DNA from: a virus
Reading direction: 5' to 3' (one strand)
Length of the DNA stretch: 64,000 bases
Virus record (IMG/VR): IMGVR_UViG_3300044614_002195
Coordinates: 134,290 to 198,289 of that record
Part shown: piece by piece, positions 1 through 64,000 of the stretch
Numbering within the stretch: position 1 is the first letter of the stretch
Layout: every line of letters starts with the position of its first letter
Program-made: the position numbers and the translations under genes
Notes under the pieces: model-generated
What the model was told of the DNA's origin: nothing
What the model saw: only the letters and a program-made list of their open reading frames with translations
Database searches by the model: none

Positions 1-7889: not shown

Positions 7890-9012
7890 ACTCGCAACAC
7901 TGTATAAGCTGACATCGACAGGAGCCACGCAAGAATGGACTATCTTCTCTGAGGATGGTTCTTTCTGGACTGTAAGCGGCCAGACGGACGGTAAGAAAGT
8001 TACTAGCGCAAAAACAAATTGTGCTGGCAAAAACGTAGGCAGAAAGAATGCCACTACTCCCAATGAGCAAGCATTAAGAGAGGCACAGGCTAGATGGCAA
8101 AAGAAGAAAGATGAAGGTTATGTAGAGGACATCAAAGATATTGATGTGGTGGATGACAGGGTTGATCCTATGCTCGCGAAGAACTATGAAGATTATAGTT
8201 CAGAGTTAGAGTTTCCTGTGTACTCTCAACCTAAGCTTGACGGCTTGCGTTGTATCGTTACAAGGCAGGGAGCGTTCAGTCGCAAATGGAAGCCATTTAC
8301 AACGCTTCAACATATCAGAGACGCTTTGCAGCCTATCTTTGATAAGTATCCAATGGTGCAGGCGTTTGACGGTGAGATGTACTCGCATGCTCTAAATGAT
8401 AACTTTGAGGAGATTGTAAGTATCGTCAAGCAACCTAAAGCTACAGCTGAAGACATTGAAAAATGTAAGCGGATGGTGCAGTATCATGTCTATGACTATG
8501 TACCATCCAACGATCTTGCTGACCTCATATTTAAAACGAGAGATCTTGATCTAAGTGTGATGATTCCTAAAGATAGTGAGCATCTGAAGCTAGTCAAAAC
8601 CAAAATGATTTGGAATAGGGAAGAGCTAGATGAAGAGTATCAATGGTATATGGTTGACGGATACGAAGGCCAGATGATCAGAGCAGATGCTCCATACCAA
8701 CAGAAGAGAACAAAGTATCTACTAAAGCGCAAAGACTTTGTAGATGAGGAGTTCTTGATTGTCGGATATAAAGAGGGTAAAGGTAATAGAGAAGGCTGCA
8801 TTACACTCAGATTGTCTACCAAAGATGGTAAAGAATTTGACTCTGTTCCTGTAGGTGGAGTTGAATACCTTCAGCATCTGTGGGAAAAGCGTATACTACT
8901 TCCAGGGTTGTACGCTACTGTGAAGTATCAAAACCTCAGTACTGATGGAATACCGAGGTTCAACAATACCATCAAATTCAGAAACGCAATTGGAGAAGAC
9001 GTAGTAATATGA
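7882..9012 (+). CDS. ATP-dependent DNA ligase with WGR-like N-terminus
   Basis: PMLAK, QPKLDGLRC, FDGEMY, YHVYD, YEGQMIR, LLKRKDF, OB-fold tail ending GIPRF. Confidence 0.92.
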   Translation: MNKLATLYKLTSTGATQEWTIFSEDGSFWTVSGQTDGKKVTSAKTNCAGKNVGRKNATTPNEQALREAQARWQKKKDEGYVEDIKDIDVVDDRVDPMLAKNYEDYSSELEFPVYSQPKLDGLRCIVTRQGAFSRKWKPFTTLQHIRDALQPIFDKYPMVQAFDGEMYSHALNDNFEEIVSIVKQPKATAEDIEKCKRMVQYHVYDYVPSNDLADLIFKTRDLDLSVMIPKDSEHLKLVKTKMIWNREELDEEYQWYMVDGYEGQMIRADAPYQQKRTKYLLKRKDFVDEEFLIVGYKEGKGNREGCITLRLSTKDGKEFDSVPVGGVEYLQHLWEKRILLPGLYATVKYQNLSTDGIPRFNNTIKFRNAIGEDVVI

Positions 9013-9869
9013 GTAAAATTATTGTATTAAGAGGACTACCGGCCTCAGGTAAAAGCACCTGGGCCAAAGACTATATCAGTAGGAACCCTAAGACCTCTAG
9101 GGTAAATAAAGATGATTTGAGAGCAATGCTCCATAATAGTCAGTGGAGTCAAGAAAACGAAGAGCTAGTACTAGATATTCGTGACAGTATCATCATATCA
9201 ACGCTTAATCATAATTATGATGTCATTGTGGATGATACTAACTTTGCTGCAAAGCACGTAACCACCATTCAAGAGCTGGCAGGAGATTGGAATGCGGAAT
9301 TTGAGGTTAAGGACTTTGATGTTCCTCTTGATGTATGTCTTGAGAGAAACAGAAAGAGAGACAGCAGCGTACCAGACAAAGTTATCATTGATATGTACGA
9401 AAAATACGTACTACCAAAGAAAGAAAAGGTGGTGCAGACACCTGGTAAAACAAAATGTGTGATCGTGGACCTTGACGGCACACTAGCTATACATAATAGA
9501 GACCCGTTTGATATTGGAAAGTGCGGAACGGATAAACCTAACGCACCTGTGCTTAATGCTATAAAAGCACTAAGTCAGTTTGGATACAGGCTAATCTTTT
9601 TAACAGGGAGAGAAAATTCTTTCAGACCGCAAACAGAGAAGTGGCTAAAAGAAGTCTGCCAAGTAGACTTGTTTGCTCCGTGGTATATGCTATATATGCG
9701 CCCTACGGGTGACAATCGCAAAGACAGTTTAGTTAAAGAAGAAATTCTAAGAAATGAAATTCTCCCTAATTACTACGTCGAGTTTGCGCTAGACGATAGA
9801 CAGCAAGTGGTAGACCATCTCAGAGGGATGGGACTTACCGTATTTCAAGTAGCACCAGGAAATTATTAA
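9009..9869 (+). CDS. pseT: Polynucleotide 5'-kinase/3'-phosphatase (T4 Pnk-like)
   Basis: RGLPASGKSTWA, RVNKDDLR kinase; VDLDGTL HAD phosphatase; DDRQQVV. Confidence 0.9.
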   Translation: MSKIIVLRGLPASGKSTWAKDYISRNPKTSRVNKDDLRAMLHNSQWSQENEELVLDIRDSIIISTLNHNYDVIVDDTNFAAKHVTTIQELAGDWNAEFEVKDFDVPLDVCLERNRKRDSSVPDKVIIDMYEKYVLPKKEKVVQTPGKTKCVIVDLDGTLAIHNRDPFDIGKCGTDKPNAPVLNAIKALSQFGYRLIFLTGRENSFRPQTEKWLKEVCQVDLFAPWYMLYMRPTGDNRKDSLVKEEILRNEILPNYYVEFALDDRQQVVDHLRGMGLTVFQVAPGNY

Positions 9870-9870
9870 T

Positions 9871-10467
9871 ATGGGAATGTTCGACACACTGTTAGTTCAT
9901 AAAAGCATAATTTTTCCCTTGTTGGAGGGAGAAGAGCTATTGAAAGAAAATTGGCGTGCAGACGTAGAAGATTGTCTGCATTTTCAGACTAAAGATCTGG
10001 AAAACTTTATGTGGTTATACAAGATAGGAGAAGACCACAAAGTATGGCGAGAGGTGCACGAATACATTGAAGATCCAGAGTGCAAATTTGGTATGCGTCA
10101 CGAAAGGCTACCTGATGAGCGCTGCGAAAAGCTAAATGCTTACATCAATTTCTATGACATGATTCGCCATATTGGCGAAGATGAAGTATGGATTGAGTTT
10201 GAAGGGCATATATTGAATGGGCAGCTAGCCGAAGTTTCTTTAGTAAAATTAGAGAAAACAAACATGGCTTATAAGGAAGCTGAAATACAAAAGCAGCAGT
10301 TACGCTGGGACAAGATTAGAAACACATATAGTTGGAGAGCGTTCTCAGCTATAAGTAACTTTGAGTGGAAGTTGCGTAGGTTAGTTAGACCTGTATTTAA
10401 TAAGTACGAAAACTTCCTGGATAAATTAAGAAAAGACGCAGAAAATCAATACCCACCCGAAGAATGA
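9871..10467 (+). CDS. Conserved hypothetical protein (MGMFD-type N-terminus)
   Basis: MGMFD...FQTKDLE motif pattern. Confidence 0.65.
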   Translation: MGMFDTLLVHKSIIFPLLEGEELLKENWRADVEDCLHFQTKDLENFMWLYKIGEDHKVWREVHEYIEDPECKFGMRHERLPDERCEKLNAYINFYDMIRHIGEDEVWIEFEGHILNGQLAEVSLVKLEKTNMAYKEAEIQKQQLRWDKIRNTYSWRAFSAISNFEWKLRRLVRPVFNKYENFLDKLRKDAENQYPPEE

Positions 10468-10898
10468 CACTAGTACAAGTAAGAGTTTGTGAAGCATTGG
10501 CGAAACACTATCGAGTTAAAAAGCAGGTAGTGTCGGACAGTATTAAAGAATACCTGAAAGATCTTGGTGAAGAGCATCCAGTGATAGAGGCTAGCGTAAA
10601 GGATGCTTCCTTTCGGATAGGTACGACTAAAGATACTGTAGCCTTAGGCAAGCTGTTCTTCTATAGACTGTTTATCAAGACAGACCTGTATTCAAATGCT
10701 GTAATGCTATTTGAAAACGAAGATGTAGAATGCGTGGCGTTCTATTCTGGAGGAGCATTAATGGCTATATCTGAAGCCTCGCAATATGATGGCGAAGGTG
10801 GAGTATTGCTGAGAGATTCAGACAAAACATTAGGTTATGCTATAGAGCCGATGGCTCATTACTTGAAGAGAACAAGCCCAGTATATTTTGAGGAATAA
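10464..10898 (+). CDS. Hypothetical protein
   Basis: ATG overlaps the upstream stop. Confidence 0.65.
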   Translation: MTLVQVRVCEALAKHYRVKKQVVSDSIKEYLKDLGEEHPVIEASVKDASFRIGTTKDTVALGKLFFYRLFIKTDLYSNAVMLFENEDVECVAFYSGGALMAISEASQYDGEGGVLLRDSDKTLGYAIEPMAHYLKRTSPVYFEE

Positions 10899-10967
10899 TT
10901 GGTATAATATATTGAGATACTTTGCTTTCGCAAGGTCTTAATAAATAAAACCCAAAAAAACTCAAAA
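10899..10967 (+). promoter_or_regulatory. Extended -10 promoter, 5' hairpin and A/C-rich leader
   Basis: TTGGTATAATATATTGA (identical at 22992-23008), hairpin with CTTTGC-TTTC-GCAAGG core, AAACCCAAAA leader. Confidence 0.65.
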
Positions 10968-11906
10968 ATGGTTAAAATCCAAATACCTGAAGCGTTAGAA
11001 AAATCGATAGTCAATGTTAGCGAGCAGCCTGCGCAGTCGCTTGATGCAGATAAACAGAAAGCGTATTGTGAGGCGTTGTGTGTAGATATAGCGCCAATGA
11101 TAATAGAAAGAATGGGTCAATTGCCTAAGGCGATAGACGCCGCTTTCATTATGCGCTGCACTGAAAATGAAATTCAGCGCCGCAAGACCAGCTACAGCCA
11201 GACCAACGAAGCTGAATTCAAATCCTCCATAGATAGACCTGATGTGGGTGTCATTGACCCTGCAGGAAAATTTGTGGAAAGCTATGAGCAGTTTAGGGGA
11301 ATGGTTGAAGCGTTGGGACCACTTAAAGAAGTGGCCTATAATGGCCACGACAAGAGTGATGTTATCTTGCTGCAGGCTAGATTGCCGAAAAATTATGTAG
11401 GCTCTGTTGCATGGGTGCAAAGAAGACACATCCCGCAGTTTGCCTTTGATGCGGACATGCTAGTCGAAAAAAGACTGATCAGTGGAGCTAAAGAAACATA
11501 TATGTCTCTATGCCGCAGAATTAATCCGGCTCGAACAAATCTTGATTATTACAAGATCAACAAATCTGAAATATGGAAAACATATGGGTTTGTGAACTTC
11601 AAAATCAAGAAATCGAGCCAGACAGTAATGTCGTGGTTTTGTGGCTTGGATATCGACTCAGCTCAACCTTCCGCAGCATCTCATGGATTTGTTCTCGTGG
11701 GCGCGCATTGGAAGAAAGAAAAGACACACAAAAAACACGCTATAAAGCCTGAGGCTGTTGAAACCCAATCTGCAGTCGAAGATGTGCAGCCTGTTATTAT
11801 TGAAGAGAAAATTGAGTCAAAACCTACAAAAATTAAGTTAAAAGCCAGAAGCCAGAAAAAGAAGATCGCTAAACCGGCCAACCCGTTTGAAATGATCTTT
11901 GGGTAA
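10968..11906 (+). CDS. Hypothetical protein with basic C-terminus
   Basis: 312-aa ORF behind a dedicated promoter. Confidence 0.75.
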   Translation: MVKIQIPEALEKSIVNVSEQPAQSLDADKQKAYCEALCVDIAPMIIERMGQLPKAIDAAFIMRCTENEIQRRKTSYSQTNEAEFKSSIDRPDVGVIDPAGKFVESYEQFRGMVEALGPLKEVAYNGHDKSDVILLQARLPKNYVGSVAWVQRRHIPQFAFDADMLVEKRLISGAKETYMSLCRRINPARTNLDYYKINKSEIWKTYGFVNFKIKKSSQTVMSWFCGLDIDSAQPSAASHGFVLVGAHWKKEKTHKKHAIKPEAVETQSAVEDVQPVIIEEKIESKPTKIKLKARSQKKKIAKPANPFEMIFG

Positions 11907-11962
11907 TATTATAAGCCGAACTGGGGTCCAATCCCCCATTCGGTAAACATCAATAAACACTC

Positions 11963-12289
11963 ATGAAATTAAGCATAACCATAGGAAGTTTATTTTTAGC
12001 TACGCTAGGTATAATAGGGCAAGTTACAGGCAATTCAGTAGTAAGTTTAACGTATAGTTTATTAACATGCTCGTCATTACTAGTAGTGGGTGTTGGTGGT
12101 ATTGTGAGCTATCGCAATAACGCTGACATAAGAGATATTTATAGGGAAAAAGACTTAATCCAGAAAGATAAGATTCAGAATCTTACAGAAAAACTAATTG
12201 GACTCGAAAAAGAATTAATTCTACGTGGAAAAGAAGAAAACACACAAAATATCGCCATTAATACTAGCGCTTGGAGACAAGAAAACTAG
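11963..12289 (+). CDS. Membrane protein with coiled coil
   Basis: Two N-terminal hydrophobic helices. Confidence 0.65.
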   Translation: MKLSITIGSLFLATLGIIGQVTGNSVVSLTYSLLTCSSLLVVGVGGIVSYRNNADIRDIYREKDLIQKDKIQNLTEKLIGLEKELILRGKEENTQNIAINTSAWRQEN

Positions 12290-12695
12290 GAATTTTGCAA
12301 TAACTGCAGTAGTAGCTAAAAAGCTAAGTGAAAAATACGTATATAATGCAGATTATTTTGGTGACTTTATAAAGTTTAATTTCGGAAACAGAAAAAATTG
12401 CAAAAAAGTTTATGCTCATGTGAACCCAGCCGATCCTCCTATGAGTGAAAGGGACAGGTTTATCATGCTGTATAGAAAACTTAAAAATTACAACACAGAT
12501 GAGATATATTCAAAACTGGGGTTGGAGCAAACGTCTACCAATAAAAATGCCCCTATTGAAACTAAATGGGCTTTTGAGTACAGAAAGAAATACAAGTCAT
12601 TATTGTACAAAAAAAATAACGTAATCAGCAATGAGAGAATACTCACTCCTTTGAAGTCCTTGAAAGACAAAAAGAGGTATGCTGATATGTTTTAA
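12225..12695 (+). CDS. Hypothetical basic protein
   Basis: ORF ending before a terminator; start uncertain. Confidence 0.55.
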   Translation: MEKKKTHKISPLILALGDKKTRNFAITAVVAKKLSEKYVYNADYFGDFIKFNFGNRKNCKKVYAHVNPADPPMSERDRFIMLYRKLKNYNTDEIYSKLGLEQTSTNKNAPIETKWAFEYRKKYKSLLYKKNNVISNERILTPLKSLKDKKRYADMF

Positions 12696-12720
12696 ATCGT
12701 AAATACAATAGCCATTAAAA

Positions 12721-12773
12721 AGGAAAATCCTTGGTGGGTTTTCCTTTTTTTTAGCTATCAGCTATGCTATAAT
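12721..12773 (+). terminator. Terminator + AGCTATCAG box + TATAAT
   Basis: AGGAAAATCC-TTGGT-GGGTTTTCCT, T-run, box 12753-12761, TATAAT 12768-12773. Confidence 0.75.
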
Positions 12774-12782
12774 TTTAATTAT

Positions 12783-13064
12783 ATGGAACAAGATCAAAAC
12801 TCCCGAGGTTTCACTATACCAAAAAGTTTCTTAACTCAGCTAAGTGAATACACCCGAGGGTATATGCTCTTAGTTTGTAACGAAAAAGGTGAATTGTTTG
12901 CTCACGAAACATATGACAACCCTGTGATTAAACTAGGCATAGTCAATTTTGCTGAATTACACGTAGACGCAATTCAGAAGCACATGAAGAATATTGCTCT
13001 GAAAGAAGAAGAAAGCTTCAACATCGAGGACGGCGAAGAAGGTGACGATATTGATGAAGAATAG
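12783..13064 (+). CDS. Hypothetical protein with acidic tail
   Basis: ORF 9 nt after TATAAT, convergent with the endolysin. Confidence 0.7.
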   Translation: MEQDQNSRGFTIPKSFLTQLSEYTRGYMLLVCNEKGELFAHETYDNPVIKLGIVNFAELHVDAIQKHMKNIALKEEESFNIEDGEEGDDIDEE

Positions 13065-13667
13065 CTAGGCTGACTTAAGTATCAACTCAGCCTCTCTATC
13101 TCTACGCCCTACGAGTCCGCTTGTTTTGTCCCAGAGTCTTTTCATGCTCTTGAATTGAGCTGCCATTTTGTCATAGTCTTTTGACGAGGCTATAATATTT
13201 TTAAGCTCCAGCATTTCTACTCTAGATGTACCCTTGAAAGACGTTCCACGGTTAAACACTAGAGACACTATAGCGGCCTGGGCATTTTCATGCAACTCTA
13301 CTACTCCAGGGAAAGCTCTTTCTGTAAGCTTTGTAAACTTAGGGAGAATAAATTCTTTAAATGTTTGAATAGCCTCTTCCCATGTAAAAGTTATACCCTT
13401 AAGCTTCACAGTATATTCTTTTGCACTAATACCTTTTAAGCCTCTGCCTCCACGTATTAAAGATAGCTCAGTGTTGTCAGTTAATGGTTTAAAAATCTTA
13501 TCGACCTCTTCCTCAGTATAATAGCCAATATCAATACCCACCATGGCTGTCGGACCAGATGCTCCTCCTGGCCAGGTAAAAGTGCTCTTATATACCTTTT
13601 CATAGTAGGCTCTCCCACCTGTTTCCTCATTAACAATAAACTCAATACCTTTGTCATTTAGTTTCAT
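13065..13667 (-). CDS. Endolysin, pesticin/T4-lysozyme-like muramidase
   Basis: NEE..., TWPGGASGPTAMVGIDIGY, AIVSLVFNRG, GLVGRRDREA. Start revised to MKLNDKG. Confidence 0.8.
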   Translation of the reverse strand: MKLNDKGIEFIVNEETGGRAYYEKVYKSTFTWPGGASGPTAMVGIDIGYYTEEEVDKIFKPLTDNTELSLIRGGRGLKGISAKEYTVKLKGITFTWEEAIQTFKEFILPKFTKLTERAFPGVVELHENAQAAIVSLVFNRGTSFKGTSRVEMLELKNIIASSKDYDKMAAQFKSMKRLWDKTSGLVGRRDREAELILKSA

Positions 13668-14094
13668 CTTCAATCTCCAGTGTATAGTCGCCTTCTTTTT
13701 CGTTTGTAATCTTACGTTCAGTAATATCCACAACTTCAACTTTAGCCTCCAAAGAAGCGTTGCTGGTACTATTGTACTTAACGTCCACAATAGCCTGACC
13801 TCCCAGGTAGACAGCCATTATCGCCGCGAACACCTCAACTGTTTTTGTAAATATGGTCGGGTATACTGCTAGTAACGCAGGATTATGTTCTAAAAGAAAC
13901 AGTAACCCTATGCTGGAGATATAGAATATCGCCAGAATAATGAAACCAGAAAAAGCTGCAAAAAACTTTTTACTCGTTAAGTGGTTGGTGTTGGCGATGT
14001 CAGGATTCTGTTCTGGACAAACTCCTGGAGGTGTAACACCATTCTGCAGAAATGCTGCAGCGTTTTTAGTTATATTAAGTAATGATTTAAACAT
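13654..14094 (-). CDS. Putative holin
   Basis: Two transmembrane helices, acidic C-tail, directly upstream of the endolysin. Confidence 0.55.
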   Translation of the reverse strand: MFKSLLNITKNAAAFLQNGVTPPGVCPEQNPDIANTNHLTSKKFFAAFSGFIILAIFYISSIGLLFLLEHNPALLAVYPTIFTKTVEVFAAIMAVYLGGQAIVDVKYNSTSNASLEAKVEVVDITERKITNEKEGDYTLEIEDETK

Positions 14095-14095
14095 A

Positions 14096-14614
14096 TTAAA
14101 AATAAAATTTAATAAACATGTACCCTGCCGTGAAAGCCCCGAAGGGTCCAAGTAGATGTACAATTGGCCCCCAAGGACCTGCAACGGCTAACATTGAGGT
14201 TACCGAAGAGCCAAATTTAATATATAGCAAAGCTAGAAAGGCCCCAGCCAGATAACCCATAATAGCTTTAATTCTATCATACTTATCAGCTGTTTTTTGA
14301 TGGGCCGTTTTTTCATTAACAACACGCTGCTCTGCGCTAGATAATAAACTGCGTATCTCTGTATTTTCTTCGTATATATGAATCTTCTCTGTTTGCTGAT
14401 TCAACGCCCAGTCTTCTAGGTCTTTAAAAGACTGCTCTATAGCTTGCTTGTCTTTACGTAATTGAATAATTCTAGCGCTAGCCTGCGTTAACTCTCCTCT
14501 TAGCTCAAGCAACTCTGCAGTTATAGATGTTTTCTGTAGCACTGGCTCCGCTGCTTTTGCTTTAAAAGATAGAATGAATAAAGCTGTAATTATAAAATAT
14601 CTAATATTCATCAT
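14096..14614 (-). CDS. Putative inner-membrane spanin-like protein
   Basis: N-terminal signal/TM, long coiled coil, C-terminal TM segments, within the lysis block. Confidence 0.45.
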   Translation of the reverse strand: MMNIRYFIITALFILSFKAKAAEPVLQKTSITAELLELRGELTQASARIIQLRKDKQAIEQSFKDLEDWALNQQTEKIHIYEENTEIRSLLSSAEQRVVNEKTAHQKTADKYDRIKAIMGYLAGAFLALLYIKFGSSVTSMLAVAGPWGPIVHLLGPFGAFTAGYMFIKFYF

Positions 14615-14811
14615 TTACCTCCTAATTCCGCAATAATTCTATCTATTCTAGATAAAGACTTATTCATTACATTGTCGAGCTCGTCAATATTTTTACCCAA
14701 AGAACCTGATGAGCCTTTTGGCGGAGTTTGCAAAGTTGGCGCGCTTCTGGGTGGCAGCGAGCTTGCGCACCCAGTTAAAAATAAAAACATTAATATGTAT
14801 ACTTTACCCAT
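14611..14811 (-). CDS. Lipoprotein, putative outer-membrane spanin
   Basis: MGKVYILMFLFLTGC lipobox followed by a Pro-rich linker. Confidence 0.55.
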   Translation of the reverse strand: MGKVYILMFLFLTGCASSLPPRSAPTLQTPPKGSSGSLGKNIDELDNVMNKSLSRIDRIIAELGGK

Positions 14812-14854
14812 TACCGAACGGTAGCATAAAACTTTAAAATTGTCCAGTGTATAC

Positions 14855-14880
14855 AAAAAAACCCGATCGGTAAGATCGGG
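14855..14880 (-). terminator. Rho-independent terminator (minus strand)
   Basis: CCCGATC-TTACC-GATCGGG followed by T7 on the minus strand. Confidence 0.8.
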
Positions 14881-14906
14881 TTATGTTTTTAATGATTTAT
14901 TAGAGG

Positions 14907-15419
14907 CTATTTTGTCTGTTTATTACTCTCTTGCTGTTTATCTATATAGATTAAAACTTTGTTAAGGTCTTCTTTTAAGCTTTGCTGTTGTTGATGCTGA
15001 CCTGAAAAATACCAAACAGCTCCTGCGAACTGAGCCAACAAGCCTATGGCTGCAGTTGCAAAAAATTTAATAACTAGATCGCGCATTTCCATATAGCTGT
15101 CTGCTGTTCGACGTAAAAAACTAAATTCTTTAACTAGTACATTTACTTGCTCAGATAATGTGGCTATAGAGCCTCTTAAACCGTTTTTACCGTCAACGCC
15201 TACGCTTATATGCATCGCGTCCCTAGCCATGTCTCTTATAGCCGCAACGGAGGTTTCAAGAGATTTAATACTTTCCCCTGTGTCATCTGAAATGTTGGAT
15301 ATTCTATGCTTTATAGCCTCGATTTCAGCATCTCTAACAAGTTTTTGTTGCTGCAATTGTATGATCGCAGCAACTGTATTAAATTCTTGATGACTTAAAT
15401 CTTCTAAATATTCCGACAT
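14907..15419 (-). CDS. Coiled-coil protein with one C-terminal TM helix
   Basis: Heptad-like region, TM segment, poly-Q. Confidence 0.65.
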   Translation of the reverse strand: MSEYLEDLSHQEFNTVAAIIQLQQQKLVRDAEIEAIKHRISNISDDTGESIKSLETSVAAIRDMARDAMHISVGVDGKNGLRGSIATLSEQVNVLVKEFSFLRRTADSYMEMRDLVIKFFATAAIGLLAQFAGAVWYFSGQHQQQQSLKEDLNKVLIYIDKQQESNKQTK

Positions 15420-15445
15420 AATCTTTACATCTATTATATTAGAAT

Positions 15446-15820
15446 TTAAGGATTTTGTCGTTTAATTATTTCAATTTTTTCTTCAGGATCCACGATTTCT
15501 TCGTCAGATATGTAGTAGTTTAACTCCTTATTGTCATAAGCAGACTTTTCAGGGATATCGTCATCCTCCTCTTGTTCTTGAGATGCCTCTTTCCTGGCAC
15601 CTCTAAAAACAGACCTTACAGAGTCATCGTAGACCTTGTCTACTAGAAGAAGCTCGCTTGTACCTACCTCTCCAAGGAAAAGTCCCTGCTTTGGTTTTGT
15701 TAGGGAATGCTCAACGCATGTCCAGAGATGCTCTGGTGTTCCCAGCATTTTTAGAGCCTCCACTCTGTCTTTTGGTATTGTTTTACCACTAACTACACAT
15801 TTATAGCTTTTATTGCTCAT
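15446..15820 (-). CDS. DksA/TraR-like zinc-finger protein
   Basis: CVVSGKTIPKDRVEAL...TCVEH resembles the DksA C4 finger (CxxCGxxIPxxRLxA); two ligands are substituted. Confidence 0.55.
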   Translation of the reverse strand: MSNKSYKCVVSGKTIPKDRVEALKMLGTPEHLWTCVEHSLTKPKQGLFLGEVGTSELLLVDKVYDDSVRSVFRGARKEASQEQEEDDDIPEKSAYDNKELNYYISDEEIVDPEEKIEIIKRQNP

Positions 15821-15823
15821 ATA

Positions 15824-17590
15824 TTATTGCTGTGGTGCTCCTGCGGCTTGTTGTTTTGCTCCTTGTAATCCTTGTGATCTAGATTGCGAGGTCATTTGCT
15901 CAAGCTGTGATTTTACCTGAGCATACAGCTCCTGATCTTGCGCCTTAATCTGCTGTAATTGCGCTCTTCTTTGTGCTCCATCTAAGGGAAATAGCTGCTG
16001 TGCGATCTGCTGCGCCTGCTGCAGTGCATCCTGTGGCGTCATTGCCTGCTGACCTCCTGCTGCTCCAGCTCCTCCTTGTTGTTGACCTCCCTGAAGCATT
16101 TGCATCAGAGATTGATTTGTGGAATCAGCGATTTGCTGGCGCTCTTGCTCTTCCTTCTGAAGATCTTGAGTGATCTTATCTTCTTCCATCTTTTTCTTAA
16201 CCTGATCCGAATAATCGAAGTTGTAGAGCTTGAGCAATTCGCTTCTCGCAATAGCGTTGGCTGAAACAAGCTGACCAACAATACCCTTGCGTTCAATATC
16301 ATCAGAAAAGGTGATAGGGATGAGAGATATTTTGGCTTTTGGTAAGCCTAAAATATTACTTATAACTTCTCCAATATGGTTTAACAGGATATTGTAATTG
16401 CTTGGGACGACACTCCAGGCATTCTCAAACATCCTAAGCATAGGCCCTGCGGCTTGCTGCTGGAAACTCATCTGGAACATTTCCACAGGTACATCCAGTG
16501 CATTTAGAATAGCATTTCTTGCGTTTTCCATCATCTCTACAGGGGCCAGTTTTGTTCCTTCGCCTCCTAGTTGCTGGTAGTTAATCGGAAAAGCAAATTT
16601 GTGGTATGAACCAGGATCTCTCCTGTGTTCATCAATCATATTATCCACAGCATTACTCCAAACAGCCCCGTTCTGGTTTAATAGAGGGTTGGCCGCAGGG
16701 TTGTTAGAGTCTCCCATAGATATCACCCTAAATGGAGCAATGTCTTCAAAACAAATTACCTCGTTATAGCGTTTCAAAGTTTGAAGCATGAATAAATCTT
16801 CAAATATAAACATGCTTGGAGGAATAGCCTTACCGTCGGTTCTGATGGTGCTAGGGGTATCCAGCTTCAAATGCACAAAGTTTTTAGTGTTAAACGCCAG
16901 CATTGTCTTGTTAAAGACGCAGTCGAAGACTACTTTTGGCGTTTTCTTGCTATAAAACTTATTGTTTTTTGTAATTACTTTTTTAGCGTATTGCTGAGGG
17001 ATATCCCAGAAATATTCAGATTCTCCAGTAGTTTCTTCGTATCTAATTTTTATTTCTTTGGCAGGCCAGTGTACAACATGAATTTTTTCTATGTCATTCG
17101 CAGGTTTATCTACACATTTATGCTCACCTTTATAGTTGCACTTGAGACAAGCCATCATATACTTGCCTTTATTGAACTCAAAGTTGTTAAGTTTATCTAT
17201 ATTAGAGGTCTTGTTACAGTTAGGGCAGGATAGATAGCGATGAAACCCTTGGTTAACAGTCACGAACTCATTACCATAAGCCAGTAAGTTTAAACCAGCC
17301 TTAGAGCATATCTTTTTCCACTGAAGCTTATCTAAAGTTTCTTGATAAGTTTTCTTTGCTTCTTCGTCATCGCATTCAATGGTGAGAGAAGTAATAAAAT
17401 AGTTAGCAATTCTATTAAGTGCCTGCTTATAGAATCCATTTCTGAAAAGAAAGTGCTCTGCCCACAAAAGCATCCCCTCGATGTTCATCGGAAGATACTG
17501 CAGCGGCACATTATAGAATGGGTTGGAATAACGGTCTCTACCGTTGTCTCCCACTTTGAAATAACTTTGAGGATCGTCTGGCGTAGTCAT
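15824..17590 (-). CDS. Probable portal protein with zinc-ribbon insertion
   Basis: 588 aa, helical; CPNC...CLKC insert; Q/G-rich C-tail; structural-gene context. No diagnostic motif confirmed. Confidence 0.5.
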   Translation of the reverse strand: MTTPDDPQSYFKVGDNGRDRYSNPFYNVPLQYLPMNIEGMLLWAEHFLFRNGFYKQALNRIANYFITSLTIECDDEEAKKTYQETLDKLQWKKICSKAGLNLLAYGNEFVTVNQGFHRYLSCPNCNKTSNIDKLNNFEFNKGKYMMACLKCNYKGEHKCVDKPANDIEKIHVVHWPAKEIKIRYEETTGESEYFWDIPQQYAKKVITKNNKFYSKKTPKVVFDCVFNKTMLAFNTKNFVHLKLDTPSTIRTDGKAIPPSMFIFEDLFMLQTLKRYNEVICFEDIAPFRVISMGDSNNPAANPLLNQNGAVWSNAVDNMIDEHRRDPGSYHKFAFPINYQQLGGEGTKLAPVEMMENARNAILNALDVPVEMFQMSFQQQAAGPMLRMFENAWSVVPSNYNILLNHIGEVISNILGLPKAKISLIPITFSDDIERKGIVGQLVSANAIARSELLKLYNFDYSDQVKKKMEEDKITQDLQKEEQERQQIADSTNQSLMQMLQGGQQQGGAGAAGGQQAMTPQDALQQAQQIAQQLFPLDGAQRRAQLQQIKAQDQELYAQVKSQLEQMTSQSRSQGLQGAKQQAAGAPQQ

Positions 17591-17752
17591 TTATTTTTCT
17601 TGTTTCAAATTCTCTATTGCTTGAGGATTTTTAAGTTTTTCTTTGTTTTTGTCGTCAGCAACTAAAAAACCGTCCTTGTCATACCATTCAGCTTTTTTGG
17701 TGTTGTCAAAGTCACTTAGAGACTTGTCTGTGAGCATTCCATTTTTTTCCAT
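17591..17752 (-). CDS. Small hypothetical protein (53 aa, not in the ORF track)
   Basis: MEKNGMLTDKSLSDFDNTKKAEWYDKDG...; stop abuts the portal ATG. Confidence 0.6.
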   Translation of the reverse strand: MEKNGMLTDKSLSDFDNTKKAEWYDKDGFLVADDKNKEKLKNPQAIENLKQEK

Positions 17753-17756
17753 AATA

Positions 17757-18362
17757 TTATTCTTGATTTTCTGTAGGTATTTTAAATAGAATCATAATCT
17801 TTTTAACCGAATCTGGCCAGTCAAAAGTCACCCCAGGGTAATACACGTCATGTTTGCGCTTGTACTGATCATATAACGCTAGAGTTTCTCCTATCTTAGG
17901 CTCAAAAACTACGTCATCTTCGTTTTTAAATACAAGCATGAAGGCTTGCTCATGTTCCACCAAGCTTTCTACCTTTGCTTTCATCTTACCGAAGGCATTT
18001 TCAAACTGTATGGTGACTAGCTGCACTTCGGGCGGTGGAATAAATTGCTCTTGAGAATAAAAAGAATCCGCAGTCTCAGCTAATTTACGCTTAGACCATG
18101 AATTTTCTGAAGTTTTTTTAATTTCTTTTTTCTTTGCTGATTTATTGCCTGGTGACTGTACCTTTTTTCCTCCGTTCCTGGTAAGAGACTGCATGATTTC
18201 TTGCTGCTGAGCTTCAAGATCTGCCTCGGATCCGTAAATAAATGTACCTGCACTGTTTATTTTAGCTCCTGTAGCAGAATAAACAGATTTACTTGGATCT
18301 GAAGAACCTATAACTAAATCTCCGGTTCTAAACATATCTGAATTGTTGTATTGCATAGCCAT
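17757..18362 (-). CDS. Hypothetical protein
   Basis: First gene of the minus-strand operon. Confidence 0.7.
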   Translation of the reverse strand: MAMQYNNSDMFRTGDLVIGSSDPSKSVYSATGAKINSAGTFIYGSEADLEAQQQEIMQSLTRNGGKKVQSPGNKSAKKKEIKKTSENSWSKRKLAETADSFYSQEQFIPPPEVQLVTIQFENAFGKMKAKVESLVEHEQAFMLVFKNEDDVVFEPKIGETLALYDQYKRKHDVYYPGVTFDWPDSVKKIMILFKIPTENQE

Positions 18363-18437
18363 ATTTTTATTAATTTTGCTCTTAGGACAACTTAATGTAT
18401 AATAACTAGATAAAATGGCAACATCTTTGTACTTAAA

Positions 18438-19703
18438 ATGAGAAAAAGCATCCAGATATCTAAGCGGAGCACAATCTATATACCCGACATATCATCTTTT
18501 AAGCTGGTCGTAGAGACTTTGAACGCTGAGAATATGTCGGACAAAATTTTTGTCAACCAGAGAATAAGAAATTTTGCGAAAGAGCAGTTCGATGACACCT
18601 TTGTTGCTGTTTGCACCCCTGTACAATTAGAGGATTTTGCAGAAGATTCACCAGAAGAGGACACATCTTTCTACAGAACAAACAGCATTGAGCTTATAGG
18701 TAGAACTCCAGAATATTTACAGACAGTTTTTGAATCTTTGGTGTATGAAGTTAAAAAATTGGTACTGGATTTAGAGCAGTTAGACTCTTTAAGTGAGGCT
18801 GAGATTTATACTATTACTTCAGAAGAAGAAATTTTGATGACTCCTAGTGCTCCAACCATAACAGCCGCAGAAGGCGGCAATGGAGAAATCGCAGTGTATT
18901 TTACACCTCCAGAAAGCAATGGAGGATCTGTAATAATTAACTACGAATATACTTTAAATGACGGTTTTTCTTGGGTCAGTAGATCTCCTGTGAGTGTTTC
19001 CTCTCCATTGAAAATTTATGGACTAGAAAATAACAGTATATACAGAATAAAACTCAGAGCAGCAAACAAAACAGGCGCAGGACTATCTTCTGCAAAAGTT
19101 TATGCAGCGCCCACTTTACCAGGCGTGCCGAATTCTCCTGTAATAATTGGTGTGTATACTGATGTTGACGACAGTTTAGCTATAGAATTTAACCGACCTA
19201 TAAGTACCGGAGGAAGCACTATCACTGGCTATCAGTATAGTCTTGATGCTGGAGATACATGGCAGGAAGGCTCTAGCGCACTTAAAATTAATGTAACAAA
19301 CATCGTATTAAACCAAACGTACTATGTAAGTGTGCGAGCTAAAACAAGCACAATTGGGGTATATGGAGCAAAATCAACGCCAGTACAGTACGAAAAACGA
19401 GGTATAGTGGGTAGCTTGTTTACAGGCAGCGAAGATAGCAATTGGAGTAATTTAAACAACTGGACTTCTCAATCAGGTGCAGCCGCTTCAAGTTATCCTC
19501 AATCTACTACCGCTGTAACGTTAGATGCAGATTGTGTTGTAGATGTGGATGCGCAGTCATGGATCGAGCCAGCGGCAATAACTATCGGGGAATATAACAT
19601 AGTATTTAATTCCTCGCTTGAGCCCCATCCTATTATTTCATGCGATATAACCGCCACTACAGGAACTGTAACATTTAATGGAGTAGATTACGGAGCACTA
19701 TGA
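18438..19703 (+). CDS. Virion-type protein with two fibronectin type III domains
   Basis: PSAPTITAAEGGNGEIAVYFTPPESNGGSVIINYEY and a second FN3 (GGSTITGYQYSLD). Confidence 0.8.
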   Translation: MRKSIQISKRSTIYIPDISSFKLVVETLNAENMSDKIFVNQRIRNFAKEQFDDTFVAVCTPVQLEDFAEDSPEEDTSFYRTNSIELIGRTPEYLQTVFESLVYEVKKLVLDLEQLDSLSEAEIYTITSEEEILMTPSAPTITAAEGGNGEIAVYFTPPESNGGSVIINYEYTLNDGFSWVSRSPVSVSSPLKIYGLENNSIYRIKLRAANKTGAGLSSAKVYAAPTLPGVPNSPVIIGVYTDVDDSLAIEFNRPISTGGSTITGYQYSLDAGDTWQEGSSALKINVTNIVLNQTYYVSVRAKTSTIGVYGAKSTPVQYEKRGIVGSLFTGSEDSNWSNLNNWTSQSGAAASSYPQSTTAVTLDADCVVDVDAQSWIEPAAITIGEYNIVFNSSLEPHPIISCDITATTGTVTFNGVDYGAL

Positions 19704-20926
19704 GTACAATAATAGGAAACACAGAGTTTAATAACAGCAATAACAATGGCGCTGTGACGGGCGAGGCAGTCTTTAACGGTGACAGTACAAACGTAGGTAT
19801 TGTAGTGGGAGACGCTTATTTTTCAGATACATCGACTAACACAGGCACAATTGACGGCAATGCTGCTTTTTATGATACAGCTGTAAACAGCGGTGAGGTA
19901 ATAGAAGCTGCTGCATTTTTGGGTGAAGCTCAAAATAATGGTGAGATAGGACAGACCATGACTGAGCCGGAGATTACAGCGCAACCCCAGACTGTAAAAA
20001 AATTATCTGGCACAGGAAATGCGGAATTTTCAATTTCTGGTGAAGGCGCAATGTTAAATTGTAACTGGACAAATGGTTCTTGCGGTGGGCCTTACGGTAA
20101 ATATGCAGAATATAGGGTAATTACAATAGACGATCCAGGCCAGGGCCAATCAAGGGCTTGCGATGTGCTTTGCAAACTTGAAAATCCTGCAGGTCAAACT
20201 ACAGGAAACCTGGCTTTATGTATTTTTGGTGTTTTTCCTAGCGTGGATTTCACGCAGAACCCAGGAAACATAACTGTAGATGAATATACTGATGTGACTT
20301 TGAATTTAAATGGCACAAGCAATGACGATAAAGTATTATTAACTCTGGTAAACGCCGGAAATAACGCGATAATTACGTCAGGCACAGAAATTAGTGTTAC
20401 AAATGGAAGTTACAACGTACAAAACGTAGTAGTTGCCGCACAAGTACCCTTCTCTGCAAATAATACTAGCGTTAGAGTTAGAGTATCTGATTCTTTTGGT
20501 GAAAACTATTCACAGCCATTTATGTTGTTTGTAAACGACATGACGTTTGATCCACAAATAATTCAACAGCCTCAAAGTGTAGAGGCTTATCCAGGGCAAA
20601 CAGTATCATTTACAATTGTAGCAAGCGACGCTGTAGATTTCTATAAATGGTTGCTGTTTAATGCGAACAACCCACCTTTAAATTTGATGGAGCTCTCTAT
20701 CCCCGCAGCATGGAGTCCTGTTGGAGAAAATACATCCACACTCACAGTCACAATACCTGAAGGTTTACCTCTAGGCTATTACGACCCTAACAATATAGGA
20801 GGTTTATGTTTTCATTGCTTTATCTCGCATCCAGACTCACCGGGAGACGGGACTGGTGCAAAAATACCGCTCATGTCATATCCTGCATGTATGACTATCA
20901 TTGAGCCTCCTCAACCGCCGGAATAA
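19700..20926 (+). CDS. Virion-type protein with beta-helix repeats and Ig-like domains
   Basis: N-terminal NxGxVxGxAxF repeats; PEITAQPQ and PQIIQQPQSVEA Ig starts. Confidence 0.7.
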   Translation: MSTIIGNTEFNNSNNNGAVTGEAVFNGDSTNVGIVVGDAYFSDTSTNTGTIDGNAAFYDTAVNSGEVIEAAAFLGEAQNNGEIGQTMTEPEITAQPQTVKKLSGTGNAEFSISGEGAMLNCNWTNGSCGGPYGKYAEYRVITIDDPGQGQSRACDVLCKLENPAGQTTGNLALCIFGVFPSVDFTQNPGNITVDEYTDVTLNLNGTSNDDKVLLTLVNAGNNAIITSGTEISVTNGSYNVQNVVVAAQVPFSANNTSVRVRVSDSFGENYSQPFMLFVNDMTFDPQIIQQPQSVEAYPGQTVSFTIVASDAVDFYKWLLFNANNPPLNLMELSIPAAWSPVGENTSTLTVTIPEGLPLGYYDPNNIGGLCFHCFISHPDSPGDGTGAKIPLMSYPACMTIIEPPQPPE

Positions 20927-21084
20927 CGTAAAAAGTCTTTGCACAATTCAAATAGTTGGTTATATTTCTGGATACAGCGAACACAGTGTTTGACTGTACA
21001 AGAGGTGTACAAATTGTATATCTCTTGAAATTAAGTAATTACGCAAATTTCTGAAAAAAATCAGTTGTTTGCAAAAATAAAAAA

Positions 21085-22581
21085 ATGACCAGAACAACAC
21101 TAATCAAGCATTGTCTAAAGCTGCAAAAACAAAAAAAAGGTGTAGCTTCGTATTTAAAAACACAGGGATACAGTAGTAGAGAAATTGCTGATATTCAAAG
21201 AGATATGCAAGGAAAGCGGAAAGAAGTTAAGACAAAAGCAGCCAATATTGAGTTAGAGGATGACAAGTCCTGGAAGACCGGGCTAAAGTTCACAAAGAAG
21301 TACGTTTACAACAAAGAAGACGACAAGTATGTCATGTATCTTAAGGCAGCCAACAACAACATAGTGTTACCTGGAGATACTGTTAGGGGAATTGTGAAGA
21401 ACTACTCTAATTGGTGTGGCAAAGAAAACAGCATCAACGAGCTTTGTCGTAACTACAAAATACCTAGAGCCTATTTTAATGAACTAAGAGATATTCTTGA
21501 AATCACTCACGACTCAGAACCTATAACAAAAGAAGAACTGCAAGAGCGTGATGTAGATGAAATTGCTGAAGATTTGCTGCAGCAAAAAAGATTTCAGCTG
21601 CATCAAGAATTCCAGAAGCGTAGCTGGGAACAGACTGAAGAAGCTGCGTCTAAATGGTTCAAGATGCAGGAAGGCGTATATAACCCGTTCACGAATTTCC
21701 TTAACTCATGGAAGCCTCAAAAATATACACCTGTTAAATACTCTGGACCTGTTAAAAAAAATAAGCCTAGTAAGAAAGCATTGATTGTGGGACTCAGTGA
21801 CGTCCATTTTGGGGCAAAATCAAATCCTAAAGATTCTTATAGGAACAAAGGTTATAGTACACAAGAAGCAGTCGAATGCTTGGATGTTTACGCTAAAGGT
21901 ATTAAAGATATTGTAGAAGAAAGGAATTACACATTTGATGAATGTGTGCTTACTTCACTAGGAGATATCCTCCATACCACAGGTTCAGGCTTCACAACAA
22001 AAGGAACAATGCTTGTACATGACTGCGTTAAAGAAGAGCAATTTAATGCTGCTTTTGAGAGTATTTCAAAGCTAATCATGAATTTGCTTTCCTTATTTCC
22101 GAAAGTACATGTGAAGAGTGTAAAGGGTAACCATAATGACTTTGGTGACTATGTTTTATTTAAGGCTCTTGAATGTTATTTCAGAGCAGAGAAGCGTATC
22201 ACTTTCGATGTGTTCCAGTCTGACCACGGGCTGTTTAAAATTAACAAATGCTTGTTTATTATTTCCCATGGATACAGTGCAGAATATAAAGGGCGAATTC
22301 CTGCTCAGGGAAAAGCTAGAGAAAGCTATATTGCCAATCTATTCCTGAGTAAGCCTGAAACATTGTTAGATGTAAGCCAGAAAGTACTTCTCACTGCAGA
22401 TCAGCATCATCTTGAAATGCGTGAGTATAGCGAGTTCGAGCACTATATGCTTTCTACTACAGTTAGAGGAGACAAGCATAGCGAAGCTATGGGTCTCAAT
22501 AATAAACCAAGACAATCTTGTTTTGTTGTAGACAACGACGGCATTAAAGAGATAGTTTATTGCTATGGTAAAGGTAATTAA
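21085..22581 (+). CDS. Metallophosphoesterase/nuclease with N-terminal HTH-like region
   Basis: GLSDVHFG, LGDILH, KGNHN, SHG, ADQHH motifs. Confidence 0.8.
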   Translation: MTRTTLIKHCLKLQKQKKGVASYLKTQGYSSREIADIQRDMQGKRKEVKTKAANIELEDDKSWKTGLKFTKKYVYNKEDDKYVMYLKAANNNIVLPGDTVRGIVKNYSNWCGKENSINELCRNYKIPRAYFNELRDILEITHDSEPITKEELQERDVDEIAEDLLQQKRFQLHQEFQKRSWEQTEEAASKWFKMQEGVYNPFTNFLNSWKPQKYTPVKYSGPVKKNKPSKKALIVGLSDVHFGAKSNPKDSYRNKGYSTQEAVECLDVYAKGIKDIVEERNYTFDECVLTSLGDILHTTGSGFTTKGTMLVHDCVKEEQFNAAFESISKLIMNLLSLFPKVHVKSVKGNHNDFGDYVLFKALECYFRAEKRITFDVFQSDHGLFKINKCLFIISHGYSAEYKGRIPAQGKARESYIANLFLSKPETLLDVSQKVLLTADQHHLEMREYSEFEHYMLSTTVRGDKHSEAMGLNNKPRQSCFVVDNDGIKEIVYCYGKGN

Positions 22582-22966
22582 ACTATCGCTAATCCTATTA
22601 GCGGTAACGTGCTTAGGACTTACACTGAATCAAGATTACCACATCACAGACAACTCTGGTGTGGTAATTCCTGGTCAACTTGTATATGCCGCCACAGGAG
22701 CTACAGTAACGATAAGAAGAACAGATGGTTTTCTGTATGTAGGTAAAATTACAGAAGTACAAGAATCAGCTGAAGGCTTTAAGGTTTACGGTCAAATTGA
22801 CAATGTGGACGACAGCTTCTTCGGTTTTTCCATATCAAAAGGCGGAGTATTTGCGGGCGCAATTGTAGAAAGATCAGCTAATAAAACTTATGTGCTAGAG
22901 TTTAGCTTAGAACATAAAGGTTATATCTTTTTAAGAACGCTGAAGTACGACAAAACTTTCGCATAG
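22565..22966 (+). CDS. Secreted or membrane hypothetical protein
   Basis: N-terminal signal peptide. Confidence 0.65.
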   Translation: MVKVIKLSLILLAVTCLGLTLNQDYHITDNSGVVIPGQLVYAATGATVTIRRTDGFLYVGKITEVQESAEGFKVYGQIDNVDDSFFGFSISKGGVFAGAIVERSANKTYVLEFSLEHKGYIFLRTLKYDKTFA

Positions 22967-22991
22967 AGGACAAAATTATTTTGTTCTTTTT

Positions 22992-23022
22992 TTGGTATAA
23001 TATATTGATAGAGCAATCTATT
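22992..23022 (+). promoter_or_regulatory. Promoter for the second tRNA cluster
   Basis: TTGGTATAATATATTGA identical to 10899-10915, then a small ATAG/CTAT hairpin. Confidence 0.65.
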
Positions 23023-23031
23023 AAAGCTTTC

Positions 23032-23107
23032 GGGATTGTAGCTCAATGGTCAGAGCAGGCGACTCATAATCGCTTGGTTGGGGGTTCGAATCCCTCCAGT
23101 CCCACCA
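23032..23107 (+). tRNA. tRNA(CAT), probably Ile2 (lysidine-modified)
   Basis: GGGATTG/CAGTCCC acceptor; GGCGA-CTCATAA-TCGCT arm as in E. coli ileX; CCA. Confidence 0.85.
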
Positions 23108-23118
23108 TTTTTTGATTA

Positions 23119-23206
23119 GGCTAAGTGGCGAAATGGCAGACGCAACGGACTTAAAATCCGTTGAGGAGCAATCCTCGTGAGGGTTCGAGTCCCTCCTTAG
23201 CTACCA
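23119..23206 (+). tRNA. tRNA-Leu(TAA)
   Basis: ACGGA-CTTAAAA-TCCGT arm, long variable arm, CCA. Confidence 0.93.
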
Positions 23207-23281
23207 TTTTAATATATGTATTTACTCGTAATAGCCGCCATAGCCGTAACAATTTTCAACATCAGTAAGAAATAACTTTCT

Positions 23282-23358
23282 GTGCCTGTAGCTCAGCTGG
23301 ATAGAGCAACGGATTTCTAATCCGTTGGTCGCAGGTTCAAATCCTGCCAGGCACGCCA
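23282..23358 (+). tRNA. tRNA-Arg(TCT)
   Basis: GTGCCTG/CAGGCAC acceptor, ACGGA-TTTCTAA-TCCGT arm, CCA. Confidence 0.95.
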
Positions 23359-23363
23359 TTTTT

Positions 23364-23591
23364 ATGAATATCATCATATCTTTGATTATATTGACCGTAT
23401 TTGGTCTTACTATAATATTTGCGCCATTTGCTCTGGTATGGGCAATCAATGTTCTATTCGATCTGCACAACGAATATAATGTTGTTTCGTGGTTGGCTAG
23501 TGTTGTGCTGATCGTAACAATGTTAGGAATATTCAAACCCACAAATGCAGAAAAACATCACCGAATCTCAGGAAAAGATTCAGACCCATAA
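23364..23591 (+). CDS. Small membrane protein
   Basis: Two to three TM helices; ATG follows tRNA-Arg. Confidence 0.65.
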   Translation: MNIIISLIILTVFGLTIIFAPFALVWAINVLFDLHNEYNVVSWLASVVLIVTMLGIFKPTNAEKHHRISGKDSDP

Positions 23592-24198
23592 ACAAATCAA
23601 TAAATTTCTTTTTCCCTGGATTGATCACAACAGGGGTAAAGCTCAAAGCCAAGTGATCACAATGCCTGCCAACTCTGGCAGGCACGAGAACCAGATTCTA
23701 GAGTATCTCAATCAAGAAAAGTCGAACACGGTGTTAAGGACGTTCGACAAAGACTTTTCTTCAGCCGAGACAGGAATCAATATAAAAGGTAAGTGGGAGC
23801 ACTACCGAGGCGATATATTCAGATCGCTGGAAAAAATAAACCCAGCTCCGCAACCAACGGCCGCATGGTTTGATTTCTGTGGAGGACTCACTGAAGACAA
23901 TAAGATCGGGATAGTCCAATCTATAGATAAATTTTTTACGCATGGATCATTGTTGTTTGTAACTTTAGCTGTGAATGCTATTCGCAGTCTTGGCAACAAC
24001 TCAACAACCCGTGAGGTATACGAATGTGCCAGCAGTAGCTACGGTAAAATGATCTTAACAGATCAGTTACTTAGGCAAATGGTGGCGAGAACAGGAAAGA
24101 AAATAAACCCAATAACCGAAACATACACATATAGACGAATGGCGACTACCTTTGCGGTATATAGCTATATAGTCGAATCAACAACACACATCATATGA
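23545..24198 (+). CDS. Hypothetical protein, possibly class I SAM-MTase-like fold
   Basis: TMPANSG, RTFDKD, GDIF, AWFDFCG pattern; weak resemblance. Confidence 0.4.
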   Translation: MQKNITESQEKIQTHKQINKFLFPWIDHNRGKAQSQVITMPANSGRHENQILEYLNQEKSNTVLRTFDKDFSSAETGINIKGKWEHYRGDIFRSLEKINPAPQPTAAWFDFCGGLTEDNKIGIVQSIDKFFTHGSLLFVTLAVNAIRSLGNNSTTREVYECASSSYGKMILTDQLLRQMVARTGKKINPITETYTYRRMATTFAVYSYIVESTTHII

Positions 24199-24890
24199 AA
24201 GAAACATTCAACAGCAGAAGTAAGGTAATCTACGCAAAAGCATTGGAGGTAGCCGCAGAAGAGGTGGCTTTCTATCAGAGTAAACTTGAAAAGTCGAAAG
24301 AGCTATTCTCACTTTGCGAGAGGCTTCTAGGAGGGTTAGATGAGAAAAGGCCGATATTCTACAGAAAGCCTATATCGAAAGATTTTGACATCAAACTAGA
24401 GTTTAATAAAGGGTTTGAAGACGCAATCAACCGTGCAGGTGGAAGAGAAAAGATAGAAAAGGAAATGGCAAAACAGGCCGCTAAATCTCCAATTGTTAGC
24501 GGAATATTTCCTTTTATGTCTCAAGGCGGAGCGTTTACTACAACAGAGCTGGCAGAGAAGACAGGACTATCCAAAAAGTCTGTGCAGAATTGGCTATGCG
24601 CCAATAAAAACATGCTTGAGGTTGAGCTGGTTCCTGGTCAGCTTGTTCGTAAACAATATAAACTAGTTAAAAAAAATCTGCCGAGTGCGGAAAAGATTAC
24701 TGCTTTTGATCTAATAGAAAAATCCGTTAGCAGCAAACCTTTATCCGTAAAAGAAATTACACATGTTTCAGGAGTAAGTAGTGCAACAGTATTTAGGTGG
24801 TTACGACTAAATAAAAAACATATTGAGACAGGCAGCAAGCCCTGCGACGGTCGTAAGGGTTGGAGTACACCTACATATAAATTAAAATAA
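24195..24890 (+). CDS. DNA-binding protein with two winged-HTH domains
   Basis: FTTTELAEKTGLSKKSVQNWL and LSVKEITHVSGVSSATVFRWL. Confidence 0.75.
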   Translation: MKETFNSRSKVIYAKALEVAAEEVAFYQSKLEKSKELFSLCERLLGGLDEKRPIFYRKPISKDFDIKLEFNKGFEDAINRAGGREKIEKEMAKQAAKSPIVSGIFPFMSQGGAFTTTELAEKTGLSKKSVQNWLCANKNMLEVELVPGQLVRKQYKLVKKNLPSAEKITAFDLIEKSVSSKPLSVKEITHVSGVSSATVFRWLRLNKKHIETGSKPCDGRKGWSTPTYKLK

Positions 24891-24891
24891 C

Positions 24892-25167
24892 ATGAGGAAT
24901 ATAGTCGCATCAGTAGCTATTATTATCTGCCTTTCTCTTGGAGTATGGCAGATAAAAACGGAAGGCCACAAAGAGCAGCAGCCTAGCACCACTGTAACTG
25001 AAAGAACAGGCATGCAGTGTCCTGCGCTTTACGGTGTGCCTGGAGCTACAGTAGATCAGGATCTTCCCAGCTCAATAAAGCATTGCAAATGTGAGATCGG
25101 CGCAATGCTAGAGCAAAAGGATGGTTCGTTCAGATGTTCGTATTGCGGTAAAACCGAAAACGAATAA
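24892..25167 (+). CDS. Membrane-anchored protein with Cys cluster
   Basis: Signal/TM segment; CKC...CSYC. Confidence 0.6.
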   Translation: MRNIVASVAIIICLSLGVWQIKTEGHKEQQPSTTVTERTGMQCPALYGVPGATVDQDLPSSIKHCKCEIGAMLEQKDGSFRCSYCGKTENE

Positions 25168-25186
25168 TCAAAAAATGTCCCCACGG

Positions 25187-25247
25187 GCCTCACTCTCCTT
25201 ATGGAGGGTGGGGCTTTTTTTAGCTATCAGGCCCCCTAATGTAATAT
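25187..25247 (+). terminator. Terminator + AGCTATCAG box + -10-like element
   Basis: GCCTCACTCTCC-TTAT-GGAGGGTGGGGC, T-run, box 25222-25230, TAATAT 25242-25247. Confidence 0.78.
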
Positions 25248-25271
25248 ACGATATCCTGGTATAGTAATTTG

Positions 25272-25442
25272 ATGAATAATACATACATTATGCTTGGTTG
25301 TAGTCTGCTAGGATTTATTGATATGGAAATATACAAAAAAGTACAATATCAACCCGAAGCGCCGCTGTGGGTGGGTTTGATAGCTGTTAGTACCATTGTA
25401 TTTGTATCTTCCGTATTCAATATACTAGAAAACCAAGACTAG
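25272..25442 (+). CDS. Small membrane protein (56 aa, not in the ORF track)
   Basis: MNNTYIMLGCSLLGFIDMEIYKKVQYQPEAPLWVGLIAVSTIVFVSSVFNILENQD. Confidence 0.45.
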   Translation: MNNTYIMLGCSLLGFIDMEIYKKVQYQPEAPLWVGLIAVSTIVFVSSVFNILENQD

Positions 25443-25561
25443 CGTACCCCTCCCCCTACCCCCCCACCTAAAATAGGGGGTTTAGAGGTATATTATATTG
25501 AACGGGCTTGATTAGTTTTTCAAGTCCACAAAAAAACCCAAAAACAAAACAAAACAAAAAT

Positions 25562-26062
25562 ATGTCTGAACCAGTAACAACAACAACAGCGTCAGTGTTT
25601 ATGCCATCGCCAATCCAATGCGTAATTGCCGGAGTGGCGCTAGGGTTTGGCGCAACCCTAGGCTATAAGTTTGCCTGCGCCTCATCAGAAGCAGTAAGCG
25701 AAGGGCTACAAAAGAGCAACATCAAGGAAAGAGTCAAAGCCTTGATGAAGAAAAAAGAAGAGCAACCAGCTGAACAGCCGCAGCAAGAAGCTGCCACTGT
25801 AGAGCTGAAGCCAGCGGCCAAGAAGTCAGTTGAGCGGCTCTTAAAGGATAAATCAAAAAACATAAAGTGGGATCAGAAAAAGTTCAACACATGGGCAAAA
25901 GAAAATGCTCGTGATTTGAACAAAATGTACAGCCTTGGAAAGCTGAGCGATCCTACAGAAGACCAGGCAGCACGCGCCTTGAAAATAGGTATGCGGCTAC
26001 AAAAGTCTGCTACTGCGGCAGGCTTATTGAGGGCACCCAAGAAAGCTGCACCAAAAAAATAG
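25562..26062 (+). CDS. Membrane-anchored protein, paralog A (basic tail)
   Basis: MSEPVTTTT...ALGFGATLGYKFACASSEAVS N-terminus shared with 26224. Confidence 0.75.
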   Translation: MSEPVTTTTASVFMPSPIQCVIAGVALGFGATLGYKFACASSEAVSEGLQKSNIKERVKALMKKKEEQPAEQPQQEAATVELKPAAKKSVERLLKDKSKNIKWDQKKFNTWAKENARDLNKMYSLGKLSDPTEDQAARALKIGMRLQKSATAAGLLRAPKKAAPKK

Positions 26063-26076
26063 CAGCTGCAGCAAAA

Positions 26077-26136
26077 AGTCCAATCACTTAACGGTGGTTG
26101 GACTTTTTTTAGCTATCAGCACCCCCCCTATATAAT
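26077..26136 (+). terminator. Terminator + AGCTATCAG box + TATAAT
   Basis: AGTCCAATCAC-TTAACG-GTGGTTGGACT, T-run, box 26111-26119, TATAAT 26131-26136. Confidence 0.8.
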
Positions 26137-26223
26137 GCGTGTGTTTTTGTGTGATAATACTTTGATTAGCCTCAACTTTATAGTTAGAGGTTGTCAATAC
26201 AAACCCAAAAACAAAACAAAAAT

Positions 26224-26655
26224 ATGTCTGAACCGGTAACAACAACAACGTCAGTGTTTATACTCCCTTCACCTCTGCAATGCGTAATTGCTGGAGCTGC
26301 CCTAGGGTTCGGTGCAACCCTGGGCTATAAGTTCGCCTGCGCCTCCTCAGAGGCAGTAAGCTCAGGACTGGATAAGAGTAAAATCAAGGATAGGGTAAAA
26401 GCCTTGATGGAAAAAAGAGAAAAGAAAAACACAGAAAATGAGGTAAATGAAAATGAGGTAAATGAAAATGAGGTCGACATTGATGATGACCTCGATGATG
26501 AGGATGATGGGGATGATAACGAAGACAACGAAGAAAATGGCGAAGATGACGGAGATGAAGACGAGGGAAATGTAGACGAGGGAAATGTAGACGAGGGAAA
26601 TGTAGAGCAAGTTAAGAAAAGCGCTAAGAAGGCGCGACAACAAGCAACTGCATAA
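26224..26655 (+). CDS. Membrane-anchored protein, paralog B (acidic tail)
   Basis: Near-identical N-terminus to 25562; D/E/N low-complexity tail. Confidence 0.75.
   Translation: MSEPVTTTTSVFILPSPLQCVIAGAALGFGATLGYKFACASSEAVSSGLDKSKIKDRVKALMEKREKKNTENEVNENEVNENEVDIDDDLDDEDDGDDNEDNEENGEDDGDEDEGNVDEGNVDEGNVEQVKKSAKKARQQATA
26434..26604 (+). repeat. Two 15-bp tandem repeat tracts
   Basis: GAAAATGAGGTAAAT x2.8 (26434-26475); GACGAGGGAAATGTA x3 (26560-26604). Confidence 0.9.
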
Positions 26656-26700
26656 AAAGGCTATCCCAGTGGGGATATAAGCAGTGGTGAAGCCACTGGA

Positions 26701-26768
26701 AAGCTTCCTTCCCCAAAAGGGTTGGAAGCTTTTTTTAGCTATCAGCCTTTACGACTATAGTATATAAT
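26701..26768 (+). terminator. Terminator + AGCTATCAG box + -10 elements
   Basis: AAGCTTCC...GGAAGCTT, T-run, box 26737-26745, TATAGT 26756-26761, TATAAT 26763-26768. Confidence 0.78.
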
Positions 26769-26776
26769 CTTCTATT

Positions 26777-27280
26777 ATGACCACAAAAGAAGCCAACCTA
26801 AATAAAGCATTCGAAGAAAAGATCAAAAACCTAATTCATGGCAAAAGATCAGGATACAAAACATTTGGAACAATCACAGGAGGAATGCTTGGTTCAGGTA
26901 TAGGAGGAACCAAAGGGCTAGTAGACGCTATTCAAAGTCAGAACAGAGGTGAAATGGACAATCTTGAAACAAAAGAAAAGATTAAACAATATATGCGAAT
27001 GATGCTAAAACCTGGTGCAAAAGGTCTAGCAGTAGGCGCAACTCTTGGACTTGGAGGAGGTCAGTTATTAAAGAATAGAGATGTGGGTATGGAGATGAAT
27101 AAAATAAGCCCTAAAATACAAGAAACATTAAAAGGATTTAGTAAAAAAGAAATGCCTTATGCTGAAAAGGCGGTATATGAAGATCTTGAGAAGGTAATTC
27201 CTAAATTTGACATGATTGAGAATATTGTGGCTAAAATAAAAGGCAAAAACTTAATGCCCCCACCCCCTCCAAGTAAATAA
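26777..27280 (+). CDS. Glycine-zipper membrane protein
   Basis: GTITGGMLGSGIGGTKG and GLAVGATLGLGGG. Confidence 0.7.
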   Translation: MTTKEANLNKAFEEKIKNLIHGKRSGYKTFGTITGGMLGSGIGGTKGLVDAIQSQNRGEMDNLETKEKIKQYMRMMLKPGAKGLAVGATLGLGGGQLLKNRDVGMEMNKISPKIQETLKGFSKKEMPYAEKAVYEDLEKVIPKFDMIENIVAKIKGKNLMPPPPPSK

Positions 27281-27350
27281 AGGTTTTTAGGGTATATTAG
27301 TCTGATGAGCCTCTAATAGTTTTTAGCGGGCCAAAAAAAACCCAAAAACC

Positions 27351-27512
27351 ATGAAAACACTAGCACTATTATTAGCATTGACAGTTAACCTCCAGGCGCA
27401 AACCTGGAATAAAGCAGACCTGATCGAGGGGCTATTCGAGCCTATCGAGGAAAACATTAACATAGAGGAAATATACGCTCCTTTGGAAAAGGACAATAAC
27501 AACAAAGCTTAA
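27351..27512 (+). CDS. Small secreted protein (53 aa, not in the ORF track)
   Basis: MKTLALLLALTVNLQA signal peptide behind a hairpin and AAACCCAAAA leader. Confidence 0.55.
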   Translation: MKTLALLLALTVNLQAQTWNKADLIEGLFEPIEENINIEEIYAPLEKDNNNKA

Positions 27513-27570
27513 AACCATGTGAACAAAACTTGAGAATAAGCACCAACTGGAAAAAAACCTAATCTACCAT

Positions 27571-27882
27571 ATGGGAAACCTGGTAATTCGAAGTTATATA
27601 GATCTAGCGGAAACCTTGATAAGTTGTAGGGCATATCTGGAAACAATGGATCAATGGGAAACATTCCCTGAAGATCTGACTGACCACTATAGAAAACCTA
27701 TATTAGATAAGCTTTGTAATAAAACGATGGATTGGTTAGAGCTGAAACAGAGTGACAGAGAGGCTGTGTTTACAATCATAGACGACGCGCTCTGTTATGA
27801 AGATCCTTTACCGATTCTAAAAGAGCTCACAAAGCTAGGAAGAATTGCTGATCTTGAGTGGAAGGTCTGGATTGATGATTGA
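27571..27882 (+). CDS. Hypothetical protein
   Basis: ORF ending at a terminator. Confidence 0.65.
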   Translation: MGNLVIRSYIDLAETLISCRAYLETMDQWETFPEDLTDHYRKPILDKLCNKTMDWLELKQSDREAVFTIIDDALCYEDPLPILKELTKLGRIADLEWKVWIDD

Positions 27883-27891
27883 TGAGTAAAA

Positions 27892-27954
27892 AAAGCGCAT
27901 CTCTGTAAAGAGAGTAAGTCGCTTTTTTTAGCTATCAGACATTAGACCTATAAT
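27892..27954 (+). terminator. Terminator + AGCTATCAG box + TATAAT
   Basis: Imperfect AAGCG...CGCTT stem, T-run, box 27930-27938, TATAAT 27949-27954. Confidence 0.7.
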
Positions 27955-28069
27955 ATATAATAGGCTAATAAAGATAATAAGATAATAGTAGGCAAAATAT
28001 TACTAGGTAAATATTGCCTACCTAGGCAGAAAAAGCTTTAAACTTGTACACTTTCACGGAAACCGCAGT

Positions 28070-28969
28070 ATGATCCCAGGAAAAGAACATAAAAAAGAAA
28101 AATTTATAACGCTACTAGATAAAATAGCGAATGCTGTAGCTATTCCTGGTATGCGTGTTCCTGCTATAGGTGAAGTTCCTAGCGTAGGTAAATCGCCGGA
28201 TGTTAAACCAATGACCGCCCCTTTTAAGCTAGATAAAAAACTTAATACTCCAAAGCTTAAAGCTAATAGTTCTGCCAGTACGGACGCATTCAGACCTAGT
28301 ATGAGTACTCCTGCTAGAGGTAGAACTAGTCCAGAGCCAAAGCCGTTACGTCCGCAAGAGGTAACTCATATACCTAGGCCTTTCTCAAAGATTGCATATA
28401 AGCGTAATACAGGATTAGTGGACAGCAATGGTTTGCCATATACCAACACTGACGACGTCATACTATTAAGTAAACTAGGGTACACTATAGATAAAGATTA
28501 TTATCTGTTCCTTCCTAGAGGAGAAGAGAGAGAAGGTTTGTACACATATATAGAGAAGAATGCTGGTGTACCTAAAGATGTGAGTAGGTGTATTGATGAG
28601 GGTACAGCGTTCAGTGCGGAATATCTAAAGGATATGGATTATGAGGTACCAGAGGGATATGAGATAAAAGGTGATCTATGTTGTCCTGTCGAGAAGACTA
28701 GAAAAGAGGAAAAAGAGTATCCTGAGAAGACTGCTGCGGCTAATCACGAACTCAAAAGCTCTAACATCAAGGCTGTAGGATATAACAAAGAGGATAAGAG
28801 CATGGACGTAGCTTTCCATAGTGGTGGTAACTATACCTATAAGGATGTACCCAAGAGCTTATTTGATCGTATTAAGCGGGTAAAGAGCCCAGGCAAGTTC
28901 TTCCATAAGCATATTAAAAGAGATAACTCTTATCAGTATAATAAAACTGAGAAAGAAAACCTCGCGTAA
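28070..28969 (+). CDS. Modular protein with C-terminal KTSC domain
   Basis: KSSNIKAVGYNKEDKSMDVAFHSGGNYTYKDVP...SPGKFFHKHIK. Confidence 0.8.
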   Translation: MIPGKEHKKEKFITLLDKIANAVAIPGMRVPAIGEVPSVGKSPDVKPMTAPFKLDKKLNTPKLKANSSASTDAFRPSMSTPARGRTSPEPKPLRPQEVTHIPRPFSKIAYKRNTGLVDSNGLPYTNTDDVILLSKLGYTIDKDYYLFLPRGEEREGLYTYIEKNAGVPKDVSRCIDEGTAFSAEYLKDMDYEVPEGYEIKGDLCCPVEKTRKEEKEYPEKTAAANHELKSSNIKAVGYNKEDKSMDVAFHSGGNYTYKDVPKSLFDRIKRVKSPGKFFHKHIKRDNSYQYNKTEKENLA

Positions 28970-29004
28970 AGATTATCTTTCTATTTATGGTATAATTATT
29001 TGAA

Positions 29005-29478
29005 ATGAGTAATTTAACTAAACAAATATATGTTGAGACCGTCGCGTACCTTAAAAGTATAGGTGTAAAAATACCTAAGCATGAGGTTTTTTTTAAAGAA
29101 GGCTATAGCGGATCATATGTCACAAGATCCAGATACGAGATAAAACTTGTACTGGGAAAATATGTGACGCATAAAATATGTAAAAGATTTGTTATGCATG
29201 AGTTAATTCATGTGATAGCCGCCAGAAAAAAGCTACCAGTAATCTTTAGCAGACAGCAAAGTATTTCCGAAAATCTACCTCTACAGATTCTATCAGGAAT
29301 TCCTGATTGCTTCAGGCCTTGCGGATATGCTTCTTGGTATGCTAAACTAAGCAATGGGGAAGAGGCTTTAGCTGAACTTTTAGGGTATATTTACTCTAAA
29401 GGAAATTTTGGCGAAGTTGATATTCCTGAAGATTTAAATACTGAATATAACAAAGCTATAAACTGGTTAAAGAAGTAA
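29005..29478 (+). CDS. Putative zincin metallopeptidase
   Basis: VMHELIHV (HExxH) and YA...EEALAEL. Confidence 0.6.
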   Translation: MSNLTKQIYVETVAYLKSIGVKIPKHEVFFKEGYSGSYVTRSRYEIKLVLGKYVTHKICKRFVMHELIHVIAARKKLPVIFSRQQSISENLPLQILSGIPDCFRPCGYASWYAKLSNGEEALAELLGYIYSKGNFGEVDIPEDLNTEYNKAINWLKK

Positions 29479-29481
29479 AAT

Positions 29482-29525
29482 AAAAAAAGCTTTAGATTCG
29501 TCTAGAGCTTTTTTTTAGATATCAA
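29482..29525 (+). terminator. Bidirectional terminator + variant box AGATATCAA
   Basis: A7GCTTTAGA-TTCG-TCTAGAGCT8; variant box 29517-29525. Confidence 0.75.
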
Positions 29526-29532
29526 ACATTAT

Positions 29533-30918
29533 ATGAGTCCAAAACTTAAACAACTATATATTAAATTAAGGCAGCTAGCCAATGCTAACTTTGAAAGAGG
29601 TGCATATGGTCCTGGTATAGCTAGAGAAGCACGCGAAAAAGGCGTTAGATTAATTGAGCCTGTGATGCATGAAGGCAACACAGAATATTTAAAGCTTTCT
29701 AAAAAATTGATGGCTAGTGAAAATCCTGTGCTGCGAAGAATAGGGAAAAAGCTAAGTAATTCTTTTGGATTAGAGGGAGAGATACCTACAGATCAGCTAG
29801 GTAAATCTCCCATTAACATTAATCCTTTAACTAATAGCCCTTTTGATTCGCATAAACTACACAAAGGAACACTTAAAACTAAAAAACAGCTAGATAAGAT
29901 TCTTGAATTAGAGGGCAACAAAGCAGAAGAAGCTTCTATTTTTCCTCATATTGGAGAAACTGTAAGATTAAGCGATTTTGAATATGACCGTAAACGATTG
30001 ATTGAAGAATTGCGTAAAAAATTTCCTGAAGGTTTTGTAGTAAAAAAGAACGATGCGAGAAACTCTATAAAATCAAGAGGCACAAAAAGACCGGAGATAT
30101 ATTTTTCAGGAGACGCTAATATTGGAGATATTAGTAAAATTAAAGCACATGACATGACTGATTGGATTGTGCAGCCCGATAAAAAATTAAAAGGATTACC
30201 TTCTTTTCTTAGTAAAATAGATAAACGTTTTTTCCCAAAAGGAAATCCCTCTGGAGCTAATGAATATAGGGTGAACGTTGTTAATGGAAGGATTGTTCCC
30301 TATGGTACAAAGCACAGGGGGAGCCCAAGCATAAACATGATGCAAACCATATTGCCGTTTAGAACTCCAGAGTTACGTCGAGTAGAAAGATACGCGCAAG
30401 AAGCAATCGATGCTGCTCATCCAGATGCCAGGAAAGGGCACTATGCTTTTGATGTAGGTTTTGATACAGCAAATAAGCCTAAATTAATAGAAACCAATCC
30501 TGGCGGTAAGGGTATAAATGGTTTTTATTTTACAGATCCAAATGTTCCTGACGCAATTAGAGCTAATATTCAAGAAAGATTACCTTATTTTGTAAAGGCT
30601 CGCAGAGCTCTTTGGGGAGCAGCTGGTCTTGGCGGACTAGCTGCAGCAACTTCAGGGAATAAAAACGAAGAACAGCCTGCAGCTAAAATGGCACATATTA
30701 AAGAACTTATAAAGAAAGCTGCAAATAAACAATCTTTATTGCCTGGAATTAATAAATGGTTAAAAACTCAGCCATTTAATTATGCTGAGGACGCTTATAC
30801 ACATGGAAGAATACCCAAACATGTAAGAGACGCTATTGTTAGCGGCAGAGCAGCTGCAGAATACAGGCCAAAATTTCAAGAAATATTGGAACACTTGAGA
30901 AGTTCTGGTAAAAAATAA
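29533..30918 (+). CDS. Modular protein with ATP-grasp-like domain
   Basis: GFVVKK, NEYRVNVVNGRIV, YAFDVG...IETNPGG; C-terminal Gly-rich helix. Confidence 0.55.
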   Translation: MSPKLKQLYIKLRQLANANFERGAYGPGIAREAREKGVRLIEPVMHEGNTEYLKLSKKLMASENPVLRRIGKKLSNSFGLEGEIPTDQLGKSPININPLTNSPFDSHKLHKGTLKTKKQLDKILELEGNKAEEASIFPHIGETVRLSDFEYDRKRLIEELRKKFPEGFVVKKNDARNSIKSRGTKRPEIYFSGDANIGDISKIKAHDMTDWIVQPDKKLKGLPSFLSKIDKRFFPKGNPSGANEYRVNVVNGRIVPYGTKHRGSPSINMMQTILPFRTPELRRVERYAQEAIDAAHPDARKGHYAFDVGFDTANKPKLIETNPGGKGINGFYFTDPNVPDAIRANIQERLPYFVKARRALWGAAGLGGLAAATSGNKNEEQPAAKMAHIKELIKKAANKQSLLPGINKWLKTQPFNYAEDAYTHGRIPKHVRDAIVSGRAAAEYRPKFQEILEHLRSSGKK

Positions 30919-30940
30919 TAAAATAAAATATAATCTTCTG

Positions 30941-31303
30941 ATGGAACCCCCAAAATCGATAGACTTAAAACAATACGGAATTGACGTGGGTCTATTGATC
31001 AGTGGTTTGTTCGGGGCAATACTTCTCACCAGTAAAGGGTCAGCCAATAACCTACCTAGAACAATCAGTAGTCTTATAGGCGGCGCAGCAAGCGCCAACT
31101 ATATTACTCCTATTGTAGTATCTATAGCCAAGCTGGACGACAGTCACTATCATTATGGTATAGCCTTTCTACTTGGTTTTCTAGGCTTGAAAGGTATTGA
31201 ATATTTTAGTAAAAAATTAATTCCTGACAACAAAGAAGAGGAAGAGCCGGCACCCATTAAAAAGCCTAGAGCTAAGAGAACAACTAAAAGAAAAGCAGTA
31301 TGA
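30941..31303 (+). CDS. Holin-like membrane protein
   Basis: Three TM helices (GLFGA, GGAASANY, FLLGFLGLKG) and a basic tail. Confidence 0.5.
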   Translation: MEPPKSIDLKQYGIDVGLLISGLFGAILLTSKGSANNLPRTISSLIGGAASANYITPIVVSIAKLDDSHYHYGIAFLLGFLGLKGIEYFSKKLIPDNKEEEEPAPIKKPRAKRTTKRKAV

Positions 31304-31683
31304 CCAATCTAACCCTAGTTAATGTAATAGCCAATAGCACCACTGCGTTTAGTGGGCTTGGGCTGTTAATTCATATATTTGGAGATCCTGATAACAGTAT
31401 CTGGAATAACAGGATGAAAGCTGCTCTGGCTAAGCTAGGGTTGAGTATTACTACATGTGGTGCTGTAGCCAACTGTATCACACTGTCAGCTCCTCCTCCT
31501 ACAGAAGTGGTATTGAATGTAGGTATTGCTGTCACATTTTTTTGGCTGAACTGGTGGCAGTTTGAAATGTTTAAGGCTATGCAAAAATCTCACAATGAGT
31601 TAAAATCTAAAAAACCTAGAACTAGAAAACAACCGGTTAAACCTAAAACAAAAAAATATGAACACAGAACAAGCATACATTGA
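31300..31683 (+). CDS. Membrane protein
   Basis: Three hydrophobic helices and a basic tail. Confidence 0.65.
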   Translation: MTNLTLVNVIANSTTAFSGLGLLIHIFGDPDNSIWNNRMKAALAKLGLSITTCGAVANCITLSAPPPTEVVLNVGIAVTFFWLNWWQFEMFKAMQKSHNELKSKKPRTRKQPVKPKTKKYEHRTSIH

Positions 31684-31942
31684 AGGATTCGTGAAAAGAG
31701 CCAGTGAATATGGATTTTCTGAACACGAGGCTATTGAACTATTGAAACAGGCTGGCAAAAAGATAGGTGTACCAAAAAAAGCTCCATCTATACCTGGGAA
31801 ATATCATAATTCACCTCCGCTAAATTACAAACCTAAATTAATAAGACAAGCTACTTCAGCACAACAAGAAAAATTAAAATCTTTGCAGAAAAAAAACCCT
31901 AGAGGTGCTGCAAATTATCTTTATAACTTGCTAGAAGAATAA
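31658..31942 (+). CDS. MNxEQAY-leader family protein 1
   Basis: MNTEQAYIEGFVKRASEYGFSEHEAIELLKQA leader. Confidence 0.75.
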   Translation: MNTEQAYIEGFVKRASEYGFSEHEAIELLKQAGKKIGVPKKAPSIPGKYHNSPPLNYKPKLIRQATSAQQEKLKSLQKKNPRGAANYLYNLLEE

Positions 31943-31970
31943 TAATTTATAGTTAAATTTCAAAATAGCT

Positions 31971-32618
31971 ATGAATGAAGAACAAGCATACGTTGATGGC
32001 TTTTTTAAGAGAGCAGCAGACTATGGTTTCTCAGAAGAGGAAGCTATAAATTTATTGAAGGAAGCTGAAAAGCCTGGCTTGTGGGCAAACATCAGAGCAA
32101 GGAGAGCTAGAGGAGAAAGAGCGGCTAAACCTGGCGAAGAAGATTATCCTGATAAGAAGCAATGGAATAAACTGACTAAAGCGTCATCGACAGAAAAAAA
32201 TGCTAACGTAATAGAGCGATTACGTAAAACAACAGGATTGCTTCCTGAGCATATAATGGCTGCGGGTACAGGAGCTATAAGTCTTGGAGCGCTAGCGCAT
32301 CAGCTTAATAAAGATAAAAATGAAAAAAATGCTGCAAGCTCTCCAGCATGGCAGCGTAGCGCTGGAAAGAATCCTGAAGGCGGATTAAATGCCAAGGGTA
32401 GAGCTAGCTATAAAAAGCAAACCGGCGGTACTCTTAAGGCTCCTGTGACAGAGAGTAATCCAAAGGGGGAAAGAGCCAAAAGACAGAATAGTTTCTGTAG
32501 CCGTATGTGTGGCATGAAGCGGGTTAATACAGGAAGTAAGGCAAAAAGCGATCCAGATAGCCGTATCAACAAGTCTTTGCGTAAGTGGAATTGTAAGTGC
32601 GGTGAGTGCGAAGAATAG
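31971..32618 (+). CDS. MNxEQAY-leader family protein 2 with DUF6321-like C-terminal domain
   Basis: Leader, GLWANIRARR module, then AWQRSAGKNPEGGLNAKGRASY...RINKSLRKWNC. Confidence 0.75.
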   Translation: MNEEQAYVDGFFKRAADYGFSEEEAINLLKEAEKPGLWANIRARRARGERAAKPGEEDYPDKKQWNKLTKASSTEKNANVIERLRKTTGLLPEHIMAAGTGAISLGALAHQLNKDKNEKNAASSPAWQRSAGKNPEGGLNAKGRASYKKQTGGTLKAPVTESNPKGERAKRQNSFCSRMCGMKRVNTGSKAKSDPDSRINKSLRKWNCKCGECEE

Positions 32619-32621
32619 TGT

Positions 32622-32981
32622 ATGGCTAAAAATGTAACTACAGAGAAAGAGCTCTTGGAAGGTAAAGAAAATCCAGAGCACAAGCGTAGTACTAAATGGG
32701 CCAGTGTGAGAAGAACACACATCAAAGCTAATCCCGAGTGCGCTCTCTGTGGGGGTACTCGTAAGCTAGAGGTGCATCATGTTAAACCTTTTCATACTCA
32801 TCCTGAGCTAGAGTTAGACCCTAACAATCTTATTACTCTATGCGAAGATAAAGGTCACGGAGTATACTGTCATCTGTTCTTTGGGCATCTAGGCAACTAT
32901 AAGGGTATTAATGAAAACCTGAGAGAAGACATACTGGTGTGGAAAGATAGATTGAGGAATAGGAAAAATGCGTCTACCTAG
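32622..32981 (+). CDS. HNH endonuclease
   Basis: CALC...EVHHVKP...NLITLC...CH. Confidence 0.85.
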   Translation: MAKNVTTEKELLEGKENPEHKRSTKWASVRRTHIKANPECALCGGTRKLEVHHVKPFHTHPELELDPNNLITLCEDKGHGVYCHLFFGHLGNYKGINENLREDILVWKDRLRNRKNAST

Positions 32982-33417
32982 TGTAGAGTGCCCTATTTGC
33001 GGCAAAATATGGCGAGAACCTTCTCAGAGGATGCGGGAAGGTAAAACATGTAGCAAAATCTGTAGTAGTATAAAAGGCTATCTGAGCGGAGATAGAAAAG
33101 AAACTGGCATAGAGCTCAAACTCCAAGCACTATTAACTGAAATGAGTATAGAGTTTGTTACTCAAAAGCCTATACTAGGAGTTACAATTGCGGATCTATT
33201 CGTATATCCTAATGTAGTATTGTTTGCTGACGGCAAATACTGGCATCACAACACAGAAGCACAAGAGAACAAGGATAGGGCTATAACTCAAAAGCTAAAA
33301 AAGGCAGGATATATAGTTTTAAGGCTTGAAGAAGATGAAATAAATAAATATATTGAAGAAGTTAAAAAGAAAGTGACTCTGGCCTACAGTTGTCGTAAAA
33401 TAGAAAAGAAATTATAA
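32968..33417 (+). CDS. Vsr/DUF559-like PD-(D/E)XK endonuclease with zinc finger
   Basis: CPIC...CSKIC; IADLFV...FADGKYWH...KDRAITQKLKKAGYIVLRL. Confidence 0.8.
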   Translation: MRLPSVECPICGKIWREPSQRMREGKTCSKICSSIKGYLSGDRKETGIELKLQALLTEMSIEFVTQKPILGVTIADLFVYPNVVLFADGKYWHHNTEAQENKDRAITQKLKKAGYIVLRLEEDEINKYIEEVKKKVTLAYSCRKIEKKL

Positions 33418-33433
33418 CTACCATATAACTACC

Positions 33434-33856
33434 ATGAACACAGAACAAGCATACATCGAAGGATTCTTAAAAAGAGCTAACGAACACGGGTTTAGCCGTG
33501 ACGAGGCTGTCGAACTATATAAGCAAGCTTTTGCTGAAGAGGACGGACCTTACAGGCAAGAACAAGCAGCTAGAATGATGGCCGCAGAGCAGGTACTAAA
33601 AGCAATTGCTCATAATAAAGAGAAACACAAAGGGCATTATTACTTGAATCCTTTCGTGGGAGGACCATTAACTGAAATGGGTACTCGCTTACAAAGAAGA
33701 TTTCACGCAGGCTCGGCTGGAGAGCAAGGAGGGCTGATGAATTCACTTTTAGGTCTGCCTGGCGTAATTGCAAATACGGTCATGGGCGATAAAGAAACAA
33801 GGGACAAGCACAGAGAGATGTATAAAGCGCACTCAGATAAAAAATCTCCAGAATAA
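33434..33856 (+). CDS. MNxEQAY-leader family protein 3
   Basis: MNTEQAYIEGFLKRANEHGFSRDEAVELYKQA leader. Confidence 0.75.
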   Translation: MNTEQAYIEGFLKRANEHGFSRDEAVELYKQAFAEEDGPYRQEQAARMMAAEQVLKAIAHNKEKHKGHYYLNPFVGGPLTEMGTRLQRRFHAGSAGEQGGLMNSLLGLPGVIANTVMGDKETRDKHREMYKAHSDKKSPE

Positions 33857-33868
33857 ATTAGCTACACC

Positions 33869-35146
33869 ATGCCCTTTAAATCACAAGCTCAACGTAGATG
33901 GATGTATGCTAATCATCCAGAAATGGCTGAAGAATGGAGCGAGCATACACCTAAAGGGGCTAAACTTCCAGAACGCGTAAAGCATAAAAAAGCAGAAAAT
34001 GCTATAGACCCTGCATTAGAGCAGGCTCTAAATAGATATTTAGAGCAAAAAAAGAATATAAATGACCCTTATCATCCTAATTATGGTCGTGTATTAGATC
34101 CTAAAAAGGAAGTACTTAAAAAGAAAATACTGGAAAAAATAAAAAAAGACTCAGATGAGTCGATGAAGTTTGACTCAACTATTCCCGCAAGTATTGGTTC
34201 TTTATATGGCGGAGGGTTAGGTCTAGCGGCAGGTACAATAGCTTCACCTAAAAGTAAACTGACAACTTTAATTTTAGGTTTACTGGGAGCGGCAGGAGGT
34301 GGCTATGCTGGGCATAAAATATCTAAGAATAGAAAAGAACAATATAATAAAATAAACGATAGTGAAAAAGATGAGCAAATAGCCGAATACGTCAATAAAT
34401 CAAAAGATCAGCCTAACCAGTATTTTGATAATAAACGCGCTAGGCTTTTTTCTGGTATTGCAGGAGTGGCTTCGATACCTGCATCTTTGTTGGCGCAGAA
34501 AGTTTTTTCATTAGGTGCAGACAAACTTGATAAACTTGAAGATAGACATTTGGACGAGATTATAGAAAACGCTAAACTAAAAAATAAGTTAGACATAGAA
34601 AAACCTACGCCAGAAAGTAAGGTTGATAACGCTTATTTTAAAGGATATAATGGCAAGCCCGGTAAAGTTGGACTGGTTAAAGCGTTATCTGAAAGAGTAT
34701 ATAAACCAGGAGTTATGGCACATGAAATTGGACATGCTAATATTCATGCATCGCCTGGTATTGTAGGAAAAATACAAAGAAACCTTTACGGACCTACTCA
34801 AAAATTTAATATGCTCGGAGGAGGCATTCTTGCACCTAGACTCGCTTATAAACTCGTAGGAAAAGATGACGATAGTATGCTTTCAGGGGCAGCCAAAGGA
34901 GCATTATTAGGTACAGCAGCTAATGCTGGTGTTTTAATTCCTGAGTTTGAAGCCTCGAGGAGAGGTATTAAATACATGATGAATTCTTCTATGCCACGTA
35001 GAAAAGTATTAGGTAACGCGCTATCAATCTTGCCTGCTTTTCTATCATATGGTACAACTCTTGCGGCTCCCTCCGCAATCACAGGAGCTTTAAAAGCTTA
35101 CATAAATAAAAAAAGAATAGAGCACGACGAAAAAATAAATAAATAA
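33869..35146 (+). CDS. Modular membrane protein with neutral zinc metallopeptidase domain
   Basis: MPFKSQAQRRWMYANHP module; glycine zipper; MAHEIGHA...PEFEASRRG. Confidence 0.7.
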   Translation: MPFKSQAQRRWMYANHPEMAEEWSEHTPKGAKLPERVKHKKAENAIDPALEQALNRYLEQKKNINDPYHPNYGRVLDPKKEVLKKKILEKIKKDSDESMKFDSTIPASIGSLYGGGLGLAAGTIASPKSKLTTLILGLLGAAGGGYAGHKISKNRKEQYNKINDSEKDEQIAEYVNKSKDQPNQYFDNKRARLFSGIAGVASIPASLLAQKVFSLGADKLDKLEDRHLDEIIENAKLKNKLDIEKPTPESKVDNAYFKGYNGKPGKVGLVKALSERVYKPGVMAHEIGHANIHASPGIVGKIQRNLYGPTQKFNMLGGGILAPRLAYKLVGKDDDSMLSGAAKGALLGTAANAGVLIPEFEASRRGIKYMMNSSMPRRKVLGNALSILPAFLSYGTTLAAPSAITGALKAYINKKRIEHDEKINK

Positions 35147-35148
35147 AT

Positions 35149-35403
35149 ATGAATACAACACAAGCATACATCAATGGGTTCGTTAAAAGAGCAATGGAAC
35201 ATGGCTACTCTCAAAAAGAGGCTGTGGATATTCTCAATAAACTAGCTGCACCTGTAGCGTTTAAGAAACCTGCTCCTGTTGCTCCTGGAAAACCTGCACC
35301 AATAAAGCCTGGTCAGGGAGATCTTAACGACGCTGCAGCATCCAAAGGCAAATATACTCCTCCCCCATTAAAGCCAGTGAAAGGTCAAGAAGCATACTAT
35401 TAA
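35149..35403 (+). CDS. MNxEQAY-leader family protein 4
   Basis: MNTTQAYINGFVKRAMEHGYSQKEAVDILNKLA leader; Pro/Lys-rich body. Confidence 0.75.
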   Translation: MNTTQAYINGFVKRAMEHGYSQKEAVDILNKLAAPVAFKKPAPVAPGKPAPIKPGQGDLNDAAASKGKYTPPPLKPVKGQEAYY

Positions 35404-35404
35404 T

Positions 35405-36037
35405 ATGCTTAACGCTGAACAGCAAAATCTGTTAAAGCAAATAATCTTTGGGAATAGCTATATTCCTACGCCAGCTCCTGGAGAGGGAGCTTATGACGCA
35501 TTCTTAGAAAAGAATAGAAATATAACAAAAAGAAATCTACAGGCAGATGCATTTAGAAATAACCCTGTCTTTCAGCGCATGGGTGTATCTAATAGCCCTA
35601 TACTTAAAAATCTGAGCTACGCTGTGCATCCTAACAGTAAAATAAACAAAGCACTGTCATATGCTTCAGGCGGAAATACTATGAAAGCTGTGGGAGATCT
35701 ATATGATGGTATGAGAGGTAGCGCAATGGGTAACTTTGGCAGAATCGGTGACATAACCGAAGAGGGAGCTAAAAGTATAATGTCAGGTATAGGTAAGCAT
35801 TTCTATAAACATGCAAAAGAAAAGCTCGTGGGAGGAGAAGGTGACAACAAACCTGACAGCAAATATCCTAAAAAAGAATTGGCTAAAGGGCTAGCTCACG
35901 AACAGGAGCATACCAAAAGTAAAAGCATAGCCAAAGAGATAGCAAAAGATCATCTTGAAGAAGATTCTAATTACTATTCTACTCTAGATAAATATAAAAT
36001 AGGTTGTCTTCGCTCTGCTTTTGAATTTTTAAAATAG
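35405..36037 (+). CDS. Modular protein with DUF5661-like C-terminal domain
   Basis: ELAKGLAHEQEHT...AKEIAKDHLEEDSNYY. Confidence 0.7.
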   Translation: MLNAEQQNLLKQIIFGNSYIPTPAPGEGAYDAFLEKNRNITKRNLQADAFRNNPVFQRMGVSNSPILKNLSYAVHPNSKINKALSYASGGNTMKAVGDLYDGMRGSAMGNFGRIGDITEEGAKSIMSGIGKHFYKHAKEKLVGGEGDNKPDSKYPKKELAKGLAHEQEHTKSKSIAKEIAKDHLEEDSNYYSTLDKYKIGCLRSAFEFLK

Positions 36038-36079
36038 AAATTGTAAATTTCTCTTGTTTGCCGTAATATAAACTTAATT

Positions 36080-38248
36080 ATGGACGAACAAAAGAAACAA
36101 ATTCCCCAGCTTGACGGCGCAACTGGGCTAAGTGCTGCCGATTTGTTTATTGTCAGTCAAAACGAGGGCGTTGATCTAGATTATACACGCACCGTTAATT
36201 ACGGATTTTTAAAGCAAAGTATAATTGCAGGAGTACAAGGGTCGACTGGTTCGATTGGTGCAACTGGTGATCCTGGTCCTAGTGGGGCTACGGGACCTAG
36301 AGGATTCACTGGACCTAGCGGAGCTACTGGTCCTAGCGGTATTGCTGATAGATATCAGACAACTTCATTAACTTTATTAACTTTAGGCTTAGGAACTAAA
36401 ATTCTAACTGTTGAAGCCGAGTTAAATTACACTCCAAACCAGTATATAACAATAAGCCAGTCTAGTGATCCTACAAATCACATGCATGGCACTGTTATTA
36501 GCTATAATAGAACTTCAGGAGAACTACAGGCTGAGGTTTTTAGATTTAGTGGATCAGGAGTTTCAGCTGCTTCGTGGATTGTAAATCTAGCCGGAGCTGT
36601 AGGTGCCATTGGAGCAACCGGACTCAAAGGAAGCACAGGGGAAACGGGTGCAACTGGATTAGAAGGACCTCAAGGGGCACCAGGAAGTTTAGGAGCTACT
36701 GGGTTAACAGGAGATAGAGGTAGTACTGGTTTAACAGGAGCAACTGGATTAACTGGGGCTACTGGACAGGATGGCGCTACTGGATCTCAGGGACCTACAG
36801 GCCTACAAGGAAGCACAGGCGAGACTGGATTAACAGGGGCTACTGGTCCTCAAGGAGACTCAGGTGCTACAGGAGAAGGATCCACTGGAGCAACTGGATT
36901 AACCGGAGCTACCGGATTATCTGGGGATAGATATCAAACCACATCCTCAACGCCATTAACCGTCGGGGACGGTACAGAAGGAAAACAAACCTTAACAATA
37001 GAAACAGGCTTAAGCTATACACCTAATCAGAGTGTGACGATTTCTTTGGTAAGTAATGCGAATGCTCACATGCATGGTAATGTATTCAGCTATGATGCTG
37101 GTACGGGCGTGTTAGTTGTATCTATTACTTCACATAGCAGCACAGGAACAACAGGAAGTTCTTGGACAGTTAATTTAGCTGGAGCTGTAGGTGTGGTCGG
37201 AGCTACTGGCTTAACAGGAGCAACTGGACCTGCTGGCGGCGGGGCCAGCTTAGAGGTTGCTCCTAATTCAGGTATAGCTATAGTCAGTAATCAAATATCT
37301 ACCATTTATAATACAGCAATTGCGGATCTGGTTGCTAGTGTTGCTGTAGGTGGAGCATCTACGGCTCAGGCTAGTGCATGGAAGCAGAAATCTTTAGTTC
37401 AAGCATTAGACGCTATTCTGTTTCCAGACCAGCCGCCTACTTACACAATACCAACTATTCAACTCACAGCCAGCCCTAGTTTTGCAGGTAATCAAGAAGT
37501 AGGATTTGTGATCAATCAAACTTTAACCCTTGTGGCTACAGAAAATGACGCTGGTGCATTTACACAGCTATCAATTAATAAAAATAGCGTAGCACTATAT
37601 ACTAACAGCAGTCCTACAGCTGTAGAGACCACTGCAGTAAGTCCTCAGTTTGGATACGCTAATCCTAACCAGCCTAACAATAATTACACAATCACTTACA
37701 CTAATAATAACTTCACAGTACCTGAAGGATTAACCAGATGGAACGGATCTGGAAACTATGGAGCCGGACTTAAAAAGTTAAATAATAAAGGTGCTGAAGA
37801 TTCTAGAAATTTTAGTTTAAGGAGTTCAGCTGCACCGCAGTCTGCTGGAACAAACTTTACATCAGGAAATATTGATGTGACTGGCATATATCCATATTTT
37901 TGGGGAAAGAGCAGTACAGCAATATCTCCTGCAAATGTGGCAGCATTGATAGCTGCAGGTACACAAAACAAAGTTTTAGCTAGCGCAGCTGGAGATATAT
38001 CCATAGCTTACGGAGCTTCTGACGAGTATATCTGGCTAGCTGTACATGAGTCATATGCTTTAAAGCAACGTTGGGCTAATTCGATAGTAGACATCAACAA
38101 CGGACCTATCGGACCAGGTCAATTTATTCTTGCACCAGTCGAGTATGCTGTAACCTCTCCTAGCGGGCTATGGTCTAGCATACCTTTTAATATTTATATT
38201 AGCTTGGAAGCTTCTTCAACTGCAGGCTCGATTATTTTTAAAGTTTAA
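36080..38248 (+). CDS. Collagen-like fibre protein 1
   Basis: G-x-T-G repeats, two DRYQT modules, beta-rich C-terminus. Confidence 0.8.
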   Translation: MDEQKKQIPQLDGATGLSAADLFIVSQNEGVDLDYTRTVNYGFLKQSIIAGVQGSTGSIGATGDPGPSGATGPRGFTGPSGATGPSGIADRYQTTSLTLLTLGLGTKILTVEAELNYTPNQYITISQSSDPTNHMHGTVISYNRTSGELQAEVFRFSGSGVSAASWIVNLAGAVGAIGATGLKGSTGETGATGLEGPQGAPGSLGATGLTGDRGSTGLTGATGLTGATGQDGATGSQGPTGLQGSTGETGLTGATGPQGDSGATGEGSTGATGLTGATGLSGDRYQTTSSTPLTVGDGTEGKQTLTIETGLSYTPNQSVTISLVSNANAHMHGNVFSYDAGTGVLVVSITSHSSTGTTGSSWTVNLAGAVGVVGATGLTGATGPAGGGASLEVAPNSGIAIVSNQISTIYNTAIADLVASVAVGGASTAQASAWKQKSLVQALDAILFPDQPPTYTIPTIQLTASPSFAGNQEVGFVINQTLTLVATENDAGAFTQLSINKNSVALYTNSSPTAVETTAVSPQFGYANPNQPNNNYTITYTNNNFTVPEGLTRWNGSGNYGAGLKKLNNKGAEDSRNFSLRSSAAPQSAGTNFTSGNIDVTGIYPYFWGKSSTAISPANVAALIAAGTQNKVLASAAGDISIAYGASDEYIWLAVHESYALKQRWANSIVDINNGPIGPGQFILAPVEYAVTSPSGLWSSIPFNIYISLEASSTAGSIIFKV

Positions 38249-38275
38249 TCTATAATAACAAAACAACAACACTAA

Positions 38276-40795
<2,520 letters not shown>

Positions 40796-40833
40796 TATTT
40801 ACTAAACTACAGTTAGTATGATTAGAGAATATT

Positions 40834-42894
40834 ATGGCAATATTATTAAATGATAACCTTAAGATAGCTGCAGCCAAACCAATAGATAATAGGTATGGCC
40901 CTTATATCGATGTGGCTGCAGCTAAAACCGCTATTCCGGTAGCTCAGAGGCATCCAGGTCTGGTTGTAGGTATCAGAGATGGTGGTGACGTTGTAGAGCA
41001 TTGGTTTAAAGCTGGAGTAACAAACAATGATCTTGTACCTAAATCGGGAGGATCTAGTGATTGGCAGATAGTATCGTCTAATTCTACAGTAGCTGATAAC
41101 AGCTGGATTCTTGCCGACTCTTCTAGTGATGGATTTACTCTTACATTATCAGCTAATCCTACAGTAGGAGCATACGTTTGGATTCAGGATGCTAAAGGAT
41201 CATGGGAGACAAATAATGTTATTGTTGATCCTAATGGTAATACTATTGTTGGTTTAAATGACTCATTAAATTTAAACATATCTAATGCTATTGTTCTTTT
41301 TACATATGTAGACGAAAGCATTGGTTGGGATGTTAAAAATGTTGCTGGCGATTTCTCTGACTATCTTACAGGAATAATCGGGGCCACAGGCGCAACTGGG
41401 GCAGGTATCTCACCGTTGACCACTGCCGCATTAGGTTCTTTTGGAAGTAGCTCACAAATTCCAAGCCTTACTATTGATGAATATGGAAGAGTTGTGAGCG
41501 CTAGCAATAATAGTATTACTCCTCAAGGTATTGGAGCACTCAGTACTGCAGATATTATAGGTTTAACAAATGGAGGTACAGGAAGCACTAGTGCGGTAGC
41601 TGCACTTACTGCTTTGGGTGCTCAGGCAGCTTTAACTAGTGCTGCACCATTAGCTATATCACAAGGTGGAACAGGAGTTATAACTATAGATGAAGCTAGA
41701 GTTAGTTTTAACTCACCTATATCTGCAACCATACGACACAATTCAAATTTAACATTGGCCACTGTAGGAACAGGCACGTTTTCTTACACAAACGGTTCTA
41801 CTACAGTCAATTATTCTGCGTTAAGTAGTGGAGTACAACTTGTACCAGGGATGTGTTTACAGGTAGGTGCGTTGCAAACATTCGTAATTAGATCAATTGA
41901 TACAGGTACAGGAGCGTCGGGCAGTACTGGAACATTAACAATGAGTGGTAGCCCATCCGCAGGAGGAACATCTACTACAAATATTTTTAATTGTTCAACT
42001 ACACAGTTAATTTCATCGAGTGTTATTTCGATGGATACTCGGACATTGCAGATTAATGATATCATATTACTCACAGGACAAACTGCATCAGCCTTAAATG
42101 GACCTTGGAAAGTTAACTCTATTGGTGCAAGTTTTACTGGTACAATTTCTGGCACAACACTCACAGTTTCTGCGGTTAGCGGTGCACTGGAAATAGGTCA
42201 ATATATTGCAGGAACCGGAGTAACTGCCGGAACATATATTACCGGAGGAAGCGGATCCAGTTGGACTGTAAACGTGTCGCAGTCTGTAGGTCCAATTGCC
42301 ATGACTACTGGATTTGTAATGAATAGACCTTCGTGGTTTTCAGGTACACTCACAGGAGCAATGTATTTTGATATTCAGTTAGGTGCTGCAAATTCAGGAT
42401 TTACTGTCAGCTTGATGCCATCATTAGTTAATTCAACCGCAACAATAGGTTTTGATTCTCTTGTAGCATATAATGTTAGTGTACGAGCAAATAATGCTCA
42501 AATTGGCTCAAATACATTTACAGCTGCGCAAACTTTTGTAGCCGGAACTACTGGGGTAGCACCGTATTCATTTCAAGGAGGTATATTGCTAAACACTGCA
42601 ACAGCTCATCGCGTTGAATGGGATAGCAATTTGATGTATCTTACTCCCTCTGCTGCTGCAGGTAATATTAAAAGAACTATTAATGCTGGTTATATAACCG
42701 CATCAACTAGTGCAGATATTCTTACTCTAGGAGCAGCTCAATCTACAGTACAATTCGGTGCATTAACATCTACTTCTCCTGGATTACTAGGTCAAACAAT
42801 TCTAGACACCTCAAACGATGCTTTGTATATTTGTACAGGTACAGGTGTAGCAGGTGCAGCTAAATGGAGGAAAGTTTCTTTATCTACTTTCTAA
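40834..42894 (+). CDS. Tail fibre / receptor-binding-like protein
   Basis: N-terminus paralogous to 38288; S/T/G-rich beta structure. Confidence 0.7.
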   Translation: MAILLNDNLKIAAAKPIDNRYGPYIDVAAAKTAIPVAQRHPGLVVGIRDGGDVVEHWFKAGVTNNDLVPKSGGSSDWQIVSSNSTVADNSWILADSSSDGFTLTLSANPTVGAYVWIQDAKGSWETNNVIVDPNGNTIVGLNDSLNLNISNAIVLFTYVDESIGWDVKNVAGDFSDYLTGIIGATGATGAGISPLTTAALGSFGSSSQIPSLTIDEYGRVVSASNNSITPQGIGALSTADIIGLTNGGTGSTSAVAALTALGAQAALTSAAPLAISQGGTGVITIDEARVSFNSPISATIRHNSNLTLATVGTGTFSYTNGSTTVNYSALSSGVQLVPGMCLQVGALQTFVIRSIDTGTGASGSTGTLTMSGSPSAGGTSTTNIFNCSTTQLISSSVISMDTRTLQINDIILLTGQTASALNGPWKVNSIGASFTGTISGTTLTVSAVSGALEIGQYIAGTGVTAGTYITGGSGSSWTVNVSQSVGPIAMTTGFVMNRPSWFSGTLTGAMYFDIQLGAANSGFTVSLMPSLVNSTATIGFDSLVAYNVSVRANNAQIGSNTFTAAQTFVAGTTGVAPYSFQGGILLNTATAHRVEWDSNLMYLTPSAAAGNIKRTINAGYITASTSADILTLGAAQSTVQFGALTSTSPGLLGQTILDTSNDALYICTGTGVAGAAKWRKVSLSTF

Positions 42895-42916
42895 TATAGT
42901 TTAATATTACAGCCAT

Positions 42917-44691
42917 ATGATTTCCCTACAAACACTCAGACCCAGATTTCAAGGACCAGACGGAGCAACAGGCTCTATAGGAGCCACGGGCTCTACTGGA
43001 GAAATAGGGGCAACTGGTTTAATGGGTGCGACTGGTTTGGGAGCTACAGGCTTAACCGGCAGTACGGGTGAGATTGGTCCAACTGGTCTTCAAGGATCTA
43101 CCGGATTAACTGGAGCTACTGGATCAGGTGCTACTGGAGCTACCGGACCAGCAGGGATTTCTGACAGATATCAGACTTCATCTAATTCTAGTCTCGATGT
43201 AGACAACGGCACAAAAAATCTTACTGTCGAAACAGGATTAAACTACACACCTAACCAGAGTGTAATTATTTCTTATACTACAGATCCTACTACTCACATG
43301 GAGGGTACTGTAACCAATTATACTTCTGGCTCAGGAGCATTAGTTGTTAATGTTACAAGTCATAACGGATCTGGAACTGGGCTTTCTGGTTGGACAGTTA
43401 ACCTTGCTGGTGCAGTAGGTAGTGTTGGTGCCACAGGATTAACAGGAGCTACCGGCCCTGCGGGAGCTGCTGGTGAAAGTAATTTTGTTTTTGAAAGTAC
43501 CGGGTCCACAAGAACACTTACAGGCTATATTGAAAATGGCGTTACTTCTACGGTTAGAACAGCAGCTATAACTAACGGTAATTTAATATTAACATTAGCT
43601 GCATTTACTCCTACAGTCGGAGCAGCTTCAAACGGAACATTAAATTGGGATGTGGCTGCTTCTTCCTTTACTGTTAGCGCAGATAATCCTTCAGACGTAC
43701 TTGATCAATATATTAGTAGTGTTCTTTCATTGACTCAATTAACTGGCAGCGTATCTACAAATTTAAGTGCATATACTGCGGGCAGCTATAGTGCAAGTCC
43801 TGCAGGAGGAGTAGACTGGTCTAGAACGTTTACAACTAATAATTCTACTTCGTATATTAGATCTACCTCAAATACTTCAGCTGGAGGAAGCGCAAGCGGA
43901 AGAGTTACATTTAATTACTGGAACGGCACCAGTACAGACACATGGACTAGTACAGCTGACTTTAGTGTAAGCTGGAATGCAGTAAATCATTCTATCAGCC
44001 TTGCTGCACTTACAGGTAAAACATTTTTACAAACATACGCTAGCTCTGCGTACACTGTAGCTACAACAGGATTAACGGACACAGCTAACAGGGCTTTTAC
44101 TATAACTGGAACTAATGGAAGCCCTAGCAATCTTTCTGGCTCTGGAACATTAACTTTTTCTACAGCAATTAATAAAACTAACGCTAGTTCTACAACGACT
44201 CGCGTAACGCTCACCACGCTATGCACTAGACCAGCTGAAGTTACAGGTACTTCATATCAGGTCACGTTGGGTCCAACAAATAGCGCAAACATCAACACTG
44301 CGGCTTCGTTTACGTATCCTTCATTCTGGATGTGGACTTCTGGCACAGGTACAGTTCCAACAAGAGCTGATGTTGTGAATGATAGTGGCTCTGGAGGCTT
44401 TGAATCTACCGTCACCCAATTGGCAGATCAGGTTAAAGTTCTAAGTACACAAGCTATCAATAATACAGATAGTAATCCTAGAGCGTTCTGGTTTGCTGTA
44501 AGAGCATCAGCAAGTCAGCCAACATCATTTAAAACAGGAGCAAGCGCAGGATTACTCAGTGATGTAAGCGTTGTTGATGGTGGCACTGTTGCTCTACAGC
44601 CTGATACTCCTCCTGCTGGATATTCTGCAGAGAACTATAGATTTTGGGGTATTACCCTACAACCTGGAACCACTTACGTGAGCATATCATA

Positions 44692-44692
<1 letters not shown>
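42917..44692 (+). CDS. Collagen-like fibre protein 3
   Basis: GATG tract, DRYQT module, S/T-rich Ig-like C-terminus. Confidence 0.78.
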
Positions 44693-48588
<3,896 letters not shown>

Positions 48589-48589
48589 T

Positions 48590-49621
48590 ATGCCTACTAT
48601 AGCTAACATAGGTGCAGGAACAATTAGATCTTTGTCTCCTGGGAGTATCATTCCAGCTGGAAATAAAAGCTGGACTGGTGTTGAGATTTTAACAAATAAT
48701 AGTGCAAACGTGTTAAATGCAAATACAGTATTTACCCCGTCAAATAAATCTTCCTTACACAATACAGTTGTATACAGAAATATAGCACTTACTCAAAAGC
48801 TAAATAATACCTGTTTTAAAATAGGTTCTAACTATTTTTATGCAGATAATAATGGCTGGACAGTAGGTATACATAACTTTAACGGTCCTGGAGATACGTA
48901 TATCACAGGACCGCAATCTATATTAGATTTTAGGTACGAAAATTGCACTATTGAGATGTTTTTGTATGCCCGCACTTTACCTACCTGGGCATACGCTGCA
49001 TATGAATCTGTGTTTGAACCTAAGCATTGCCAAAGAATTACAGGGTTTTTTAGCAGCTCTAACGGCATTTATAATAATAAAAAACTTTGCTTTGCTGTAG
49101 ATTATAGACAAGGAAGTCAGTACAGTAAAATAAACCCTGGGTTTGAAGTCGTGGGTATGTGTAATCAGGTTATACATCACGATTATGATACTGAACGCCC
49201 TGTAATGAATGAGGGGTTTACTAAAGAACAATGGCACCATATAGCTATGACCAGACACAACGGGTCAATACGATTATATTTCAATGGGCAACTCCAGGAT
49301 ATTAGAGCAATGAATCCTAATAATTGCGATTGGAAGGCTAGCGATTTAGTTAATCCTTTAGCTATTGGCTGCAGAGCTGAGAAGTGTTTTAGTGATACTT
49401 ATTTTTCTGGAATGTGGAACGGTTTTATTTCCGATGTGCGGGTAATCAAGTCTCAAGCATTATATACCGGAACAACATACAACGTACCTGTTAGACCTCT
49501 CACAAGTACAGGGCATAGAAACGGTAATCAAAATATTACGGGAGAAATACGCTTGTTGGCTTGTCAGGATGGACTATCAACACTAGGCCCCAGCCTTCAG
49601 AGAAACTTAATAGGACAGTAA
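48590..49621 (+). CDS. LamG/concanavalin A-like domain protein
   Basis: CTIEMFLY, QWHHIAMTRHNGSIRLYFNG, GFISDVRVIK. Confidence 0.8.
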   Translation: MPTIANIGAGTIRSLSPGSIIPAGNKSWTGVEILTNNSANVLNANTVFTPSNKSSLHNTVVYRNIALTQKLNNTCFKIGSNYFYADNNGWTVGIHNFNGPGDTYITGPQSILDFRYENCTIEMFLYARTLPTWAYAAYESVFEPKHCQRITGFFSSSNGIYNNKKLCFAVDYRQGSQYSKINPGFEVVGMCNQVIHHDYDTERPVMNEGFTKEQWHHIAMTRHNGSIRLYFNGQLQDIRAMNPNNCDWKASDLVNPLAIGCRAEKCFSDTYFSGMWNGFISDVRVIKSQALYTGTTYNVPVRPLTSTGHRNGNQNITGEIRLLACQDGLSTLGPSLQRNLIGQ

Positions 49622-49622
49622 T

Positions 49623-50177
49623 ATGAAACAATTATCTTTATTACAGCCTAATTTGATTGGTCCAAGAGGTAGAGATATATCTTTACAGAAAAGTCTCACG
49701 CACATCCAATATCAATATGTAGGTAACAACTCTTGGACAAATTTGGTAGATCTCAACGCTTTGGCTCCTGAGGCAATTAGAAAAACAGGAGGAGTATTTT
49801 CTGGAAATATTCAATTCAAGGGTTCTTTAGCTCAAACCTTCTATCCTTCGTCAGCAGACAACATAGTACCTATTAATCTTTCGTTTGGTTCTTACTTTTG
49901 GCTAACGCTTACTGAAAATGTTACAAGTTTTGAGATTATCAACGCTCCTCCAAATGTAGTGACATTTACTCTTGTTATTGAACAAAACACACAGAGTGTT
50001 TATAGCGTAGATTTTGATTTTGGAAGCTCGACAATAAAATGGGCTAACAACGATTCACCTGACTCTGTGGTATCTGGGCTTGGGCATATGGACGTATTTT
50101 TATTCAGCTCTAAAGATCAGGGTGCAACATGGTTTGCTCAAATTTTAGGTCAGGATTTTAAGAGTAATTACATTTAA
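49623..50177 (+). CDS. Fibre-associated protein, paralog of 50256
   Basis: INLSFGSYFWLTLTEN...IKW...DVFLFSSKDQGATWF. Confidence 0.7.
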   Translation: MKQLSLLQPNLIGPRGRDISLQKSLTHIQYQYVGNNSWTNLVDLNALAPEAIRKTGGVFSGNIQFKGSLAQTFYPSSADNIVPINLSFGSYFWLTLTENVTSFEIINAPPNVVTFTLVIEQNTQSVYSVDFDFGSSTIKWANNDSPDSVVSGLGHMDVFLFSSKDQGATWFAQILGQDFKSNYI

Positions 50178-50255
50178 AAGTATCTTGGTTTTTAGAGATT
50201 TTAATTTTATAATGTTTTTAACTGAATTAAGCTGCACGGCTTTTAAAATAACATT

Positions 50256-50822
50256 ATGAAATCTCTCGCAACAATAAAACCCAGGTTTAGAGGGCCTGAA
50301 GGCAAAAAGCTACAATTAAACACTAGCGAAACACATTTGCAATGGAGGCTTGAGGGAGACCAGACATGGACGGATCTATCTTCTTTAGATAGTTTGGCTA
50401 CTCTGGCTATGCCTAAAACAGGAGGAGCTTTTACAGGAAATGTGCAAGTTAGAAATATACTTGAAACTTTGGTTACTCCTACAGGAAATATACAAGGTGT
50501 TGTTTCTTTAGATTTATCTCTGGGTAATGTTTTTCAAATAAACCCTACAGGAAATATTGTAAAATTTAACTTGTCTAATATTCCGCAGGCTATTACAGGA
50601 CAAGCTGTTACAAGTTTCACAATAATTTTTCAGCAGGCTTCTACAGGAATATATAACGCTGACTTTGCTTTTAGCTATGCAGGCGCAAATAAAACTGTTC
50701 TTTGGCCTGGAGGATTTGTTCCTGCTGTTTCATCTATTTATAGCGCTGTAGATATTTTTTCTTTTTTGTCCTTCGACGCAGGAGAAACCTGGTTTGGATT
50801 TGTTGGCGGACAAGGTTATTAA
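50256..50822 (+). CDS. Fibre-associated protein, paralog of 49623
   Basis: LDLSLGNVFQI...VLWPGG...DIFSFLSFDAGETWFG. Confidence 0.7.
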   Translation: MKSLATIKPRFRGPEGKKLQLNTSETHLQWRLEGDQTWTDLSSLDSLATLAMPKTGGAFTGNVQVRNILETLVTPTGNIQGVVSLDLSLGNVFQINPTGNIVKFNLSNIPQAITGQAVTSFTIIFQQASTGIYNADFAFSYAGANKTVLWPGGFVPAVSSIYSAVDIFSFLSFDAGETWFGFVGGQGY

Positions 50823-50831
50823 TTTGATACC

Positions 50832-51944
50832 ATGAGAGGCATAGCTAGATCAGGACTTTTTAAAAGCCATGGATTAGATAAATCCTATGGACCTCCTTCT
50901 GCTAGCTTGCCCTCAGGAGTGGATTCTTCCGGTGTGCCTGTGGTAGTCGGAGTAAATGCTATATTGTACAATCCTAAAAATTTATTGTTTGGGTCTGTAA
51001 CTCCCCAAGCAGATATATCTTCAGGGTTAAGAGCTAATTTAAAAAATATAGCTAAAAACTCCACAAAGCCCCCTGTGGCTATGATTGTGTTCACAGCTTA
51101 TCACAAGCCTGATGCAGAACTGTTTGTTTCTGTAATATATTCTAAATATCCAAATTTTCCAGCAATTGAAGTTAAGGAAAAAAACATGATAGTGACTTCT
51201 GGTAATGCTGTGACTTTTAGCTTAATGGACTTAGATCCTGGCGCTACATATTATTTAAAAGCCCAAGCAAGATCATTAGAAACAGGCGTAAGCTGTTTGC
51301 CAACACCAGCATCACCAATCATAATAAACACACCAACAGCTCCTCAGAATGGCTGGTTTAGCGGCATATATTTTATAAACGGAGAAATTACAAGTTTAAA
51401 TCAATCAGGTACAGGTGAATGGGATGGTGTGTATTATGTTAACGCACAGCCTACGCAGTTAGTTAATCTTCCTAATTTTGGCTGGTCTGGAGTTTACAAC
51501 TATCAACAATACTATTATGGCGAGCTTGCGCACGGATTAATAGATGATAAATGGTGGAGGTATGGCGTACTAACAACTGAGGTATTCTTTAATAGCGGAA
51601 ACGGCCACTTGACTGACGGGCTTTTTTATCGAAACTACGTTCCATTTACAGGACGTTATAACGGCGAGTGGTATTACAAAGGTGTTTTAAAACAATTTAA
51701 TACGGACGGTTACGGCACTGACGGGTTTTTTACTTATATGAATGGCGATTTGTTCACAGGATTCGCAGGCGGAGTATACTATGTTAATGGTCTTCCGACT
51801 ACTTTAGGCGCCAACGGAATAGGAACATGGAATGGTCAGTATTATAGTGGAGGAGTTTATGTTGGAAATGTCGGAAATCCGTACGATTCCGGGCAAACAT
51901 CTAGCCAGGGAAGCAGATTTAGCGAGGGGGTAACCTATGGATAA
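50832..51944 (+). CDS. Virion-type protein with Gly/Tyr/Trp beta-repeats
   Basis: Repeated GxWxGxYYxNG units in the C-terminal half. Confidence 0.6.
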   Translation: MRGIARSGLFKSHGLDKSYGPPSASLPSGVDSSGVPVVVGVNAILYNPKNLLFGSVTPQADISSGLRANLKNIAKNSTKPPVAMIVFTAYHKPDAELFVSVIYSKYPNFPAIEVKEKNMIVTSGNAVTFSLMDLDPGATYYLKAQARSLETGVSCLPTPASPIIINTPTAPQNGWFSGIYFINGEITSLNQSGTGEWDGVYYVNAQPTQLVNLPNFGWSGVYNYQQYYYGELAHGLIDDKWWRYGVLTTEVFFNSGNGHLTDGLFYRNYVPFTGRYNGEWYYKGVLKQFNTDGYGTDGFFTYMNGDLFTGFAGGVYYVNGLPTTLGANGIGTWNGQYYSGGVYVGNVGNPYDSGQTSSQGSRFSEGVTYG

Positions 51945-53013
51945 TATTATTTCAGAAGAAGAGCTTCTTAAAAAAATCTCTGTCTGTTTCAATAGACCTA
52001 AAGATCTGACTAAATTTTATGCTGTAATTGATCCTGAAATATGGAAAAACGAAAAGCCTAAGCTTGATTTACCTAAAGACAAGGATCTTGTTTGGAGCGA
52101 ACCGTTAGATGGGGTTTATTTAATAAATCTACCTCTGATGAATATGTTCAAGCCGAAGTTGAGTAACGTGGACGAGTTATTCAAAGAAATAGTGGACTGC
52201 GGATTTAAGATAGACTCGAAGAGATTCTCTGTGCCAAGCAAATCAAAGCTAGTAGACATAGCTAAAGTTACAGACAAGCCTTCATTGGCTATAGTGAGTA
52301 TGTTTTCTCCAAAAGGTTTTGTTACCTATTGGGAGCAATTTCTAATTGATACTCTGCTGCCTGAGGATGTAGTTGTTGACATTGTTGTTGGTGACAATAC
52401 AAACAAAGAGGAATTTAAAACCTGGTTTGAAGGATTTAAAGAAAGAATGTCTGAGAAGTATAGGCACATACATAGAGTAGACTTAGGTGTTCCCCATAAG
52501 ACTGAAGATGATATGCACTGCATAGAAACAAACAGACATGCACATGTAGCCAGAACTTATTCTAAATTACTTTCTCAAATTGTAGATAGCTATGATTATA
52601 TTCTTACCGTAGAAGACGACATGGAGCCTACCCAAGATGGTCTTGTGCTATTGTATGAGCATATAAAAAACCTAGAAGACAATAACATCAAAGCTGCTTC
52701 AGTGGCAGGCTGCTATCCTCAGAAGATGGATCCAACTACTGTATGTATCAGTCTACAGCCTAAGATTTGGGGAAAAATACCTAAAGTAAAAAATGTAAAA
52801 CCGAAGTTGTTTAGAGTAGAAATGCAGGGTGGAGGATTTACTCTATATGACACAAGAGCAATCAAAAAGGTTCTTCCATACAGACTAGTTTTTAAAACGC
52901 TTTCAGGTAATTTCTACATGACTGGTTGGGACGGATATATTGGTGAAGAGTGGTCTAAAATAGGCTGGAAGCAATACTGTGACGGATCGGTGATGTGTAA
53001 TCACCATTTTTAA
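51937..53013 (+). CDS. Glycosyltransferase, GT-A/GT2-like
   Basis: YDYILTVEDD (DxD-like), GGGFTLY, DGSVMCNH. Confidence 0.7.
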   Translation: MDNIISEEELLKKISVCFNRPKDLTKFYAVIDPEIWKNEKPKLDLPKDKDLVWSEPLDGVYLINLPLMNMFKPKLSNVDELFKEIVDCGFKIDSKRFSVPSKSKLVDIAKVTDKPSLAIVSMFSPKGFVTYWEQFLIDTLLPEDVVVDIVVGDNTNKEEFKTWFEGFKERMSEKYRHIHRVDLGVPHKTEDDMHCIETNRHAHVARTYSKLLSQIVDSYDYILTVEDDMEPTQDGLVLLYEHIKNLEDNNIKAASVAGCYPQKMDPTTVCISLQPKIWGKIPKVKNVKPKLFRVEMQGGGFTLYDTRAIKKVLPYRLVFKTLSGNFYMTGWDGYIGEEWSKIGWKQYCDGSVMCNHHF

Positions 53014-53083
53014 TTAAAGCAAAATAAAATACTACAGTGTTCTCGATTTTTTTTGTGTGCTAGCTATAATAAGCATATACACA

Positions 53084-55543
53084 ATGAAAAATGTTTTTGT
53101 AAAAACACATATTTTTAGAGGCCAAAAAAGAACAAAAGAGTGTCTGCAAAATTTATCCAGTTCGGAAATTTCTGCAGACATATATATTAATAGCTTTTGC
53201 TATTTGTGTTATAGGGTTATTGATTCAAGCTTGCAGGAAGATTTAAGCAAATCTACCGGCTTGTTTTTATTTAAAAATTTTAAAAAAGCTCAAAGCAGAC
53301 TGGAGGAAATAAGCTGCCCCGCAGTTAAAGCCAGGTGGTACTCTTCTTTAGTTATGGCTTATTGTTACATGTATACGCAATTAATTGGATTTGATGAAAA
53401 TATTTTTGAAATAACTTTAGATTTTGTAAAAAAGGACACCACAAAATTTTGGAAGAACTCCATAGTCAATTCGATGATGTGTCGTCTTGCTTGCGTGGCA
53501 CACATGATTAAAAAAGAAAACTACAAAGAGGCAAACGCTTTAATCTCTGAGTCTGACGATGTGTATAAAAAGGCTGTAACTGACTTTGATACAAAAAGTT
53601 TTTTTGATACACTTTTTGAAATTAGTGACGCGACAAAATTGTATTTTTGTATTATTCTTTTTGGGAAAATTAGCGGGTATCCTTTAATTTATTCTGTCGA
53701 TAAAATATTTGCTAGGCTTGTATACCAACAACTACACAATCCTTATAATTCTTTAAATAGTTACTACAAGCTAATATGCAGTATAATACCTGAATTAAAT
53801 TTTAATCCTAAAGATTCGGAAAATTTAGAATTTACAAATAAGTACATCATCTCTACAGATTTAAAGAGTTTTTTGCCTGAAGATTTTTGTTTAAAAACAT
53901 ACAGAGAACTTAACCCCGATGTGGCAAATCAGCCTGATTCTTGGTTAATGCAGCACTTTAAAGCTAAACCAGAAAGACCGTATAAAATAGATACTAAAGA
54001 TCTGCCGGTAGATTTTTCTGCAGACACCTACAGAAAATTAAATCCAGATATATCTAAATTCTCTGATAAACAACTAATTAACCATTACGTTAGTACAGGT
54101 AAAAAAGAAAATAGATTTTACAAAATAAAAACAGAGCTGCTGCCTTTGGATTTTGATGTAACTGCGTATAAAAAGTATAATTTAGACATAGAGAAATATA
54201 GTGATGAGGCAGCTACGTTACATTATTTAAATTTTGGAAAAAAAGAAAACAGGGTATACAAAGTAAGCTTGCCTGAATTTTTTGATGTAGAGCAATATCG
54301 GTTTTTTAACAAAGATATTGCAGGTTTATCAAAAGATCAACTTGAAGCACATTACGAAGCTTTCGGTAAAACAGAAGGTAGAAAATATTTTGATAGACTT
54401 TTTGATTTAGCTTTTTTTATTAAGTATAACAATTTACCTCAAAACGCGTCATATTTAGATTATGCTGAGGATATACGAAAAATAAAAAGTAAAAAAATAT
54501 TAGATGATATAGAAAAAATTGATTGTGCCTACAAGGGAGCAATTCTGCTAGTTAATCATTTAAGCTCATTTAACGGAGCTACGCAATATCTTGCGGGGCT
54601 TTACTCTGAGTTAAAAATGAGTAGCACCGATAAAAAAATCTATTTTGTAGACTCGGCACAAAATGTAAGACTGCGAGATAAATACTGTATAGCTGCAGAA
54701 GACTATATTTCATACGAAGAAGACAGCACTATTCTTTATTATATATGCTCAAAAATAGAGCCTTACAGAATATATTTTAATTCTATCAATTCAAATTATT
54801 CCGATGTAATAAAATGGCTAGATAGTAAATTAATTTTATGGCATTCTCATGAAGTTAAAAAACATTTTGAATATCTATCCGATGTATTTGCGCCCACGCA
54901 CGTAGTGTCGTCTAGAATACAAAAAGAGTACACAGTAAATTTACCTAAAATACAAAAAGAAGTTTTGACTAAAAAAGAGCTAGACTTGATAGATAGTTTA
55001 AAATTTGAAAAAATTTGCGATATAAAAAATAATGTAAATACTTTAAATTTAGAAAAAATAACAATAGGTATGTGTGGCAGCTTGTGTGATAGGAAAAACT
55101 ACAGGCTGTTTGTGGAGCTTGCAAAAATTTACACAGATTATAATTTTTTATGGATTGGTGGGGATCGAGACATTCACGACGACAATCTACTAAATTTTTA
55201 TCAAATTAGATATACAGCAAATCCTTATAGCTATTTTTCTAAATTAGATTATTTTTTTCTTACTTCTCAAGTAGATCCTTGTCCTTATGTGGTGTTGGAA
55301 AATTTGTATCTCGGAAATTGTGTGATAACATTTAAAGAAAATATTTACACTGACCATAAATGCGAGCTATTAACAGGAGTATATTTTGAATACCCAGGAG
55401 AATTGAACATAAGCACCGCCTGCGCAGCTTTAAATAAATTTGTACACCCATCAGTCAAACCTCTAAAAAGTAGTAACGGTGCCAGGTATGTTGTTGACAA
55501 TTTTAGCCGTTTTGACAGAGAATTATTAGAACTTTTAAAATAA
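53084..55543 (+). CDS. GT4-like glycosyltransferase with internal repeats
   Basis: xDFxxxxYxxxNxD...HY...GKxExR repeats; GMCGSLCDRKN, SQVDPCPYVVLE. Confidence 0.75.
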   Translation: MKNVFVKTHIFRGQKRTKECLQNLSSSEISADIYINSFCYLCYRVIDSSLQEDLSKSTGLFLFKNFKKAQSRLEEISCPAVKARWYSSLVMAYCYMYTQLIGFDENIFEITLDFVKKDTTKFWKNSIVNSMMCRLACVAHMIKKENYKEANALISESDDVYKKAVTDFDTKSFFDTLFEISDATKLYFCIILFGKISGYPLIYSVDKIFARLVYQQLHNPYNSLNSYYKLICSIIPELNFNPKDSENLEFTNKYIISTDLKSFLPEDFCLKTYRELNPDVANQPDSWLMQHFKAKPERPYKIDTKDLPVDFSADTYRKLNPDISKFSDKQLINHYVSTGKKENRFYKIKTELLPLDFDVTAYKKYNLDIEKYSDEAATLHYLNFGKKENRVYKVSLPEFFDVEQYRFFNKDIAGLSKDQLEAHYEAFGKTEGRKYFDRLFDLAFFIKYNNLPQNASYLDYAEDIRKIKSKKILDDIEKIDCAYKGAILLVNHLSSFNGATQYLAGLYSELKMSSTDKKIYFVDSAQNVRLRDKYCIAAEDYISYEEDSTILYYICSKIEPYRIYFNSINSNYSDVIKWLDSKLILWHSHEVKKHFEYLSDVFAPTHVVSSRIQKEYTVNLPKIQKEVLTKKELDLIDSLKFEKICDIKNNVNTLNLEKITIGMCGSLCDRKNYRLFVELAKIYTDYNFLWIGGDRDIHDDNLLNFYQIRYTANPYSYFSKLDYFFLTSQVDPCPYVVLENLYLGNCVITFKENIYTDHKCELLTGVYFEYPGELNISTACAALNKFVHPSVKPLKSSNGARYVVDNFSRFDRELLELLK

Positions 55544-55549
55544 AAAATT

Positions 55550-56485
55550 ATGAAATCTGGAAAAATTTGGGGAAATACTGAATTAGTGGAAGCAAACGGG
55601 CTGTTAGAATTTCACAGAATTGAAGGCAAGGCCGGAGGAACATGCAGCAAGCACAAGCATAAATTTAAATGGAATGGATTTTTTGTAGAGTCAGGTAAAT
55701 TACTTATACGCTCTTGGAAAAATGACTACGACCTTGTAGACGAGACAATATTAACTGCCGGGCAGTACACAAAAATCCCTCCTGGCGAGGTACATCAATT
55801 TGAAGTAATTGAAGATTGCGTAGCTTTTGAATTATATTGGGCTGAGTTTAATCATAACGATATAGAGAGAGAAACTTGCGGGTTTATTGGCGCAACCCGC
55901 TCGGAGCAATTATTAAATTTTAAACACCAACAAGAATATATTGAAATATACAAAAAGAACCCCAACTACGGTTCTGACGAAAGAAAATCTATCGTTATGT
56001 TTCTTGAAACCCTGATTAAGCAGCATAATATTAAATCTCTTTTTGATTATGGTTGCGGGTTAAATCAAATGGTTATCAAAAGGGTCATGGAAATTTTTCC
56101 AGATCTGCTCTGCCTTGGTTATGACTTTGCAGTATTAGATTCTCAGTGTAACGCAATTTTAACTAACAAGTTACCAGTGGATCAAAATTTTGATTTAGTT
56201 ATATCTACAGATTGCTTTGAGCATATACCTAAAAATGAATTAAATTTAGTTTGGAAGGCATTGTCTACACTTTCTCCAAAAGTCATGTATCACCATATAA
56301 GCACTAGACTAGCTGGTCAGTTGTTGAGTGATGGTTCAAATGCTCACGCTACCGTTGAGAATGCTTCATGGTGGATCGAAGAAATGACTAAAGCTTTCCC
56401 TAATTATGTAATTCAAGATGTTACAACAAGCGGGAGTTCTCCTGCACAGTTTGTTGCACTTGTATTAACTAGCAATCAAATATAA
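55550..56485 (+). CDS. Cupin fused to class I SAM-dependent methyltransferase
   Basis: SKHKHKFKWNGFFVESG/IPPGEVHQF cupin; LFDYGCG, DLVISTDCFEHIP. Confidence 0.8.
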   Translation: MKSGKIWGNTELVEANGLLEFHRIEGKAGGTCSKHKHKFKWNGFFVESGKLLIRSWKNDYDLVDETILTAGQYTKIPPGEVHQFEVIEDCVAFELYWAEFNHNDIERETCGFIGATRSEQLLNFKHQQEYIEIYKKNPNYGSDERKSIVMFLETLIKQHNIKSLFDYGCGLNQMVIKRVMEIFPDLLCLGYDFAVLDSQCNAILTNKLPVDQNFDLVISTDCFEHIPKNELNLVWKALSTLSPKVMYHHISTRLAGQLLSDGSNAHATVENASWWIEEMTKAFPNYVIQDVTTSGSSPAQFVALVLTSNQI

Positions 56486-57427
56486 ATGAAGTCTCCACTT
56501 AAAGTTGTTTTAAAAACAAGAGACGCTGATTTTTTTATAAGAGATTGGCTGCGTTACTATATAAGACTTGTAGGCTCAGAAAATATAATTGTGGTAGATA
56601 ACCACAGTGTATCTCAATATGTATTAGACACTTATAAAGAATTTAAAGTTAAGGTATACAAAACACCTGAAACTTTTGTAACTCACGACGCAATACACAA
56701 CTCTCAAAGGTTCCCTATTCTTTTTGAAGAACTAGTGGATACTTGCAATTTTTTTACAATTATAGACACTGATGAATTTCTTTGTTTTTTTGATTACGAA
56801 AAAAACTGCATAGTTAACGAAAATTTATTACAGTACATCGTAGATAACAAAGATAGCCGAGCGTTTACGCCTCCGTGGATATATAATTATAATTACGGAG
56901 CAAATTTTTTAACACCCAAAGATGTTTTTGATTTTAATTTTAACTTAACTTTAAATAATTCCGGAAGTGGTAAAATTATATTAAACGCTGAAAATATTAA
57001 AAAATATCCTGGTATGCATATTGGCCATAACGCCGGTATAAAAAAAGAAATAAATTTTGGAGTAGTTCAGCCAAGCCCTATGCTCTTGCTACATTTAAAT
57101 AATGCTAATTGGGAGGTGCAGATAAACAGTAAAATTCAATCTCTCTCCAATATGTACAAATGCAAAACCACTCAAGAAGTTTTAAATATACTAAATTCTA
57201 AAAAACATGAAAAATATGAAGAAAAAGTGGTGGTGAGTTATTTAAAGGATAGTGCGGCTTTTTTAAAGCAGAAAACTACACATATCAGCGATAAAAAACC
57301 AACTCTTAGAACAAATTTATTGAGAGAATATCCTGAGGGGAACAACTACAGTACGGAATTTTTGAATTTAAAAAATGTCTGCGTAAAAGAATTATTGATC
57401 AAAATTCATATAGACCAATTTAAATAA
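56486..57427 (+). CDS. Glycosyltransferase family 2/92-like
   Basis: IRDWLRYY, VVDNHS, IIDTDEF. Confidence 0.75.
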   Translation: MKSPLKVVLKTRDADFFIRDWLRYYIRLVGSENIIVVDNHSVSQYVLDTYKEFKVKVYKTPETFVTHDAIHNSQRFPILFEELVDTCNFFTIIDTDEFLCFFDYEKNCIVNENLLQYIVDNKDSRAFTPPWIYNYNYGANFLTPKDVFDFNFNLTLNNSGSGKIILNAENIKKYPGMHIGHNAGIKKEINFGVVQPSPMLLLHLNNANWEVQINSKIQSLSNMYKCKTTQEVLNILNSKKHEKYEEKVVVSYLKDSAAFLKQKTTHISDKKPTLRTNLLREYPEGNNYSTEFLNLKNVCVKELLIKIHIDQFK

Positions 57428-57429
57428 CT

Positions 57430-58077
57430 ATGGAGTATAAACATATAATTTCGCTAGGTATGCTGTGTTTCGGTAGACAATTTATTGACTACTATAAAAT
57501 TAGAGAAAAATTTCCAATAAGAATGCCTTTTGATGGAGCATATCATTCCTATGCGTTTATGTGTGCAAGCATCAAAAATAACTTCCAAGGTTATTTAGAC
57601 GGAGTGACATTAAAAACTTTTGACACAGGAAAGTTTCAATGGGAAAAAAATTTAAAATCTAGAAAAAGACATGATTTAAGCCAAGCTTACTGGGGGCACG
57701 AATCTAAAGATAATTTTATAGATTTTGAGCAAACAAACAATTTACGTATAAAACAATTTAATGATGTATTGGGTACACCAGATATGTCTATTTTGTTTTT
57801 TTTGCTACGCGACGAAGATACGCATAACGTAAACATCGAAGAGTTACATGCTGCACTTAATTTCAGCTATCCAGAATTAAAATACCACGTTTTTCAATTA
57901 AATACAATTGCCCCAAATTACTACAAGCAATACTTAGAAAAATCTACTTATTTAGGAAAACCGTTTATTGGCGAACCAGGTAAAAATTTCCATTCTCAAG
58001 TTTTTAGTACTTCTTATGGCCGGCAATACTGTGCTGAACTACTTGAAGAGCTATGGCCTGCGTTAAAAATAAAATAA
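57430..58077 (+). CDS. DUF1796-like (papain-like) protein
   Basis: IISLGMLC...MPFD. Confidence 0.5.
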   Translation: MEYKHIISLGMLCFGRQFIDYYKIREKFPIRMPFDGAYHSYAFMCASIKNNFQGYLDGVTLKTFDTGKFQWEKNLKSRKRHDLSQAYWGHESKDNFIDFEQTNNLRIKQFNDVLGTPDMSILFFLLRDEDTHNVNIEELHAALNFSYPELKYHVFQLNTIAPNYYKQYLEKSTYLGKPFIGEPGKNFHSQVFSTSYGRQYCAELLEELWPALKIK

Positions 58078-58128
58078 ATTGATGTTATTTTTTAACCTTG
58101 TATAATTGTAATTAACCGATAAAAAACT

Positions 58129-59205
58129 ATGAATGACTTAACCAACTTGTCTATTGAGGAAATAGAGGCTTTAATTAACGAAGAAAATGTTAAAATTGCA
58201 GAATATTACGAGACTTGGGAAAATGCCTTGTCTCCTGAGCTGGTGGATTTGCGCCGTACCTTTAGAGAAGCACACAACAAAACCGTGTATCCTTTACTTA
58301 AGTTAAAGGAAGAAAAAATTTTACAGGAAAAAATTAAAAAAGCGCTTGAAGAAAATCCTTTAGTTAAAGAAGTGGAAAAAGAGGTTCCTGCAAAAGCTGA
58401 AGCAGCAGCTAAACCTAATGTGTCTGCTCCTTCAGTGAGCACAAAACGCAATCACTATCTTCTGCCTTTACTTAAAAAGGCAATGGCAGCCAGATGCCAT
58501 ACATGGTTAGTCGGCCCTGCAGGTAGCGGTAAATCTACTTTGGCGGCTAATGCCGCAGCAGAATTAAAAATGCCCTATGCCGCACTTAGCGTTTGCAGCC
58601 AGACCACCAAAACAGATTTCTTGGGTTATCTTGATGCTCATGGCGTTTACAGATCTACTAGCTTCCGCGAGATCTACGAGAACGGCGGTATTTTCTGCTT
58701 GGATGAAGTTGATAACGGTAATGCTAACGTGCTGGCCGTTCTCAACAGTTCACTATCTGGAGACGAAACACTGTTCCCTGATAAGGTGGTTAAGAAGCAC
58801 AAAAACTTTGTTGTCGTATCTTGCGCCAATACTTTTGGTCTAGGTTCTTCTATTAGCTATGTCGGACGTACACAGATCGACGCAGCCACACTAGATCGCT
58901 TCTTCTTTGTTGAGATGCCTTACGATGACGGTCTTGAAGCTCACGTTGCAGGTTTCCCTGGTGTAGCTTCTCCTAAATGGAATGACGGCGCAGGTAAAGT
59001 TCCTACAGTTGAAGCTTGGTTGGCTACAGTGCAAAAGGTTAGAGACGCTGTGGCTGAGTTGGGAGCAAAAGCCATTATTTCTCCTCGTGCCACATATAAC
59101 GGCATTGCGCTGATCAAGCAGGGGGTGCCTCAGCAGTTCCTTGAAAAGGGTCTCTTGTACAAGAGTCTTTCTGCTGAAACTGTAGCTAAAATTCGCCAGG
59201 CTTAA
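58129..59205 (+). CDS. MoxR/CobS-like AAA+ ATPase
   Basis: GPAGSGKS Walker A, CLDEVDNG Walker B, ANTFG, DAATLDRF, SPRAT. Confidence 0.88.
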   Translation: MNDLTNLSIEEIEALINEENVKIAEYYETWENALSPELVDLRRTFREAHNKTVYPLLKLKEEKILQEKIKKALEENPLVKEVEKEVPAKAEAAAKPNVSAPSVSTKRNHYLLPLLKKAMAARCHTWLVGPAGSGKSTLAANAAAELKMPYAALSVCSQTTKTDFLGYLDAHGVYRSTSFREIYENGGIFCLDEVDNGNANVLAVLNSSLSGDETLFPDKVVKKHKNFVVVSCANTFGLGSSISYVGRTQIDAATLDRFFFVEMPYDDGLEAHVAGFPGVASPKWNDGAGKVPTVEAWLATVQKVRDAVAELGAKAIISPRATYNGIALIKQGVPQQFLEKGLLYKSLSAETVAKIRQA

Positions 59206-59209
59206 TAGC

Positions 59210-59989
59210 ATGGATACAACTATCAAATTCGAATCTACAGAGGATTTTGTAGATTTCGTAGATCATGCCAGCATGATGGATGTGCTCAGCTCAGCCAGAT
59301 CTGGCTGGGTTGACGGAGCGGTAGCTATACATGACCTATTGCAGAGTTTGTCGTTGCATATTGAGCCTGAAAAATTCTGGAAAGAATTCAACCCAAGCCT
59401 TAGTGGTTTGTTCTTTGATATTGGGCTCGTGTGTGCAGGTATTCCTGAATGCTGGTTAGAGCCTCAAGATGCTCAGAACAGAGGTTCATATGTATCTACT
59501 GATCCTGACGAAGAACGTAGAATTATCAACATAGGCTACAATGTTACTACTCCGTATAATTTCTCTAAAACAAGCATTATTGAGCGTGGAGCAATTACTG
59601 CCATTCTTGCCTATCTTTTAGAGCAGTCTGGAAGAGCTGTGAGTATTACGCAATACTGTAGCATATCTAAGAATAATCATAACTTCTACGGATCTCTAGT
59701 TGTTAAGCCTGCGGATAGACTATTGGATATGGACTTGTTGAGCTTCTGGCTTGTAAGTCCTGATTCTTTCCGTAAATGCTGGATGCGCGTGCTGGAAGGT
59801 TTACCTAATGCGAGGAAGTTAGGTTTAGATAATGGAATGTATGGCAGTCCTGAACCCTTGTACGGTATCGAGCTTTCTGATGTTTTTGTTAGGGGAATCA
59901 GAAACAAAACAGATCTCTGGACAAGGAAAGATAGTGTTGACTGGGTGTGTGCTTCACTAGAGAAGTTGCAGATCAAATATTTGGTGTAA
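59210..59989 (+). CDS. CobT/vWA-like partner protein
   Basis: Directly follows the AAA gene; FDIGLVCAGIPECW, IIERGA, VVKPADR pattern. Confidence 0.55.
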   Translation: MDTTIKFESTEDFVDFVDHASMMDVLSSARSGWVDGAVAIHDLLQSLSLHIEPEKFWKEFNPSLSGLFFDIGLVCAGIPECWLEPQDAQNRGSYVSTDPDEERRIINIGYNVTTPYNFSKTSIIERGAITAILAYLLEQSGRAVSITQYCSISKNNHNFYGSLVVKPADRLLDMDLLSFWLVSPDSFRKCWMRVLEGLPNARKLGLDNGMYGSPEPLYGIELSDVFVRGIRNKTDLWTRKDSVDWVCASLEKLQIKYLV

Positions 59990-60032
59990 AAATAGTTGAT
60001 CAGTTATAAATGATAGGTATAGTCATAGAACT

Positions 60033-61184
60033 ATGCCTACTAACTTACATTGTTTAGGTGTTCCGCACACCGTAACTCACCCAGATTATTCAGCCTGTGC
60101 TTTCACGCAGAAAGTACTTAAGTTCTTGGAGATGTACAAGGACGACCCTAACTATAGGACAATCCATTATGGCCATCCAGATTCAATAACTTCTGCACAC
60201 GAGCAGGTTAATGTAACAAATAACGACATCCTCCAACAAACATACGGCAATTATGATTGGCGCAAAAATCAGTTTAAACATGACTCAGGAGATCTAGCTC
60301 ACAAGGTATTTAATACATGGGCAGCTAAAGCTATTATTGAACGTAAGCAGCGCGGCGATCTTGTTCTAGCTTTTTGGGGAGGCACATCTCAAGCATGCTT
60401 TGACGCTAATAAAGATGGCGATTTAATTGTTGTCGAACCTGGCATTGGTTCGGCGGGGGCCTTTGCCAAATTTAGGTGCTACGAGTCTTATCCTCTACGT
60501 GCTGCTTTTGTGGGAACTAACGGCGTAGCTAGATGCTATCCTGAATGGTATTGGAGAGTTGTTCCAAACTATTTTGATTTGCGTAACTTTGATACTACCC
60601 TTGAGAGAGAAGACTACGCTATCTATATCGGCAGAATTGGCAGGAATAAAGGATTGGATATTGCTATTGATGCCTGCAGTCGTATGGGTATTAAGCTTAA
60701 AATTGCAGGCCAGGGAGGACCTGACGGGGTAGGCCTTAAAGAATGGCCTGCGCATGTGGAATTTGTTGGCTACGCTGATATTGAAAAGCGTAAAGAGCTT
60801 ATGGGTAAAGCTAAGTTTGGCTTTCTGCTTAGTACTTACTGGGAACCATTTGGCGGTACGGCTGTAGAAATGATGCTCAGTGGCTGCGTACCTATTCTTA
60901 GCGATATGGGAGCTATGACAGAATATTGCGTAGACGGACTAAACGGGTTTAGGTGCAATACTATGGGAGATATCCTGAGGGCTATCAGGCTTGTCGATAC
61001 TATTGATCGCAATCGTATGGTTCAGTTTGCTAGAGACAACTTCAGTCTTGCGAATGTTAAACCCAAATTCGATAGAGCGTTTGATGACTTCAAAGATGTG
61101 TTTAACTCTAAAGGTTGGTATGAAGATCACAACCGTCCATTGAGTGTTGGACAAGGATTAAACTATCGTGCGTTATACGTATAA
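60033..61184 (+). CDS. GT4 glycosyltransferase
   Basis: YIGRIGRNKG, YWEPFGGTAVEMMLSGCVPI...GAMTEY. Confidence 0.88.
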   Translation: MPTNLHCLGVPHTVTHPDYSACAFTQKVLKFLEMYKDDPNYRTIHYGHPDSITSAHEQVNVTNNDILQQTYGNYDWRKNQFKHDSGDLAHKVFNTWAAKAIIERKQRGDLVLAFWGGTSQACFDANKDGDLIVVEPGIGSAGAFAKFRCYESYPLRAAFVGTNGVARCYPEWYWRVVPNYFDLRNFDTTLEREDYAIYIGRIGRNKGLDIAIDACSRMGIKLKIAGQGGPDGVGLKEWPAHVEFVGYADIEKRKELMGKAKFGFLLSTYWEPFGGTAVEMMLSGCVPILSDMGAMTEYCVDGLNGFRCNTMGDILRAIRLVDTIDRNRMVQFARDNFSLANVKPKFDRAFDDFKDVFNSKGWYEDHNRPLSVGQGLNYRALYV

Positions 61185-61224
61185 ATTTAAACGAGTACAT
61201 ACCGTCTACATCTAGACAATACTT

Positions 61225-62223
61225 ATGCAAGTCACTAGTTTTAAAAAAATAGTCATATGGGGATATCCTCTATATTCTCATACGCATTCTTTTGTACATT
61301 ATGGCTGGTTTAAAGCGTTTAAACATTTAGGTTACGAGACATATTGGTTTGACGATAATAATTATCCAGAAAATTTTGATTTTAATAACACGGTATTTAT
61401 AACTGAAGGTTACGCAGATAAAAAGATACCTATATTAAAAAATTCAATATACTTCGTTCATATATGTGTAAACCCCTCCAAATATTTAACGGCCGGATGC
61501 AGGCTCATAGATATTAGGTTTAATGTTAAAAAAACAAAAGATTTTTCCTATGAGTATACAAGACCTGACGACGAACTAGTTAAACTTGACGCATTCACTT
61601 TTTATGAAAAAAATGCAAATGATTCTGCGCTAGTTGCAAAATATAAAAAAGGTATATCGGGCTATGAGGCTGTTTACATGTACTGGGCTACAGATTTTTT
61701 ACCTAAAGAAATAAACTTTAGCGATGCCTTTATTGAAAGAACTAATACAGTATATCATGTAGGAAGTTTATGGAGCGCAAATAGACAAGAATTTCAAATT
61801 TTTGAAAAATCTTTAAAAGCTCGCGGATTGTCTTTAGAAATAAGAGATCCTTGGAGAATAAAAACAACTAACGAAGAAGCTGTCAGACTTGTGCAGCAAT
61901 CTTATATTGCTCCCGATATACGGGGCACAGGAGCAACATGCGACGGTTCTTCTGCAGAAGAATGCAACCACTTAAGTATAGGCTATATACCGTGTAGAAT
62001 ATTTAAAAATATAAGCTACGGACAACTAGGAATAACTAATTCCTATGCTGTGAAAGAATTAATGAACGACTTCGTAGTGTACGCTAGCAAACCAGAAAAC
62101 ATATTAGATTATGCTGAGCCTTATAGGAAAAATTATGAAAAAATTCTAGAGGCTATGGCTTACGTGAGAGATAATCATACTTTTGTGCGGCGTATAGAAA
62201 CTTTAATGGAACTATTAGCATAA
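61225..62223 (+). CDS. Glycosyltransferase, CgeB/DUF3880-like GT-B
   Basis: IPCRIFKNISYG, HTFVRRIE. Confidence 0.65.
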   Translation: MQVTSFKKIVIWGYPLYSHTHSFVHYGWFKAFKHLGYETYWFDDNNYPENFDFNNTVFITEGYADKKIPILKNSIYFVHICVNPSKYLTAGCRLIDIRFNVKKTKDFSYEYTRPDDELVKLDAFTFYEKNANDSALVAKYKKGISGYEAVYMYWATDFLPKEINFSDAFIERTNTVYHVGSLWSANRQEFQIFEKSLKARGLSLEIRDPWRIKTTNEEAVRLVQQSYIAPDIRGTGATCDGSSAEECNHLSIGYIPCRIFKNISYGQLGITNSYAVKELMNDFVVYASKPENILDYAEPYRKNYEKILEAMAYVRDNHTFVRRIETLMELLA

Positions 62224-62224
62224 C

Positions 62225-62833
62225 ATGAGTTTTAATAAAAATGTAACTTTAGTTTATTTTGAAGGCGTGAAAAATAAACATGACGAAGGTGAAAAAGTTT
62301 TTAATGCTTTGAAAAAATTGCTTGGTTTTGAGAAAGCTGTTTTTGTAGGTTTAGGTGTAAGTTATAATGATGCTTTGCTTTGGGAATTAGGTGACGCACT
62401 AGATTATTTTGATACTTCTCACATGCTGAGATGTACATGGGATGGATTTGTTTTAAACCCTCATCTTTGGGATGATCAATGGTTAGACTATGATATGATC
62501 GGAGCTCCTTGGCCAGAAGTGTGTCAATTCAATAACCGTGTAGGCAATACAGGCTTTACACTGCAGAGTAGACATTTTTTAAACATAGCTAAAAAATATA
62601 AAGCAAATTACACATATTCTGTTCCTGCAGATGTTTGGCTGTGTCAAACTATGTACGAGACTTTCAAAAAAGAGGGAGTCAAATATGCTCCTGTAAGTGT
62701 GGCGGCTAAATTTGGATGGGAAAGCTATATTGAATCAGGAGAAAACGGTCCTGATAAATCTTTTGGCTTTCATGGCTTTGGAGTAGGCAAGGATAAGGAG
62801 GCATACTACAACAATATTTTAAACCTAAAATAA
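62225..62833 (+). CDS. DUF5672-like (GT-associated) protein
   Basis: WDGFVLNP, YDMIGAPW, VGNTGFTLQS, DVW, FGFHG. Confidence 0.75.
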   Translation: MSFNKNVTLVYFEGVKNKHDEGEKVFNALKKLLGFEKAVFVGLGVSYNDALLWELGDALDYFDTSHMLRCTWDGFVLNPHLWDDQWLDYDMIGAPWPEVCQFNNRVGNTGFTLQSRHFLNIAKKYKANYTYSVPADVWLCQTMYETFKKEGVKYAPVSVAAKFGWESYIESGENGPDKSFGFHGFGVGKDKEAYYNNILNLK

Positions 62834-62890
62834 CTGAGAGACAGTCTGGAAGCATTCTGTTATAATCAAAATAATTAACCTTATACGTAT

Positions 62891-63388
62891 ATGCCTAGAA
62901 AAATTACTCATTCTGGTCTTTTAGCTGACAGACCTAACCCATTAAGTGTTCCCAATTCGTATTATTTTGCTACAGACGAGGGTAAGTATTACTCCTCAGA
63001 AGGGGAAAACTGGGTTGAGCGTATTGTAGACGTTGATGACCTTGCGCCAGATACAGAAGCTTATCTTGCTTGCGGTATTACACATACAGGAGCAATTGAC
63101 CCAATTAAAATAGGTGCTGGCCCTGTAAGCAATTTGAGCGGTGAAATTACAGTAGCCGGCACATCTCAAAATGTAAGTGAAGCTAACGAAAATAGGAGGT
63201 ATTTTATGCTCCAAAACATCTCTGATACCGATATGTATGTAGGTGTAGGTTATACTCCTGAAGTAGGCTTAGGTTTGCTGATTGCTAAAAACGGAGGTAC
63301 TCTTACATGTGATTCTTTTGTTCCTTCAGAAGAAATCAATGTTATCTGCAGTACAGTAGGTAAAAAGTTTACAGCATTTGAGGCGTAA
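62891..63388 (+). CDS. Hypothetical structural-type protein
   Basis: NRRYFMLQNISDTDMYVG beta-sandwich pattern. Confidence 0.6.
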   Translation: MPRKITHSGLLADRPNPLSVPNSYYFATDEGKYYSSEGENWVERIVDVDDLAPDTEAYLACGITHTGAIDPIKIGAGPVSNLSGEITVAGTSQNVSEANENRRYFMLQNISDTDMYVGVGYTPEVGLGLLIAKNGGTLTCDSFVPSEEINVICSTVGKKFTAFEA

Positions 63389-63390
63389 TT

Positions 63391-64000
63391 ATGAGAATAT
63401 TTAATCCTACAACTTCTTCTGGTGGTGGAGGCGAAACTGGAGCCACGGGTGCTACTGGCCCACTGCCGTGGGAATTCATGGGACCTTACGATAACGGCTA
63501 TAGCTATCCTTTAAACAAAGCGGTAACATACCTGGGTGGATACTATTACAGAACAGGAAATCCATTAAATCCAGGTTACCCTCCAACTCCTGGAGCAATT
63601 AACGAATCTTGGACTCCTGTGGCAGATAAGGGAGAGCAGGGACCCGGCGGAGGTGGTGGCGCTGGAGGCCTAATGTTTTATTTAAACCAAAACATATCTC
63701 CAGACAGCCCTATAGTAGGATTGCCTACAACTAGCTCTGTAGTCACTGGGTTTGCAGTAAAAGAACTGGGTAGAATTGCCGACACAGTTCAAACAACCAT
63801 TACTACAGAGCATTTACCTACCAGCCCATTTAATCTTGTAGCTGGATTTGTTAGCGATGTTCAAGACCCTAACATCACAACTATCCCTCCTGGGTTATGG
63901 GATTTAAATTTCTGGGCTAGCAGCACAGCTAATTATAACAATCAAACTATCGTGCAGGTCAAAGCCTATGTTTATAATGGTACAACACTGGGAGAGCCTT
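63391..64000 (+). CDS. Collagen-like fibre protein (3' partial)
   Basis: [23 protein letters not shown]...; open to the window end. Confidence 0.7.
   Translation, partial: MRIFNPTTSSGGGGETGATGATGPLPWEFMGPYDNGYSYPLNKAVTYLGGYYYRTGNPLNPGYPPTPGAINESWTPVADKGEQGPGGGGGAGGLMFYLNQNISPDSPIVGLPTTSSVVTGFAVKELGRIADTVQTTITTEHLPTSPFNLVAGFVSDVQDPNITTIPPGLWDLNFWASSTANYNNQTIVQVKAYVYNGTTLGEP

Follow-up and report, generated by a model that had tools for sequence, protein, structure and literature searches.

Lys-x-Ala at the module joints of mosaic proteins in an uncultured phage: candidate head-loaded polyproteins with a shared leader

Mosaic proteins encoded in an uncultured phage with a 198-kb genome raise the question of why modules without evident relationship should so often meet at the same tripeptide, K-x-A. 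Their genes form a block within a 64,000-nucleotide stretch of this genome (IMG/VR record IMGVR_UViG_3300044614_002195, positions 134,290 to 198,289; hereafter the window). An original prediction, made from the letters of the window, proposed that a head protease specific for K-x-A releases several packaged effectors from each gene. As a whole, the block (Table 1) is best explained as a hypervariable island of 'cargo' genes; it adjoins tail-fibre genes, and some 115 kb separate it from the head cluster. A promoter-like motif precedes it, and the same motif was not found upstream of the head genes.

The block had been viewed as a putative polyprotein system, which is too inclusive, as its holin-like, transmembrane (TM), HNH and Vsr-like genes stand outside the polyprotein set. 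The holin-like gene (phrog_2359 holin, E 2e-11) and its TM neighbour are collinear in relatives (54-99% identity), are not mosaic and have no K-x-A at joints. Both nuclease genes (Pfam HNH, E 1e-6; DUF559, E 2e-7) are kept in the corresponding blocks of relatives, and their products are probably homing or recombination nucleases amid the leader genes.

Table 1. Features of the mosaic block and the prohead protease gene (window positions unless marked as genome; proteins are named by their first nucleotide)
Feature	Position	Strand	Remarks
Mosaic block	28070-36037	+	Mosaic and leader proteins, with membrane and nuclease genes between
299-aa mosaic protein	28070-28969	+	KTSC in C-terminal part
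K107-I-A of 28070 protein	28388-28396	+	Breakpoint cluster at aa 107, 3 HSPs
K220-T-A of 28070 protein	28727-28735	+	Breakpoint cluster at aa 223, 9 HSPs
157-aa protein	29005-29478	+	HELIH (HExxH) at aa 65; no K-x-A
461-aa protein	29533-30918	+	Weak R2K ATP-grasp-like core; Gly/Ala-zipper at about aa 355-375
K394-K-A of 29533 protein	30712-30720	+	Precedes mobile C-terminal LLPGIxKW... module
Membrane-protein pair	30941-31683	+	Holin-like 30941-31303; TM protein 31300-31683
94-aa leader protein	31658-31942	+	Leader aa 1-32 (31658-31753), end LLK30-Q-A; basic cargo
215-aa leader protein	31971-32618	+	Leader, GLWANIR, hydrophobic insert, DUF6321
K30-E-A of 31971 protein	32058-32066	+	
K76-N-A of 31971 protein	32196-32204	+	
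K119-N-A of 31971 protein	32325-32333	+	
Endonuclease pair	32622-33417	+	HNH 32622-32981; DUF559/Vsr-like 32968-33417
140-aa leader protein	33434-33856	+	Leader aa 1-32, end LYK30-Q-A (33521-33529)
425-aa protein	33869-35146	+	MPFKSQAQRRW module aa 1-38; Gly-zippers; M48-like HEIGH region (aa 285)
K40-K-A of 33869 protein	33986-33994	+	Breakpoint aa 39-47
84-aa leader protein	35149-35403	+	Leader end ILNK31-L-A (35239-35247); Pro/Ala-rich cargo
210-aa protein	35405-36037	+	N-domain aa 8-134, then DUF5661 (about aa 138-200)
K135-H-A of 35405 protein	35807-35815	+	Ten HSPs break at aa 128-147
Prohead protease gene	genome 42600-44051		phrog_18299 head-maturation family, E 1e-8

That the proteins consist of small modules joined together, as originally proposed, is borne out by Pfam domains and by BLAST comparison with four whole relatives and other loci, where recombination has placed the same modules in other combinations. 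The modules found in the lineage are KTSC, DUF6321, DUF5661, GLWANIR, MPFKSQAQ, NTG/CCP and a 32-residue N-terminal leader, and they form hundreds of architectures, ranging from single modules of 60 aa to fusions of up to 1300 aa (in relatives, for example, 863, 1144 and 1308 aa). The same DUF6321 module is joined to SNF2, kinase or KTSC partners in 1672 public proteins of 378-2000 aa, its partners in public relatives being SNF2 helicase, P-loop kinase, MazG and KTSC; stand-alone DUF6321 genes are situated amid head or packaging genes of unrelated phages. In the window, the labels KTSC (E 6e-18 for aa 229-284 of the 28070 protein; 64.7 bits, cut-off 25), DUF6321 (Pfam match at aa 132-206 of the 31971 protein, the module part being aa 125-206; E 9e-21, 74.7 against 28.5) and DUF5661 (35405 protein; E 3e-7, 31.1 against 27) all exceed the Pfam gathering threshold. 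The ATP-grasp label given to the 29533 protein has weak matches behind it, R2K_2 (E 1e-3, 19.4 bits against 26.2) and R2K_3 (E 0.015, 15.9 against 26.3) both falling below the threshold.

The individual proteins illustrate this exchange of parts. The 28070 protein begins with a short peptide and a Pro-rich linker, followed by K107-I-A, an 'NTGxxDxxG...CCPVEKT' module, K220-T-A and KTSC; in relatives, five different modules come after the ...EKTA end of the NTG/CCP module. The C-terminal module of the 29533 protein also ends an 863-aa protein of one relative (G001), there after ...MEKEA, and the G001 orthologue of the 29533 protein itself carries K-L-A and the leader module in place of this tail. 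In the 31971 protein, with breakpoints at aa 34, 73-82 and 122, the leader (aa 1-32) and GLWANIR module (aa 33-75) are separated by K76-N-A from the hydrophobic insert, and the latter by K119-N-A from DUF6321; the insert is absent from the L005/L028 homologue. The MPFKSQAQRRW module of the 33869 protein occurs as stand-alone ORFs of 41-47 aa in other phages and elsewhere fused with other partners. According to BLAST and alignment, the N-domain of the 35405 protein is shared with the N-termini of 1000-1500-aa proteins in the same phage group (its BLAST matches include genome 58681-63267, 1528 aa, and relatives thereof). All four relatives, and L005 as well, have K-x-A ahead of DUF5661. AF2 models place the K-x-A of the 31971 protein at predicted helix ends or in low-confidence linkers, and K135 of the 35405 protein at a predicted helix end, upstream of a disordered stretch.

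For statistical purposes, a joint was defined as a cluster of BLAST HSP ends internal in both proteins, and all 400 X-x-Y patterns were compared at the joints. The predicted enrichment of K-x-A proved to be positional: in bulk the block holds no excess (30 against 25.5 expected), whereas at its joints K-x-A ranks first of 400 (10/15 against 2.4, p 1.7e-5). With leader-module joints left out it still ranks first in the window (5/10 against 1.5) and is found at 42/100 joints of the family (15 expected, p 8e-11). It likewise comes first in 120 independent public mosaic proteins (120/316 joints, 45 expected, p 3e-25). After de-duplication it occupies 28/71 joints against 11.3 +/- 2.9 (two nulls, random position and local-composition shuffle), a value reached in 0/2000 shuffles. 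The offsets have maxima at 0 and between +3 and +5. Eight of the ten sites named beforehand fall on breakpoints (SKIAY K107, EKTAA K220, KKAAN K394, LKEAE K30, EKNAN K76, EKNAA K119, KKAEN K40 and YKHAK K135), while DKIAN (K18) and AKMAH (K385) lie off them. DUF6321 has K-x-[AS] ahead of it in 96% of 183 unique contexts, and so does GLWANIR in 91/93; the x is hypervariable. At the joints K and A/S are conserved, and x and the flanks are free to vary. The joint codons vary too, and the joint is therefore not a DNA linker.

The same motif crowds the head genes. A prohead protease gene was located on the strength of a PHROG match, its product having no sequence match in Pfam or PDB; the proteins encoded around it are enriched in K-x-A in this genome and the four relatives (z 3-10), and in the head cluster of a cultured relative, Salmonella phage Arash, K-x-A is the top X-x-Y pattern (44 against 19.7). 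K-x-A was looked for, and found, near the N-terminus of the presumed major capsid protein (K-K-A, aa 24-26; LVKEA at 26-28 in Arash). Head sites have a hydrophobic-K-x-A-acidic context, but the acidic P1'-P2' positions are not common to block joints, which share the core tripeptide only. On a head-site position-weight matrix, block joints are only marginally higher than background K-x-A (median -1.75 against -2.7, p 0.06), head sites scoring 3.3. Homologues of the block proteins were not detectable in the Arash virion proteome (PMC10585845).

The leader connects block and head cluster. This 32-residue module begins four window proteins (module HMM E 3e-25, 2e-24 and 1e-24 in the 31658, 33434 and 35149 proteins; breakpoints at aa 34 with 29 HSPs and aa 35 with 25 HSPs in the former two) and 105 non-redundant public proteins; in a set of 1.84 billion representatives, 541 protein clusters contain it. 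In the 150 best matches, the 105 N-terminal copies precede cargo of 56 similarity groups and end in K-x-[ASG] in 101 cases. The leader occurs twice inside a scaffold-like protein encoded directly after the prohead protease (E 1.5e-15), an order kept in 5/5 genomes; because of this homology to the repeats, it is probably an entry route into the prohead. At its N-edge, K-x-A is present in 96/102 internal but only 2/105 N-terminal copies (p 9e-49), a contrast which, judged from sequence, would fit removal of an upstream polypeptide and not tagging.

T4-like cyanophages provide a negative control and a case of co-variation. The T4 head protease gp21 cuts after (L/I)-x-Glu. In the DUF6321 proteins of these cyanophages, K-x-A precedes the module in 0/42 cases and Glu in 41/42. 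At the breakpoints of these proteins K-x-A is only 132nd of the 400 patterns, and GLWANIR comes after [LI]-x-E (2-4 contexts only). This co-variation of the joint covers two lineages only.

Since K-x-A both joins modules and crowds head-assembly proteins, it probably marks head-protease cuts of packaged polyproteins. We infer, by analogy with the T4 internal proteins and with chances that we judge about even, that the block products are head-loaded cargo polyproteins cut at K-x-A. The phage's own prohead protease would recognise the K-x-[A/S] joint; the mosaic proteins would be loaded into the prohead ahead of maturation, those with a leader probably being brought in through it, and would be cut apart into single modules as the head matures. 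Such a scheme would resemble that of T4 internal proteins, which have a capsid-targeting sequence, except that Lys-x-Ala would replace Glu as the code and that one gene would supply several modules. Gly-zipper, TM-like segments or HExxH motifs in several block members count against it, and so do the distance from the head cluster, the tail-fibre neighbours, the lack of a bulk K-x-A excess, the head-site context that block joints do not share, and the promoter-like motif not found before head genes.

Other explanations of the joint appear unlikely. K-x-A could be a non-proteolytic linker signal, such as a Lys acceptor for ubiquitin-like tagging or another modification. The motif resembles psi-K-x-E, the SUMO consensus; head sites have the hydrophobic and acidic flanks described above, the linkers are accessible, and a Ubl cassette is present in the phage and all four relatives. 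We nevertheless think tagging improbable: the upstream motif is all but confined to internal leader copies, and the cyanophage equivalents are of a Glu type resembling the T4 rule.

Little probability likewise attaches to a functionless K-x-A, an N-terminal extension or helix cap that hitch-hikes with a few very successful modules spread by recombination. Should each module simply carry the motif along in an extension that it has inherited at its N-terminus, many joints would not count as separate events, and the joint statistics would reflect shared ancestry; many joints are indeed copies of few module edges, one insert is bracketed by a 12-nt direct repeat, the block contains HNH and Vsr-like genes, and K-x-A tends to fall at predicted helix C-termini. 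Against this, at least eight unrelated modules bear the motif, at either the N or the C edge, K and A/S persist while x, flanks and codons vary, the enrichment remains high in de-duplicated contexts, and in other lineages these modules occur without it.

Equally slim are the chances that the joints serve another protease, whether host or HExxH zincin-like, acting in the cytoplasm or after delivery. HExxH motifs occur in the 29005 protein, in the 33869 protein (weak Pfam Peptidase_M48, E 2e-4, beside a glycine-zipper match) and, as HHELGH (Pfam M13, E 0.004), in G001_63369 of a relative, and zincin processing of polyvalent proteins is predicted by Iyer et al. 2017 (PMC5512222); such modules are, however, sporadic, whereas K-x-A joints are lineage-wide and the motif crowds head proteins around a conserved prohead protease. 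The 29005 protein, without a match in Pfam or PHROG, is a possible small zincin-type peptidase, but its orthologue is found in only one of four relatives (G001) and it therefore cannot be the general K-x-A protease; the peptidase part of the 33869 protein has an orthologue in none of the four.

Cutting by the prohead protease, the reading we prefer, can be extended, more tentatively and on balance doubtfully, to a lineage-wide plug-and-play cargo, in which any small module flanked by Lys-x-Ala could be recombined into any gene, enter the head by a scaffold-mimicking leader or N-domain and be released by the head protease, with a Glu-type version in cyanophages. The protease specificity would then be P3 Lys and P1 Ala/Ser, to our knowledge unlike the Glu-type rules of phage prohead proteases. 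If true, the occurrence of the same scheme with Glu-type joints in T4-like cyanophages would make processed polyproteins a general, overlooked way of packaging. New here are the joint grammar, the leader module, the contrast between N-terminal and internal copies, and the cyanophage co-variation. Should the joints be cut, a capsid protease of the T4/herpes type would have a new substrate rule, and there would be a natural modular means by which many small proteins are loaded into a capsid and released, likely to interest phage engineers in the way that the T4 targeting sequence does now; leader and K-x-A rule together would predict virion cargo in thousands of unannotated genes of uncultured phages (DUF6321, DUF5661, KTSC and others). 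The Arash capsid protein is predicted to start at GAAMSAF, and the co-variation predicts that Syn9 gp114-type proteins are cut by gp21 just ahead of DUF6321.

Among known systems, the head-internal proteins IPI-III and Alt of T4 have an N-terminal capsid-targeting sequence and are processed by the gp21 prohead protease. As in T4, one short leader ending in a candidate protease motif precedes unrelated small proteins, head scaffold or core proteins are full of the same motif, and the protease gene adjoins a scaffold-like gene. Unlike in T4, the leader has 32 residues of unrelated sequence that are homologous to repeats of the scaffold-like protein; Lys-x-Ala takes the place of the (L/I)-x-Glu of the gp21 family, many genes hold several motif-separated modules, and the island is distal. 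T4 propeptides direct proteins into the prohead core (PMC10052503). Ejection and inner-body proteins of giant phages are cut by phiKZ gp175 after S/A/G-x-E and by SPN3US gp245 after A-x-E (PMC10052503, PMC5694885); these phages, too, possess many head-internal proteins in paralogous families, each protein being cleaved several times by a prohead protease of the T4 type, features here predicted. Their motif is a different one, the cuts proposed here would part functional modules and not just remove propeptides, and the protease here matched the PHROG head-maturation family only. The polyvalent proteins of phages and conjugative elements (PMC5512222) are predicted to be delivered along with DNA and are comparable in their multi-module, fast-shuffled, variable architectures; candidate zincin-like HExxH modules, with weak or absent Pfam matches, occur here as well. 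They differ from the window proteins, which are small (84-461 aa), gave no Pfam match to MuF or a known head anchor among the proteins searched, and are encoded beside tail-fibre genes and not near portal or terminase; and the processor proposed here would be a prohead protease that recognises a short, defined motif at the joints.

The 64-kb window is the 3' terminal part (134290-198289) of a 198,289-bp IMG/VR phage record, rated complete by CheckV and encoding tRNAs and a tmRNA. The block in question, whose proteins are named here by window start, comprises 13 ORFs on the plus strand. Small membrane-type genes adjoin it on one side and a series of collagen-like tail-fibre genes on the other, and it lies ~115 kb from the head cluster. 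The small modules originally recognised in these proteins are real: KTSC, DUF6321 and DUF5661 exceed their Pfam thresholds, and the MPFKSQAQRRW module (33869 protein, aa 1-38) also occurs as free-standing ORFs of 41-47 aa in many phage contigs and is joined to different partners in other phages. The ATP-grasp label of the 29533 protein was not upheld, its match falling short of the cut-off. Four genes (30941, 31300, 32622 and 32968) are collinear with relatives and lie outside any mosaic; the HNH and DUF559/Vsr-like pair among them (window 32622-33417), situated amid genes that open with a common leader module, is kept in all relatives and could be a driver of module shuffling. DUF5661, a module of only ~65 aa, carries a conserved H-E-x-E-H (aa 165-169 of the 35405-36037 protein) in every copy examined, relatives included, which may represent a zincin-like spelling of HExxH. 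Two neighbouring small paralogues (window 25508-26655) have a common N-terminal TM region, the second bearing a long acidic tail of NEVNENEV/DEGNV repeats.

Coordinates of genes, modules and sequence elements
Feature	Location	Match or remark
Prohead protease gene	genome 42600-44051	phrog_18299, E 1e-8
Scaffold-like head protein with EF-hand-like motif	genome 44104-45228 (L002:13104-14228)	
KTSC	28070 protein, aa 229-284	Pfam, above threshold
R2K_2 (ATP-grasp)	29533 protein	Pfam 19.4 bits, sub-threshold (cut-off 26.2)
Holin-like gene	30941	not mosaic
TM protein	31300	not mosaic
DUF6321	31971 protein, aa 132-206	Pfam, above threshold
HNH endonuclease	32622	not mosaic
DUF559/Vsr-like endonuclease	32968	not mosaic
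M48-like	33869 protein	Pfam 21.7 bits, just over cut-off 20.3; E 2e-4
DUF5661	35405 protein	Pfam, above threshold
TTTTTTTAGCTATCAG element	window 25221, 26110, 26736, 27929, 12752, 6683; genome 3003, 7061, 17307	
TGGTATAAT(A)TATTGA	window 28988 (9 nt 5' of 29005 ORF), 22993, 10900, 2053; genome 1012, 6064, 8427, 91222	

The original prediction held that K-x-A marks the junctions between modules, and named ten such sites. Because this claim is positional, joints were defined blind to the motif, as clustered HSP ends internal to both partner proteins in an all-against-all BLASTP comparison that took in relatives (four whole genomes of 168-204 kb and other loci), and the occurrence of all 400 X-x-Y patterns within +/-6 residues of a joint was compared with the expectation from pattern density. 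K-x-A ranked first in every set except relative G001 (rank 2), and was found at 10 of the 15 joints of the window block, where 2.4 were expected (p 1.7e-5). With all leader-module joints removed it still marked 5/10 joints in the window (1.5 expected) and 42/100 in the block's wider family (15 expected, p 8e-11). In de-duplicated contexts it occurred at 28 of 71 joints against 11.3 +/- 2.9, a value reached in 0/2000 trials under random-position and local-composition-shuffle nulls, and the offset histogram has its maximum exactly on the breakpoint. Eight of the ten named sites lie on breakpoints, while DKIAN (K18) and AKMAH (K385) do not. By contrast, a bulk excess is absent from the block (30 seen versus 25.5 expected from per-protein shuffles), so that what stands confirmed is a positional enrichment and not a bulk one. 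In AF2 models the sites are predicted at helix ends next to low-confidence linkers; the 31971 model is informative at the module level only, and that of 35405 (pLDDT 55) is too poor for a fold search.

Across the genome, only the proteins encoded near the prohead protease gene and a 351-aa protein (genome 93207-94262, L003:1207-2262, outside the window) are strongly enriched in K-x-A (z 3-9). The latter, remote from the head cluster and with a weak DUF6582 match, contains 15 K-x-A (z ~9) and is equally enriched in all four relatives.

Genes 31658, 31971, 33434 and 35149 open with one two-helix leader module of 32 residues, MNxEQAYIxGFxKRAxExGFSxxEAxxLLKxA. Two internal copies (E 1.5e-15) are found in the 374-aa scaffold-like protein encoded directly 3' of the protease gene, an order conserved in 5/5 genomes, and two small neighbouring head-cluster ORFs hold one copy each, the second weak (E 0.011). 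Searched as a profile against 1.84 billion representative proteins, the leader gave 541 matches, of which the top 150 contain 105 N-terminal and 102 internal copies. Proteins with N-terminal copies have a median length of 147 aa and carry cargo of 56 similarity groups, and in 101/105 of these copies the leader ends in K-x-[ASG]. Directly upstream of the leader, K-x-A precedes 96 of the 102 internal copies but only 2 of the 105 N-terminal ones (Fisher p 9e-49), a contrast repeated on the fetched loci. This is what cleavage predicts, since an upstream cut is needed only where an upstream polypeptide exists. We propose, with partial support from these sequence comparisons, that the block polyproteins may be packaged and processed at K-x-A by the prohead protease. 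The distance of the block from the head cluster counts against this, as do Gly-zipper or TM-like segments in several block members, although the scaffold-like protein has such segments too; Gly/Ala-zipper segments also lie upstream of internal leader copies, and an EF-hand-like motif, DVDxDGKIExxDLKKLR, is common to the scaffold-like protein and the cargo of several leader proteins (L018, G002).

Alternatively, the processing enzyme could be one of the HExxH modules embedded in the mosaic proteins, but their occurrence among relatives is sporadic. The K-x-A lysine may instead be a modification site for ubiquitin-like tagging, for which a kit (Ubl cassette) is encoded in all relatives; this very ubiquity makes its presence or absence uninformative, and the contrast between N-terminal and internal leader copies disfavours lysine modification. 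A DNA linker left by recombination is ruled out, because both x and the joint codons vary (AAA/AAG for K; GCT/GCA/GCG for A), which points to a protein-level signal, the one exception being a 12-nt direct repeat, GAAAAAAATGCT (coding for E-K-N-A; window 32193-32204 and 32322-32333). Between the two copies of this repeat, the 31971 gene has a hydrophobic insert of 43 codons that is missing in the L005/L028 homologue.

The joint signal recurs in public proteins. When the DUF6321 part was used as a database query, it recovered 1672 proteins of 378-2000 aa with this module at 80-94% identity, in very diverse architectures that pair it with SNF2 helicase, P-loop kinase or KTSC. Among the best 120 of these, K-x-A clearly outranked every other pattern, occurring at 120 of 316 distinct joints (45 expected, p 3e-25). 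DUF6321 is preceded by K-x-[AS]-[ASG]-S-P-AWQR in 96% of 183 unique contexts and GLWANIR, another small module, by K-x-[AS] in 91/93, x being hypervariable before both. Searches for related loci with single queries (the 29533 protein; the scaffold-like protein) gave no relatives; these were recovered with a module alignment as query. We found no publication on DUF6321.

Contexts in other lineages indicate that K-x-A is not intrinsic to these modules. In Pelagibacter phage HTVC115P, DUF6321 begins at MAKSPAWQR. T4-like cyanophages have K-x-[AS] in none of 42 unique contexts before DUF6321 and Glu at -3 in 41 (..V-x-x-E-G-A-A-W; [LIVM]-x-E in 55%), and their GLWANIR follows S-I-D-E, S-L-D-E or T-L-E-E in the few contexts available. 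At cyanophage breakpoints K-x-A ranks 132/400, I-x-E and T-x-E being mildly enriched. T4's own head protease cuts after Glu. The joint motif thus appears to track the head-protease code of the lineage, as judged from two lineages and few cyanophage GLWANIR contexts. In cyanophage DUF6321 fusions (L076, i.e. Syn9 gp114, L077, L079-L081; P0391-P0510) the x-x-E-G-A-A-W joint is nearly invariant, and [LI]-x-E stands ahead of GLWANIR. These fusion proteins are predicted to be gp21 substrates, a cleavage of which we found no description in the literature. Stand-alone DUF6321 genes of unrelated phages (L075, L082, L083, L080, L077) are placed between the scaffold gene and the capsid gene in HTVC031P, directly 3' of the capsid gene in P-SCSP1h and HTVC115P, or between terminase subunits in S-CAM1 and MED4-213, positions that suggest a head-associated role.

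The prohead protease gene was located, its product having no sequence match in Pfam or PDB. K-K-A occupies aa 24-26 of the presumed capsid protein, whose sequence is 90-96% identical across the relatives. In the nearest cultured relative, Salmonella phage Arash (capsid protein identity 29%), K-x-A is the top pattern of the head cluster (44 vs 19.7), the scaffold-like gp223 has three leader-like repeats, all with K-x-A upstream and two ending in LVKEA, and the capsid protein has LVKEA at 26-28. No homologues of block proteins were found in two stretches covering ~99 of its 181 kb. The Arash virion proteome comprises 116 proteins; neither the paper nor its supplementary material gives data on peptides or cleavage (PMC10585845). 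Transfer of a head-site weight matrix (hydrophobic P4/P5, acidic P1'-P2') to the block joints failed, as these scored barely over background (median -1.75 vs -2.7, p 0.06), head K-x-A sites themselves reaching 3.3 on the same scale.

A promoter motif common to block and head genes was sought and not found. A conserved TTTTTTTAGCTATCAG element, often within a GC-stem hairpin, is found ahead of small genes, among them 28070, the first of the block, and none was seen before head genes; its appearance is that of a terminator/promoter cassette. The HELIH-peptidase ORF, a tRNA cluster and several small genes are preceded by an extended -10-like motif, TGGTATAAT(A)TATTGA, which may represent an early-promoter class.

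Prohead-protease motifs that we found described in the literature are of the Glu type only. What the present analysis adds is a joint grammar within a mosaic island distal to the head genes, a leader module, and co-variation of the joint motif with lineage. Closest in function would be the internal proteins of T4, which bear a capsid-targeting sequence, and the ejection proteins that undergo processing in phiKZ and SPN3US (PMC10052503). The block proteins belong to the T4 system neither by sequence nor by motif. In architecture they resemble the polyvalent proteins of Iyer et al. (PMC5512222), but lack the MuF-type anchor typical of phage polyvalent proteins.
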